From: Octopus sinensis
Lineage: Eukaryota
Reading direction: 5' to 3'
DNA: 64,000 nt
Assembly: GCF_006345805.1 (NCBI RefSeq)
Contig: NW_021831285.1
Span: 62,001-126,000, forward strand
Made by a program: the position numbers and the translations under genes. The notes beneath the pieces are model-generated. The model saw nothing but the letters and a program-made list of their open reading frames with translations. It searched no databases and was not told the origin of the DNA. Positions 1 to 64,000 of the stretch are shown here, in pieces. Position 1 is the stretch's first letter. Every line of letters begins with the position of its first letter.

Positions 1-502
1 CCAACTTTGTGATCAATAAACAATTATTCATTTGCAACACAACATTCCAACACGCTGGAAGGCATATCACGACATGGACTAAAGAGCGCAGAAACTCAAT
101 CAAAATATATAACCAAATTGACTACATTCTGTGCCGACAATCACAGAAAGCTTACTCTATGACGCCAGAACATATGGAGGAACGCTAACATCGAGTGACC
201 ATAAACTATTGGTAATCAAACTTCTCCTAAAAAGAAGATTTTTGATTAACAGAGTCAAAAACAGACACAGAGAAGCCAGATTTGCAGTCGAACTTTTAAA
301 AAACAATCCTATCTACAGAAATAACTACTCAGCTAAAATATCACAAACCATAGAATCGATTAATTTCAATTTACCTGCTGGAAGTTTATGGAATAAACTC
401 GCAAACAAAATAAAATTAGTGGCTAAACATACGATTGGGACAATTCAAAAAACCTTCATAGGAATACATGACCCGCATATAGATTACCTTTCTCATTTAT
501 AA
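1..502 (+). mobile_element. Non-LTR retrotransposon (RTE-like) APE endonuclease C-terminal fragment, 5' part outside the window
   Basis: Translations HITTW..NQIDYILCRQ and TSSDHKLLV match the end of an APE/EEP domain; frameshifted. Confidence 0.75.
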
Positions 503-1075
503 AAGGATCTACGTATCAAATACACCCCTCGACAAAAAATTTGGTTATTTAATCTTTCCTGCTTTTTTTCATTTAAAAACGAATAAATTCATACTTTAAG
601 ATCCTTTAGATCTTCTAAAATAATATTTATTTTGTATTTATAATTAAAATAGATTTAAATTTTAATATTGCAAGAAATTTAAAGCATGTCGGCAATTAGG
701 TTAGTGACAAAAATTGGTTATAAAATTTAAACCGTCAAATTATGCTAGTATTTAGAGCAGAGGTTTTCAAACACTGCGCCGCGGCACATTTTTGTGCCGC
801 GGGACGATATAAAATGCGCCGCATGAAGATCTATATTTACTTATTTTTTTAATTTTTAACTTAAAAATTATTTATTATGAAACAATTATAATAAATTATA
901 ATCGTGCTGTGTTTTCTTTAGTTTTGTTCATATTTTTTGTTTTATAGTCAATTTTCTCTATTATTTTTAATTAATCTGTTTTATTAAAAGTCATACTACC
1001 TGAGGATTAAATCATCTCTAGAGTTCGCAATTAATCTATTCTATCTTTAATTCTAAATTCTGCTTTTGTATATAA

Positions 1076-1471
1076 TCTATATACCTATTAAAGCGCAATG
1101 TTGTATGTTTGTTTGTATGTTTGTTTGTTCCAGCGTAACTCTCAGATTAATGGATGGATTTTAATTTGTAAAATGATTTGAACACCTAGGATGAAGTTCG
1201 AGGATTTGTATGTTTTGGAATTTGAAAATTCGTTCAGTTTCCTGTACTTTTGAGGGATTTCAGCCTTTTTTTCCCTTGCTCTTTGTGGTGCATATTGTTA
1301 TATGTTTAATTAATGTTTTAATTTACGTCTTAATTTACATGCTTGGAGTAATTGACAATTTAACGTGCAGTAATGCTAATTTATAACTCCTTAAAAATGT
1401 ATCAAATATTAGGATAGATAGCCTTCCGCAGGAGCTAGGCCCTGGCACGCGTAGCGTGCGCAGGTGTCTAG
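1076..1471 (+). mobile_element. Non-autonomous Helitron-type element
   Basis: Starts TC after A and ends CTAG before T; subterminal hairpin CCTG-GCACGC-GTA-GCGTGC-G-CAGG at 1441-1465; GTTT/GTAT microsatellite near the 5' end. Confidence 0.85.
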
Positions 1472-1660
1472 TTTCGTTTTAATCCTTTACATATTGTGAC
1501 TTTTTTTAATATCCAAATTTCACAATTAATGTTTAATTTGATTTATTTAAGTAAAAATTTACTTATTGTTTAAGTAAACTTTACTTTTTTATGACTTTTT
1601 ATAATTATGAGATTTTTTGGTATTTGTTCATTTGATCACGGCGTTTTTCTTCATCTAGAT

Positions 1661-2340
1661 CAGTGTTTCTTAATTTTTTTGACCGGGGACCACTTTAGTC
1701 TGTTCAATTTTTCTAGGGACCACATGTAAAAAAACTAATAAAAAAACTAACAAAATTAAAAAATCATTATATTTATTGTTAGTATTATATTTATTGTCTT
1801 GCTTTTAGAAACTAGCTGTTCAATTTTTGGTGCTATGTTTGTAAGTGCCATTCTCATTTCGTCTTCAACCTTAAGTCGGTTGTGAACTTTACTCTTCAGA
1901 GTAGCAAGACAAGAGACTAAAATTTTGCATAAATAAGTAGTTGGAAAAGGAATTATCACTTCAAGTGCATTTTTACTTAAGATTGGATATTCATTAATAA
2001 CAGAAATCCAAAATTCCATAAGTGAAAGTGAATTAAATGTCAACTTCCAAAACTGCGAATTTTGCAATTCAATCGACTGTTCTTGGAAATTAATTTCTTG
2101 GCTGTCGTAAATTTATTTATTGGTTTCCGGAATAAAAGGGTGTATTATCCAAGTCGCAATTGGTTCAGTAACTGGGAATTAATCTCCTATTTTTTCAAGT
2201 TTTTCAAGATGATCAATAATCAAAGAAGAAAACCATTTTTAGGTTCATTATCACCAATCTTATTTTCCACCATCAGAAACATTAAAACGTTGTTATTTCG
2301 TACTTTTTTCCTCTATAGTGACAATTTTTTTTTAAACGCA
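1661..2340 (-). mobile_element. hAT/Buster transposase C-terminal fragment with one terminus
   Basis: ORF 1756-2067 FWISVINEYPILSKNALEVIIPFPTTYLC..HNRLKVEDEMRMAL (hAT dimerisation region); TIR-like CAGTGTTTCTTAA at 1661. Confidence 0.8.
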
Positions 2341-2949
2341 GACATTTTATCTATATTTTAGATATTTTTTCATCTAATACAGAGGTTTTCAAACTACTTA
2401 TTTTGCAGACATAGACATTGAAAAATATGATTGGGTATTTATTCAAATAATTAGTTTTAGATACGGAATCCATTTTTGGTTAGTCATAGTAATGAGTTAT
2501 TACCCGTCGAAAATATGGAGCTTATTGAACTATTTAATGATCGTACCTCAAAATTATCACATACAGAATTAAATATTGGCGAATTTTGGATCAAAATTCG
2601 ATCTAGATTTCCAAAAATAACAGATAAAAAACCAATGAGGATCATTCTACAATTTTCAACAACTTATTTTTGTGAAAAGGGATTTTCTGCATTTCAAAAC
2701 AATAAAACCAATAAGCGGGAAAATCTACTGAATTTAGAATCAGATAAATGCGACTGGCCTTGTCAAATATTGAGCAGACATAGAAAAATTATGTAAAAAT
2801 AATAAATTTGGAATTTTATAGTTTGTTTTGATTTTTGATTATGTGCCGCGAGATTAATTTTTATTAGCATTTGCGCCGCCAGAAATTTCTCGTGAAAACC
2901 TATGATTTAGAGATTGATCTTAATAAAAAAATATTTTTAGATATAATAC

Positions 2950-4181
2950 TCTCGATTCGTTTATGAAAGGGAAAATAATTGCGCTATACGACTTAAATAT
3001 GTCATATATTAAAATTTCTAAAGAAACCGATGTTCCATATTCAACAGTCGTAAATTTTATCAAGAAATACAATAAAACTGGATCATATGACCGCCAACAT
3101 GGTTCTGGAAGACTATCAATTTTGAATAATGTGCAAATTAATCATTTGGTACGCACATCAGAGGAAAATTCATCTTTAACTGCTTCTGAACTCTTTAATG
3201 AAATAGAAAAGTTTTCTGGAACACGTGTCTCGTCTCGAACCATAATATGAAATTTAAATAAAAATGGAATTTTCGGAAAGATTTGCAAAGAAAAAACCAC
3301 TTCTAACAAAAAAACACATGGTTTCCAGATTCGAGATCGTCCAAAAATTTCTTCAAATTTCAGACCATGATTTTAGATCAATAATCTTTTCTGATGAATG
3401 TATTTTTGAATTATTACCGATCCAAAAAAGAAAAATTGTGTATAGAAAAAAATTTGAAATGAATAAATTCGAAAATATTACTCCAACTGTCAAATTTGGA
3501 AAAGGTAAATTATGATGTGATAAAAAATTAGGGAAAGTCGTGGTGTGGGGTTGTTTTTCCTATCATGGGGTAGGCGATTTGGTATTTATAGACAAAACGC
3601 TTAATTCTGCAAAATATCAATCTATTTTGACCAATAATTTGCCATTTTCTGTACAAAAAATGGGGATTGTTGACTATATTTTTCAACAAGACAACGCTCC
3701 CTGCCATACATCAAAAATGATTATTCAATATTTTCGCGAAAAAAATATTAAAAAATTAGAATGGCCTTCGCAATCTCCGGATTTAAATCCGATAGAGCAT
3801 TTGTGGGCTTATATGAAGGTTCAAATTAGGCAAAGAAAAAATGAGAACATTCAGGCACTGAAGGAAAATCTATTAGATATTTGGAATTCTATTCCATCAA
3901 AAACACTTGAAAAATTAGTTGAGTCAATGAAAAAAAGGTGTTAGGAGATCTATTCGGCAAAAGGAGGTTATTCTACATATTAATCTCACAATAACCAAAT
4001 TTTATGCCAATGAAAGTCGTTGTTTTTTCCAAATTTCTTAGACAAAATTTCAAAATTTAAATAATTAAATTAATTTTTATCAATTTTATCAGATTTTAAA
4101 ATATATCTGAAGAAAAAATTAAATCATTCTTTGTATGAATGAAGTAAGTTGAAGATTCACCAATATTTATGTCGAGGGATG
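2950..4181 (+). mobile_element. Tc1 (DD34E) transposon, degenerate
   Basis: HTH region 2963-3250; IIFSDE, FQQDNAPCH and SPDLNPIEHLW with 34 residues between the second D and E; right terminus ..ATTTATGTCGAGGGATG followed by TA; stops/frameshifts present. Confidence 0.88.
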
Positions 4182-4185
4182 TACA

Positions 4186-4960
4186 TAAACACCCACAAAC
4201 AAGTGAAAGCAGCTGAGTTCAAAATCCAAAGAAACAAAATCATGTGAGAAATCAAGAAAAAATGTCAGAAAAATTATGAAACAGGGCTACAAAACTTTGC
4301 AAATGAAGTGGGAAAGTACAAAAACGAAGCGCAAATGTATGCATCTGTAAAGATGCTAGCGCGAAAGAAGAAATCGGAAAACCTAACAGTTTATGATGGA
4401 CTCGGAAGAACCATTTACAACAACCAGGAACGCACAGACACTATAGCCGACCACTTTGAAAAATATTTCAATTTTGAAAACAAAGAAACGCTTTACCCTT
4501 TCGATGGAATGCCCAGAAAGCTATCGCAAGAAATTACTTTAACGGAAGTTAAAAAATCTGTGACCAGACTAAACAACTCGAAAGCTCCAGGTCCAGATAA
4601 TGTTAATGCAGAGCTCATGAAATATGCAATCAGTAGAGTTAAGATGATAAAAATATTAAGGCCACTACTCGAGGAAGATTGCATCAGAATAATTCGTTAT
4701 TTACTCTCCTCCACTCAAATATTTATCCAGCTTGGAAATCAGAATTCCAGAGTATTCGAAACAAACAAGGGCACCCCCCAAGGAGACCCCCTATCTCCGG
4801 TCTTATTCATCGTATATCTGGAGGCGACCCTACGAGATGCCAGGAATAATATCACCAGACATATTACAGTAGTCATCTTCGCAGATGTCATAGATTTCAA
4901 GGCAACAGACCACCAATTATAAGGTAATATGGAAAAATTAGCCAACATTTTTGAAAAAAT
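4186..4960 (+). mobile_element. RTE-like LINE RT fragment with internal deletion
   Basis: KAPGPDNVNAELMK, GTPQGDPLSPVLFIVYLE, IFADVIDF; same family as 62490-63770. Confidence 0.8.
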
Positions 4961-4969
4961 TTCCCAACA

Positions 4970-6470
4970 AACCCATTAATGTTAGGGAAAAAGCCAAGAG
5001 CAGAACAAGAGGCTAATTAATGTGGGTTTGATTTCATTGTATAGGGTCATTTTATGAGACACCACATGTCTCTTCTTCGCATATACCCAAAAGAAAAAAT
5101 TACATCATAATTTCCACAAGTGATGTAACAAATCTTCTATCCTTCTGACTTTAACGTCATAAGCATCTTCGATTTTTGAATTTAAGTCCAATCCAAATGC
5201 CAATTTAATAGCAAATCTTCTGGTCTTTTCCAATTTTTCACAAAAATGCTACTTTCTTCGGACCTATACCATCCTTGATAGTCATATATCAAGAATGGCT
5301 CAATACATGTAGAATACACAAAAAGGAAAGTTTCAGGCTCCAAATGAAATCGAGTTAAAGATTTCAACATTCCTGTAGCTTTCTCTCTTCGTGTTTTGAT
5401 ATGATCCTTAAAAGATCCTCTTCGATCTATCGATACTCCGAGGTACTCCAATTTTCCAGAGTTTTTTATATCTCCTGTATTTACATATTCATCGATATTT
5501 TTTCTTTTACTTGCAATCCATGTGACTGTTGATTTTTCTCTTGACAGAGTCAACTCATTGTTTTGGCACCACCTCTCAATATTTTTTATATGGGTTTCTA
5601 CCCTTTTCCATGAAATTTGTTTACTTATGCTTGAATCAAGCACAAGAATGTCATCATCATAAATAATCATACGACTATTTATGCTCTCGGTTTTTGGTAA
5701 CTCACTCATTACACAATTGAAGAGTAGCGGGCTGAGAATTGATTCTGCGGAACTCCTCTTCGTAATTCAATTTTCTTAGAAATTAAATTTCCAACACGTA
5801 TATACGACCTCCTTCTTGAAAGAAAGTTTTCTATCCATAATAATGCGGTTCTCCCAATTCCTGCTTTTGATAACGTATCAAGAAGTCCGTAGTGCCAAAC
5901 ACTGTCAAAGGCCTTCGTTATATCCAAGCACGCTATTGTAAGAAATTCCTTTTTTCTCCTCGAACTATCGATTGAAGATCTTAGCTCTCTGAGACAATCT
6001 CCAGTCCCTTTTTTATGTCGAAAACCCAATTGATTGTCAGAGAGAAAATTATTATCCTCAACAAGCCTTGAGAGACGATTGAAGACAATTTTCTCCATAA
6101 TTTTCGAAATTGAGCAGATTAAGCTAATTGGCCTATAGCTATCTGCTTTTGACTTAGACTTTCTTTTTTTCACGACCATACGTACAATTGTTCGTTTCCA
6201 GGTCGACGGAACATGTCCAAAACTCCACGAAGAATTGTATAATATATTTAGTAATCCAACTAAAATCTGGTCCGCATTCTTGAAGATACTCATTGGGATA
6301 AAATCCCATCCTGGTGCTTTATTTTTGCAACCTTTTATCGCAGTATTTATTTCTTCTTGTGTTATAGGTTGGAGAATGGCTTTCGAGGCTCGGCCAAGAT
6401 AGTTGACAAAGGAGATCCTCCCATTCAAGAAGCTCGCTAGCCATTCAAGGGTTTCCGCATCAATGTCGCA
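4970..6470 (-). mobile_element. Jockey/I-group-like LINE RT, 5'-truncated and degenerate
   Basis: KAPGWDFIP, YRPISLICSISKIMEK, QLGFR, CLDITKAFDSVWH, GVPQ; frameshift near 5709; YDDD instead of YADD; same family as 43300-44690 and 57250-59150. Confidence 0.88.
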
Positions 6471-7139
6471 ATTCACAAGATTTCAGTCTTCTAAACAGAA
6501 TATACCCAAAAACTACATCCACATCTACTCCATCTGGAGAATATCCCATCAACTTCATCTCCTCCAAAATGTCAATGGGGAATGGACAGTGGTAGAACAG
6601 TCTCATCACTCCTTCATCACCACACTCCACGGAATAGTCCCCAGCTCTCGCCACCAACTGTTGGAATGCCTCCTTCGCCCGAGCAGACCACTGTCCCCCT
6701 TGGAGGAGACAGCAATAGTGAGCAAAGGCATTGAATCGGCAGTATTCCGAGGGCATCATATACATTTCCGACACTACGACAGTGGGAGTGTCCCCCGTAT
6801 CTACCCACGTGACCTCACATCGTGATTCCCCGATCACCTCATTCACAATTCCACGTCGGAAACTACCATCAGACCACAGACTTACCAATAATCTTCTCTG
6901 GCGTCGTTTTCCAGAAACATTGCGATCACGTAATCCCCCTCCTTCGGGTGGATACAGTGCTTAAACTTGGAGTACTGACGATACAAATCCACATTCATTT
7001 GTCTTAACAACCCCAACGAGTCGCATTTACGCGCATAAAACAATGACGGGCTCTCAACGTGACTAATCTCCACTGAAATGGTTCCTTCGAACGAAGTTGT
7101 CTTTGTCGATAAAGGTTGGGCGCTGTATTTTCCTAGCAA
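6460..7139 (-). CDS. Extended Tudor-domain protein (TDRD-like); 5' and 3' ends uncertain
   Basis: Removing a 23-nt GTAAG..TAG intron (6863-6885) joins SVEISHVESPSLFYA..GDYVIAMF..DYC to FRRGIVNEV..CEVTWVDTG..AFAHYCCL..WSARAKEAFQQLV, the extended Tudor pattern. Confidence 0.78.
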
Positions 7140-7244
7140 TAATTAGATCTGATACGTTAGCTAATGACGGATAAAAGTTGTTTCATCGACATTTCCAGCG
7201 AACCCAGCCTGTAATCATACTACAATATAGAACTCCGTTTTTAA

Positions 7245-7500
7245 TTAAATCACATCAGCAGGTGGACACATCGTGGGAAGGAGGTTAAGACAAGAGCCAG
7301 AATACGGTTGGCGACTGGCCCGAAAGCAAGCTGGCTTGTGCTGGTCCAAAAGATGCTCCAGCGAGTCAACATAATGTCCATAAATAATTTTACAGACCAC
7401 CGATACAATCATCCAAATACCAAATTTTAAGAGGCGACGTATCTTTACGTGTAACAAAATCTACGTAAAGGGCAAATAATAATGGACCCAAAAGATCGAC
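7245..7500 (-). mobile_element. CRE-like (RLE) non-LTR fragment, internally deleted
   Basis: DLLGPLLFALY..KIWYLDD joined to LDQHKPACFRASRQPYSGSCLNLLP, resembling the SGAWLDALP region of the 13 kb element. Confidence 0.6.
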
Positions 7501-9239
7501 TTGCTCTACACCAAAAAAGAAGAAATAAAAGAATCGCTCAGGTGCTCATATGAAAGAAAAACAAATGGCAGCAATAAAAAAATTATGTATTTACAAAACT
7601 CAAGTAAATGCTTTCTGTTGGGAGAATTGAACGCATTCTTTAGATTCAATTTTAATAATAGTCAGGGTCAGGGCTATTTAGGAAAACTGAACAATTCAAT
7701 AAAACTCCTGGATGCATGGACCGAGGCTTCGCACCCGCCAGACACGCCAACACCCAACTGAATGAGCTGGAGTTTGTCACTAATAGGTGGAATTATCTTA
7801 TTGGATCCGACTTTTGCAAACAAACAACCAAATAGTTCTTAACAACAATAGTCCCAATGCAGCCGCCTTTCTTCACCGATGTTGTCAAGTTTGCAGGGAA
7901 GAAAAGCAATCGAGCATATTAAGAAAAAAATCCCTGCGAAGAAATAAGTTACATAGCTTGCTAAAAGTGAGAATTACTGACATTCAATACTGTTTTGTTC
8001 TATTATTATTTTTTTATTATTTAAAGACAAAACACGGGCAAAGCCAGTTAATTATAGTTATTCCCGTGATCGCCGATCCAAACGAGGGAGATCCTTCTGA
8101 AAGGTTCAAGCCTTCCCGCAAGATCGGCCTGAGACGACGATGTCCCAGGGTCTGAGAAGCTAAGAGTCCTTTCTCGGTAGGCATTAAGTGCCTCCTGAGC
8201 GTTGCCATATCCGGAGGAATTTCCAAATGACATGGTGGACCCCGTAACGCCACGCTAAGCCCGGAAGGTAAGAGATCCCCATTTCCAACTGTGTCGTGCC
8301 AGAAGTACTCGTTGCCTCACGGGCAGGGGAACGATAACGAGAATTTGCCCCAGGATGAAAACTGGCCTCCTCCGTCCAAATCCATTATCCATAGCTTAGT
8401 CTTCAGCCAACTGTTTTGTTCTGTAATAAAAATAAAGTTTTTTCATTAATTATTGTCAATTATCTTAATTTCTTAATGGCAAACCTAATACCTAATAAAT
8501 TATGCCACGTGTGAGCATGCTGTTGATTTACTTTGTGGTGCTCTCTAAATTATTTCTACACTTTAATTTTTTTATCTTAATTGGATTCAGAAGGAATAAT
8601 TCAGGATATATTTTCTTTTAATGATTTAATTATTTGAAAGTTTATCATTTTTGTGATATTTTTCATTTTATTCCTTTAATCTTCTTTTTTACTTATTTAT
8701 ACTGTTTGTGATATTTTTCGATTTTTTAATATTAATCTCCTATTTTACTTATTTCTTATTTAAAATTTTTGTGATATTTTTCGATTTTGTTCCTTTAATC
8801 TCCTTTTTTACATACAAATTTCATGGCCAATTTGAAAAAATCAATATTTAAGAAAATGAAGTAAACACCTTTAAATTTTATTAAAAAGATTCACTCCCTA
8901 ATTCCTTTTTATTGGCTTTTTTTAACTTTGCTTTGTAATTTCTTATTGCAGTAATGAGCGAAACATCATTCTCATTTTCTGAATTACAGTAAAGTTCCCT
9001 TTCTATTTCAGTTAATCTTCTTCGTGAATTTTTATTATTTAAAAATTTTTTATGAGAGTCATATTTTTTTAAGCGACATTTGTTTACCTCACTGATTCTC
9101 AAGCTTCTTTACTCAGGGCCGCAAATAATTTTTAACAATGTAATATGTCGCGACCCACGCTGGTGACCATCAGTTGACATGTGATGTATTTTTGACATTA
9201 ATTGCGACCATCAGTTTGACATGTGATGTATTTTAATTG

Positions 9240-10440
9240 ATGTATTTTTGTAAACACTTAAAAAAATTAACATTTTTTAACTCTGTTCATAGTAACGATC
9301 CTAGTTTCATTTTGGAATTCGATCTAAATGTTAGGAATGGTAACTCACTAGTAGTCTGTTATATGACATTACTTCTTTCACTGTTCCCTTTTCTTCATAT
9401 GGGGATTCAAATCTGCTTAGTTTTAATGATGGATTTGTTCCATAATCTTTTAATATTAGAACCTATAATGTTACTAATTAATTATACGTCATTCCCTTCT
9501 TCAAAATCATACTTCGATCTGTGCACTCCCATTTTTTTATTTCTGGAGGGCGCATACCACATTCTTTCTTCTGGAGGGCGCACTTCATCTCAGAAGACAC
9601 CTTTTATAAGCAGTCTCCACACGAAGTGTCCGCAGTGTTCTTACTTCGGGAGATCGCTGCCAGAATCTCCGCTTCGGAAATATCGCCTGCATCGTTCCTT
9701 GATATGCCCAGCTGGCAGCGCTTGTCCCACGAGAATATCTGCTAGACAGTATCAAAGGACGATGTCTCCACGAACTAGCTTCCGTCAGTTCTAGAGATGT
9801 CATCGAGGTGGGTCGAAAATATTTCAACCACCTCAACCGGGTCCGAAACAAGGGCTCCATCAGAGCGTTTAAGGAGCACTGAATTTGCTACCCCTCTCCC
9901 CGACAAGCTCTTCAACTGTTTCCAGGAGTCCGGGAAGCGGGCGTCTACGCGTCTGCAGATGTGTTTGTTGAAATTGATTACGTCTATTATTTAATCGTAC
10001 TTTATTTTTTATGTAAATGGATTTCGAAGGAATAATTTGTGATGTAATAATGTACTTAATATTTTCTGACATTTCAGAAATTCGTCGATGAACAGTATCA
10101 TTTGATAATGGTATTTCCGAAATCATATTTTCAGCATGAGTGCCAATAAGAGTACGTACTATGTCTTTACAACAAGGAAGAATCAGTTTTTCGGCAATAT
10201 TATGAGGTTTCTTTTCTTTCGCTATACGTAATGAAATCATGTAAGATGCTAATAGCATGGAATTATCAGAAGGCAAAGTTTGTATGAAACGAGTCAATAC
10301 TTGATTTTTCATCGTTTTACGCAAAGAAATAAAATAATCCTTATTTTTGTGGATTAGATGGGGATGACATGTGCGCAAGTGTCTCACAAGAGTTGTTGGT
10401 TTCATGCTATTGTGTGACAGAATTTTCATGCACACAACAC
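9240..10440 (-). mobile_element. hAT/Buster (ZBED5/ZBED8-like) transposase fragments interrupted by a LINE fragment (about 9520-9975)
   Basis: SMKPTTLVRHLRTCH..LASYMISLRIAKEKKPHNIAEKLILPCCKDIV..IPLSNDTVHRRISEM; inserted piece translates as ISEAEILAAISRSKNTA (pre-RT LINE motif). Confidence 0.75.
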
Positions 10441-10478
10441 ATTTTGGGCTTTCAAATCCATCTTTATCAATACAAATA

Positions 10479-11075
10479 TGTCGCGAGCGACCGAGCGCAG
10501 CGAGCGATCACTCAATTTCTAGATGCGATCAATCAACAAATTCATAAATTGACAAATACCCGTGCTGGTATTTGGGTTTAAATATATTCGATTACAAAAA
10601 TTAAAATCGATGCCAAAGCAGAATGTGCTTTAAAACCGATTTCATAAATAAAAATAATATTTTAAAATTTATAATTGATATTTTAGAATAATGAGAAAAA
10701 ATCTAAATGCTTCATATGTTATTAAAATGTCAAAACAAGAATCTTCTGAAGGAGCAAGCCTGTCTGCACAGTTCATTTGTGATTAGAAGACCTAATTTTA
10801 GAGATTGAAACGAGAAATAGCAATGAGATCTGTCAAATTATTACCCCCCTCACAACCTAAACCAAATTAGCGTTCAGTATTCATTGATTTTACATTTTAT
10901 ATTAAGGTCTACTTATAAATTATTTTATGGGATTCAATGGAAAACTTAGTTATTTCAATTTTATTTTTTAAATCATGTTAAAATTTTAAATAATTTAATA
11001 ATATATTTGTTGATGACAGGCTTGTTAGGCGTCAAAGTCGCTCTCAGCGCTCGATCGCTCGCAGCGCTCGCGACA
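10479..11075. mobile_element. 597-bp non-autonomous TIR element with TG..CA ends and 5-bp TSD
   Basis: Left TGTCGCGAGCGACCGAGCGCAGCGAGCGATC; right end reverse complement TGTCGCGAGCGCTGCGAGCGATC; AAATA duplicated at 10474-10478 and 11076-11080. Confidence 0.8.
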
Positions 11076-11197
11076 AAATAAACTCATATTTTATATAATC
11101 AGGATTATATTTGCGTATCTTAATAACATTCGAGGAATTCATATCAATAGCGTGCTTAAAAATTTCATTAACTTTTACTAAAAAATAAATATATATA

Positions 11198-12885
11198 CAG
11201 TCCGACCTCTAAATGGGGCACTAAGTGCCTCAAATCAGAGGTTTCCCCAAAAAAGAGGTTTTTCAAAAAGCTCAATAAATAAAGAAAAAGAACATTATTT
11301 TTTAAAATATCATCAGTTATTTTTTCTCCTATTTATATTTATTTTTAATTCCTAACAACACTTTCTTTCTGAATTTATAAAAATCATGAAGAGAATCTGG
11401 AATCAAATCAAAGATGTTTGTTTGTCTCTAAGTTTTCCATCAAACTTAAAATTTGTGATATTGATGGTTCGCAGCTTATATTCTCATAGATATTTGGATC
11501 ATTATCTTCTATTCATCAAAACATTCATCAATAACATTATAAATATTTCTTCAGATGATTCATTTATGCAACTCGAGTCTGATGGAGGTTGTCGAAAAAC
11601 CTTTTGCCAGCAGTTATAAATAATATCCGCAGATACATTATTCCAAGCATCTGAGATTATTGTTACCACTTGCCGCAAATTTAATTTGGATAAAGACTCT
11701 ATAAACAAATCCTGGTCGTCTTGAAAACATAAAAACAATTAGACAATTCAAATAATTATCCTTGAAATTTTTAATGATTCCAGGATCCAATGGTTGAAGT
11801 ATGGTGTCGTATTTTTTGGTAAAAATACAAAATCAACGTTGCTAAATGTCGATATTTTGTGGCAAGCAGCGTTATCTAATAACATTAAGATTTTTCTTTT
11901 TGAATAATCATTTTTTTCATTAATTTTTTTGAGCCAGGATATAAAAATGTCTTTTGTCATCCACGCATTTTTGGACGAAGAGTATAAATTCCATAAATTT
12001 CGGGAGAAAATTTTTTGAAACATCTAGGATTTCTATATTTTCCGATTATTAATGGTTCAAATTTTTCTCCAGTGTAACTACAGCATAGATGAAGAGTAAC
12101 TTTATCTTTACTCCTTTTAAAGCCCCGTGCCGAATCACCAGTTTTCACGAATGATTTACGTGGGGTAAGTTTGATAAAAAGAAAGTTTCGTCACAATTAA
12201 AAATGTTCTCTCCTTTCATATTGTTCAACTTTGATATTTAATTCTGATAAAAAATTCAAAATTATCGCATGATCAGCAGATGCGGATTCGCCTGACATGT
12301 CGGATTTTCGGAATTTTAATTCATGCCTCTGCTTGAATTTTTCTAACCATCCATTTGTAGCTTTAAACTTGTTTAAGCCCATTCTCGAAGAAACAGTTAG
12401 GGAAATTTTTTTTAAAAGAGTTCCAGAAACTGGAACATTCTGATCCCTTAGACGCTGAAAAATATCAAGGACTTTTTCATCAAATCCGTTTTTATTTTCA
12501 CTTAATGATGAGAAAGAAATCCTTTTTTGATAAATGGAAGAATATTCTTTTCATACGAAAAATAGTTCCCTTGCTAGTATTGTACATTATGGATAATCTC
12601 CTCTCAGAATGTTCTTTTTTTAAAAGATGATCAGCAATCTTCAACTTGTTTCATAATTCAAAGGCATTACACAAGAAATTTGAAATGAAACGTGTCTTAA
12701 ATATTATTTTTTTAAATTGGTATAATTATTTTATTTAATAAAAAATCAATGCCCCAAATAGAGATGTTAAAATTAATTGATTTTTTATAATTTGGTTAAA
12801 AAATTTATAATGCCCCAAAACAGAGTTTTCCCCAAAAAAGAGGTGCCCCACCCCTGGAGGTGCGCCCCAATTAGAGGTCGGACTG
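11198..12885 (-). mobile_element. Tigger/pogo (CENP-B-like) transposon, degenerate
   Basis: TIRs CAGTCCGACCTCTAA at both ends with TA TSD; FKATNGWLEKFKQRH, SARGFKRSKDKVTL, NAWMTKDIF, LLLDNA-like MLLDNAACH, VFLPKNTT. Confidence 0.92.
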
Positions 12886-12969
12886 TATACGATTTTTATA
12901 AATAATTGAGTTACATTCAGCTTTAAAGTAATTTAGCCTCCTCAGTATTATTGAATATTAAAATATATT

Positions 12970-14388
12970 AATTTATTTAGCCCCCTCAGTATTTTTTTAG
13001 ATAAAAAGGTTTTAGACGAGCTGTAAAAAGCGCATATAATTAATTCGCGGCTGACGACATAATCGAATAGGCATTGCCGCGAACAACGGCCAAACCTATT
13101 CTTTGTCGAAGCCATGTGGGTTCCCTCCAGTCGTTTTTTATATGAGCGATTTTACGTCCGATTTCTTTAAGGAATGACTCAGTTACAGTTCCTGTGACAC
13201 CCGAAGTCTCGACTGCCACAGGAACAAAGCGAACGAATCCCCGATTGTGGAATATTTGGCAATTTTTGCTTTTTTCAGCAAAGTTAGCGGCCGATCCAGG
13301 TGAACGCAAAGAAATGTTGATGTTCTTTCGAGTGAAAGTGTCCACGCATGTCGAGTCCCAAACTAGTGGTTTTCCCCCAGAGTAGGGGAAAAGAGTCACT
13401 CTCTGGCCTTTCCCATCATTACGGTTAAGACCCACAGGTTCCAGTCTTGCTGGGAATCCTGCTGCCTCTAGGGCACGTCGTATCACATCATTCAATGCGG
13501 CATGTCGAGGGGTTCGACCTGCACTTCTTCGGCAGGATAGAGGGTGCAGTCCTTTGGCATCAACAAGGCCTCCGCAACGACAGCCGTGAACTTGGCAAAT
13601 ATCCAGTCCCAGACGAAGTGCTACACCGATTCTCATAGAATTATTGTCCAATAGATTGCCAAGAGCAGGACACGGGAGAGCATCAAGCCACGCGCCACTA
13701 TGATGGCGTGCTCCGGACAAGAGACATGTGAGTCGATGCTGATTGGCCCTCTGTTTGTATTTTTGGACGATGTCGTTGCATAAAATCGAATCCAGTTAGT
13801 CTGTTTGAATGTCTCCGCCGGAATCATCAACCCAGTTCCACTCCATCGTTCACAAGCTCTAGCGAACTCCGGCTCCAAGGAAAATTCAGAAGGGTTACGT
13901 AGAATTTCCTGGACCAGATCCCGGCTGCTTGAGAGCGACGAGAGATAAGCTGGTGCTGCTACTTCCAATGCGGACCTGAGGCCAACTCCACCCAATTTCG
14001 TTGGCAGTTTACACTGAATCCATCCCAGATCATCAAAACGAACGTTTAAAATAGTTTCGTCGTGGCCGTCTTTCAGTGTCTGATCAAGTAATAAGAGGCT
14101 GTCTCGTTGTGCAAAGCAAGGGCAGCTCCTTAGAGCATAAAGAAGTCTTGGCATGCAGATACTCGCTCTCATTAGAAAAAACGCAGTATGCGCATCAAGG
14201 AGGGATATTCGTTGTGTAAATAGTGATAGGTTTTCTGCCTTCTTCCGAAGGTGTTTACGCAATTCTGCGTCACCAAGTGGACCACCGAGGAAATATACCT
14301 CGTCCCGAGCCGTGGTAGAAATCCCTTTAAGCAAATGGTTGAACTGTTGAGTAATTCGCATGAATTCGTCATTGGAGTACGTAATATC
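12970..14388 (-). mobile_element. CRE-like non-LTR retrotransposon (RLE type), 5'-truncated
   Basis: Post-RT region, C-x-C..H..SC zinc finger, RHAALNDVI, WDSTCVDT, FVPVAVETSG, LRQRIGLAVVRGNA; flanked by an identical 30-bp direct repeat (12940-12969 and 14389-14418). Confidence 0.82.
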
Positions 14389-14429
14389 CCTCAGTATTAT
14401 TGAATATTAAAATATATTTTCCGGAAAGA

Positions 14430-17000
14430 CAATGCGTGTTTTGAATTAACCGCAGAAGATTTTATCGAAATTTATCTTTGAGCAACGAAGCCACCCTGTA
14501 TGGGTTGGTGATGGTGAGTGCTTATCATTTTGGGAAGATGTCTGGAGCAAGAAAAATATGGGCCCGTAGTTTATGATTTTGTGGGTGTGAGGTGTACTGG
14601 CGGCGTTGAAACCATGCGACCTCAATTCACAAGTGATTTTATTATGCTCAAATATGCACCTGACTGGAAGGCATGCGGATGCGACGGAACGTATAACTTT
14701 TTCTTAAAGAAGATGGATTCTTTGCATGGGTTTCTGTGTAAAGAGATAGTCCGAATAATTAATGGAGAGTACACGCCTGATAGCTGGTTTTACACTGGCG
14801 TAACTTACTTGATCCCTAAAAAAAGTGAGTGTGAGACCCCGAAGGACTTACGCCCTATAACGTGTATGCCAACTTTGTATAAACTTGTCACCAATGTGTT
14901 AATGCCAAACTGGCCGATTTCATCGAGGCATTTGGCTTAATCTCAGATATCAGCTCGGGACGAGGAAGCAATGTCAAGGCGCCAAAGAGCAAGCCCTCAT
15001 TAACCAATGCTTAAATAAGGAGTATGGAAATGGCCTCTATTCTGCTTGGGTCGATGTGAAGAAGGCATTTGACTCAGTTGATCACGAGTTCTTGTTCCAC
15101 GTATTGGATTGCTCTGGAATACCACATTGGATTGTCAACTTTGTAAAGAACATAGTCAAGAAGTGGACAGTAAACTTACATATCGATGGGAAAGAATTGG
15201 GAAAGTAAAGTTAAGCCGGGGATACTCCAAGGAGATTCATTGTCCCCGCTGCTATTCGTTATGGCGATGGATCCCCTAAGCAGGATGCTTAACTCCATGT
15301 TTCCCAAACTCGAAATTAGTCGGGAAGATCCCAATATGTTGACATACTCCACCAATCATTTCTTCTCTTATTGACGATCTGAAAATAGTTGCCCTCAAAG
15401 AAGATGTGTTAGTCAAAATGATGGAAACTGTTAATGGATTTTTTGAATGTCGGCCTAGAGATGAATTCCGAAAAATCAGCATCTAATGTGGAATCTTTAT
15501 CATGCTGTGAGACTGTCGATGGAATCAACGGATATCGCTACTTTGTGTGTACTTGAAGATGGCGGAAGTAATGTTCTCAAGAATAAAGTTATGGACTCCA
15601 TATTGGAGAATGTCAAGAAGAGAATAACTATGTTGTCAAAAACAAACCTGAATGCTGTAAATTTGTTTCGTGGAATCAATGAATATGCATTATCCCTATA
15701 TAATTATATATTGGGCTAATCAATATCGAACCTTACGAATTTGATGAGATTGACCAACAAATACGCCGATTACTTACGACTCTCAAGTTACACCTCCAGC
15801 TGCAAATAAGGAGAGGTTGTATTTGGACCGCAAGACCCTTGGAAGAGGACTTGCCTCAATTTCTTTCAAAAGCGAATTAATACTCTTCCAGTTTCTTTAA
15901 AGTTTGGAAAAACAGTCGACTACCTGTCTGCGGAGGTCGGGTATTCTGCGAGTAATAAAAGGAAAAAAATGGCACTTAGCCACAATCGCAGAATTTCTTG
16001 TCTCCAAATATGCAGCTGTCGGCAGGGAAAATCTGACCATTGAGTTACTGAAGGACGCACAAAGAAACTCTTGCTTAACCGAATTAACAGTAAATCACTA
16101 CTCGGTGATGTTCAAATGTATGAGGAATCAGATGTCGACATATCTACTTCTTCGCAATGGCTATCGAAAGGGAACAATGGTCCACACGAAGCGAAGCATT
16201 GTACTGTCTTTTGCAAGATAGGAATTTGTTCTTTGCATACACGGGATCACTATGCGTCCACTGCAAAAAAAGCAGGCAGACTGTTGACCATCTAGCCACG
16301 CGGTGTGGTAGGATGCTAAACAGTGATTATCTCCGAAGACACAACGAAGTGGTAAAGTGTATTCATCTCCACTTGTGTCGAATATATGGAATAAAACGAA
16401 GCAGGAAATTGAAAGGACATTCAGTTGTGTCAACAATGTCGACCCAAATGTCGAAATCAGAGTTGACACGTCAATTATGACTGAAACGAAGGTTCAATTC
16501 AATAAACCTGATATCTTCGTTTATGACAAGAAGAAAAGAGAAATTCATTTATCGAAGTGGGAGTTACCTCGCAAGACCGTTTAAAGCAAGTTGAAGTGGA
16601 GAAATTTCACAAATATGACCTGCTTGCAAACGAACTGTCGGTTCTCTATGAAGCAAAAGTGAAGATTATTCCAATTGTCTTGACATGGATGGAGTTGTCT
16701 CAAAGTTCTTTAAAAGTCATATGACAAGTTATCCATTGAAGAAGGACGAGGACATACATCCAGTCGGTTGTGCTGAAGAGGACTCTAGAGAGTATGCTTA
16801 TTGAACACAGGCATGGGATGAAGTAGACAACGAGGAGTACGCCTCTGCCGCCAATCAACTTGCGGAGCTGACATGTCGTGAGGACACTCAGTTGAACAAT
16901 TACTTTGACGCAGAAATGGAAAATGATGAGAATTTTGTTGCAAACTCTTCTTCCAAGCGAAGAAAAGAATCACTGACGATCTGGATTCTTAAATAATTTA
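14430..17000 (+). mobile_element. R4/Dong-like RLE non-LTR retrotransposon, frameshifted
   Basis: WKACGCDG, DLRPITCMPTLYKLVT, GILQGDSLSPLLFV, FIDD-like motif, CVHCKK..TVDHLATRCG..RRHNEVVKCIH, KPDIFVYDK, EVEKFHKYDLLANEL. Confidence 0.85.
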
Positions 17001-17144
17001 AGATAGAATTTACATAATTAATTCTTATAAACATCTTTATCTTTTAATACCTCTTTACTTAACTTATTTTCATTTCATCGAGACGAATCGATTGATATCT
17101 CTTCTGACAACTGATGACTAATCTTATTTTCCCTGACATTACAT

Positions 17145-17385
17145 AAGCCTACACTACCTACATTTCCTGCACCTAGATTACCTACGCAATGCACCTACTA
17201 CCTACACTCTACTCCCTGCGCCCCACATTTCCTTCCTTTCCTGCATTTCCTACCCTATATTACCTATGCCCGCACCTACATTACTTACACTACACCTACT
17301 CTACGCCTACACTACACTACAACTATATTACCAATGCCCGCACCTACTACCTACATCTCAAAACCTACATCAACTAAACTGTTTG
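17145..17385 (+). repeat. CTAC/CCTA-rich low-complexity tract
   Basis: Dense imperfect CTAC repeats with very few G on the + strand. Confidence 0.75.
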
Positions 17386-17544
17386 TGCACTTTTTTTTTA
17401 CTACCCCCCCCAAGCTCCTTTAGTTTCCTTGTTTTGGCATCCACGATATCTTCGATATCTTCTGTGAAACTCTCCATATTCTGACTACCCCCCATACTAA
17501 TCTTATTTTTGACGCCACGCAGTAATACATATTGAACATTTAAC

Positions 17545-17720
17545 GCTCTTAAGCCTTATCTAATTGCTATCTGAAGTGGTTTGTCTAATCAAGGTCACTA
17601 GCTAATTTCCGCCATCTCTAAAGGCTCTTAAGCCTTATCTTAATTGCTATCTGAAGTGGTTTGTCTAATCAAGGTCCACTAAGCTAAATTTCCGGAAACT
17701 CTAAAGGGCCTCTTGAGCAT
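17545..17720 (+). repeat. About 77-bp tandem duplication containing a 45-bp motif also found inverted at 19190 and 20140
   Basis: GCTCTTAAGCCTTATCT(T)AATTGCTATCTGAAGTGGTTTGTCTAATCAAGGTC(C)ACTA(A)GCTAA occurs twice. Confidence 0.8.
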
Positions 17721-17924
17721 TATCTTAATTGGCTGTTAAAAAAATTAGACAGGTTGTTAAAGATAATCTAATTTTAATTCAAAGTAAATAATTTTTAAGT
17801 GAAAATAAGATCAATTAAGAGTTCCAGCTCGATCGACGGGGCAGGGGTTAGAGCCCAGCCGTACGTTTGCTTTGCGCGTTGCGCGCACGGGTTGTTGAAG
17901 TGTGCAACACAACGGCGGCAGAAC

Positions 17925-18880
17925 AAATTTTTAACTTTTTTTTGTTATTTTCTTTTTTTTTATTTTTTTAAATTTTTTTGTTTTATTTTTTTTGATTTTT
18001 TTTCTTTTTTTTGTTTTTTTTTTTTCTTTTAATAATTTTTTTCTTTTCTGGATTTTTTTTTTTAATTTTAACATGTTTAAACATATTCTTAAGATCTCTG
18101 TTTGGGATCACTTATTTTCAGATACTGTGCTCAAGAACATACCCAGGCTACGCATGTGCGCTGGCAGAAGAAAGAAGTTGACGAAGTCCGCTGTGCTTCC
18201 CGAACGTCATTTGTCCCTAGCCCTTGAAGACCTCCGGTGTGAAAGAGGTAGCTGTTACGACTCACATACAAATGACCGGCTCGACGATCTTTTCCAGCGA
18301 TCTCGGTTGCAATTCGGGAACTTTATTGCTTTGTGTATTTTTGACATTTTTCTATAATTACTTGACGTATACATGTCAAATTGTTTTATTTTATTTATTT
18401 AGCAACTAGCGTTTTCTTGCCATCTCTGTCTGCGATTCTTTTTAATTATTTTTTTTTTTGTATTTTTAATTTTTTAATTTTTTTGTTTTTTTTTATTTTT
18501 AATTTTTTTATTTTTTTCGTATTTTTTTATTTTTTTTGTTTTTTTATTTTAATTTTTTTGTTTTTGTATTTTTTTAATTTTTTTTTTTCGTTTTTTTTTT
18601 TTTTTTTAATTTCCTTTTTTTTAATCTTTTTGTTTTTATTTTTTTTATTTTTATTTTTTTTTTTTTTTTTCTTTATTTTTTTGTTTTTTCTTTTAATTTT
18701 TTATATTTTTTTTTTTTTTGTTTTTAATTAATTTTTTTTTTTGTATTTAATTTTTTAATTTTTTTGTTTTTTTGTTTTTTAAATTTTAATTTCTTTATGT
18801 ATTTTTATTTTTTTGTTTTTTTTTATTTTAATTTTTTATTTATTTCTTTTTTTATTTTTTAAATTTTTTTGTTTTATATG
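17925..18880 (+). repeat. Degenerate poly-T tracts (about 17925-18075 and 18430-18880) flanking a higher-GC island
   Basis: Sequence is mostly T runs with interspersed A/G; F/K-rich ORFs in the track here are artefacts. Confidence 0.85.
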
Positions 18881-18899
18881 TTCCCTCTGTTCTATATTT

Positions 18900-19085
18900 A
18901 ATTGATCTAATAGAATTACAATTCAACATTAATATGAGCATCAATCTACATAACAGTGGATTATAAGGCACCACCCACCTGTTGTCAACTGTTATTTCAT
19001 TTTCTTTTCCTTCTTTCACTTTAAAAGATGATTCGGCATTCCAGGGATCTAAGGAGTTTAAAAATTCAATCCGGTTGAATTTTAG
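18900..19085 (-). mobile_element. Helitron RepHel fragments (helicase and Rep pieces fused)
   Basis: EFLNSLDP-GMPNHLLK (helicase) joined to VDNRWVVPYNPLLC..CNSIRSIKY (Rep domain). Confidence 0.82.
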
Positions 19086-19768
19086 AAAATAACAAAAAAA
19101 ATAAATAAAACAAATAAAAATAAATAATTTAAAGCAAAAATATAAAAAAAAACAAAACAAAACTTTAAAAATTTGTAACCTTGAAAAATTTGTAGCTTAG
19201 TGACCTTGATTAGACCAACCACTGGCGGAAATGGGGCAGGCAAAAATGGGGCAGGCAAAAATGTGCAGGCGGAGATGCGGCAGGCAGAGTAGCAGCAGCC
19301 AAAAAAGCGACACACAAAAAAGATTTAATTAATTACCTTAAGCTGACCGTTTTTTCTTCAGCTTCGTTTTTCCTCCTTCGGTTATTTATTTAAAAAATTA
19401 TTTTTGAATAATAAAAAATATTAGGAAAAAAGAGGCATACAGAAAATAAATTCTATCTTTACGAAAACTTCTTTTCTTAAGGTCGTCTTCCCTCCTTCGG
19501 TTATCTATTGAAAAAATTATTTTTGAATAATAAAAAAGTTTAGGATAAGAGCATACCGAAAATAAATTATATCTTTACGAAAAACTAACTAAATCTTAAT
19601 AATAAAATGGTATGGTGCGTGTCTGTGTGTGCACACCCACTTCAAATTGGCAAAGTACAGATAAATTGTCAAAATCTTTTCCCCTTATAATTAGCCAATA
19701 ATAGGGAACAAGCTTATAATCATGAACTCCTCCAAGAATCTTCCACCCAAAATCTAACATATCAAGAA

Positions 19769-20135
19769 CTACTCGGCAGCTCGCTTCGCTCACGCGACCT
19801 AGCTCCTGCGGAGGGCCTGTTTCATCAAACAACTATAAGTTTATGTAGATGTATAAAACTACCTGTTTAATGTAACCCTATTCTATGCTGTTGATAAACG
19901 ATGTTTGTCGTCCGTCCTTCCTTGGCATATATGAATAAATTTTCTCTTCTGCCTACCCTCGAGCATCCCACATACAGCTGTCCATGTGAAAAGCACTCAT
20001 CTCTAAAAAGAACCCAACTACCTTTAATGACTGTCCCTGGGCCTTGTTTATTGTCATTGCAAAACTCATCCTCAAAGGAAATTGCAGCCTTTTAAATCTA
20101 AATGGTAATTCATAGTCCGGAGATTTAGCTTAGTG
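19769..20135 (-). mobile_element. Helitron helicase C-terminus plus 3' end
   Basis: LPFRFKRLQFPLRMSFAMTINKAQGQSL and CFSHGQLYVGCSRVG (frameshifted); 3' end CCGCAGGAGCTAGG..GTAG|T shares a subterminal motif with the 1076-1471 element. Confidence 0.85.
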
Positions 20136-20434
20136 ACCTTGATTAGACCAACCACTGGCGGAAATGGGGCAGGCAAAAATGGGGCAGGCGGAGATGCGGC
20201 AGGCAGAGTAGCAGCAGCCAAAAAAGCGACACACAAAAAAGATTAATTAATTACCTTAAGCTGACCGTTTTTTCTTCAGCTTCGTTTTTCCTCCTTCGGT
20301 TATTTATTTAAAAATTATTTTTGAATAATAAAAAATATTAGGAAAAAAGAGGCATACAGAAAATATTCTATCTTTACGACGAAAAACTTCTTTTCTTAAG
20401 GTCGTCTTCTCTCCTTCGGTTATCTATTGAAAAA

Positions 20435-20668
20435 TGCGGTTGAGACTTCCGGTTCCTTGGGCAGTAAGGCAATCAGCTTCGTTCAGGAGATCGGATCCCG
20501 CATGTCTGCCATCACAGGCGACGCCCGCGAATCGAGATGGTTTTTCGAGCGGATATCCCTGGCGATAGTACGCTCTAACTCTTTCTCGATCGCGTCGGCT
20601 TCCCGCCCTTGAAGCTTTTAATTAATTAACTTGTAGTTATTGGTTGGTTTGTCTTCTATAAAAAAACA
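20435..20668 (+). mobile_element. CRE-like 3' fragment with 9-bp TSD
   Basis: AVETSGSLG..FFERISLAIVRSNSFSI*; ATTGAAAAA at 20426-20434 and 20669-20677; empty site visible in the sister unit near 19500. Confidence 0.8.
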
Positions 20669-20755
20669 ATTGAAAAAATTATTTTTGAATAATAAAAAAG
20701 TTTAGGAAAAGAGGCATACCGAAAATAAATTCTATCTTTACGAAAAACTTAACTA

Positions 20756-22435
20756 CAGTCGGACCTCGTTATGAGCCAGACCTCGGGTATGATTTATACT
20801 CGCTTTATGATACAAACTCTATTTTTGAGCCACGTTTTTTGAAACTGCTTTTTTCCTAAGGGGTTTGTAAAAATCAATTAAAAATAGACCTCGTTATGAG
20901 CCATCTAAAATTGCTATAAACTAAATATTTTGTAATATAATTATTTTTATTTTATATATTTATCGTTTATTTTAAAGAATTTTTTTCCTTGTCACGTTGT
21001 TATCTTTGTTGAAGTATTTTCTACTGTTCTATGTTTTCTCTAGATGCCTAAAATGAAATTGATCACGAAAAAAACTCGAAATAGCCCAATATATTAAACG
21101 GAACCAGCTTTCAGAGCGCAGAATTGCGGAAATTTTCAAAGTTAGCAGGGCTACCAATTTCACGTATAAAAAAGATTTCCCTTTTCTTCTGATAATGGAA
21201 CTATTTATTCTGATTTATCCGAGCAAACTAGTGATTCTGAAAAGCTTAAAAATCTCGATCTTAAAGTTTTCGAAATTTTTCACAAATTGCGACTTGAAAA
21301 AGTTTCCTTATCTGGACCGACCATTAAGAAAATTGGGTCGATGGTCGCTTCAAAATTATCATTGAATAATTTCAAATCGTCTAATGGTTGGCTTCAAAGA
21401 TTCAAGAAACGACATAATTTACAATACAAAACATTGTGTAGTGAAAAGGGTTCAAATATATAATTTTAAGTGCAGAAGAGGCTCATATACAGGGGAGTCC
21501 TGTAAAACATGGTTTAAGCAACTTATTAATGAATGTGATGCATCAGGAGTTACACATCCAACATTCGTAATTGATAATGCTCCTATTCACAGTCAACTTG
21601 AGTCTGTAATAAATCCCTCAATTATTCGATGTGAAGATTTAACTGACAATTCTTTTTTGTAATAAAAATTTCTTGCAAAATAGAATTTCTCACTTGCAAA
21701 ATTGGTTTTCATGACCGCAAATTTAATTTCTTGATTGGAAAATTGATTTTCCCAGTCGCAAAATTGACTTGTAATGGTATAGTTCTCATAGACTATCCGA
21801 TTATTCAAACATCGAATTTTTATATTTACCTAAAAACACACTACATCGTTAGTTCAGCCATTGGATATGGCATAATTAAAGCACTGGAGACAAAAAGCAT
21901 CAAAAGTTTCAATTTACGGAATGTGATGCAACTAATTTCTGAAGCCTGGGCCAATGTAACTTCAAATCAAATTCAAAATTGTTGGAAAAAAATTTTTGAG
22001 TGTAGATGGGAGGAAACAATAAATATCAATTCGAAGATTCATACGGACGTGACAGAAATGGTGAACGAAGTCTTTGTCGAAGAATTGCTTGAAAGCGAAA
22101 TAATTTTTATAATGGGCCTGAATCAACAGACATCATAGATCCACTGACTCTTATTAATAATATGTAGGAAAATATATGCAAACTTTCTCCTCCAAATTAT
22201 TAAATGATTTCTACGCCCTAAGGAAAAAAATAATGATTAATTTACGGGATAAAAATCGTTTGGAGAAAAAGATTACGCATTATTTCAAAAAAGTATAACT
22301 TATAAACTGTTTCTATCTGTTTCTTGTGAACTATTTTTTACTTAAAGTACTGTTAATTAGGATTATTAGCGAACCTCGGTTTATGATACAACCTCGGTTT
22401 TGAGCCACCAAGTGGCTCAAACCGAGGTCCGACTG
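20756..22435 (+). mobile_element. Tigger/pogo transposon, internally deleted
   Basis: TIRs CAGTCGGACCTCG with TA TSDs; LSGPTIKK..FKSSNGWLQRFKKRHN CENP-B HTH; C-terminal ISEAWANVTSNQIQNCWKK. Confidence 0.88.
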
Positions 22436-22791
22436 TAATAGTTAATATTTTTACGCAAATTCTTCTGATTTCGCTGTCAATGGGTGTAAATTGTGTTAAT
22501 GATTGTGCTAATGTGGTTTCAACTATCAAAGTGTTTTTCAAATCTGTTAATTGCACACTCTATTCAAGGTCGTGCAATCTGTAATTGCACATTCTGTCAA
22601 AGTCAAATATGATAATAGCTTTATTTTTGATTCATGGTCGATAATGATATATGCATTTAATTTTAAAGAGAAAATCATAGGATGAATTGAATTTCTTTAT
22701 CGTAATATGCGAATAATTGGGAGTTCATCATTGTTAATATTCTCGCTGTCGTTTTCATCAAGGATATTTTAATACGTGAGATTTTTGCCTC

Positions 22792-23294
22792 GAAGGTTTT
22801 AATGGACCTCATCATGAATGTCGAGGACATTAACGTTGTTCATTTTAACCAAAATGCCGAAAATTTTTTTTTAATTTTTTTTGGGGGGAAGGTTTTAAGG
22901 ACCTCATCATGTAAGTTGAGGACATCGTAGTTGTTCATTTTAACCAAAATGCAGAAAATTTTTTTTAATTTTTTTTGGGGAAGGTTTTAAGGACCTCATC
23001 ATGTAAGTCGAGGACCTCGTAATTGTTCATTTTAACCCAAATGCAGAAAATTTTTTTTTAATTTTTTTTGGGGGAAGGTTAAGGCCTATCATGTAAGTCG
23101 AGGACTCGTAGTTGTTCATTTTAACCAAAATGCAGAAATTTTTTTTTAATTTTTTTTGGGGGAAGGTTTAGGACCCATCATGTAAGTCGAGATATCGTAG
23201 TTGTTCATTTTAACCAAAATGCAGAAATTTTTTTTTTAATTTTTGTTGGGGGGAAGGTTTTAAGGACTCATCATGTAAGTCGAGGACATCGTAG
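22792..23294 (+). repeat. Minisatellite, about 5.5 copies of an 88-96-bp unit
   Basis: Unit starts GAAGGTTTTAAGGACCTCATCATGTAAGTCGAGGAC at 22792, 22888, 22980, 23074, 23162 and 23253. Confidence 0.92.
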
Positions 23295-23380
23295 GGTGGA
23301 AGATTCTTGGAGGAGTTCATGATTTTAAGCTTGTTCCCCATTATTGGCTAATTATAAGGGGAAAAGATTTTGACAATTTA

Positions 23381-23880
23381 CAGTCTAACTCTTTTTGGGG
23401 CACCTAGTGCCCCAAAAACAGGGTTTCCCCAGATAGAGGGGTTTTCTAATATTAACAAAAAACTACGTTTTGTAATTTAAAACCAAAGATGTTTATTCTT
23501 AATTTCATTTAACAATTTTAGCTTTACTTGTCGGGAAATGATCCGTTATTTTCGCCTCCGAATTGGTACTTTTGATTAATCGATCCATTGTCAAATTAAT
23601 CGATCCAAAACGACCTTGTCGGGAAATGAATGTTTATCACTATTATCGGGTTTTCTGAAGCCCTCAGAACCTTCACATCCATCAAAATTACATCCATCAA
23701 AACAACAGAAACACGTTATTATTAGTTATTATAAAATAAAATGCAAAATTATAACTAAAAAATATATAAAAATATTAAATGCCCATAACGGGTTTATCTT
23801 ATAAAGAATAAATCCTAATAGAAATTCAAATTGCCCCAAAACCCGAGGGTGCCCCAAAATCCGAGGTGCCCCCAAATGTA
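23381..23880. mobile_element. pogo-derived MITE remnant
   Basis: TA then CAGTCTAACTCTTTTTGGGGCAC, and GCCCCAAAA subterminal repeats like those of the 11198-12885 element; right TIR not seen. Confidence 0.5.
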
Positions 23881-24009
23881 TGGAGGAATCAGATTTTTAA
23901 ACCGTCTTTCAATAAAAAAACATTTCCTCCGACAATTTACTTCTTTGCTAAACTAGACTCAACAAAATGTGAAGAAATATTAAATTATTGTGTTAGCCAT
24001 AAGCAGTCC

Positions 24010-24320
24010 ATTCAAATCTCGTCATCTTCACAATCCCTGGTCATTTTCTCAGCCTGGTTAAGCCTCCTTCTTTCTTACAACCTGGGAAAGTAGGTAGTTC
24101 CAGTTATAGTACAAACAAAGCAGATAAATGTACTCAAATTGATCGAACATTCTTTTAGAATTTTCCAAAATCTTGTTGGCCTGATCAAATTGTTTTATCA
24201 AAATATAAATCGTGCTCATATCGTTGAGCATATTACCACTCAGACCATTCCATATAAACCTGTGGATGATTCCCTTCAAAAAAATCCCACCCGATATGCT
24301 TCTCGGCTTTGATCTTTAAT
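24010..24320 (-). CDS. Possible short helical/TPR-like exon(s), divergent from URM1
   Basis: ORF MSTIYILIKQFDQANKILENSKRMF looks TPR-like and GC is exon-like; a full gene could not be reconstructed. Confidence 0.3.
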
Positions 24321-24428
24321 TTTAGATTTTGAGTTTTTTGCAATAAACTAATAAATTGTAAAAAAGTATATAATTATTTATCTTTTTAATTTTAAATAAA
24401 CTTTGTAATAGATTAGGTCATTGTGGTT

Positions 24429-24718
24429 ATGAAAATTTTTTTGGAATTTGAGGGAGGACTTGAATTACTATTTGGCGGAAAAAAGAAGCATGAAATTATT
24501 TTACGGACAGAAACAGCATTAAATATCAAATATCTACTTGATTGGATACAAAAGAATATTCTCACCGGAGATCCCAACCTGTTCGTGTCTGATGGATCAG
24601 TTCGCCCCGGAATAATTGTGATGGTAAATGAAATAGATTGGGAACTTTGCGGTTTCGACGAATACCAACTGCCGAGGGAGATTGCCTCACGTTCATCTCC
24701 ACCCTTCACGGTGGGTAA
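24429..24718 (+). CDS. URM1: Ubiquitin-related modifier 1 (intronless; apparent 1-nt deletion near 24670)
   Basis: MKIFLEFEGGLELLFGG..SVRPGIIVMVNEIDWEL; adding one base after CAACT restores AEGDCLTFISTLHGG* (C-terminal GG). Confidence 0.93.
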
Positions 24719-24814
24719 TATTTTATTGACTATAATTTAATTATTTTTAAAAATTAAGTTCTGCATAAGTAAATATTAAAAAAGCTGTTAATAAAATATC
24801 AAATAAGTTTAAAA

Positions 24815-27338
24815 CTAGATTTGAGGTGGTTTGAAAAAATTAGTGAGTTTCAACAAATCAGAAGGACACTGATCAAGCCCAAACTTGCCCATGTAACACT
24901 CAAAAATGGAAGGTAGAAAGCATCCAATGACAAACTCAGCATCAATCTCCCACAAATCTCTAATCTAGACCATCAACACAACTTTATACTCCATTAGACA
25001 AACTACTGTGCAACTGATTGCTCAAAATCATCATTTGAGCCACCAAAATGTCACAAACTGCTTTCAGAACAACAGATTGGAGTGATTCTAGTGGAAGACA
25101 CATCAATGAGTGAATGAATGATCCACTCCGTTGACACATCCCCCACTGCACGTCCGTCACTCTAAGACAACTCCCTTCCAATCACTCCACAAAATACCGT
25201 CAATAAACGACCCCAAATTCCTCAGTCTATTCGTGTACTTGTCCACAAACACGGAAAGCGTAGCCTGGTTGGAAAATCCGACCAACCGCGGAGAAGTAAT
25301 ATTAGGACTGGAAAATGTCTTGATGAGTGCCTTGGATGCCTCGATTACGTAATCACTCGTCGGCTTTCTCATTTTATTCACCAAATCAACAGACATGTCC
25401 ATTCCCAGGGCAGAGAACTGTGATTAACAAGTGGAGGGGACAAACCACAGCACAGTTGTGCTCTAATTCCGCCACACATGTCAGGACTGTTGAAATTTGT
25501 CGGGAAAAGTCGAAAATATGACCAAAGAGACCAGAAAGCATGGAATTGAACTCCTTCTTGACCCAAACCAACCCCACTAAGACTAAATTAGCAGAACTAA
25601 CCTGCCAAACATTTTGGTTCCCGCTTAAACAGATTTCTGAAATCCAAAAATGTAGAAATTATGAAAAAACAGCCCGACTTGACAGATTTGGCTACAAACG
25701 ACTCAAAATCCGAGTCCATTTTATTAGAGCGAGCCAGATTCTTCATTTCCCGTGTTTTAACAGCAAGAAAGTCCCTGACGATCTTCTTCCCCTCTCCCAA
25801 GTCGAGCAAACAGTCCACCAATTCATGGAGTGGGCACAGTGGACGGTTTAGTCCATGTTGGAATTCATTCTTTAATTGACTGACGAATAAAGTCCGTCGG
25901 GTCGAGTATTCTTTTCTTTCTTCCACTCCCAGATTCCACAGGGAATGTGCTGGCGTGGTCACATTTACTTAACCTTGTAGAATCAGTTTTGTGGCAGTCG
26001 AGTAGTCGTGGATTGAACTGGCGACGTCGAATTGGTACAGGATTTCCATTTTTGGCTTTCTTTTAATATTTTCGGAGGGTGGCCGGGGTTTTTCGACGTC
26101 AAATAAACTTGTCCATCGTTCCTGAGTATTAGTCGGGAAACTACTTTTTTGGCTGGGGAATCGGCCAAGAAACACATACGAGGACCAGATGTACGCGATT
26201 TTAACATGAAATAAAGAAATCCACTGGGAACTTCACACCACTCAAAGTCTCCGCGGTCAAAAATCGCGGAAAAGTAAAATTTCCCCTCACTGAACATAAA
26301 CTGGGGAATTACTTCTTCTCGGCGATTATGAACAAAGTGGTGAAAAGGCAGAGCTTTACCGTCCTCAGACGATTGAAAGACACGTGGTTCACCTCCTCCA
26401 AGTCGTCCTGGTGAATCAACGTGAGATCGGGGTCAAGGTCCTCAAAAATGAATAAAATCATAAAAAACTGGTAAATTCATCACAGTTGAATGCACCATGT
26501 CCAAATCTGTTTTTTTGACAAATTTTCCGGCCTTCAGCTGTGTCATTTTGACTGTGTCGAAAAATGCTCTCTTCGAAGTTGAGGGTTATGAGCACACCGT
26601 TTTATTGTCGTCTTCCCCAACCAGCCTCGTTTTCCGTTGTAGGGACTTGACCGTGAATTCCACGGTGACTGAATCGACATTTTCCGTGGCTACACATCGA
26701 ACAACGACGTCCGTGATGGCAAAACATTCGCGGAATATCATTACCTTCGTTGGCGAGGGCCTGGGATTTACGAAAAAAACCAACCAAGAACAAAAAATGA
26801 TCACATCTTCCGTCAAAATGACATAACAGGACTCGGATTCCGCGGAATCAACATGCCTTAATGCCTGTTGATGGACAACCGTTCTTCCGCGGAGTTCACT
26901 GTAGCCCTATTGAGACTTATCCCCGTGGAAACTACCAGGGGCATATTTTGGACAAAGTCGATCAGTGTTATGGCAGAGCTGCCGTTTTTCCCGATTTGGA
27001 AATTGTTGGATTCCGTGTTTTCTTGGTTGGAAATGCCGAGAGTGCTGATTATGCTGTTTATTCCGGATTTCTGGTCACTGAGAATGGAATTTAGCTGAGA
27101 AAGCCTTAATTCGAGTGCTGTGGTGGTTAACGAGTTTAGAGACCTGCCACATCCTTGTATGAGTCAGCTATGGCCCCGAAGTTGCTGTAGACTGAGGATT
27201 GGATCTTCTTGGAAAATTCTGCGTTGAGGTTGACCACTTTGTTGCGGAATTGGATAATTTCCTCCTCACTTTTCTGCTTTAGAGAGGTTACTATTTAGGT
27301 CAGGTGATTTTTGTACTTTGTTGAAATATATCGTCCAT
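24815..27338 (-). CDS. EXOC8: Exocyst subunit Exo84/EXOC8 with two tandem PH domains, many micro-introns
   Basis: N-terminal FRNKVVNLNAEFSKKIQSSVYSNF..SQLNSILSDQKS; PH ending FLADSPAKK|ERWTSLF; Exo84C start FDVASSIHDYSTATKLI and ELVDCLLDLGEGKKIVRDFL; introns at 26907-26935, 26761-26784, 26571-26597, 26441-26468, 26290-26312, 26122-26144; 3' exons only partly resolved. Confidence 0.83.
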
Positions 27339-28899
27339 TTAAACTATATTTATGGACACCACATATGATAAATATTTTAATCAATTTTTAAAAGAAATAA
27401 AATTCAAAAAGATCAAAATTTAGTTAACATTTTCCATAACCTTCTGTTCCGGGCTCGCATTTAAATATTTTAAAGGTCATCTCCGTATTCATCCCTCTCT
27501 TTAATAATCTTTTTCCGGGATATTTCTAATGTCCGTTTCTATTTGAATTTAAATATTTTCCAATGAGTAAATTATATGGCGCTTCGCAATTTAGCTCCAA
27601 GACATGTCCAAGTTAGGCTACAAAATATCAACGTTTATATACGACTTTTTGTTTGAATTTTTTGGGTTTTGTTCGTAGTTTTTGGTTATGAAATGAGTCC
27701 GGTCTTTCCATTTTTTTCTTGTTTTCCAATCATCAGATTTGTATAGGGAGATAGGACAAAATAGTAATAGACGTAGTTTTAGTGAGATTTTTTTTGAATT
27801 TATATGTTCTACATTTGTTTTTAAAACGGTTCAAGTATTTTTCTGCCAATATTTCCCGAATTCCCGATCTTTGTTTCTTTATATACATCCGCTTCTCGTC
27901 ATTCCTTGTAGGTATGTGCTTGATTTGCATATAACTAAGTTTTTTAAGTATCTTCGATATAAACAGCAAATTTGATATAGGATAAAAATATCTCTGCCAA
28001 CTATTTAAAGAACTTTCTAAACTGTTTTGAACCTATTTTGACAATTAGCTCCGTTTAGCAAGAGGGAATCTGGTAGTCTCATAGCATTTAATAACCTTCC
28101 AAGTATACTTATCTAGGGATATTTTAGTAGTTCACCAGAAAAACCTTCTTATTTAGCCGAGCAATTATTTTTTGAAATATTTAAATGAACTGGTCATTTC
28201 TTCTCTTTTGATTTTGTTGGAATATTGTTCGGTGTTCAAATAAATATTACAGTTTTAACGTCATTAGATTGAAGTGCCGGACGATTTATCACTCTTTATT
28301 TTCTTGGATTAATATAAGGTGATCCGATTCATGCCTACTTTTACAGATTATATTAAAGATCCCCTTTACCAGGCAGCTGTAATTCGCTTCCAAAATTTAA
28401 TGGAGAATTTGTTTGCGTTCTTTTCTTAGCATTTTCTAATTTTCTTATTCTCATCTTTAGACAAATTTCCCTTTGATTTCAAATAGTTTTTTGATTTTAA
28501 AATGCCTCTTTCGACCCTTTCCCCAATATTAAACTATCTTCGTATCATCGATTTAAGCACGTTCAAATCCTTTTTAAGTTCAATAGCAAGATTTTCGGTA
28601 GTATCAACTTCACATAAGCGTTTAACACTACGTCATGATAAAACTTCCTTTTAGGGTCTCTATCAGGATTTCTGAGCCAACCGACGGCCCCAAGCTGCAT
28701 CCATCTATGCCAAATAGTCGTTTAAAGCATATGCGTGGAATGACCACTTTGTGATCATTGTCGAGTATTTTTCTCTTATTTTGCAATAATCTCTTGAGAG
28801 ATTTCTGCACAGAATATAGTCAATGTGATTTGTTAAAGACTCCCCACTCCCTTCCACGTCCTCTTGTGCTTTGTAGAAAATTTAAAAGTCGTGTAGCGC

Positions 28900-29240
28900 A
28901 AATAAAATTCTAGTCGATCCAGCTACAGTTAATGTGGGTTGCATACATCAGCCCCTTGCTCTTCAATATATTTCTTGTCGACGTTTCGCACAACAATAAT
29001 CTACAGACTTGTGTTCACCCAATAATAATTTACGGTACGAAAAGATGGCACCAAACAGACGAAAGTGATCGTCTTATCGCTAATTTTGAAAAAAGAAGAC
29101 AAATTTCTATCAAACTGGCATTCGGTCTCGAGTTCAATAGTCGGGTGAAGGACTCGCATGAGCGGAGAATTGACACGATAGAAGCAATCCTTAACAAGAC
29201 TCGAATTCGTTTAAAGAAGTTCAGAAGAATCTTCTGAGGC
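28900..29240 (+). mobile_element. Jockey/I-like LINE 3' fragment, internally deleted
   Basis: SPLLFNIFLVDV joined to QTCVHPIIIYG..IKLAFGLE..KTRIR, collinear with the 43326-44564 ORF. Confidence 0.8.
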
Positions 29241-29559
29241 TAAAACGCAGTTTAGATGCCTTCTAAACGCTAAATTCTTTGAGTTTTTTTTCTTGTTGGC
29301 TAAATTGGTCCAATGAACCCATCTATTCTTCTTCTTTAATGGGGAAACTTCTTAATAAAAATATTTTATATAAATTTTCTCAGCCAATTTGTAATTAAAA
29401 GTGCGTTGACTTTTTAATCAATAAAATAAAAAAGTCACGATACTTTACTATTCCGATTAAGATGTCATTTAATAAATAAAATGAAGAAATAATCATTCGT
29501 TAAGAAATTGGCTTTTTAATAGATTTTATCGGCTGGTTTCCAAAGCAATAAATAGTTAC

Positions 29560-30929
29560 ATGAACTCTGAAGCTAAGCTCTACACATCCATGAACGAATC
29601 CAAATGGAAGGAGATGACGACCAGAGCTGTCGCAACAAGCCATAAATCCGCTCGCACTGCATACAACTTGGCAGATCAAATTAGAAGAAATAGAGTTCCA
29701 AGCGGGTTCCGCGAAAAAATGTACTCAGAAACAAACCTCTACGCAAAGACCCACATGCGAGCCGTGAAAGAAATTGCTGGCAAACTGAGGAGTTTGAAAA
29801 ATTTGTTGAACGAGGAAATCAAGTTTTTTGGCAATTCCAAGGAAAAAGTTCTCAAAAATATCGACAAAATCAAAAAACATATAAAAATCAGTACGGACAC
29901 AATATTTTCCAAAAATCGAAATCCGCTGACATCCCAAGTGAAGTGTCATATCCAATGCCTTAGAAAAATGACGGGACCTACGACCTGGTCAACGCAGAGT
30001 TGAGTCACTTGAGATCTCTCAACGCCCAGTTGCTCCATATTTACAAATTTGCTGATGAGAAATTGCGAGTATTCATTTTATGACACAAAAGGGTCTTTAT
30101 TCCATAAAAAAGAGACTTTTGCAAGTTTTATCCGAACGGTCGGTGGTCCTCGACCTTATCGTTGAGAATTCGTTCTGTCCCAACCTTCGTAGACCAGAGA
30201 CTACGAAAATCCAATCACTCAACAAGGGAAACTGTAATTCCAAAGAAGGTTATAATTTACGTGTTAAAAAACTCGCAGAAATCAATTTGGGGTACCAAAC
30301 GGACGAGAGTCGACAAGTCCTCTGCGACGCGGAAACACTTTTACAGGACTCGGCAAAATCAAGGAGACTTTTTGAGGAGTATATGAAGAATTATAATGAG
30401 AGAAATAAGTCAATACAAAACGCAGTAAATGAAGGAATATACAACAAAATAGCAGAAAACAAATCTTTGAAAGTGACGAAAGTTTTTTGATTTTTTACAG
30501 ACACAACTCCATTTTGGAATTGCTCAAAACAGACAAGCTGCAAACCGACTCAATTTTGAACTCAAAAGGACTCAAACATCTCTAGAAATGCTCAATGTTT
30601 GAATAATTATAGTTTAAGAGGGACCCTATAACTACTATGACCTCGAAATGAGCAGTCGATTAGACCGTCCTATTGTGAGTGTACTTCAAAGGCATCCCGG
30701 AACTCAAATCTCAGAAGCCCAGACACTAATCAACGTTGCCTTTCGTGCTGTGTTTAGTCTGTAGGGAGTGAAAATGTGTCGAGATGCAAGCAATAAACTC
30801 CAAAGCCAATATAAAGAACAACTGGACAATAGAGTTGTGTTACAAACAGAATTACAGAAAAAATCAACTTGCATTGACCAGGATAATATGCTTATTAGGG
30901 AAAGACTTAAAAGAGGAAATGATAAATAA
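29560..30929 (+). CDS. TEKTL1: Tektin-like protein 1 (CCDC105), 5 micro-introns
   Basis: Spliced product contains GPYNYYDLEMSSRLDRPIVSVLQRHPGTQISEA and IDQDNMLIRERLKR, matching the CCDC105 C-terminal motifs; introns 29938-29963, 30069-30091, 30473-30500, 30597-30620, 30735-30764. Confidence 0.8.
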
Positions 30930-31244
30930 ATCTAACAAAATAAATAAATCTAATTTGTTAACATAATAAAAATTGTATTTGGTTCAATATTTGAATATAT
31001 CATTTTTAATTAGCATATATTAACAAAATAAATCACTATTAATTATAAGTTGCACATAATCTGCTTATAGAAAACTGATTTAAATGAGTTTAATATTTAA
31101 AAACTATTTTTGATTTATTAGAGAATAAGTTTTTTCTAAATAGTATAATTCAAAATATTATTAAATTGAAAAAATTTTTTAAACAAATTATTAAAAATAA
31201 TTGAATTAATAAAAGAATATACGTATTAGACCTTGTTGACAAAA

Positions 31245-31991
31245 ATGGTGTATCGTGCATTACTGGACACATATCTCAACCTTCCTCCTGTTTCTAGAAT
31301 ATATATGACCCTATGCGTACTAGTATCAATCCTCGTGGTTAGTCACTACTCCTTAATAAAAGGAAATGGAAGTCCTCACTCCTCTACACTTATTTTTCGA
31401 CTACGATCTAGTCTTCAAGAAATTCGAGATATGGAGAGTGGTGACTTCATTCCTATTCTTTGGGAATATAAACTTGGCTTTCATGTTTCACATATTCTAC
31501 ATATACCAATACTGCATGTATCTCGAACACGGCTCGTATAGTCACCGAACAGCTGACTTTTTCTACCTTTTTCTGCTCAGTGGAATACTCATTGTGGTTA
31601 ATCTTGTTCTTAAGACAGCAGATGGCTGGGTGTTTTGTGAATATTCGATTTATGGGACAAACACTCGTGACTGTGTTGGTTTATGTGTGGAGTCGACATA
31701 ACCAGATGGTTCACGTCAATCTGATGGGGTTGATCACATTCAGAGCCCCCTACCTCCCTTTCGTCATTCTGGCTATTGGTTTTCTAATTGACGGCACATT
31801 TCTTACGGACCTTATTGGAATCTGCATTGGACATTTTTACTATTTTTTTGAGGATGTACTTCCCCTTAAAAATGGGGGATATCGCCTTCTCAAGACCCCC
31901 ACTTTTATGTTTGATGTTATCGTGTATTTTTAGTCAATATTTCTTTCCCACGCCTGCTGTACCAACACATACACCGGGAGGCTATCACTGA
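31245..31991 (+). CDS. DERL2: Derlin-2/3-like ERAD protein, three 25-nt introns
   Basis: LPPVSRIY, IWRVVTSFLFFG, VYVWSRHN, FRAPYLPFV, GHFYYFFEDV, RLLKTP; introns 31338-31362, 31597-31621, 31909-31933. Confidence 0.92.
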
Positions 31992-32164
31992 TGCTTTCTA
32001 ACAAAATTTGCATTTATTAATTTTTAAATAAAATAAATGTTTTTCCTATATATTGAAACCCTTTATTGGGCCACTTTGAATTTCTATTAGGAGTTTTTTG
32101 TTTATTTTTAAAAAGATAAACTTTGTTATGAGGAATTTAATATTTTTGTTTAGTTCTTGGGAAC

Positions 32165-33060
32165 CAGAGCTTTTTAAAAAATAATTCTCGCGGCACACAT
32201 TAAATATAAAAAAATTAAATTTTCAAGATTTGTGAAAGTAAGTACAAAAATTAGTAATTTAATGCCCAAATTTTTATTAGTAATAAAAATGAAATCTTAA
32301 TTATTATTGTTGCATATATCATCAATATCAAGTTGAATGGTTGACAAAGCCACCAGCATTTCAACATCAATGTTTCTCAAACTTTCACGTTTGTTATATT
32401 TCATATCATGCAGCGTAGAAAAACCTGTTTTGCATAAATAGATGGTTGAAAACTGTAAAATTATGTTCAGTGCTTGTTTTGATAAACTGGAATATATGTT
32501 TCGAACATATATCTAAAATTCCCCAATGTCTAACTCCGTCATAATTAATCTCAAGGATCGATCATTAAATAATGCAATAAGTTCTTCATATTTTAACAGA
32601 AAATTTTTTTGATTCTGGCACACGAAAAAAATTTAGTATCTAAAAATATTTAAAAATAATAACCTAATTGAACTTTCTCGTTTAATATTTGTAAAATGTT
32701 ATAGAGTCTATAATATAGACCATATTGGATTCTGAATTTTTTCAACAAATTCAGAATGCCCTTCCAATTTAAAAAAACTCAAAATTTCGTCCTTTAATTC
32801 AAAAACCCTCGTTAATGCTTTACCCCTTGATAGCCATCGAATTTCAGTATAAAGTAACAAATCTACAAGGTTCACCTCATTTCATCGCAAATAGTAGTAA
32901 AAATGAAAGACTTTTTGGATTGACTTTTTATATTATTAATCATTTGGATAATATCATTCCAGACAGATTTTAAATTCATAGGTAATGTTTTTACAAGCAA
33001 TACTTCTTGATGCAAAAAACAATATGATTATATTACTGTAAATCCTTCTAGAGTTAACAA
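32165..33060 (-). mobile_element. hAT/Buster (ZBED5/FAM200-like) transposase remnant
   Basis: RWLSRGKALTRVFELKDEILSFF; many stops. Confidence 0.7.
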
Positions 33061-33539
33061 ATACTCTTGCTGGTGTTAAAAAAAGTAAAGAAATAGTTAT
33101 TGTTTTTCGATAATTCGAATAGAATTTTTTTATATTTGCCTAAAAACACTACTCCGCTGGCTTCTGCCAGGGAATTAAATGATATTCAAAGTAGATGAAA
33201 TAATCTTTTATGGTCCATCAAATATAAATCTGAGAAATGTTTTGTTAGCAATTGAAGATGCTTATACGAATGTTAGTATAAAAACAACCAATAATTGCTG
33301 AAATAAAATTAATGAGCAACTCTACAGATAATACTCAAAAAATGTAAATGTAGTCAAATAAATATAGAAAAAATTGAAGAAACTGTCAATGAAGTTATAT
33401 CAGTAGAAATCTCTGGTGTAGAAAATGACAACACATTATATGACGAAGTTGTAAAATGCCTTCGTCTACATGGAGCATTTCCGAGACCAATTATGACTTC
33501 TTTCATAGAAAAAAACTTCGTGTCCTAAATTACGTACAC

Positions 33540-33930
33540 TGGACTTGGAAAATTAATAACTCATCTCTCTACAGGCGCAGCAAATTAGCGCCAATCAGCC
33601 GTGACATCATAGACGGCCGCTAGAGACTATTCGAACAGATCCTAAGAATGCACTCAACTGCACCTGCCTATCAGGGAAAGGACGAATACTTTCTGTCTGA
33701 TCGACCAAAATTTCGTGGACAACTCCAAACAACAGTGTCGGCTGTTCTGCAACATGATCGAATTTGCGCGTGTAAACCCCTAAACAACTGCGATGACGTG
33801 GACAAACTGTGCAGGCAGGCCCAAAACCGCGGATGGTGTAAAACGATGATTAAGAAGATCGTATCGTGTGTGGCACGTGTGGGAATATGACTTATTCTGT
33901 TCATGTTCCTACCGAAGTGCTATAATAACA
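33540..33930 (+). mobile_element. RTE-like LINE 3' end
   Basis: RLFEQILRM..PKFRGQLQTTVSAVLQHD; 3' UTR GTTCCTAC(C)GAA shared with the copy ending near 63770. Confidence 0.72.
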
Positions 33931-34249
33931 AATGTAAAATGCCAATCTACCAAAGAACTAATTTCTACATTTAATGCGATGGCAGATGGCATTTTTCACT
34001 TTAATAAGCTAACAATCGATCAATTAATTAAAAAGTACAAGAAAATGTCACACCATTTTTCCAGCACTTAAAAACTAAAATTGTTAAATAAGATTTAAAA
34101 TTAACTTGTTTATTTCAAAAAAAACCCTCTATCTGGGAAAACATAGTTTTTGAGAAACTATATGAGAACTATAGATGCCCCTAAAAGAACTGTATTCTAT
34201 TATTCTACACTTACGTTAATGAATTTAAACACTTAAATTGAATAAACAG

Positions 34250-35028
34250 TCATTGTGAGTCAACATTAGAACTATCGAGAAGTGCAGTGACCTTCTCTAA
34301 CTGTCCTCTCAAAATGGCACACTCCTCACTGCAATATAATGCCAAACACGACCATTCATAATGTTCAGTCTGAATGGAAACATCGGTCACTTTTTTGGCA
34401 GGAAGACGACATTGCTCAGTCGAACTGTCAATGAGAGAAGTCTGTACAGTTCAAGGAGTGCAGACATCTCCTCTTTCTCAAAGATCAAGTTCTCTAACTG
34501 ACTTTGGAGTAGACCGACCACCTCGTTGTGAGCTTTGCTGACCCGCCTGATTTCGGTCTCAAATTCATCTCTCGTGTTCGAAATAAGGTATTCCTCTGAC
34601 TTGTACTTTATCACGTGGGTCAAGGGCACGAACAGTCCGGAATTGGCCCGACAAAAGAAATATCGGACTCCCGAAATGGACCCATCATGCTTCCCCGAGG
34701 GCTCTTCCAGTTCTATTCCACACCACTGTCCCTTCGCGAAGTTGGTGGGCCCGATGTACCTCACACGTCCACGTTTCCCGCTCTTAGTAAACACGAAGTC
34801 GTTTATCTACTCATAGAAAGTAGATCACACTTTTATATTCTTGAAATATGTTAAATTCTGAAAATCTTCGAAAGAAATATTCTTTTTTGTGATATGATAC
34901 GGCAGTGATGGACAACTACTGTCTTGGATTGGGTAGGATTTAGTTCTGGGGAATTCTTTATGGTGGGAATATCCGTTCTTTCCGTTTCTTGTAAGAATTC
35001 TGTCTCCATAATTTTTGTTCCCGCTCAT
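34250..35028 (-). CDS. Small CAP-Gly domain and coiled-coil protein
   Basis: GRVRYIGPTNFAKGQWCGIELEEPSGKHDGSISGVRYF..GLFVP; introns 34807-34830 (24 nt) and 34425-34447 (23 nt); ends ..SSNVDSQ*. Confidence 0.85.
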
Positions 35029-35315
35029 TTATTGTTAGAAAAAACAGACCACAAAGAATTAAATGATATTTGAACTTTACATAACTAATATTTTTAAAAT
35101 TTACATAATAATATTTCATAAAATTAATTGGTTTTTTTTGTCATTTATAGAAAAGTTAAAAGAATCAACGAACGTGAGCCACTTAGAGGTTGGCGAACCT
35201 CAAATCGTCGTTAAAGTTATTTTTGTTAATTATATATTTAATTTTTTTAATTTGGCTTGATTGTATCAAATAAATAAAGTATCTATAGTACTCCTTTTCT
35301 GTTTAGGTGTCATTT

Positions 35316-35993
35316 ATGGAAGTTTGTTTTTGTGTTCCTTTGTAGGAAGAAAATAAAGAAATAGATTGGAAATCAACTAAATTTGACTGGGATGAATCAA
35401 CCGACTATTTACTTATAAATATGTTTCACAAGAGTATAGCCAAAGAATATGTCACCGTCATTTGTGAACCAAACAATGTAATTAACACATAAATAAAACA
35501 AGTTATGCATCACATTAAGTAATGACGGGTCCAACTCGTTCGAACTGTCGGTAATTCTCGACCGCCAAGTAAGGCCCCAGAGTCTGCGGAAGACTATTAG
35601 TGGACAAAAAGTATGATTCCTAGCCCAATAGCAGCTGTCAATTCGAGTGGGGAAGGACAATGAGCGATACTGGCGAAAGTTGAGGGTCTCAGTCTGTGGA
35701 GGACAGGAAATGTGTTTAAGGAGTAAATGGGAGAAAATGGACTCGGATTTGGTGCAGGAGGAGAAGGATGAGCCTTTGGAAGGTGAAGATGCGGCAATGA
35801 AATTATTCAAGCAAATTTATGCGGACGGGTCTGATGATGTGAAGAAGGCGATGATCAAATCTTTTGTATTTTTGTGGTTTATTGGCAGACGGAGTCTTCG
35901 GGGACTGTTCTTAGCACCAACTGGGGAGAGGTTTCACAAAAAGAGGTCGAAGTCCGTCCCCCCGATGGGACAGAGTTTAAAAAATTTAATTGA
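35316..35993 (+). CDS. SUGT1: SGT1 co-chaperone (CS and SGS domains)
   Basis: FDWDESTDYLLINM (CS start); LFKQIYADGSDDVKKAMIKSF|TESSGTVLSTNWGEV (SGS); introns 35322-35345, 35478-35502, 35611-35634, 35866-35888; start codon tentative. Confidence 0.9.
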
Positions 35994-36688
35994 CTTTTTT
36001 CCTTTTATTGAAATTCGGGCTTTTTTAAATAATATTTCTTGATGTATTTTACAGCAAAACCATTATTCTTGTTCGTAATTTATCCTAAGTTATTTTCAGG
36101 CGATTAATTTTTCAAAAACTGGAATCTTTGTTGGGATTGAGGCATTGGATTCGGAACTAAAGGCCTAATAATTCTTATCCGTCTTTTCTCTCATAAGTCT
36201 TTTTTCAATTCTTGACAAAAATTTGTTTAATTTTCATATTGAATATGCCCGACTTGACTTGTTCGTCTATCATTACTAATGACCATCAGACACATTATAG
36301 ATTTCCGTTGGTACAAAAACTGATAAAATATATATGTTAGACACACATATGTATTTTTTACTAGAAAAAAGTTAATAGGAAATGAAGAGCAAGAGGTCTG
36401 AATTTTTTTAATTTGTTGCAGTAGAATAAGTTAAAATCAATGAATTTTCAAATTGAAAAATAATTCTAGTTAAACGTGAACTCACAAGTCACATTATCAC
36501 AAAAACAAACAACTAAAAGCAAATGTAAAATGACCACATTTCTCTAGAACTTAAAAATAAAAAAAAACAGAGAATTATTTATTCAAATAGACACCAGAAC
36601 AACGTGCGGCCGAAACTATTTTTAGTTTTGATATTTTTTGAACAATAATTTTTTATTTTTGAAAACTACAAATTTTGACAAAATTAAA

Positions 36689-37635
36689 TGTCCGGCCACA
36701 ACTGTTACTCCGCCAGATGTGTTACACCAACATCAAATTGTCAAGTTGGAAAAAACTTAAAACATGAATCCTTGGTATATTTCTATGAAATCAAAAAACT
36801 TATAATTTTTAAAAATATTGATGTTTTTTTAAATTACAAATACACGTTAAAATGCGTTAGTGCAGTAACAAAGGAAGACTTAGAATTACTTAAGGAACTT
36901 AAGAGCAATCCTGAGCTCGTATTCGTCAGCAGACGCTTTCGCGGATGCAAGATCAAGACTACTGAAATTAGCAAATAAATTTGATTTTTTGGATTGAGCT
37001 CCATATATCACTAAAGATGGACTTAAATTAAGATTTTTCTGAGAGAAGAAAATGGAAGTATGACGAGGCTACTTTTAGGTAGGAGAGATAGTAATCTTAA
37101 GTATTTGGGATGTATAAACATGTAATTTAGGCAAGATAATGACGCTAACAAACGACAATATCCACTTTATGATGGATTAGAGATCGTGAAATACACAATT
37201 GTGGCAAAAGACGATTTTGTAGTAACAATACAAAGTGAGACAGGTGACATGTATGAGAAAATACATGTTTCACGCTAATTAAATTGGGGAATGATCCTTC
37301 TTTTTTGTGATTCCTTGATAGAAAACGTTTTAAACTAATAAGAGGCTTTTAAAATTTTTTTTATTAAAAAAAAAGAATAATTATTTAATAAAAAAAAGAT
37401 ATGGATAAGCCAAAATTAAATAATTGCTAAATAATTTAAAACTCATATTTTACACGGTATGTTGGTTTTTGGGAAAAAATTCATGTTTCAGTCCAAATTT
37501 TTTCTATTCAGAAAAGCATATTTTGCGAACAATTAGGTATGCTTGTATTAATTTTTAATTTTAAAAGTTTTTATTTCTATTTATATGAATTTTTATGTAA
37601 CATATCTGGCGGAGTAACAGTTGTGGCCTGTGACA
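36689..37635. mobile_element. 947-bp TIR element with TG..CA ends and 5-bp TSD
   Basis: About 38-bp TIRs (TGTC[A]C[A]GGCCACAACTGTTACTCCGCCAGAT); TTAAA at 36684-36688 and 37636-37640. Confidence 0.85.
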
Positions 37636-38800
37636 TTAAATCATAAGAAAACATCATTGTAAACACTCCCTCATCTAAAATATTTCTCAATCAAATAGAT
37701 AACAAATATGTGCTATAAACGCAGAGAATTTGCATGCATTTGGGAAATGAACATGATCAGCAATTTATAAAATCCTTTCTCTAAAAAGAATTAGATTTCA
37801 AGATCATAAATAGTCCTGTTGGTGGTGCACGGATGCCATCATTTAATAAAGATGGAAATCTATTAACTCTATTAAGTAGATAAACTTTTGTTGGGCACAA
37901 ACCCCAAACTAATTAAATGTTAGTAAGAAAGTCAAAAGTGAAGACGGGTCTGCATCTTTTTAATGGGTTAGTTATCAAAGACATCGTATGTTTCTACCTC
38001 GCTCCTACCCCAGATTACATCACACATTTTCGATTCTTCATGTTTTTCTTTCAAATGTTTCGTCAAGGCCTGAATTCAGATCAAGAACTTATACGAGTAA
38101 AGTAGCGACCTTAGCATACCAGCTGCTTTATCGCCCTCCGTCTCTATATTCGCTGAAATATCCATAAGATCAGAAATGATCCGGTTAGTCACCATAAGTA
38201 TGTCAGAGTGGTCCACGGATGTCATCATTTCATAAAAAAATATTAACTCTATTAGTAAATTGGTGCTCAGAATTTAAATAAAATCATATTATAGATTCAA
38301 ATAGTGGTGCATATATCATCATTGCTTTAAAAAAACAATTAAATAGATAACAAACTAAAGTGAATAAACTAGATAGCGTTGTTGTTGTTGTTGCATAACC
38401 CCGGTCTCACATTAGGGTATGAGACCGGCGGCTAGCAGAAACAACAGCGCCTTCGCGGGTTGCTCCCAAAGGACCTCGGGGGAGTGGACAGCAAATTTCC
38501 TGCGGACAGGGAGGAGAACAGGGCAGCGGAAAAGGTGGTCAGTTGAGTGATCTTCGGCACAGCAGAGGTTGCATACCGGGGAGATCACGGCGTTCAATGA
38601 GTGAGCGTAGGAGTTAGTGAGTGGTGGTGGCCCGAGCGGAAACGAGCAAGGTTGATCTTCGGAACGCTCCAGAAGCAATTCGGAGGGGTGAACTTCCGGA
38701 GGGAGTTTGTTGAGGACAGAGTTAGGCTTCAGCCTTAGAATGGACGACGTTGAAGTGAAGTCGTGGATTTTTTTCATTGGCTGTGAACATTGGTTTAGGC

Positions 38801-39984
38801 CAGAGGTTTCCAAATGGGGAGGCGCGCCTCCCTAGGGAGGCGTTGACTCGTGTCAAGGGAGGCGCGAAAAGTATTTCAGAAACATTTTTAGAAAATTATA
38901 TCTATGTAAAAAACGTGACTATATTCCGATAATAAGAGTTATAATTTAAAAATTATATTTTTTCAAAAATTTATTTAATTTATTAGACAATTAAATAATT
39001 TTAACACATGAATAAATTCTTGAGTGGTTGCAAAAGAAAATTCACGAATAATAAAGATTTTGACGATGGTTCAAAAATCAAAATGATTGGAATATAATCA
39101 ATACCACTGATTAGAAGGGTGTTTGAACTCAAAGATCAAGTTGCAGATTTTCTTGATGAAAATGATATTGAAGATGCAAAGTTGTTCAGGGATGATGACT
39201 TTATTGTCAAATTTGCCTATTTAGTTGACATTTTTGGGAATTGAGTATATTGATAAATCAATGCAGGGACCACAACTACATTTATTCTCTCAAAAGGACA
39301 AAATAAAAGCATTTATGAAAAAATTGGTATTATGGAAATCAAATATACAAAAAAATATCTATGACATGTTTCCACTTTTAAACACCTTTTGCGCCATAGT
39401 GAACATTGAAGCAAACAAAGACATATTTGCTGAACATTTGGATTGTTTGTTGAAGCATTTTGCTCACTATTTTAAAGATCTCGACTGTAAAATGTTCGAA
39501 TGGATACAGAATCCATTTATTGATGAAGAAGATAATCAATTTGCATTGACAACTTTTGAAAAAGAAAAATTGATAGAATTGTCATGCGATACATTATTGA
39601 AACAAAAATTTGAGAGGAACCGCTAATTTCTTTTTGGTTGAATGTAAGAACGGAATATGAAATTTTGTCGAATAAAGCAATGAAAGTTTTGTTGCCATTT
39701 GCTACTTCATATTTATGCGAAACTGGATTTTCTGCACTAGCTGCAATTAAATCTAAATATCGAACTCGTTTAGTAGTGACTAATGAGCTAAGAGTAGCAC
39801 TCTCTGCGATGACACCAAGATTGAAAAACTTTGCGCCAAGATGGAAAAAAATTATCTCATTAACTTTTTGTTTTAAAAAATGTTTTTGATAAAATAATAA
39901 TTGTATTATATTATGGAATATAAAGGGAGCGCAAGATTGTACTTTTTCTCTAAGGAGGCGCGTAAAAAAAAGCTTGGAAACCTG
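38801..39984 (+). mobile_element. Non-autonomous hAT/Buster inserted into the LINE ORF
   Basis: TIRs CAGAGGTTTCCAA / TTGGAAACCTG; TSD GTTTAGGC at 38793-38800 and 39985-39992; transposase C-terminal half (LPFATSYLCETGFS). Confidence 0.92.
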
Positions 39985-42712
39985 GTTTAGGCCATTGATT
40001 TTGGCAAGTACCCGGGAGTATAGTTTGGCAGGCGTGTTCTTCAAAGCACGGCCGTTGTCATTTAGCGTGTTTAGGGCAGTGCAAGGGTGGTAGAATTTTC
40101 GCGAAGCGAATAGGAATTGTGCTCCTCTCATGTTGAGATGTTCCTCTATCGGGAGGAGGTTGGTTTCACAGTGCAGATGGTCGATGGGTGTTGATTTCAG
40201 GCACCCGGATATGATGCGCATGGCTTGGTTTTGAATTGATTGGAGAGCCAAAGAGGAGCTCATAGATAGACAGGGAGCCCAACTCGGACTCGCGTAGCTT
40301 AGGACAGGGCGAATGTATTGTTTATACACACGTTTGAGAAGTGGTTTCTGCGCACCAGTGATGTGACCACTTATTGCTTTCAGGATATTTGTACGCCTGT
40401 TAGCCTTGCCAGAGATCTTCGAGACATGTTTGTTGAAGGACATCGTTGGGTCGAAGGTTAGTCCGAGAACAGTGGGGTGTTTTGATAGTGGGAGAACAGA
40501 GCCAAAGAGAGATAGGATGGGATGTATGTTTGATTGTCTTCTGTCGGAAGATAATAGGGTGACCGAGGACTTGGAGGACGAGGCCTCGAGCCTGTTTTCT
40601 CTGAGCCAATTCTCAACGGAGTGGAGTTGTTGCTGAAGGTTGAAGGAGGCAGCTTTGTAGTCTTCGTGTTTTGAGGCAATAATAATGTCGTCAGCGTAAG
40701 ATAGTGTCAAGTTGTTAGGGTCGTTTGCCGGGAAGTCATGCAAGTAAAGATTGAACAGGGACGGAGACAGCACGGAGCCCTGCGGTACCCCATTTGGAAG
40801 ATAGCGTTGTTTGGAACAATGGTCCATGAGGGAGACGTAGCCCATGCGGCCCGATAAGAAGTTAGCAAGCCAGGATTTGTAGTTTGAGTCTAGGCCGGTC
40901 GTGAGAATTTTCTTGGTGAGACCGCAACGGGGGACGCTGTCAAAAGCTTTAGATATGTCGATGGAAGCTAGAACTGTTCGTTTAGGGGGCCTCTTCTCAT
41001 TGAAGCCGTCCAGGACGAACTGGGAAAGCGTTGTTAAGTGAGTGGTTGTTGAGTGCAGTGGTTTGAAGCCATGTTGGGTGTGGGATGTTGGTAAGTGCTT
41101 CGAGACTCGTGAAAGGATTAGTCTTTCGAGGATTTTAGATAGCGTGCACAAAAGAGAGATTGGGCGGTATGAGCTTGGAATGCCAGCCGGTTTGTTCGGT
41201 TTGATTAACGGGATGATACGTGATTTTTTCCAAAGAGATGGAATTTCGTTTTTTACAACGGAATTGTTGAAAATAGACACTATAGCGTTGATGGCGTTAG
41301 GGCCAAGTCTTTTAAGGTGGTGGATAGAAATGTTGTCAGGCCCCGTGGCGGGGGAATTCTTCGAGTTTTTTATACACTGCGAAACTTCGTCTGCAGTGAA
41401 AGGCGGTAAGGATTCCGTGCGAGGTAAGCTCCTCCGAGATTTGGCGACCTTCCGATCGTTTTTGTTTGAGGTTTTGTGGCTTAAGGAGGCGTAGTAGTTC
41501 ATGAGCGAGTTTGCCTCCTGAACCGGATTCAGTGGGATGTTTGAGTTAGAAGTGGCAGATTCATGGGACTTGGGCTTTTCATAAATCAGATCATTCATGT
41601 CCTTCAGGGTCTTCCAGATTTTGGAGCTGTTAGATCTGTAGTCGATTGAGGTGATAAATTCGGTCCACTTAGAATCTGCGTGCAGGTTAATGGCAGCGGT
41701 GATTTGTTTGTTTAGGTTAGCCAATTCAATGGAGGACTCGGCAGAGTGCCTTGATGTCTGTTTCAGCTTGTTGCGAGTCTTTATGAGGGATTTCACTTCG
41801 TGGCTGTAATTAGGGCGGAACTTTTCAATTTTTCCTTGGGGGATGAATTTTTTGGCGGTGGAAATGATGAGAGCATTAAGGTGATTGACTGCTGCATCAG
41901 TCGAGCGAAAGCTGTTGATGTTGAAATCGTTCAGAGAGTTTTCTAGGGCAAGGCGGTATTCGTCCCAGGAAGCTCTTTTGTAGTTAGTATAACAGCGGCG
42001 TTGTAGGTCAATGTTAGATTTTAGAGCATTCTCGATTATGATTGGGTTATGGTCACTGGTTAGGTCATAAACCACCTTCCAGGCGGTAACGGAGGCCAGA
42101 ATAGGAGTACACAGTGAGATGTCGGGAGAGGAGATTGCGTCGCCATATCTTGACGGGGTTCTGGTATGGGATGAGGAGTTGTTGAGAATGACCAGACCGT
42201 CAAGTTGATCAAGTATAAGAGTTCCTCTTGAGTTGAGGCATTGATTTTTTAGCCAAATCGGGCTCTTTGCGTTCATATCGCCGCAGATAAAGACATTACT
42301 GAGGGACTGGAGGTTTTGTATTGAGGGGTCCAACCGTGAGGACAGGATGAACACGGAGGGATGTACATGTTGATCAGCCTTCTGGTTGAGCGCCCTGTAG
42401 AGACCGTTATAGCCGTCAGCTCAATTACAGGGTCGTTATCGATTAGTGTGTAAGCTTGTGATGTACAGTTAGAGAAAGGGATTGATTTTCTGATAAGGTT
42501 AAAAGGCCCCCGCCATTTACGGAGTTCGGTCTGTCTCGCCGGATGTATGAGTAACCCGGGAAATCGGGCAGGCGGTTTTTGGGCGAGAGCTTCGTTTCCT
42601 GCACCAAAGCAATGTCCACGTCGTACTTCTCCATGAAGGAACAGAGTTCAGTGGTCTTGTGGGCGATCCCATTAATGTTTACTTGCAGGATACGAAGTAG
42701 GTTCTTCCTGGC

Positions 42713-42790
42713 GGGTCCAGGGTTTTGTTCGATGTCTCCGGAGAGGAGAAGGGCGAGTTGGGAGTGTAAAAGAGAGGTCCTTGGGAGCAG
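42713..42790 (-). other. 2A-like StopGo (ribosome skipping) peptide
   Basis: ..TSLLHSQLALLLSGDIEQNPG|P in frame with the APE domain; core DIEQNPGP at 42736-42713. Confidence 0.88.
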
Positions 42791-42857
42791 CGGCTTCGCG
42801 CCTGCTCTGCTGCCACCGACGTCACGGAAGGTATCCGATCCGACAGGGGGGGGGGGT

Positions 42858-42932
42858 TGTGGGTCTTTTGGTAGTTAATTCCATGAGAAACTATCATTTG
42901 CCACCACGAGAAGGTGACCCACATCGACAAAC
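42858..42932 (-). ncRNA. HDV-like self-cleaving ribozyme at the LINE 5' end
   Basis: GUUUGUC GA UGUGGGUC ACC UUCUCGU GGU GGCAAAU GA UAGUU..AACUA C CAAAA GACCCACA: P1 7 bp with G1-U37 wobble, P2 8 bp, P3 3 bp, L3 UUCUCGU, P1.1 (U22-A39, C23-G38), P4, J4/2 CAAAA. Confidence 0.9.
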
Positions 42933-43299
42933 AAATAGCGTGATTAATACTAGATAGCGTGATTAATATTATAAATAAAATTGAACTAATTCATATTTCT
43001 AATTTAATTATTTTTATTCAAATTTCAGCTTTTTACCAGTAGACTTGAATTATTTTTAAAAAATAATAGTTTTGTTGTTTCTTAACGAGAATCCTCAATA
43101 CTTTTTTCTTGCAGCAACTCGATTTTTTAACTCCTCAATATTCAATTTAATATAATTGTTGCTTTCTGAATAAAAAGTTAGTGGACTCAATATCACTCGG
43201 AACATCAACAAGTGGAGAATATCGATTCCATATTCTCTTTAATTCATTAACAAGTCCTTCATTTTATATATATTCCTTTACTCTTCATAACCACGGAAG

Positions 43300-44690
43300 A
43301 GACGTTCGAAGCAATCAGAGGTTGCATGAACAACGCTCCTGGACTTGACTTCATCCCTATGGAGGTGTTCAAGAAGGCACCCGGATGCTTGCTTCGTATT
43401 CTGGTAAAACTATTCAATGCCAGTTGGGACAATGGTCACGTCCCATCTAGCTGGAAACGAACAATCGTCCGAATGATCCCAAAACCTGGAAAACCAAATA
43501 CGCAGGCAGGAAGTTATAGGCCAATTAGCCTTATCTGCACAACGTCGAAGATAATGGAAAGAATTATTTTCAATCGTTTATCGGCTTACGTGGAACAAAA
43601 TAATATACTCGCGGAAGAACAGTGGGGTTTTAGACCTGGTCGATCAACCGGTCACTGTTTCTCGCTTCTTGAGAAAGAACTGTCTCGGGCCAAACTGCAT
43701 AAAGCCTTCCTAACGGCGGTCTGCTTGGACGTCTGCAAGGCCTTTGACAGTGTCTGGCACTTGGGGTTGCTAGATAAAGTAGCGGAGTTGGGTGCTGGGC
43801 GAAAAACTGTCAGATGGCTAAAGGGCTTCTTGTGCGAGAGAAAATCGTTCATTCGTTGTGGAAATCTGTTATCGAAGGCCGTGAATCTGAGGAGAGGTGT
43901 TTTTCAGGGATCGGTTCTCAGCCCCTTGCTCTTCAATATATTTCTGGCCGACGTCCCGAAACCACATTTTCCTACGAGCAGACTAATTATCTACGCGGAC
44001 GATATCTTGGTTACGGATGTCTCGAAGTGGGGACCCCGACACAGAAGAAGGTTGTCCTGGAGCAGACTAGAACCGTACTTGGAGGAACTTGAAATCTGGT
44101 GCAATGGTAAAGGCTTGAATCTCGCTCGGGACAAAAGTACCATTTGTTGGATTTCAATGGGTCGTGACAAAAAACCGACTTTCGAGGATTATGGGAACCT
44201 GATTATATCGAAGAACCTACGTTACCTGGGAGTAACTATAGACCCCACCGGGTCATACAAACCCCATGTGCATGCAAAGCGGAAACAAGGAGCGAAAATC
44301 CTAAAAGGACTGAGGCGTTTTTGTCTAAGCGCAGAAACGTTTCTACACATCTACCAGACTTGTGTTCAGCCACTAATAATCTATGGTTTGGAGGGCTGGT
44401 ACCAAACTGATGAAAGGGACCATCTAATCGCCAAACTCGAAAAAACCAGACGATTTGCCATCAAACTGGCATTCGGCCTGGAGCTCAGCAGTCCGCTGGA
44501 AGACCTGCATGAGCGGAGTGTTGACACGATAGACGCGATCCTGGCAAAAACTCGAATTCGCTGAGGGAGATAAGATAGTCTCCCGGGGCAAAACCGAAGT
44601 TGAGACCTTCGTGGCTCTCGTTATCAAGCCCCCTAAGCTCTAATTCCTCGGCCACTTTTCTTTTGGAGCTATTGTATTAAATAAACCATA
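43300..44690 (+). mobile_element. Jockey/I-group-like LINE, 5'-truncated, open RT ORF (43326-44564)
   Basis: APGLDFIP, YRPISLICTTSKIMER, QWGFR, CLDVCKAFDSVWH, QGSVLSPLLFNIF, YADD, LRYLGV. Confidence 0.92.
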
Positions 44691-44722
44691 TTCTCTTCTC
44701 TTTTCTCTTCAAATCAATATGG

Positions 44723-46020
<1,298 letters not shown>

Positions 46021-46689
46021 CAATATGGTTTCCCATTTTAGCGAATTACGTATTTCCAAATACTTTGGGAAAATGTTTCACGTAAAGTTTTTTATATCTG
46101 CCAACTCTCATATCCGTTACCACCTGATAACCGCCATAAAATATATTTCAAATGGAAAAATTCTGATATCGTTATTATTTTTATAGCCAATGCAACTAAT
46201 CATACAGAAGAAGAAATTTCTTTAAAAAGAATCCAATAAAAATGATAATTTTGATGAAGATTTATACAAAAGACAAACTCGAGGATTTAACAGCAGATTA
46301 GCATGTTGATAAGGTTTTTCTGGCTGAAATCATATACAGTAAATATCGGTTAATTGCTTAACATTTGTCAACGAAAAATCTTATACAATTAACCTATATA
46401 TGCAATTATCCGATATTTTAATAAAGGCAGAAAAGACAATAATCAAAAACGTTTAAAAAAGCATTAATTTTAGACTGCCTAGTCCTCTGGCAAAGGCGTA
46501 GGACGCTCTTTTCTAGTTAATAAAAGTTGTCCATATCTATTTTACGTGTTAAATAGCTGTTAGTTTGTTAAATAGCGACGCTGAAACCCTTTAGCATATT
46601 ACTAAAATACTACTAAATACATTTTAAATATCAAACAATAGTAAATATATTTTTCAAATGGTTTAAACTGGTTGTTTTTACGAGTATCT

Positions 46690-47555
46690 GGAGAAAGCGT
46701 AAAAAAGTCGGATCACTGCTAAAGATGTCACCCATAATAAGATACTATCAATTGCTGCGTATAACAAACTCTTAAACAACTGGCATCTACGAAAGCCTTC
46801 CGTTATGCAAAAACCCCACTATCTTCGGACTTACCTTCGATTCAACTATGTCTTTCAACAAATATGTCTCAAACATTTCTGACAAGGCAAACATCTTAAA
46901 AACAATAAGTGGTCACATTGCTGGTACCCAGAAGGCACTCCTCAAACGAGTTTACAAATAATACACTGTGAAAAAACTTTTTGTCGATTGAAGAACATTT
47001 AAATATGAGAGAAGAAAAATTCCTATTTTTATCGCGAAATTAATATCATCCTTGTTCTACTCTAAATGTGTTAAATAGAAATGGTTGTTCACACAGAATA
47101 CGCCGGCGACTCTATATTTCTGGATCTAAAATTTATGGCCTACATCGTTGTTCACATCCAATTAAAAGAATTTATGATTCCATCACAACGTCAGCAATTC
47201 TCACGCTGACGCTTAACACGTTCCTCAATAAACTCCCACTGGATGTACACCCTTCAAAATGCTTTTTGACCGTTCCGCTCAGATAAACTTTCCTCGTTTC
47301 CGCTCTCCCCATCACCACTCATTAAACCACTATGCAAACAAAATGGACATCTCGATCTCCCCCTTCTGTAACATTTGCTGTACTGACTAACACTCCACTG
47401 CGCATCTATTCCTCTGTCCTGGTCTTCTTTTACTCCGCGAAAAATTTGATAGTGACTTCACCGAGATCCTATGGGAGCAACCTGGAAAGGCGCTGTTGTT
47501 TCTGCTAGCTGCTGGTCTCATAATCTAAAGTGAGATCGGGGTTACGCAACAATAA
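46690..47555 (+). mobile_element. 5'-truncated degenerate copy of the ingi/Vingi-like LINE
   Basis: Collinear with the 3' part of the 38380-42932 element (GLTFD..MSF, VHPS, HLFLCP, LLFLLAAGLI) ending GGGGTTACGCAACAA. Confidence 0.8.
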
Positions 47556-48315
47556 TTCAAATTTTGAGGTTCTTTAATAGTCGACTTGAATTTGTGATAA
47601 TAAAAATAGTATTATTTTAACGGGAATTCTCGCGCTTTTCTTCACCAACTCCATTCTTTTCTAACCTCACTATATTTTATGTAATGATGAAAATATTTTG
47701 TTTGATTTCAAGTATGAACAAGATTGAATTAAAACATTTAGGCAAATGATAATCAAGAAACTACTGTTATTGTGAGTCATATTGCACTAAAATACGTTCA
47801 AAAATTAAATCAATCGAATAAGTTCTAAAACTTGGTTTCGGAAAAGTGAATTGATTTCAGGATCGCTTCATCTGATCCACTCAGCGTGGAATTCTGAATA
47901 AGTTTGAATGATTTTTTGATCATCTGTATTTCAGAGATCTTTTAATCTTTTGGTACATGTCTTTTTAAAAATATGCATATAAATTTTGTCCTGCTATTCC
48001 GCATTGTCTTTGCCAGACGCCATCGTCCAATCACAGCAACGATTTTAAAACTGGAATCACGGACAAAAAAGATATGTTTATTGCAAAAGAAAAAAAGAAA
48101 ACGCCAAGAAATTTAAATGAACAACCATTTCGAGACGACTAGAATTTCCAGCTGAATACTACTAAAATGGAGACTTTGAGGGCCTACGTGTGGAAAGATT
48201 TCATGTTAGATAAAGTCTAGTTTTATAACTCAAATTAACTATTCTAATAAGCCATCAAAATATAAACCAAAAAAATCTATTTTAGAGGAACCGTAAACCC
48301 ATATAACCCAGAAAG

Positions 48316-49986
48316 TTAAAGCTCATCAGAAATTCCCTTCAAGAGTCCATCAGTGGAATGTGCTTCCAAAAAGGTCATGAAGGATTTCAAATCTCGCTCA
48401 GCCTAAAACCTGATTCAAAATCCACTACTTGATACTGAATTGGATTTCTCATGTCATTCCGAGACTTGTAGTAAAACGTGGGAAACCTAAAAAATCAGAC
48501 CCAACACCAACCCCGAGACAAGATAGGGTGCGGGAACGTCATTCGCCGTGGCATCCATTCTGGCAATAACGACAGAATCATTATCCTTCAACTGCCAAAT
48601 GACACAAGGGACTAACTCTGGTGGCCAGTTCTTCGTAGATTGGAACTACAGACTTACAATGCCCACACCAAGGTGCATAAAACTCAATAAGCACATCCTT
48701 GTCCTGATTTACCACCTCATCAAAGTTAAGAGCCACCACTTCCTGAAATAATAACAAACACAAACCCTAAGTCCCGGGACCTTGTCGGAGACGGGGATTG
48801 GCTGAGATTTGACATATGGCTTTAAATTTCCTGCCAGAAAATCGTTGACGAATTTAGTAATGTTAACGGCACTAAAGACTTCGGTCATCAAATATTTGTC
48901 TCCGTTATTAGTGTGGACAAGCACAGCCACGGAATACTCGTCGGGGAGACTCAGCTCGTGTCTGAACTCGGCAATGTCAGCGAAACTGCAGGAAATGTGA
49001 TCTTTCAGTCCATTCTGAAACATGACCTTAAATAATCTAGAGATTAAAAGGAATAGCACGACCTATTTCTATAATAATTCATCATTTTAAGACTGTTGAC
49101 CAAATCCATTGAAAAATAGGCGGTTAGAACAGGCATTTCGAACAAATGTCGATTCTTCATAGTCTTATGTCCACACAGTCCAAGACTACGCTTAATTAAT
49201 AACAAAAAACAGCGAATTTTTGAGCCACTTCTCCAAAGAATCTCCGTCAGCAGTAAACACATATTCGGAAGGTTCGAAAGCGGTTGAGTATATGTGAGAC
49301 CTCGAAAATACAATTCCACTAAAAATTGACTAAAAAAGTACAAACGAATCACGATTTGCATATTCACAAACATTTTTATTTTTTATGTAATAAAATCGAA
49401 TGTATCTGGTCAACTCCGAGCGGGAAGCGTCCAAAAACTCGTCCAAATTTCCATCGCTGCAAACAAAACCTAAAAATAAAAAATTTCCCCAAACCAAAGA
49501 CCCTAGTAACATCCGGATTGTTGGCCGTTATATATTCCGCGATTTCCGTTAATTCTGTGACAGGGGGAAGAGTGTTCTCGGTAATCCAATCTAAAAAGGC
49601 CCGATCTGTTCGGGCACCGTCATAGTTTTGTAGTTTTTCCCCATTTTTGAAATGTATTATGGTGGGGTACCCCTGTACATTTTGTTTCTGGCAAATATCG
49701 GTCTCTGTTGTGCAATCGACCTGGAACATGAATGTTTTGGATAACCAAAGCAAGTCGAGCGGGGAGACCATTGGAGATCACATCTTCCCCCACTTTAAAA
49801 AAGGTTGGCTTGAAATTTTTGCAGTGTCCACACCTTAAGGGTGAGTTAGACGATTATCTACCAGGGGGCGTAGAACATGATTATAGAGTTGGGGTTATCA
49901 CTTAGAAATTTGTCGAATTTTTGCTTTTTAAGGTCCGGAACTGAGGCAGAAATAAATGATAGCAAAAATGCAAACAGAAAAGGCAT
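48316..49986 (-). CDS. PDIA3: Protein disulfide isomerase, ERp57/PDIA3-like, about 10 micro-introns
   Basis: Signal peptide [14 protein letters not shown]; two WCGHC sites; GYPTI and GFPTF; C-terminal SDEL*; introns 20-28 nt (e.g. 49834-49861, 49721-49745, 49470-49494, 49319-49345). Confidence 0.88.
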
Positions 49987-50319
49987 GATACGTGGCACAA
50001 TGTGGTACAATCTATTTTTATTCTCCTTATTGTCAAATAGAATATTATTTATAATTAGAATTTAATAATATTAATTTTTAACAATCTCAAAAACATTTTA
50101 TGTTTAAATTTTTGTTTCGTTGAGAGAGATTATTTGTTGTCCCTTTTGAGTGATAATAAGTACAGTGAATACTTCTAAATTCCCCATGTTGGGTCCCGCC
50201 ATTTATTGCGGCAAATTCGAGAAATGGCAAATTTCATAATATAATCAATAATTTTTCGAGTATGAGCTATGTCAAAGATAGAGCCCGGCATAGTAAATTA
50301 TTCTGAACAAACAAGATCC

Positions 50320-51930
50320 GAAATCTCAGTTTTTGGCTCGTATAAGCTTATACCGTTTGTGGTATTTGGTGACCAGTCCTAGCTCGTTTGCAAGGAGGTC
50401 ATACTTCCTCCTTTTCTTCACTTCCACTATCTGCAAACGGTCTAGGCACGTGATGCCTACCTCCACGATAACAATCTCTTCCGTGACCTTATCATGGACC
50501 ACAATATCGGGTCTGTTGTGCTGAACAACAATCGAGGTGCGTATGGGCACCCGCGAGTTCTTACACACCGATTGAACTCGATGGGTTCGCAACTTTCTGA
50601 ACCGCCTCAAGCCATACTTATTGCAGAGCAAAAGATGGAGGGACCTCACCACCTCGTTATGCCTCCATGTGTAATCATGGTAAAGCATACTTCCGCACTT
50701 CGTGGCTAAATGATCAACGGTCATTGTCCTACTCTTACAGTGGTTACACTCACTCTTTCCGTTGACCATTAAAAAGTTTATGTCCTGCAAATATGAGAAC
50801 AACCCTTCAGGACAGCCACGTTGAGACAACGATACGTCAATGTGTGACTCAGTCCACGTCCTAGCTGCCCGCGAGACAAGTACAATCTCTCCTTATTGCT
50901 TGCCAATACGTGGACGTGATTCTCTCGGAGTACTCTTCGGACAATAAGGTCCATTTAATCGTACTCACTCGGCTCGAATTCGATCAGGCCAACGTAGTAG
51001 TTTAGCAATGAGATGGCGTACTCGTTCAAGGCATGAAATAAGTTCCGTGCATTGAGCCGAGTTTTACATAACATTTCTGCCCTACTACGCACACCCTCCA
51101 CTACACACTTTCTCGTTTCGGGTGTGATTAATGAGGCTGGGCTCTCAACCACACCAAGATACTTATATCCTTGGTGTTCCTCCAAGACTTTGAGTAGGTC
51201 ACCGTACACAGGGGTGTTAGTCGCCGACTTGTTGTAGTTGAGCTTCAACCCCACGGCCTTCATGAAACCTTCCAAGACTTTGCCCATCGAGTGGAGAATC
51301 TCTGAAGACCGAGCAAACAGTTTGATGTCGTCTATGAACATGAGATGGTTGGTGCTAAAACATCCTCCTTCATGTTCGATCAACATTTGTTCGAATTGGG
51401 CAGTGAGGACTTTACTCAGCGGTTCTAGGCAGAGGATAAACAGCAGCGGAGACATTCTGTCGCCCTGTAATATGCCCCTCTCTAGCTTAACCTCGCCTAT
51501 ATCGCATTTGTTGTAGTGTAGATGCAGGTTCCACCTGTCCATCACAGTTGCAACAAATTTGATAAACCACGAAGGCAACTTGAGCCTTCGCAGACACTCA
51601 ACGAGGTAGGCATGATCAACCGAGTCATATGTCTTCTTCAGATCCACCCACATCGACACTAATGAGTTTCCGTGGGCTCTCGCAAGTCATTTGTTGATCA
51701 ATGCCTGCTCCTTAGCTCCCTGGCAATCCCGCCGAGTACCTAACTGGTTCTCGGACAGAATCTCATTCACCTCCACGAAATTTCTGACCTCAGTAGCCAC
51801 CACCTTAGTCATCAACTTGTGCAGGTTGGGCATACAGGTTATCGGACGATAATCTGTTGGAGCGGAAGGGTTATCTACTTTAGGAATCAAATAAGTTACC
51901 CCAGTACATAACCACTCTGGAATCGAGCCA
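50320..51930 (-). mobile_element. Second R4/Dong-like RLE element, internally deleted
   Basis: DYRPITCMPNLHKL, VDLKKTYDSVDH, GILQGDRMSPLLF, FIDDIKLF, TVDHLATKCG..WRHNEVV, RPDIVVHD, KYDLLANEL. Confidence 0.88.
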
Positions 51931-51989
51931 GGGTCTAAACCTTTTTGGTTTCGAATATCCGAACTAGGATGTCACGACCGATCGGATGT

Positions 51990-52620
51990 ATTTCGAAATT
52001 AAAAGATGTTTCTGCTGACAATTCTTCAGGTTACTTAAAATATCTACCTTCTACAGATTCGATAATCGGTAACTAATTTGTTCCTAGAATTCCTCGATAA
52101 CGCTTGAATGGGGTCTCATTCGAGAATGAATGCATCGTTGTATTGTAGCAATACACCGAATATTTGAGAATGGAAACCCATTTATTTTCATTAGGGCACT
52201 TCAACTTCGACAGTGATCTCGTAATTGTCTGATTAAAGGGTTCGACTATACCCTACAAAATAATGTATTCCATAAGATAACCTGTGATCTAGGGTTATTA
52301 GTTCTGCCGTGGATCTGTTGAATTTTATACTTCTCGGAAAGAACCCGAATGTCAATATTTTTGAATTCTGTCCCATTGTCCGATTGTAGAATCTGACAGG
52401 GACCCATAAGATGAAATAGGGACTCGAGATTTTTTGAAACCTCGACTACTGACTTACTAATTAAATACTTATCATTTTTTGACAAAAATTGGAAGCTTTT
52501 TTGGCCAACCGGCGTTTGCTTCGGGCATTCATATCTTCCGGGAATATCCCGATTAACGCTTACTTAATTTGATTTTTTAAAGGACAGGTTGCCCATAGCG
52601 ACGTTGTTGCCCATGTCACA
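51990..52620 (-). mobile_element. Ginger-like (retroviral-type integrase) DNA transposon fragment with one terminus
   Basis: ILQSDNGTEF..IHGRTNNPRSQ, then GIVEPFNQTITRSL..KWVSIL..YNTTMHS..TPF; terminus TGTGACATGGGCAAC at 52620, with a similar terminus ending 53868. Confidence 0.7.
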
Positions 52621-53489
52621 TATTATTTTCTTAATTTTATACAAAAACACACAAACATAAAATGTCAAAATTACTTTACACAAAAAATTCTTACATTTAC
52701 ATCAGCTATACAATACCTCCCCCTAACAATCTTACAATTAATTCAGGGATCAAATTTATGGAAAAAATCAATCCCTTTTTCCATTAGAAGAGAAGATTCG
52801 TTAATTATTGAAAAAATCAAACCGAAGACTTCCTTTTTTCCATTTCTGTTTCAAGGTTTTTGTTGATACGTGGCATTCCAGATTGTTTGGCGACAAAAAC
52901 GTACTCTTTGTTTTCTACCTTTATTTTACGTCTGTGTTTAATGGGCATACTCTCCAGCCTCCTCCTTGAGACAATGACTGAATTTATGTCGTTGTTCCTT
53001 GTTCAATGATTTACTTATTCACAAGACTTTTATAAATCTTTAAGACAAATTCATCCCATTTAAAGATTACAGGAATAATCTTGCTTTTTAATCCAAAATA
53101 ATTAAAATGCAATTAAGCTGCAATTTATTTGCTATTTACAGATTGAATATAAGCATAAAGTAGTAAAGACTAAATTGTGGAAAACGAGGAAGATGTGTGT
53201 CTAATTAGTTCAATTAAAAGATTTGAAAAAAAATCAAAATATAAAAAACAACAAACGGGACTGCCATATTATTTTAATAAAAATGATAATTATTTGTTAA
53301 AATAAAGTAAAACTCATCAATTACGTCAATTAGTGCTATTTTCGATATATTAAACTAGCGGTTCTCAATTTTTTAAGACAGGAGAGCATTTATGCACTAT
53401 AAAATTTTGTTTGCTATTGGCGTACAATTTTTGGCCTCGTCGTAGACAGGTTTTGACTAATTGTTATATAAAAATGACATGAATATTAT

Positions 53490-53760
53490 GAAAATAACAG
53501 ACAATTTAACAGTTGGGTGTAGATAAGTCTCTACAGGCTTATATACAGTCAATTGTTCTTAAGAGGACTCTGGAGAGTGTCTCGTTTGATGCTCGCCGAT
53601 CCAGCCTTTTCCTGACGTTTAGTCAGCGAGAGACGCTGGACTGCACCTTCTCGAAGGTCCACAGTGCCAGAGAAGAGGAGGAAGAAAGGGAGGAGGTGCG
53701 TGGAGTACCACCCTCTGTTCACTTCTAAAGCACTCGACTTAGTTAGAAAAATTACTTAGC
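53490..53760 (+). mobile_element. R4/Dong-like element 3' tip
   Basis: YIQSIVLKRTLES matches YIQSVVLKRTLES near 16760. Confidence 0.7.
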
Positions 53761-53999
53761 TAATTAGTTTCTTTTTTAATAAAGTTATTAGTATTAATTT
53801 GTTAAGTAGTTGCCGTAGTAACACATAAAGGATAGGTTGCCCATAGGGGCCTGATTTCCCATGTCACATATTATAGTAAACTTCACAATTAAAGAAGTGA
53901 CGCTATATGAATTTGACGTATCTCTGGTGCTTTTTTCGCCAAAAGCCTGAATCATATTATGTTGTTAAAATTACTGTTTCTGAACACATGCGGCCAGAG

Positions 54000-55047
54000 A
54001 TCTCAAAAAAGATTTTTAAAAAATGTTAAATATTTTTCTGACTAGAAAACTAGTGTAGATACAGTATCTATAGCAACGGATAGATCCCCTACAATGATCG
54101 GAAATCATAATGGATTTATTCGCATTTTGTCGGAAAGATGTTTATTCACAAATTTTTTAACACATCATCGTATCATTCACCAACAGGCATTATGTGAGAA
54201 AATGTTAAATGTTTATTATGTTATGCAGATCACCGTTAAATTTATTAATTCCACCCGAGCCAATGCCTTAAAAAAAGATTAAAAAAGTCGATGCAAGTCG
54301 ATGCTTTTACATTGTGACACAAGATGGTTAAGCAAAGGATTAATTTTCACTCATTTCAAATAATTATTATATGTTAAAGAATTGTATTTTTTTTACTTTC
54401 AACGAGTTTTTCATTATTTAATTCTACGTCTAATTATCGGCAGAAGACAAAATAGAATGGCAATTCCCACGTAAGATAACTATTGATATGCGTTGTTAAA
54501 GAATTATCCAAAGAAAACAACAATCATTGATATTTTCTTGAATATCGTGATTGGTTATTAAACTTGGCAGTTTTAATTGATATTGCCACAAAACTGAATG
54601 AATTTGATTTAGAATTATTGAGTCTTGAAGTTGAGTCAAGAAAAATTAAAATAAAAATTATGAATCTAAAATGATCTCACTTTAAAATCATATTCAAATG
54701 TAAAAATTTGGAGATTTATGCCTTCAAAAAAATATTCAATTTTAATAGATTTTTATCAACGAATTCTTTCATTCTTTGGAAGCACATAACATCATTTCAA
54801 AGCATGAAAATGATACAATCTCAATACAGGACCCGTTTAACGAATGACCATCCTTGGGATTGAATTAGAATAGCAATAAGCTTATACGAGCCAAAATTCG
54901 GAATAATCGGAAGAGAATTATAATGCCAAAAAATTCATTAACTTTTAATTATAAAATAAAAATTTTGTAATTAAAATTTATAAATCAATCGCCAAAAATC
55001 GCAATATGGAAAGTAGCTTGCCGGTAAAAAAGGTTGGCCATCCCTAC
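54000..55047 (+). mobile_element. hAT (GTF2IRD2/SPIN-like) transposase remnant
   Basis: SIATDRSPTMIG..HRIIHQQALC; terminal AAAAAGGTTGGCCATCCCTA. Confidence 0.68.
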
Positions 55048-55210
55048 CGTATCAGAATGAATTTTTGTTTTATTGAAAGACACTATTTTTTGTCACTTCT
55101 GAGTCATAATAAAAAGTGAAATATATTTCAAAAAATAACTCGTTATACTAATAAAAGAACGAATGATCAGCACGAAAATTTTAAAATAATTTTATATTCT
55201 TGTGGGACCA

Positions 55211-55896
55211 ATGTTAACTCGTTTTCCTCGTTTTTCGGTTCTTTCGAGAGCACCCATAATCATCGATCCTTCAAAATTAGACAGAGAAGAACAAAAACAT
55301 AAGGAATCCAGAGAAAGACGAATGGCAGAAAGCAATGCGAGTTTTGCCGATCCATTCAACCTAAAACTGGCGGCTCTTTGGCCAAACATGAAGAACAAGT
55401 CCTACCGTCAGGCCTCACTCACAGATTCCATAATCTACATCGACAGCGAAGGTATCCCACTTCCCTGAGCAAAAAGAATTTGAGAACACATACATGGGCA
55501 AGCCAGTCTGGAACTATTACCGCAGAAATGACCCCACACGGAAATTGCCGAGAAGGGCCTGCAGTGTATTATTCACTGAGTGCATCGTTTAGTACAAAGA
55601 AAAATACACCACGTGCTATCCCTGTCCTATTTGCCGAGATGAGAGACTTCTGGTTCATCACGAGGTTAGGAGCGCACTTGTTTTGTAGAATTGGAGACTT
55701 TTGGAACATTTTGTCGATTTCAACACATGCAAATTATTTTCTATCCGTAAAGTCGGTTTTGTTTTTTTGAGCACGTTTAGGGCTGTGTGTAAAACAGTAC
55801 AAACAAGTCGAGGTACATTTCGCTAAGGCACAAGATTCCGGGGTTATTCCCGTGGATATTCCATTCGTTTATTACCCCAGTAGTTACTATTTTTAG
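55211..55896 (+). CDS. MRPS18B: Mitochondrial ribosomal protein S18b (mS40), 4 micro-introns
   Basis: Spliced: YIDSEEFENTYMGKPVWNYYRRN..RRAC..YPCPICRD..LLEHFV..GLCVKQY..AQDSG; introns 55452-55476, 55566-55592, 55665-55688, 55756-55780. Confidence 0.9.
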
Positions 55897-57249
55897 AGTT
55901 TTTTTCATTTTTTGGTCTCGATTTAGTCCCTTTACTATTTTATTATTTAATAATAAATAAATTAAAAAGACAATATATATTTGAATATATTTTTTAATGC
56001 GTGACTCTGTGCGTAGTCTGCCATCTGCGTATATTTTATAATATTTTAATCGCATTAGAACACTCAAAATTCCATTCGAAAATGCTGAATATGCAGCAAT
56101 TGCCTACAACAGTCTTTTGGTAGATAAGGAGCCGAAACGATCAGGGTCTGTCAAAACGTTGAGAATTGAAGAGAATATTTTAATATTGTAAAATTATTAT
56201 AAACTATCGACTTAGCGAAATTAGATCAAACGATCTCCACTCACAGAGACTCTCCCTGAACTCTCTAATTGAGCATATTGATATTGTCAGTAAGACTATT
56301 GACAAATTTAGTACTTAAATACGTTCTTATTTTTTTTATTTATTGTCATTATTTATTCAGAAGGTCATTGGTTCGAATCCCAAGTTCATTTTTAGAAATA
56401 TTTAGAGAATACTAATAATTATATCAAAGGAAGGTTTATTAGGTGGAGTGTAGTCTACTTTTTAGTTCTAGTTGCCATAATGATAGTCATTTAGACATTA
56501 TTATTAGCTGTGTTAATGTTATTTTGAGTCAATTTATTAAAGTTTTCTTCTTCAATTTGTTTCAGTTTGGAATTTAAGGCATAGATCTACCGAAATGGGT
56601 AATTTGTATTATTAACCATGTCTCGCTGTTTACTTGTTAATTTTCTCATTTCTTTTTTAGATTGTTTGTTCATTTCCTCATTCGTCATTCTTTGATCTAT
56701 TTAAATAAAAGTGATTTCTATAGTAACTATAATTTGATTATGATTGATACAATATTTCTTTTGAAGTTCAGTTATATATCAAATGAATGAATTTGTTCTT
56801 ATAAGTCTGCTTTCGCCGTCTTCAATATTATATTCTTCGGATTTAAACGAATATCAAACGTATTATTTTCTAACGACTTAAATTGTTCGGAATGCAATTT
56901 GTTAGAAATACTGCAAATGACGTAGTCATTTTTGAATTTAAATTTGATAATATTTCAAAAAAATTAGACACATAACGATCGTTCAATGATTGCAGTTTAG
57001 GATGCCCTCCCAGTTTCACGGATTGCGAAACAGTTGGCACGGATTACGGCAATGGTTGGTATTCATTGGTATCCTGGTGCTAACGCTGGCACAGGAACAT
57101 CAACCTATTAAAAAAAGTCTGTGGAAGTTCTGAATCCAAGAATCATTGAAAAAAATTTATGTGAATTAGTTAATAATTTGAAAACTTCTATTGGATGGAT
57201 AACCATTGGAGATACACTCCAAAAGGTTGAAGGACTATTCGTAGATCGT

Positions 57250-59150
57250 TAAGAATTTTATGAAAGGAAATGAAAATCCAATTCTTATTGGAGACTGCAA
57301 TGCCACACATTTTAAATATGGATGCGTGAAATCTAATCGAGATAAAAAATGTTTACTTGAAATAAAGGAATCTTCGAACTTTCAAATTTTCACTTCTGAA
57401 GAGCTTAACCATTTTCAGCAACAAATTGGTGATAGATTAGGATTGTTTATTGTTGGCAATTAGGATTGTTTATCTTCCACAAACGATGAAATTACAAATT
57501 GGATCAATTTTCGTTGAGCATGTATTTATTGGTTATAATATCAACAACATTGATTGGAATCACTTTAATTTTTATGTGGCAATGAAATTGGCAAATGCTC
57601 GAAAATTAAAAATATAAAATCGTGATAAGATCAATGATCTGGATGAAAGAATAAGAAAAGTTATTACAAATTATTTGGAGAATTATGGAAACAAGAGGTT
57701 TCTCTTCTCATAAAAAATCGATTGATAAATGAAGAGCAATCTAAACTTTTTCGTAAAAAAATCTTGAACATAGTAAAGGAGAACTCTAAACTCTCTCATA
57801 AAATCCGAATTTTTGGAAACTTTTCTTAAAGATGAGTTTCGATAAAAAAAAAGAGATAAAACTCAGGTCAAATGAAAACAATCTAATTCCGAATGGTGAA
57901 GTACCTGAGAAGTTAAGAGAACAGCTAGCTCGGATTCAAGAGGTGGACCCTTTGTCGGTGATTTCACGGACTATACAAAATGGTATGTGTCTTTAGAAAA
58001 CGCCATCGCTTACAGAGGAACCATTATGTGGAGCAATTTCTATGGAAGAAATCATGTTAGCAATAAATGGATGTAAAAATAAATCTCCCGGTTTGGATTA
58101 CATACCGATGATTATCTTCAAAAAGGCGGAAACGCCTTTATTATATGAATTATAGAAATTATTTAATTCTTCGTGGAGTACCGGGCATGTTCCCGAAACG
58201 TGGAAGAGGACAATTGTTCGGATGATCTCAAAGAAGCGCAAGCCGAGTTCGGATCCTGCTGAATTACAGGCCAATTAGCCTCATATGCGCAATCTCCAAA
58301 ATCATGGAAAAATTATTTTTAACAGACTATCAACTTATATCGAGGATAATCAATACCTTTTGCAAGAGCAATGGGGTTTTTGGCGTGGCAGGGGCGCTGG
58401 AAATTGCTTTTCGCTAATAAAGGAGGCTATTTATACTGCACAAAGAAAAAAAGAATATCTTACTGCCAGATTTCTAGACATATCAAAAGCGTTTGATAGT
58501 GTCTGGCATGCCGGTTTATTACAAACTTTACACAATTTCAATATCAAAAAGACGGCCTTAGTTTGGATGAAGAGTTTCCTCTCGAAAAAAATCTCGCTTA
58601 TGAGAGGAGTTCCACAGGGATCTGTCATCAGTCCACTTTTATTTAATTGTGTCGTGTGCGACATTCCTAAAGTGGATCATCCTAACATGGAGATGATCAT
58701 TTGTGCAGATGATATTTTACTTATGGATCTTTCCATGAGCAAATCAATATTATGGAAAAGAACTCTTGGTCATATTGAAGATGGTTTAAAGATAAAGGCT
58801 TGTCTCTATCTTTTGAAAAAGTACTGTCCTGGATTGGTAAGAGTAGAAGGATACGTGATTTTTGTATTGATACTTGAGTAATAAAATCTGAGAAAAATCT
58901 AAAATATTTCGGAATAGTTGTAGATGAATCTGGATCTTTTAATAATCATATAATCAGCAGAACCATTGCTGATCTATGGATTACGGGAATGTTTCAAAAG
59001 CAGCGAGGGAACGAAACACATAAAGCTTTTGGATGAAATACGGAGATTTTTAATTAAATTGGCGTATAGTTTGGATTTAAAATTCAAATTAATCACAAAG
59101 TTGAAGGGATCTTACGATCCATTAATAAATTATTGCATCACATAAGTAAA
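57250..59150 (+). mobile_element. Old Jockey/I-like LINE (APE and RT), heavily degraded
   Basis: ILIGDCNATH (APE); KSPGLDYIP, QWGF, DISKAFDSVWH, GVPQGSVISPLLFN, CADD. Confidence 0.8.
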
Positions 59151-59473
59151 TAGTGATGCATGGGGTAATTTTCCTTTTAGTTAAAGGAACATATGATGTC
59201 TCGTTTCAGTTTGCCCCAATCAGCAAAAACAAACTCGGTTCTTTCTCCTTGGCTTTGTTTTGATTCTTGCATTTTCTCTTTTAGTTAGTTAATGACGAGT
59301 TTGTAATCTAGAAAATAAACCTTTCTGTTCTGTTTTAAATAATCAAGGGAAAGATTTTTTAAAAAATGCATAAATTATTTGTTTATTTTTTATTTTTTCT
59401 ATCAAATAAAGGTTTCCAAGTAAACCAAATTCTGTCGAAATCGTACTGCCCATTAAAAATTGATTTATAAAAT

Positions 59474-61404
59474 ATGTCAAACATGGCTACAGAAACCGAT
59501 AGCTTATTAGATAAAAATAACCAAAGTATAATACATCAACTTAATATAAAGTCAGCCAAATAAAGGGCACACTCACGGGCTATATTAACAAGCACACAGG
59601 AGTCAAGTATTACAACTCAGGGACCCAGTCAGACCCTAAGCCAATTCCACCTCACCCCGTCGACAGATTTCCTCAGGATTCCCAGACCTTCGAAATTAAA
59701 AATGAGTAGGCTGAATGACAACAAATTGGTTAGTGCTGTACAAACTCTGAACGATGCATCCACTCAAATGGACGGACTGGGCGTTTACACGAGCAAACGA
59801 AATTGCCATTTTCTGATACCCAAAACGTACATGAGTTATGAAGAGATCACTCGCATGAGGATATCCGCTGTTTCTTTAGAGAAGTTAAGTTGACAGGCAA
59901 TCACCATACAAAAATATGTACGTCGGTGGCTCGCTGCGGCCTACGTTGAGGATTTACGAAGAAAAAGAAAGGAAAAATTACTTTGGGAAGAGGAAATTGA
60001 AAAGAAAATTGTTTTCGAACGAGACCAAAAAATTTGTAAAGACTACGAGCGTAGAATAAATCCAAAAACCAAAGAAGACTTTGATCTTTTATACAATCTA
60101 TTAGAAAGTATGATTTTTTTATTAATTAAATAATATTTATTAATTTAAATTTAGAATGGAAGGCCGAACAAATAAAATTAATTACCGATCAAATCCCCGA
60201 CATTGTAGATAGAAAAGCACATCTTTATGAACTGAATCTTCAACATGTTTCTCTCATCCAATCCATCGATCGGAGGCGTGTCGCTGTACTACAAGAACAG
60301 AAAGAATCAAACTTACAAAAACTATTTAACAAAGTATTCCACTCAAGGTTAATCAAGACAGGCAGCCGAACCCCTAAAATGGAAGATCACTTCTGGTGGT
60401 GTGTGCCACGTGGACAACGCTTACACAATTCGAGCGCGGGAACTAAATAATATATACTCGTCCCTAAATTTGCATTATCTGACCACCGATGAACGCTTGG
60501 ACATTTTGTTGACTCTGAAGAACACTGTCTCAGTATATTTGTTTATATTACTTGGGAATATAACTCAAAACTTGGACGGGAAATCTGCAATTTGGCAGAC
60601 CGAGAAGCATCGTTGTTGCTCAGAGAAGTAGAGGTGAGCAAACTAGGAGGGCTCAGACTGCGTCTGTCCAACCTCTTTGCTCGATTTTTGGAGAATCCCC
60701 TGTTTAATCCCAGAATCTCCGAGTTTACCAAAGTATAGTGTTCCCTACTATATGTAAGCACTACCACGAAGATACATATTTCGCTAAAAATTTATTTTGT
60801 TGTTGTAATTGCGGGAAATATGGAGGTTCCCGTGAGTTTGTCATCTCAAACCGCTCGCTATCCATAAACAAGTGCATAAACTGTGATCGCACGGACAACC
60901 AGGCACGCAAGAGGGCATATTTCCACCATTTCCGTGTCATGTTAAACGAATTAAAGGCTGAGGAACAACAGTACGATGACGATTCGAGAATTGTGCATAT
61001 TATTAAGGTTAATCTTTTAATATAATTAGAGGAACCCGACTTTCGGCATTTGATCTACAACATTTGGCAATCTCGGAGTTTTTTTAGCAGTCACAAAGAC
61101 ATATTTGATCTGTGCTGTATTCGCTGGAATAAGAACATGGAATGGTCCCCCTGGAACTGCTTGGTTGTGACCAAACATGAGGCGGTTTCTCATTACAGGG
61201 TCACAGACATTGACCAGGTTGTCTCAAATTGACAAATTGTAGACTTATTCCCCAAACATCATCAATACTGTAAGACAGAAACACATTCTGGGAATGCATT
61301 ATTTTAAAAATTTGCCAAAAATTGGAAAGCGTTTGGACCGTTCTAACGAAATTGTCAATGCTGTGTTGACAATCGGAGGAATGAGTTTAGGGACTCAGAC
61401 TTAA
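59474..61404 (+). CDS. IQUB: IQ and ubiquitin-like domain protein (radial-spoke component), about 9 introns
   Basis: TGVKYYNSGTQ, ITIQKYVRRW (IQ), RRINPKTKEDFDLLYNLLE, YTIRAREL, ERLDILLTLKNTV, PLFNP, RWNKNMEWSPWNCLVVTKHEA. Confidence 0.92.
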
Positions 61405-61659
61405 CTAATACTATCACATTAATCATTAAAAATTAAACATTTAATAGCAGCTCGTTCAAGTCTACTTCAGATGGGAATGCACTTGAAAAAAACACTTATA
61501 AAATGTTTATTTCACTGCAACATACGCTGTCCATAAAACAGTTTATTACTACGACATAATTCGTGTTTCAGCGAGACTTATTACGAAAGATATCTTAGGG
61601 TTAAAATAGAAATATGCCAAGAATTTAACGTATTTGAACATACGTCTACTTTATTATTT

Positions 61660-62360
61660 ATTTTATTAATACATCAAGACCACGGTAAAAACCGCGCAAA
61701 CGTCACGTCATCCCGATGCACTCAACCAAGGGCCTCATCCTCCCTCGGTGATCTTCCCACGAGCCCCCACAAAATCGCACCGAGCGGCGGGCCGCATTTG
61801 TCGGGGTATTTGCAAACAGACTGAGGTTCAGCTTGATCAGGTCTTTCAGGGGAGCCGGACCGGAGCATTTGTTATCGTGCGACCAACGTTCGGTTAATCT
61901 GTGGGCCCTTTGTTGGACCTCCTCAATTCGCCTCCTGTTGGACCACGATAACCGCGGACCCTATGATTTTCAGGCGTAGGAAATGGACGGTTCAAAGTAT
62001 TGACAGTAAATATTCGCCAATACCGAGTGGGAACCATTTTTCCATCAACCGGATAGACTTCTGAGCACGTCCATTTTTTTTCTCACATTTACGAAGGAGG
62101 TTGTCTGCGTGCTGGGAGAAGCAGAGGTGCATGTCAAGGGTTACTTCTAGAACCGTCTGACTTTTGTAGAAGGGTACAGACACATTGTTCAGCTTCAAGT
62201 CGACTGAAGTCCTTCCCAATCTTTTGTCGGATGTGAAAATTGTGATAAAGTTAAAGTTGTACAGATTGCAATTCTTTAGTTTTGAGTTCAATATCTCTTG
62301 GAACAATGGCCAGTTCGCCGCACTGTAATTGTATAGAAATTGTATTAGACAATACAATTG
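61660..62360 (-). mobile_element. LINE 3' fragment (Jockey/I-like)
   Basis: VLEVTLDMHLCFSQHA, RRIEEVQQRAHR, A-rich 3' end near 61660. Confidence 0.6.
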
Positions 62361-62489
62361 CCGGACTTAAAAATGATTAGAATTATTTATAATAAGATTT
62401 TAATAAGCTTGGCTCTCTATTAACCAATGACCTACTCCCACTGGGCTCAGGCACACTCATCCTAATACAAAAAGCCAACAAAACCTCCG

Positions 62490-63770
62490 TCCTGTAATAC
62501 TACTAAACACTCTGAGAAACCTTTTCACACTCGTTGCACTCGGTCGCATAACCCGAACTGTTAATGAATATCTCTCCCCCAGTCACAGCGGATTCAGGAC
62601 TGGAAGATCCACAGCTGATATAGTCTGGAATCAAATGGCGCTGCGCTGTCCAGCAAAAATTCAAGAAAGCTACGGCTATCCTTGATATCGATATGTCATA
62701 GGCTTTTGACTGTGTCCGTCGTGACCTACTGATCGGGGTTCTGGAAAGCTTCCTAGAGGTGGATGAAGTGAGAATGATACGGTTACTACTTACTAAGACA
62801 GAACTTTCTGTTCGTATTGGGTCAGTCTCCTCCAGGCGGTTCAAAACGAATGTCGGCACACCTCAAGAGGATTCTTTCTCCCCCCTGCTATTTGTAATCT
62901 ATCTGGAAGCCGCCTTGAGAGATTTGAGAACTTTCTATAATGATTCTATCACCGAAATTGTATATGCCGACGATGTGGACAATAGATGATCTAATTCATC
63001 TACTAAACAATTTCTCACGGGTGCTTAACAAATGGTTTTCGATAATTAACACTTCCAAAAAAGAATTGACGGAGATAAAACGAATGGACATCAGAATTGG
63101 TAACGTCAACAAACTCGGCTCTTTACTTGGAGACAGTGAAGACATTTCTTGCAGAAAGATGCTTGCTACCGCAGCTCTGAACAGAATACGTAAAAATAGC
63201 TCCAAGCTTGGCCGATAAATCGGGCCCTCAGATCAAGGCTTTATAATGCATTCGTAAAGCCTGTTCTACATTATACAACTCGTCAACATGGGGGATCTCG
63301 GACACTGAACTGAAGACTATAGATCTTTTCACCGTAAACAACTACGTCTCTTACACGGAATACAGTGGCTATCAAAAATTAACAATCTATCTCTGTATAG
63401 ACATTACGATGCTACGCCGTTGTCTCAAGAAATCGTTGGAGCCCGGTCGAAATTATTTGGTTATACTTTGCGAATGGACCCCAGAGCTCCGGCCAATCGC
63501 ACATTGGACAATTATTTCTCCAAACATGGAGATAAATATTGTGGAAGACCTAGATTCACTCTTCCGGCAGTTCTGGAAAGGGATCTTAGACTTCATAGCA
63601 AAAGTTTCAAAAACTGGGACGACCTAGAATCTTTGCGGGATTTCGCCCGCAACAAAGGGGCATGGACGAGGATGGTCCAGAAAATTATTTCGCTTGTGAC
63701 ACGTGTGGGATTATAACTTTGTTTATGTTCCTACGAAATGTGTTATAATAATGGCTCTCTATCAGAAGAC
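62490..63770 (+). mobile_element. RTE-like LINE RT, 5'-truncated
   Basis: SGFRTGRSTADIV, AFDCVRRD, NVGTPQEDSFSPLLFVIYLEAAL, YADDVD, LFGYTLRM, GRPRFTLPAVL. Confidence 0.87.
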
Positions 63771-64000
63771 GCTGAAGATGTACTAAGGAGAAAAACACTG
63801 GGAGATGCGACACTAATTAAACTGCTTTACAACGCGTTTGTGAACCCGATCCTACAGTACAACGAGGGACATGGAGAAGGCAACTATTAAAACTAAATAC
63901 GTTTCATAAAAGGCAACTAAGAAGCTTATATTGAATGAAGTAGTCACAAAGAATATCAATCACGGATATTTACAATAGACTTATGTGCTCCTACATCGGC

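What the first reader, a model, noticed from the sequence alone, without database searches (positions are those of the whole stretch)
42858..42932. Textbook HDV-like self-cleaving ribozyme defines the 5' end of a full-length LINE
Seen in sequence (minus strand, 75 nt): P1 GUUUGUC/GGCAAAU with a G1-U37 wobble, P2 UGUGGGUC/GACCCACA, P3 ACC/GGU, L3 UUCUCGU (compare CPEB3 UUCACGU), a 2-bp P1.1 in which U22-A39 replaces the usual C-G, P4 UAGUU/AACUA, and J4/2 CAAAA holding the candidate catalytic C. The element's unique sequence stops at G1. The likely ORF AUG (42897) lies inside the ribozyme core. Established: HDV-like ribozymes process the 5' ends of R2 and of trypanosomatid L1Tc/ingi. Inference: this element self-cleaves out of host transcripts; I know of no report of it in this lineage.
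Basis: partly seen in the sequence, partly recalled or inferred. Interest (0 to 1): 0.85.

Follow-up and report, generated by a model that had tools for sequence, protein, structure and literature searches.

The report
HDV-like ribozyme heading a LINE
The 75 bases at the 5' end of a decayed LINE retrotransposon fold into the double-pseudoknot shape of hepatitis-delta-like self-cleaving RNAs, and distant relatives of this LINE keep the same fold through many compensating changes, so it is a real but already familiar kind of element.

Summary

Topology alone is weak evidence: a loose structural search finds about a dozen such folds in the window. Rfam finds nothing. Covariance models trained on relatives do not score the site significantly.

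Comparison with relatives settles it. At least 18 LINE relatives (30-41% protein identity, from metagenome contigs) carry the same fold just upstream of a 2A peptide motif.
- P1, P2, P4 and the P1.1 pseudoknot covary: 97% of cells paired against 62% after shuffling.
- The conserved bases match the published HDV-like descriptor: L3 U..CG and J4/2 C-A-A-A.
- Two 94%-identical copies begin their similarity exactly at G1.

A descriptor derived from the relatives hits the window once, at this site. About 0.02 hits per window are expected by chance.

In the window, a 12-bp target-site duplication brackets the element. Only duplicated target DNA plus TT separates it from G1.

The LINE spans its full length but is dead: it has frameshifts and a 1.2-kb foreign insert.

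Best reading: a 5' self-cleaving ribozyme that frees the LINE RNA from read-through transcripts, coupled to an ORF that starts inside the ribozyme and to a 2A peptide. This is a new member of a known kind. Cleavage itself was not tested.

The parts
42858..42932 (-). HDV-like ribozyme, 75 nt; predicted cleavage 5' of G1 (between 42933 and 42932)
   Evidence: Sequence read. Only hit in the window of the descriptor derived from relatives. Top hit of covariance model R2, but only E=0.28.
42926..42932 (-). P1 5' strand GUUUGUC (nt 1-7); pairs with 42896-42902
   Evidence: All P1 columns covary in relatives, and G.U is the commonest closing pair.
42896..42902 (-). P1 3' strand GGCAAAU (nt 31-37)
42916..42923 (-). 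P2 5' strand UGUGGGUC (nt 10-17); pairs with 42858-42865
   Evidence: 8 perfect bp, -10.65 kcal/mol. All six shared P2 columns covary.
42858..42865 (-). P2 3' strand GACCCACA (nt 68-75)
42903..42915 (-). P3 ACC/GGU enclosing L3 UUCUCGU (nt 18-30). L3 has the conserved U at position 1 and C-G at positions 5-6.
   Evidence: L3 is U..[C/A]G in the relatives. This matches the published descriptor U19/C23/G24 (PMC6326823).
42894..42895 (-). J1/4 G38-A39, the 3' half of P1.1; pairs with C23 and U22 (42910-42911)
   Evidence: P1.1 covaries across relatives: AU 10, GC 4, UA 2 for one pair and CG 15, UA 2, UG 1 for the other. L001 and L009 share the window's UC/GA type.
42872..42893 (-). P4 hairpin UAGUU...AACUA (nt 40-61). 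An alternative 7-bp hairpin, 40-46/51-57, is more stable.
   Evidence: The base of P4 covaries in relatives.
42866..42871 (-). J4/2 CCAAAA. The candidate catalytic C is C63 (42870), or possibly C62 (42871).
   Evidence: Relatives have C-A-A-A-(U) here, nearly invariant. This matches the published C-R-R-A descriptor.
42922..42924 (-). First AUG after the cleavage site (+9, at the J1/2-P2 border), frame 0
   Evidence: Five relatives have their in-frame AUG at +8 to +12.
42895..42897 (-).
42846..42856 (-). C11 homopolymer between the frame-0 AUGs and the frame-2 2A/APE ORF; the likely site of the frame-breaking indel (inference)
42713..42757 (-). 2A-like 'StopGo' peptide motif LALLLSGDIEQNPGP; the N codon lies 134 nt after the ribozyme's 3' end
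   Evidence: All 18 ribozyme-bearing relatives have NPGP 115-244 nt downstream.
42037..42712 (-). AP-endonuclease domain, broken by two frameshifts (near 42500 and 42330) and by stops
40528..41193 (-). Reverse transcriptase domain (Pfam RVT_1, E=1.9e-35)
   Evidence: tblastn to P0001 runs from 42327 to 40006.
38770..40005 (.). About 1.2 kb of foreign DNA interrupting the LINE; not part of the element. Inverted-repeat arms at 38823-38838 and 39947-39962.
   Evidence: LINE homology jumps from 40006 to 38768 over about 16 residues of P0001. Inverted repeat found.
38412..38768 (-). C-terminal Cys/His domain of the LINE protein, through the stop codon
38378..38411 (-). Short 3' UTR and (AAC)5 microsatellite tail, the 3' end of the element
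42949..42960 (-). 5' copy of the target-site duplication ACGCTATCTAGT
38368..38379 (-). 3' copy of the target-site duplication ACGCTATCTAGT (its AC overlaps the tail)
42933..42948 (-). 16 nt between the 5' duplication and G1. ATTAATCACGCTAT is an exact second copy of target DNA at 42954-42967; it is followed by TT. This is junction filler, not element sequence.

Best explanation
The 75 nt at 42932-42858 (minus strand) are an HDV-like self-cleaving ribozyme. It forms the first module of an APE-type, single-ORF LINE.

Proposed mechanism, with each step marked as shown or inferred:
(1) The element has no demonstrated promoter and is transcribed as part of longer host or read-through RNA (inferred).
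(2) The nested double pseudoknot folds as it is transcribed. C63 in J4/2 acts as the general acid, and the chain is cut 5' of G1. The LINE RNA is left with a 5'-OH and the whole ribozyme retained (inferred from the fold family; the fold itself is shown by covariation).
(3) The protein-coding frame is already open inside the ribozyme, with an AUG at +9. The uncapped, ribozyme-headed RNA is translated unconventionally. A leader peptide of about 60 residues is released from the endonuclease-RT protein by the 2A motif (the arrangement is shown; the function is inferred).
(4) Reverse transcription primed at the target runs from the (AAC)n tail to G1, so every full-length daughter copy starts at the cleavage site and inherits an intact ribozyme (shown for the L002/L036 pair; consistent in the window).

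The window copy is a dead insertion. Its ribozyme helices are still all paired.
For: Fold and conserved bases:
- All helices are present in the window.
- L3 U..CG, the G1.U closing pair, a 2-bp P1.1 and J4/2 C-A-A-A meet the published HDV-like descriptor (PMC6326823).

Comparative evidence:
- 18 relatives at 30-41% protein identity carry the same architecture. They were fetched without reference to the RNA, by protein look-up and by an endonuclease-based scan (found).
- On the curated alignment, 97.1% of cells pair, against 62.4% after shuffling (0 of 500 shuffles reach it). The covariation score is 0.967 against 0.247. Sliding the partners gives 33-48% pairing. 19 of 21 pairs show double changes.
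- P1.1 covaries as AC/GU, GC/GC, UC/GA and AU/AU, and GU/AC in L026-28.
- The reading frame differs between members across the conserved bases, so coding constraint does not explain the conservation.

Position:
- NPGP lies 115-244 nt downstream in all 19 elements.
- L002 and L036 are 94% identical from G1 onward and unrelated upstream. They also differ by a compensatory U-A to C-G change in P2.
- In the window, a 12-bp duplication flanks the element, and only duplicated target DNA plus TT lies before G1.

Specificity:
- The relatives' descriptor hits the window once, at this site, with 0.02 hits expected by chance.
- R2, built without the window, ranks the site first among 128 kb of searched sequence.

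Precedent: R2, L1Tc/ingi, RTE and Baggins ribozymes (PMC3774820, PMC3185411, PMC4035085, PMC6765202).
Against: - No cleavage assay was possible.
- Rfam has no hit at gathering score, nor at E<=10 locally.
- Covariance models of the relatives do not score the window site significantly: R1 6.5 bits, R2 12.8 bits with E=0.28, and R3 does not list it at E<=10.
- The window's P1 is 7 bp, whereas all relatives have 6.
- P1 (-3.6 kcal/mol) and P4 (-0.8 kcal/mol) are weak.
- The minimum-energy nested fold uses a competing pairing, 27-32 with 59-64, that sequesters the candidate catalytic C.
- The upstream bases UAUU can extend P1 into G38-A41 and compete with P1.1. This effect is reported to lower activity in L1Tc and R2 (PMC3185411).
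- The curated alignment was parsed by hand to maximise pairing. The descriptor was written after I had seen the window and allows a 7-bp P1.
- 14 other related loci with a 2A motif and upstream sequence were followed up. Three of them (L026-28) showed a variant fold; the other eleven showed none.
Confidence: 0.82

Rival explanations
1. Chance resemblance: an AT-rich 64-kb window will contain some sequence that can be drawn as an HDV-like double pseudoknot.
For: A structure-only descriptor finds about 12 distinct sites in the window. The fold-energy z-score is only -1.39. There are no Rfam hits, and the covariance-model scores are not significant.
Against: - The site sits in sense orientation at the very 5' end of a LINE.
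- Distant relatives of that LINE carry the same covarying fold at the same place.
- The family descriptor is expected to hit 0.02 times per window, yet it hits exactly here.
Confidence: 0.03
2. A conserved 5' RNA structure that is not, or is no longer, catalytic. On this view the double pseudoknot is kept for translation initiation on an uncapped RNA, for binding the element's own protein, or as part of an internal promoter. The 5' end would then be set by transcription initiation rather than by cleavage.
For: - The ORF is open through the ribozyme in 15 of 18 relatives, and AUGs lie at +8 to +12.
- HDV-like ribozymes of R2 and L1Tc are reported to aid translation and to bind R2 protein, and the same 77 nt of L1Tc are an internal promoter (PMC6765202; PMC3383444 abstract).
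- Homology starting at G1 would also fit a transcription start at G1.
Against: The bases that are conserved are exactly those needed for catalysis, not merely for the fold: the G1.U/C closing pair, L3 U..CG, P1.1 and J4/2 C-A-A-A. These extra roles accompany cleavage in the known cases rather than replace it.
Confidence: 0.1
3. The family ribozyme is real, but this particular copy is a poor or inactive ribozyme: a fossil in a dead LINE, in an unfavourable flank.
For: - The element has frameshifts, stops and a 1.2-kb insert.
- The ribozyme is 44% G+C, against 50-65% in relatives.
- P1 and P4 are weak, and there are a competing pairing and a competing P4.
- The upstream UAUU can extend P1 over P1.1, and a slipped P1 register is available.
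Against: Every helix is still fully paired and every conserved base is present. P4 is the most variable part of the fold in the relatives.
Confidence: 0.3

Closest known systems
L1TcRz / Pr77 ribozyme of trypanosomatid L1Tc-ingi LINEs
   Same: - An HDV-like ribozyme occupies the first ~77 nt of an APE-type, single-ORF LINE.
- Cleavage is at the element's first nucleotide.
- A 2A peptide sits near the N-terminus of the ORF just downstream. The commonest L1Tc motif, DIEQNPGP, is the same as in the window (PMC3185411, PMC4035085, PMC3708506).
- Upstream bases that extend P1 interfere with P1.1.
   Different: - L1TcRz has a 1-2 bp P1.1, and its 77 nt double as an internal promoter.
- L1Tc carries an RNase H domain, which Pfam does not find here or in the closest relatives.
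- Its hosts are kinetoplastids.
- I did not compare the RNA sequences, so homology versus convergence remains open.
R2 retrotransposon ribozyme
   Same: It has the same fold and the same job: it releases the element's 5' end from a co-transcript. The ribozyme is retained on the RNA, and a role in translating the uncapped RNA has been proposed (PMC3774820, PMC6765202).
   Different: - R2 has a restriction-like endonuclease and is specific for 28S rDNA, where it is co-transcribed by Pol I.
- Its ribozyme is larger (~184 nt) and in some species cuts inside the upstream 28S sequence.
- It has no 2A peptide.
HDV-like ribozymes of RTE and Baggins LINEs (drz-Agam-2 and others; Ruminski et al. 2011)
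   Same: They sit at the 5' termini of promoter-less APE-type LINEs that insert non-specifically and are transcribed from host or neighbouring promoters (summarised in PMC6765202).
   Different: They belong to different LINE clades, and no 2A coupling is reported. The primary paper was not available to me. I therefore cannot exclude that a member of the present family was already listed there or in Webb et al. 2009.
HDV and CPEB3 ribozymes (the type members of the fold)
   Same: - Nested double pseudoknot with a 7-bp P1 closed by G1.U.
- 3-bp P3 and a 7-nt L3 with U..CG.
- 2-bp P1.1.
- Catalytic C at the start of J4/2 followed by purines (descriptor in PMC6326823).
   Different: - P1.1 here is U-A plus C-G instead of two C-G pairs.
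- The context is a LINE 5' end, not a viral rolling circle or an intron.
- The Rfam models of these families do not match.
Twister-variant ribozyme of Perere-3 (RTE) in Schistosoma mansoni
   Same: It is a functional analogue: a 5' ribozyme on an APE-type LINE, with target-site duplications next to the cleavage site, and with translation of the cleaved, uncapped RNA (PMC8501958).
   Different: It has an unrelated ribozyme fold, and there the duplicated target supplies one strand of P1.

Membership tests
HDV-like self-cleaving ribozymes (fold family) | Nested double-pseudoknot order P1-J1/2-P2-P3-L3-P3'-P1'-J1/4(P1.1)-P4-J4/2-P2' | tested here: met
   Read directly from the sequence and found by the descriptors. 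The topology is kept in 18 relatives with 97% pairing.
HDV-like self-cleaving ribozymes (fold family) | G at +1 closing P1 with U or C (G1-Y) | tested here: met
   The window has G1.U37. In the 18-row alignment A6, whose window row shows only the inner six P1 pairs, the closing pair is G.U in 9 rows and G-C in 4. The descriptor is taken from PMC6326823.
HDV-like self-cleaving ribozymes (fold family) | 3-bp P3 and an L3 of ~7 nt with conserved U at position 1 and C-G at positions 5-6 | tested here: met
   The window has ACC/GGU with L3 UUCUCGU. U1 is invariant and G6 nearly invariant in the relatives.
HDV-like self-cleaving ribozymes (fold family) | 2-bp P1.1 between L3 positions 2-3 and J1/4 | tested here: met
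   The window has U22-A39 and C23-G38. This is not the canonical pair of C-G pairs, but both positions covary in relatives: AU/GC/UA and CG/UA/UG, and GU/AC in L026-28.
HDV-like self-cleaving ribozymes (fold family) | J4/2 beginning with the catalytic C followed by purines (C-R-R-A) | tested here: met
   The window has C62-C63-A-A-A-A. Relatives have C-A-A-A-U/G/C, with the C and two A's at least 90% conserved.
HDV-like self-cleaving ribozymes (fold family) | Mg2+-dependent self-cleavage 5' of G1 giving 5'-OH and 2',3'-cyclic phosphate, abolished by mutating the catalytic C | not testable with these tools
   This needs in vitro transcription and a cleavage assay.
Rfam HDV-type families (HDV_ribozyme, CPEB3_ribozyme and related models) | Score at or above the family's gathering threshold | tested here: not met
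   There is no hit in the window at gathering score and none at E<=10 in 42700-43100. None of 17 relatives hits at E<=1 either. The element is therefore not a member of any curated Rfam sequence family, although the fold class fits.
The 5' ribozyme family of this 2A-bearing LINE group (defined here from relatives) | Matches a structural and sequence descriptor derived from the relatives | tested here: met
   The descriptor gives one hit in the window, at 42932-42858 minus, with 0.02 expected per shuffled window. Caveat: the descriptor was written after I had seen the window, and it allows a 7-bp P1.
The 5' ribozyme family of this 2A-bearing LINE group (defined here from relatives) | Significant score with a covariance model built from relatives only | tested here: inconclusive
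   With R2 the site is the best hit in the window but reaches only 12.8 bits, E=0.28. R1 gives 6.5 bits. R3 does not list it at E<=10. The models cannot encode P1 together with P2 and P1.1, and they also score divergent true members poorly: 8-18 bits for L001, L009 and L003.
The 5' ribozyme family of this 2A-bearing LINE group (defined here from relatives) | Located at the element's first nucleotide, 115-244 nt upstream of an NPGP 2A motif, in sense orientation | tested here: met
   In the window the N codon of NPGP lies 134 nt downstream of the ribozyme's 3' end. The target-site duplication and junction filler place the element's start at G1, or at most 2 nt upstream.

The most novel reading that the evidence does not exclude
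The ribozyme, the start codon inside its core and the 2A peptide could form one ancient, inherited 5' expression cassette. It would be shared by a wide group of single-ORF LINEs and be homologous to the Pr77/L1TcRz-2A arrangement of trypanosomatid L1Tc/ingi. In this reading the cleaved ribozyme itself serves as the ribosome-loading platform for an uncapped mRNA whose ORF begins 8-12 nt from the 5'-OH end.
Probability: 0.3. Interest if true: 0.6.

Novelty: new member of a known kind. Interest (0 to 1): 0.45.

Why it matters
The finding adds a well-supported, covariation-backed family of HDV-like ribozymes that the curated RNA library does not detect. The family is present in many uncultured eukaryotes.

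It also ties three things together in one module across at least 19 divergent elements:
- 5' self-cleavage;
- an ORF that is already open inside the ribozyme;
- a 2A 'StopGo' peptide.

That gives a convenient natural series for asking how ribozyme-terminated, uncapped LINE RNAs are translated. It also allows a test of whether the L1Tc arrangement is ancestral or convergent. In practice, the family alignment could seed an Rfam-type model and improve annotation of LINE 5' ends.

It does not change the general picture. HDV-like ribozymes at LINE 5' ends are established.

Tried and rejected
- Rfam, at gathering score and at E<=10: nothing, for the window or for the relatives.
- Single-sequence folding: the minimum-energy nested fold is not the HDV fold and its energy is not unusual.
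- A very permissive descriptor produced unusable numbers of hits. A stricter structure-only descriptor still gives about 12 sites per window, so I dropped topology as evidence.
- MAFFT alignments of the full ribozymes misaligned P1, J1/2 and P4. I therefore used a hand-parsed, condensed alignment for pair counting.
- Three covariance models: R1 was too narrow. R2 ranked the site first but without significance. R3 used the P1/P3/P4 set on a condensed alignment and missed the window site.
- Host identification failed. A CAP-Gly exon gave no hits. A neighbouring RT ORF gave only hits of about 30-40% identity over most of the query, from mixed animal taxa. Exact-sequence look-ups were not on record.
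- LINE clade assignment failed. No reference set was available, the supplement of PMC3708506 is not held, and Ruminski 2011 and Webb 2009 are not held. The closest hits that carry an RNase H domain (27-29% identity) hint at the I/Ingi side rather than CR1, but this is not established.
- L015 62-160 (R2 E=1.4) could not be parsed into the fold and was left out.
- I considered that the 16 nt before G1 might be an uncleaved leader copied from the parent locus. I rejected this because 14 of them are an exact copy of the target DNA at the insertion site itself.
- Disclosure: early in my private working I began to recall the delta-virus ribozyme's letters from memory as a yardstick. The comparison rests on the published descriptor only (PMC6326823).
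Full report
**1. What is in the sequence**

Read on the minus strand, 42932-42858 is GUUUGUC GA UGUGGGUC ACC UUCUCGU GGU GGCAAAU GA UAGUU UCUCAUGGAAUU AACUA CCAAAA GACCCACA.
- P1, 1-7 with 31-37: seven pairs, closed by G1.U37, with a second wobble at U6.G32.
- P2, 10-17 with 68-75: eight Watson-Crick pairs.
- P3, 18-20 with 28-30.
- L3, UUCUCGU.
- P1.1, U22-A39 and C23-G38.
- P4, 40-44 with 57-61.
- J4/2, CCAAAA.

The order of the strands is that of the nested double pseudoknot of HDV-like ribozymes.

**2. Is it more than chance on its own? No.**

- Rfam finds nothing in the window at gathering score. In 42700-43100 it finds nothing relevant at E<=10.
- The pseudoknot-free minimum-energy fold keeps P2 but pairs 27-32 with 59-64. 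It also uses a different P4. Its energy is ordinary (z = -1.39).
- A structure-only descriptor finds about a dozen distinct sites in the 64 kb on both strands, mostly AU-rich. That descriptor asks for a 7-bp P1, P2 of at least 6 bp, a 3-bp P3, a 7-8 nt L3, a P4 hairpin and a C in J4/2.
- In this copy P1 (-3.6 kcal/mol) and P4 (-0.8) are weak. P2 (-10.65) carries most of the stability.

**3. The surrounding element**

Downstream on the same strand lies an APE-type LINE.
- A 2A-like motif, LALLLSGDIEQNPGP, sits at 42757-42713.
- An endonuclease domain follows it, then a reverse transcriptase (Pfam RVT_1, E=1.9e-35), then a C-terminal Cys/His domain ending at the stop at 38412.
- The 3' end is a 19-nt UTR and an (AAC)5 tail.

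The copy is dead.
- The reading frame changes twice inside the endonuclease, near 42500 and 42330, and there are stops.
- LINE homology jumps from 40006 to 38768 across about 1.2 kb of foreign DNA with inverted-repeat ends.

**4. Where the element starts**

- The 12-mer ACGCTATCTAGT occurs at 42960-42949 and again straight after the tail at 38379-38368. This is a target-site duplication.
- Between the 5' copy and G1 lie 16 nt. ATTAATCACGCTAT is an exact second copy of the target DNA at 42967-42954. It is followed by TT.
- This is junction filler derived from the target, not element sequence. Element-specific sequence therefore begins at G1, or at most two bases earlier.
- This agrees with a template RNA whose 5' end was the predicted cleavage site. 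The step from observation to mechanism is an inference.

**5. Relatives**

- A protein search with the frame-joined LINE protein found only distant relatives, at most 41% identity, all from metagenome or run assemblies. Several have an N-terminal 2A motif.
- I fetched six encoding contigs. A scan of metagenome contigs with an endonuclease alignment gave 72 more loci. Neither route uses the RNA.
- Just upstream of the 2A motif, 18 of these loci carry the same architecture. They are L001-L006, L009, L018, L020, L024, L030, L036, L039, L040, L041, L050, L051 and L066.
- A typical member, L050 6-80, reads GUCUCG AAC GAUGCG GCC UACACGU GGU CGAGAU GU CGACAGCU...AGCUGUCG CAAAU CGCAUC.
- A further variant occurs in L026-L028.
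- Of 14 other loci with a 2A motif and upstream sequence, these three showed that variant and the other eleven showed no such fold. They may be truncated or more divergent.

**6. Covariation**

I used a hand-parsed, condensed alignment of the window plus 17 relatives (A6, 54 columns).
- 97.1% of the pair cells form standard pairs, against 62.4% after shuffling partners among sequences (0 of 500 shuffles reach it).
- The covariation score is 0.967 against 0.247.
- Sliding the 3' partners by 1-3 columns gives 33-48% pairing.
- 19 of 21 pairs show changes on both sides (table).
- Every P1 and P2 column has three to five pair types.
- The hallmark P1.1 pseudoknot covaries: AC/GU in most, GC/GC in L020, L024, L030 and L051, UC/GA in the window, L001 and L009, AU/AU in L004, and GU/AC in L026-28.

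The conserved unpaired bases are U at L3 position 1, C-G at L3 positions 5-6, and C-A-A-A at the start of J4/2. These are exactly the fixed positions of the published HDV-like descriptor: G1-Y, U19/C23/G24, and C-R-R-A with the C as general acid (PMC6326823).

The conserved bases are read in different frames in different members, so coding constraint does not explain them.

Caveat: I parsed the alignment by hand to fit the fold, which inflates the pairing percentage somewhat.

**7. The 5' end in relatives**

L002 and L036 come from different samples. They are 94% identical over 401 nt starting exactly at G1 and are unrelated upstream, with 150 nt of flank available in each. Within the ribozyme they differ by a compensatory U-A to C-G change in P2.

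**8. Formal tests of the window site against the family**

- A descriptor using only features seen in relatives hits the window once, at 42932-42858 on the minus strand.
  - Its features are: P1 of 6 or 7 bp; J1/2 of 2-5 nt; P2 of at least 6 bp; a 3-bp P3; L3 starting with U and with G at position 6; a 2-bp P1.1; P4 of at least 4 bp; and J4/2 starting (N)C-R-A.
  - In 400 dinucleotide-preserving shuffles of the window the mean is 0.02 hits, and 8 shuffles have one.
  - I allowed the 7-bp P1 knowing the window has it. All relatives have 6.
- Covariance models, which cannot hold P1 and P1.1 together with P2, are inconclusive.
  - R1 (6 seeds) gives 6.5 bits.
  - R2 (13 relatives, helices P2/P3/P4) makes the site the best hit in the window and aligns G1 to model position 1, but reaches only 12.8 bits, E=0.28.
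  - R3 (18 relatives, helices P1/P3/P4, condensed alignment) does not list it at E<=10.
  - The same models score divergent true members poorly, at 8-18 bits.
- No relative matches Rfam at E<=1 either.

**9. Coupling to translation**

- In all 19 elements the NPGP motif lies 115-244 nt after the ribozyme's 3' end. In the window the distance is 134 nt.
- In 15 of 18 relatives the 2A frame has no stop back through the whole ribozyme.
- In five relatives (L002, L003, L024, L050, L039) the most upstream in-frame AUG downstream of G1 is at +8 to +12, at the J1/2-P2 border. Six relatives have no in-frame AUG at all.
- The 2A motif is in frame 2, which has a TAA at 42877-42875. A one-base loss or a two-base gain is needed to join the frames. 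The C11 run at 42856-42846 is the obvious place (inference).
- The AUG at +9 therefore fits the family better than 42897 as the ancestral start.

**10. Likely activity of this copy**

All helices and conserved bases are intact. Four things argue for reduced activity:
- P1 and P4 are AU-rich.
- An alternative P4 and a 27-32/59-64 pairing compete with the ribozyme fold.
- A slipped P1 register (AUUUGUU from 42936) is possible.
- The flank UAUU can extend P1 over G38-A41, displacing P1.1. This effect is described for L1Tc and R2 (PMC3185411).

I put about 0.6 on detectable cleavage by this copy in vitro. I put more on the GC-rich relatives.

**11. Comparison with what is known**

- HDV-like ribozymes at LINE 5' ends are established for R2 (PMC3774820), L1Tc/ingi (PMC3185411, PMC4035085), and RTE and Baggins (Ruminski 2011 as summarised in PMC6765202).
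- A twister variant does the same job in Perere-3 (PMC8501958).
- 2A peptides near the N-terminus of single-ORF LINEs are known in the Rex1, Crack, L2, L2A, CR1 and Ingi clades (PMC3708506).
- The combination of ribozyme plus 2A is, as far as I could read, described only for L1Tc.
- I could determine neither the clade of the present family nor the host. I could not read Ruminski 2011 or Webb 2009. Prior listing of a member therefore cannot be excluded.

**12. Verdict**

- It is a new member of a known kind.
- Interest is moderate: the finding is solid and gives a neat ribozyme/AUG/2A module, but it would not surprise a specialist.

Noticed in passing
window 42713-42757 (-): A canonical 2A 'StopGo' motif (LALLLSGDIEQNPGP) sits directly before the endonuclease domain. 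Every ribozyme-bearing relative has the same arrangement, 115-244 nt after the ribozyme.
   Followed up: yes
window 42933-42967 (-) and 38368-38392 (-): The 5' junction is unusual. The 12-bp target-site duplication ACGCTATCTAGT is followed by a second exact copy of 14 nt of target DNA (ATTAATCACGCTAT) plus TT before the element's first base. At the 3' end, an (AAC)5 tail abuts a target that reads ...AATCAC, which suggests priming by microhomology. I did not work out how the 14-nt duplication arose.
   Followed up: partly
window 38770-40005: About 1.2 kb of foreign DNA interrupts the LINE between its RT and C-terminal domains. It has imperfect inverted-repeat ends (38823-38838 and 39947-39962) and two plus-strand ORFs (39225-39626 and 39638-39889) with no Pfam match. 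They look like a DNA-transposon remnant, but I did not confirm that.
   Followed up: partly
window 43326-44564 (+): An intact 412-aa reverse-transcriptase ORF of a different LINE lies head-to-head about 400 bp upstream of the ribozyme. Its best database relatives are only about 30-40% identical over most of the query and come from mixed arthropod, mollusc and reptile sources.
   Followed up: partly
window 4308-6476, 50955-51659, 58285-58881, 3540-3944: The window holds further retroelement RT fragments and a DDE_3 (Tc1/mariner-type) transposase fragment, so it is repeat-rich. None of these shows the ribozyme.
   Followed up: partly
window 34387-34794 (-) and 49376-49771 (-): These are probable host exons: a CAP-Gly domain (E=1.7e-24) and a thioredoxin/PDI-like domain. 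The CAP-Gly exon shared almost no 5-residue words with 5.8 billion database proteins. That suggests a divergent or poorly sampled host, which I could not identify.
   Followed up: partly
L002 323-360, L036 250-290, L041 131-165, L066 126-160, L050 81-110, L039 344-375, L006 104-135: Just after the ribozyme, many relatives have a short GC-rich hairpin, for example CUCCCCGAAAGGGGAG or CCAUCCCCAAGAUGGAGG. In some it contains an in-frame AUG. The window has only the C11 run at the corresponding place.
   Followed up: no
L051 29-124: One relative carries a ~23-nt insertion inside L3 of an otherwise regular ribozyme. Either L3 tolerates an extra hairpin or this copy is inactive.
   Followed up: no
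L026 233-354, L027 216-337, L028 194-315: This is a divergent variant of the same fold. It has P3 GGG/CCC, L3 UGUCCGC, P1.1 GU/AC, a ~95-nt P4 region, J4/2 ending CAGAG, and an AUG at +8.
   Followed up: partly
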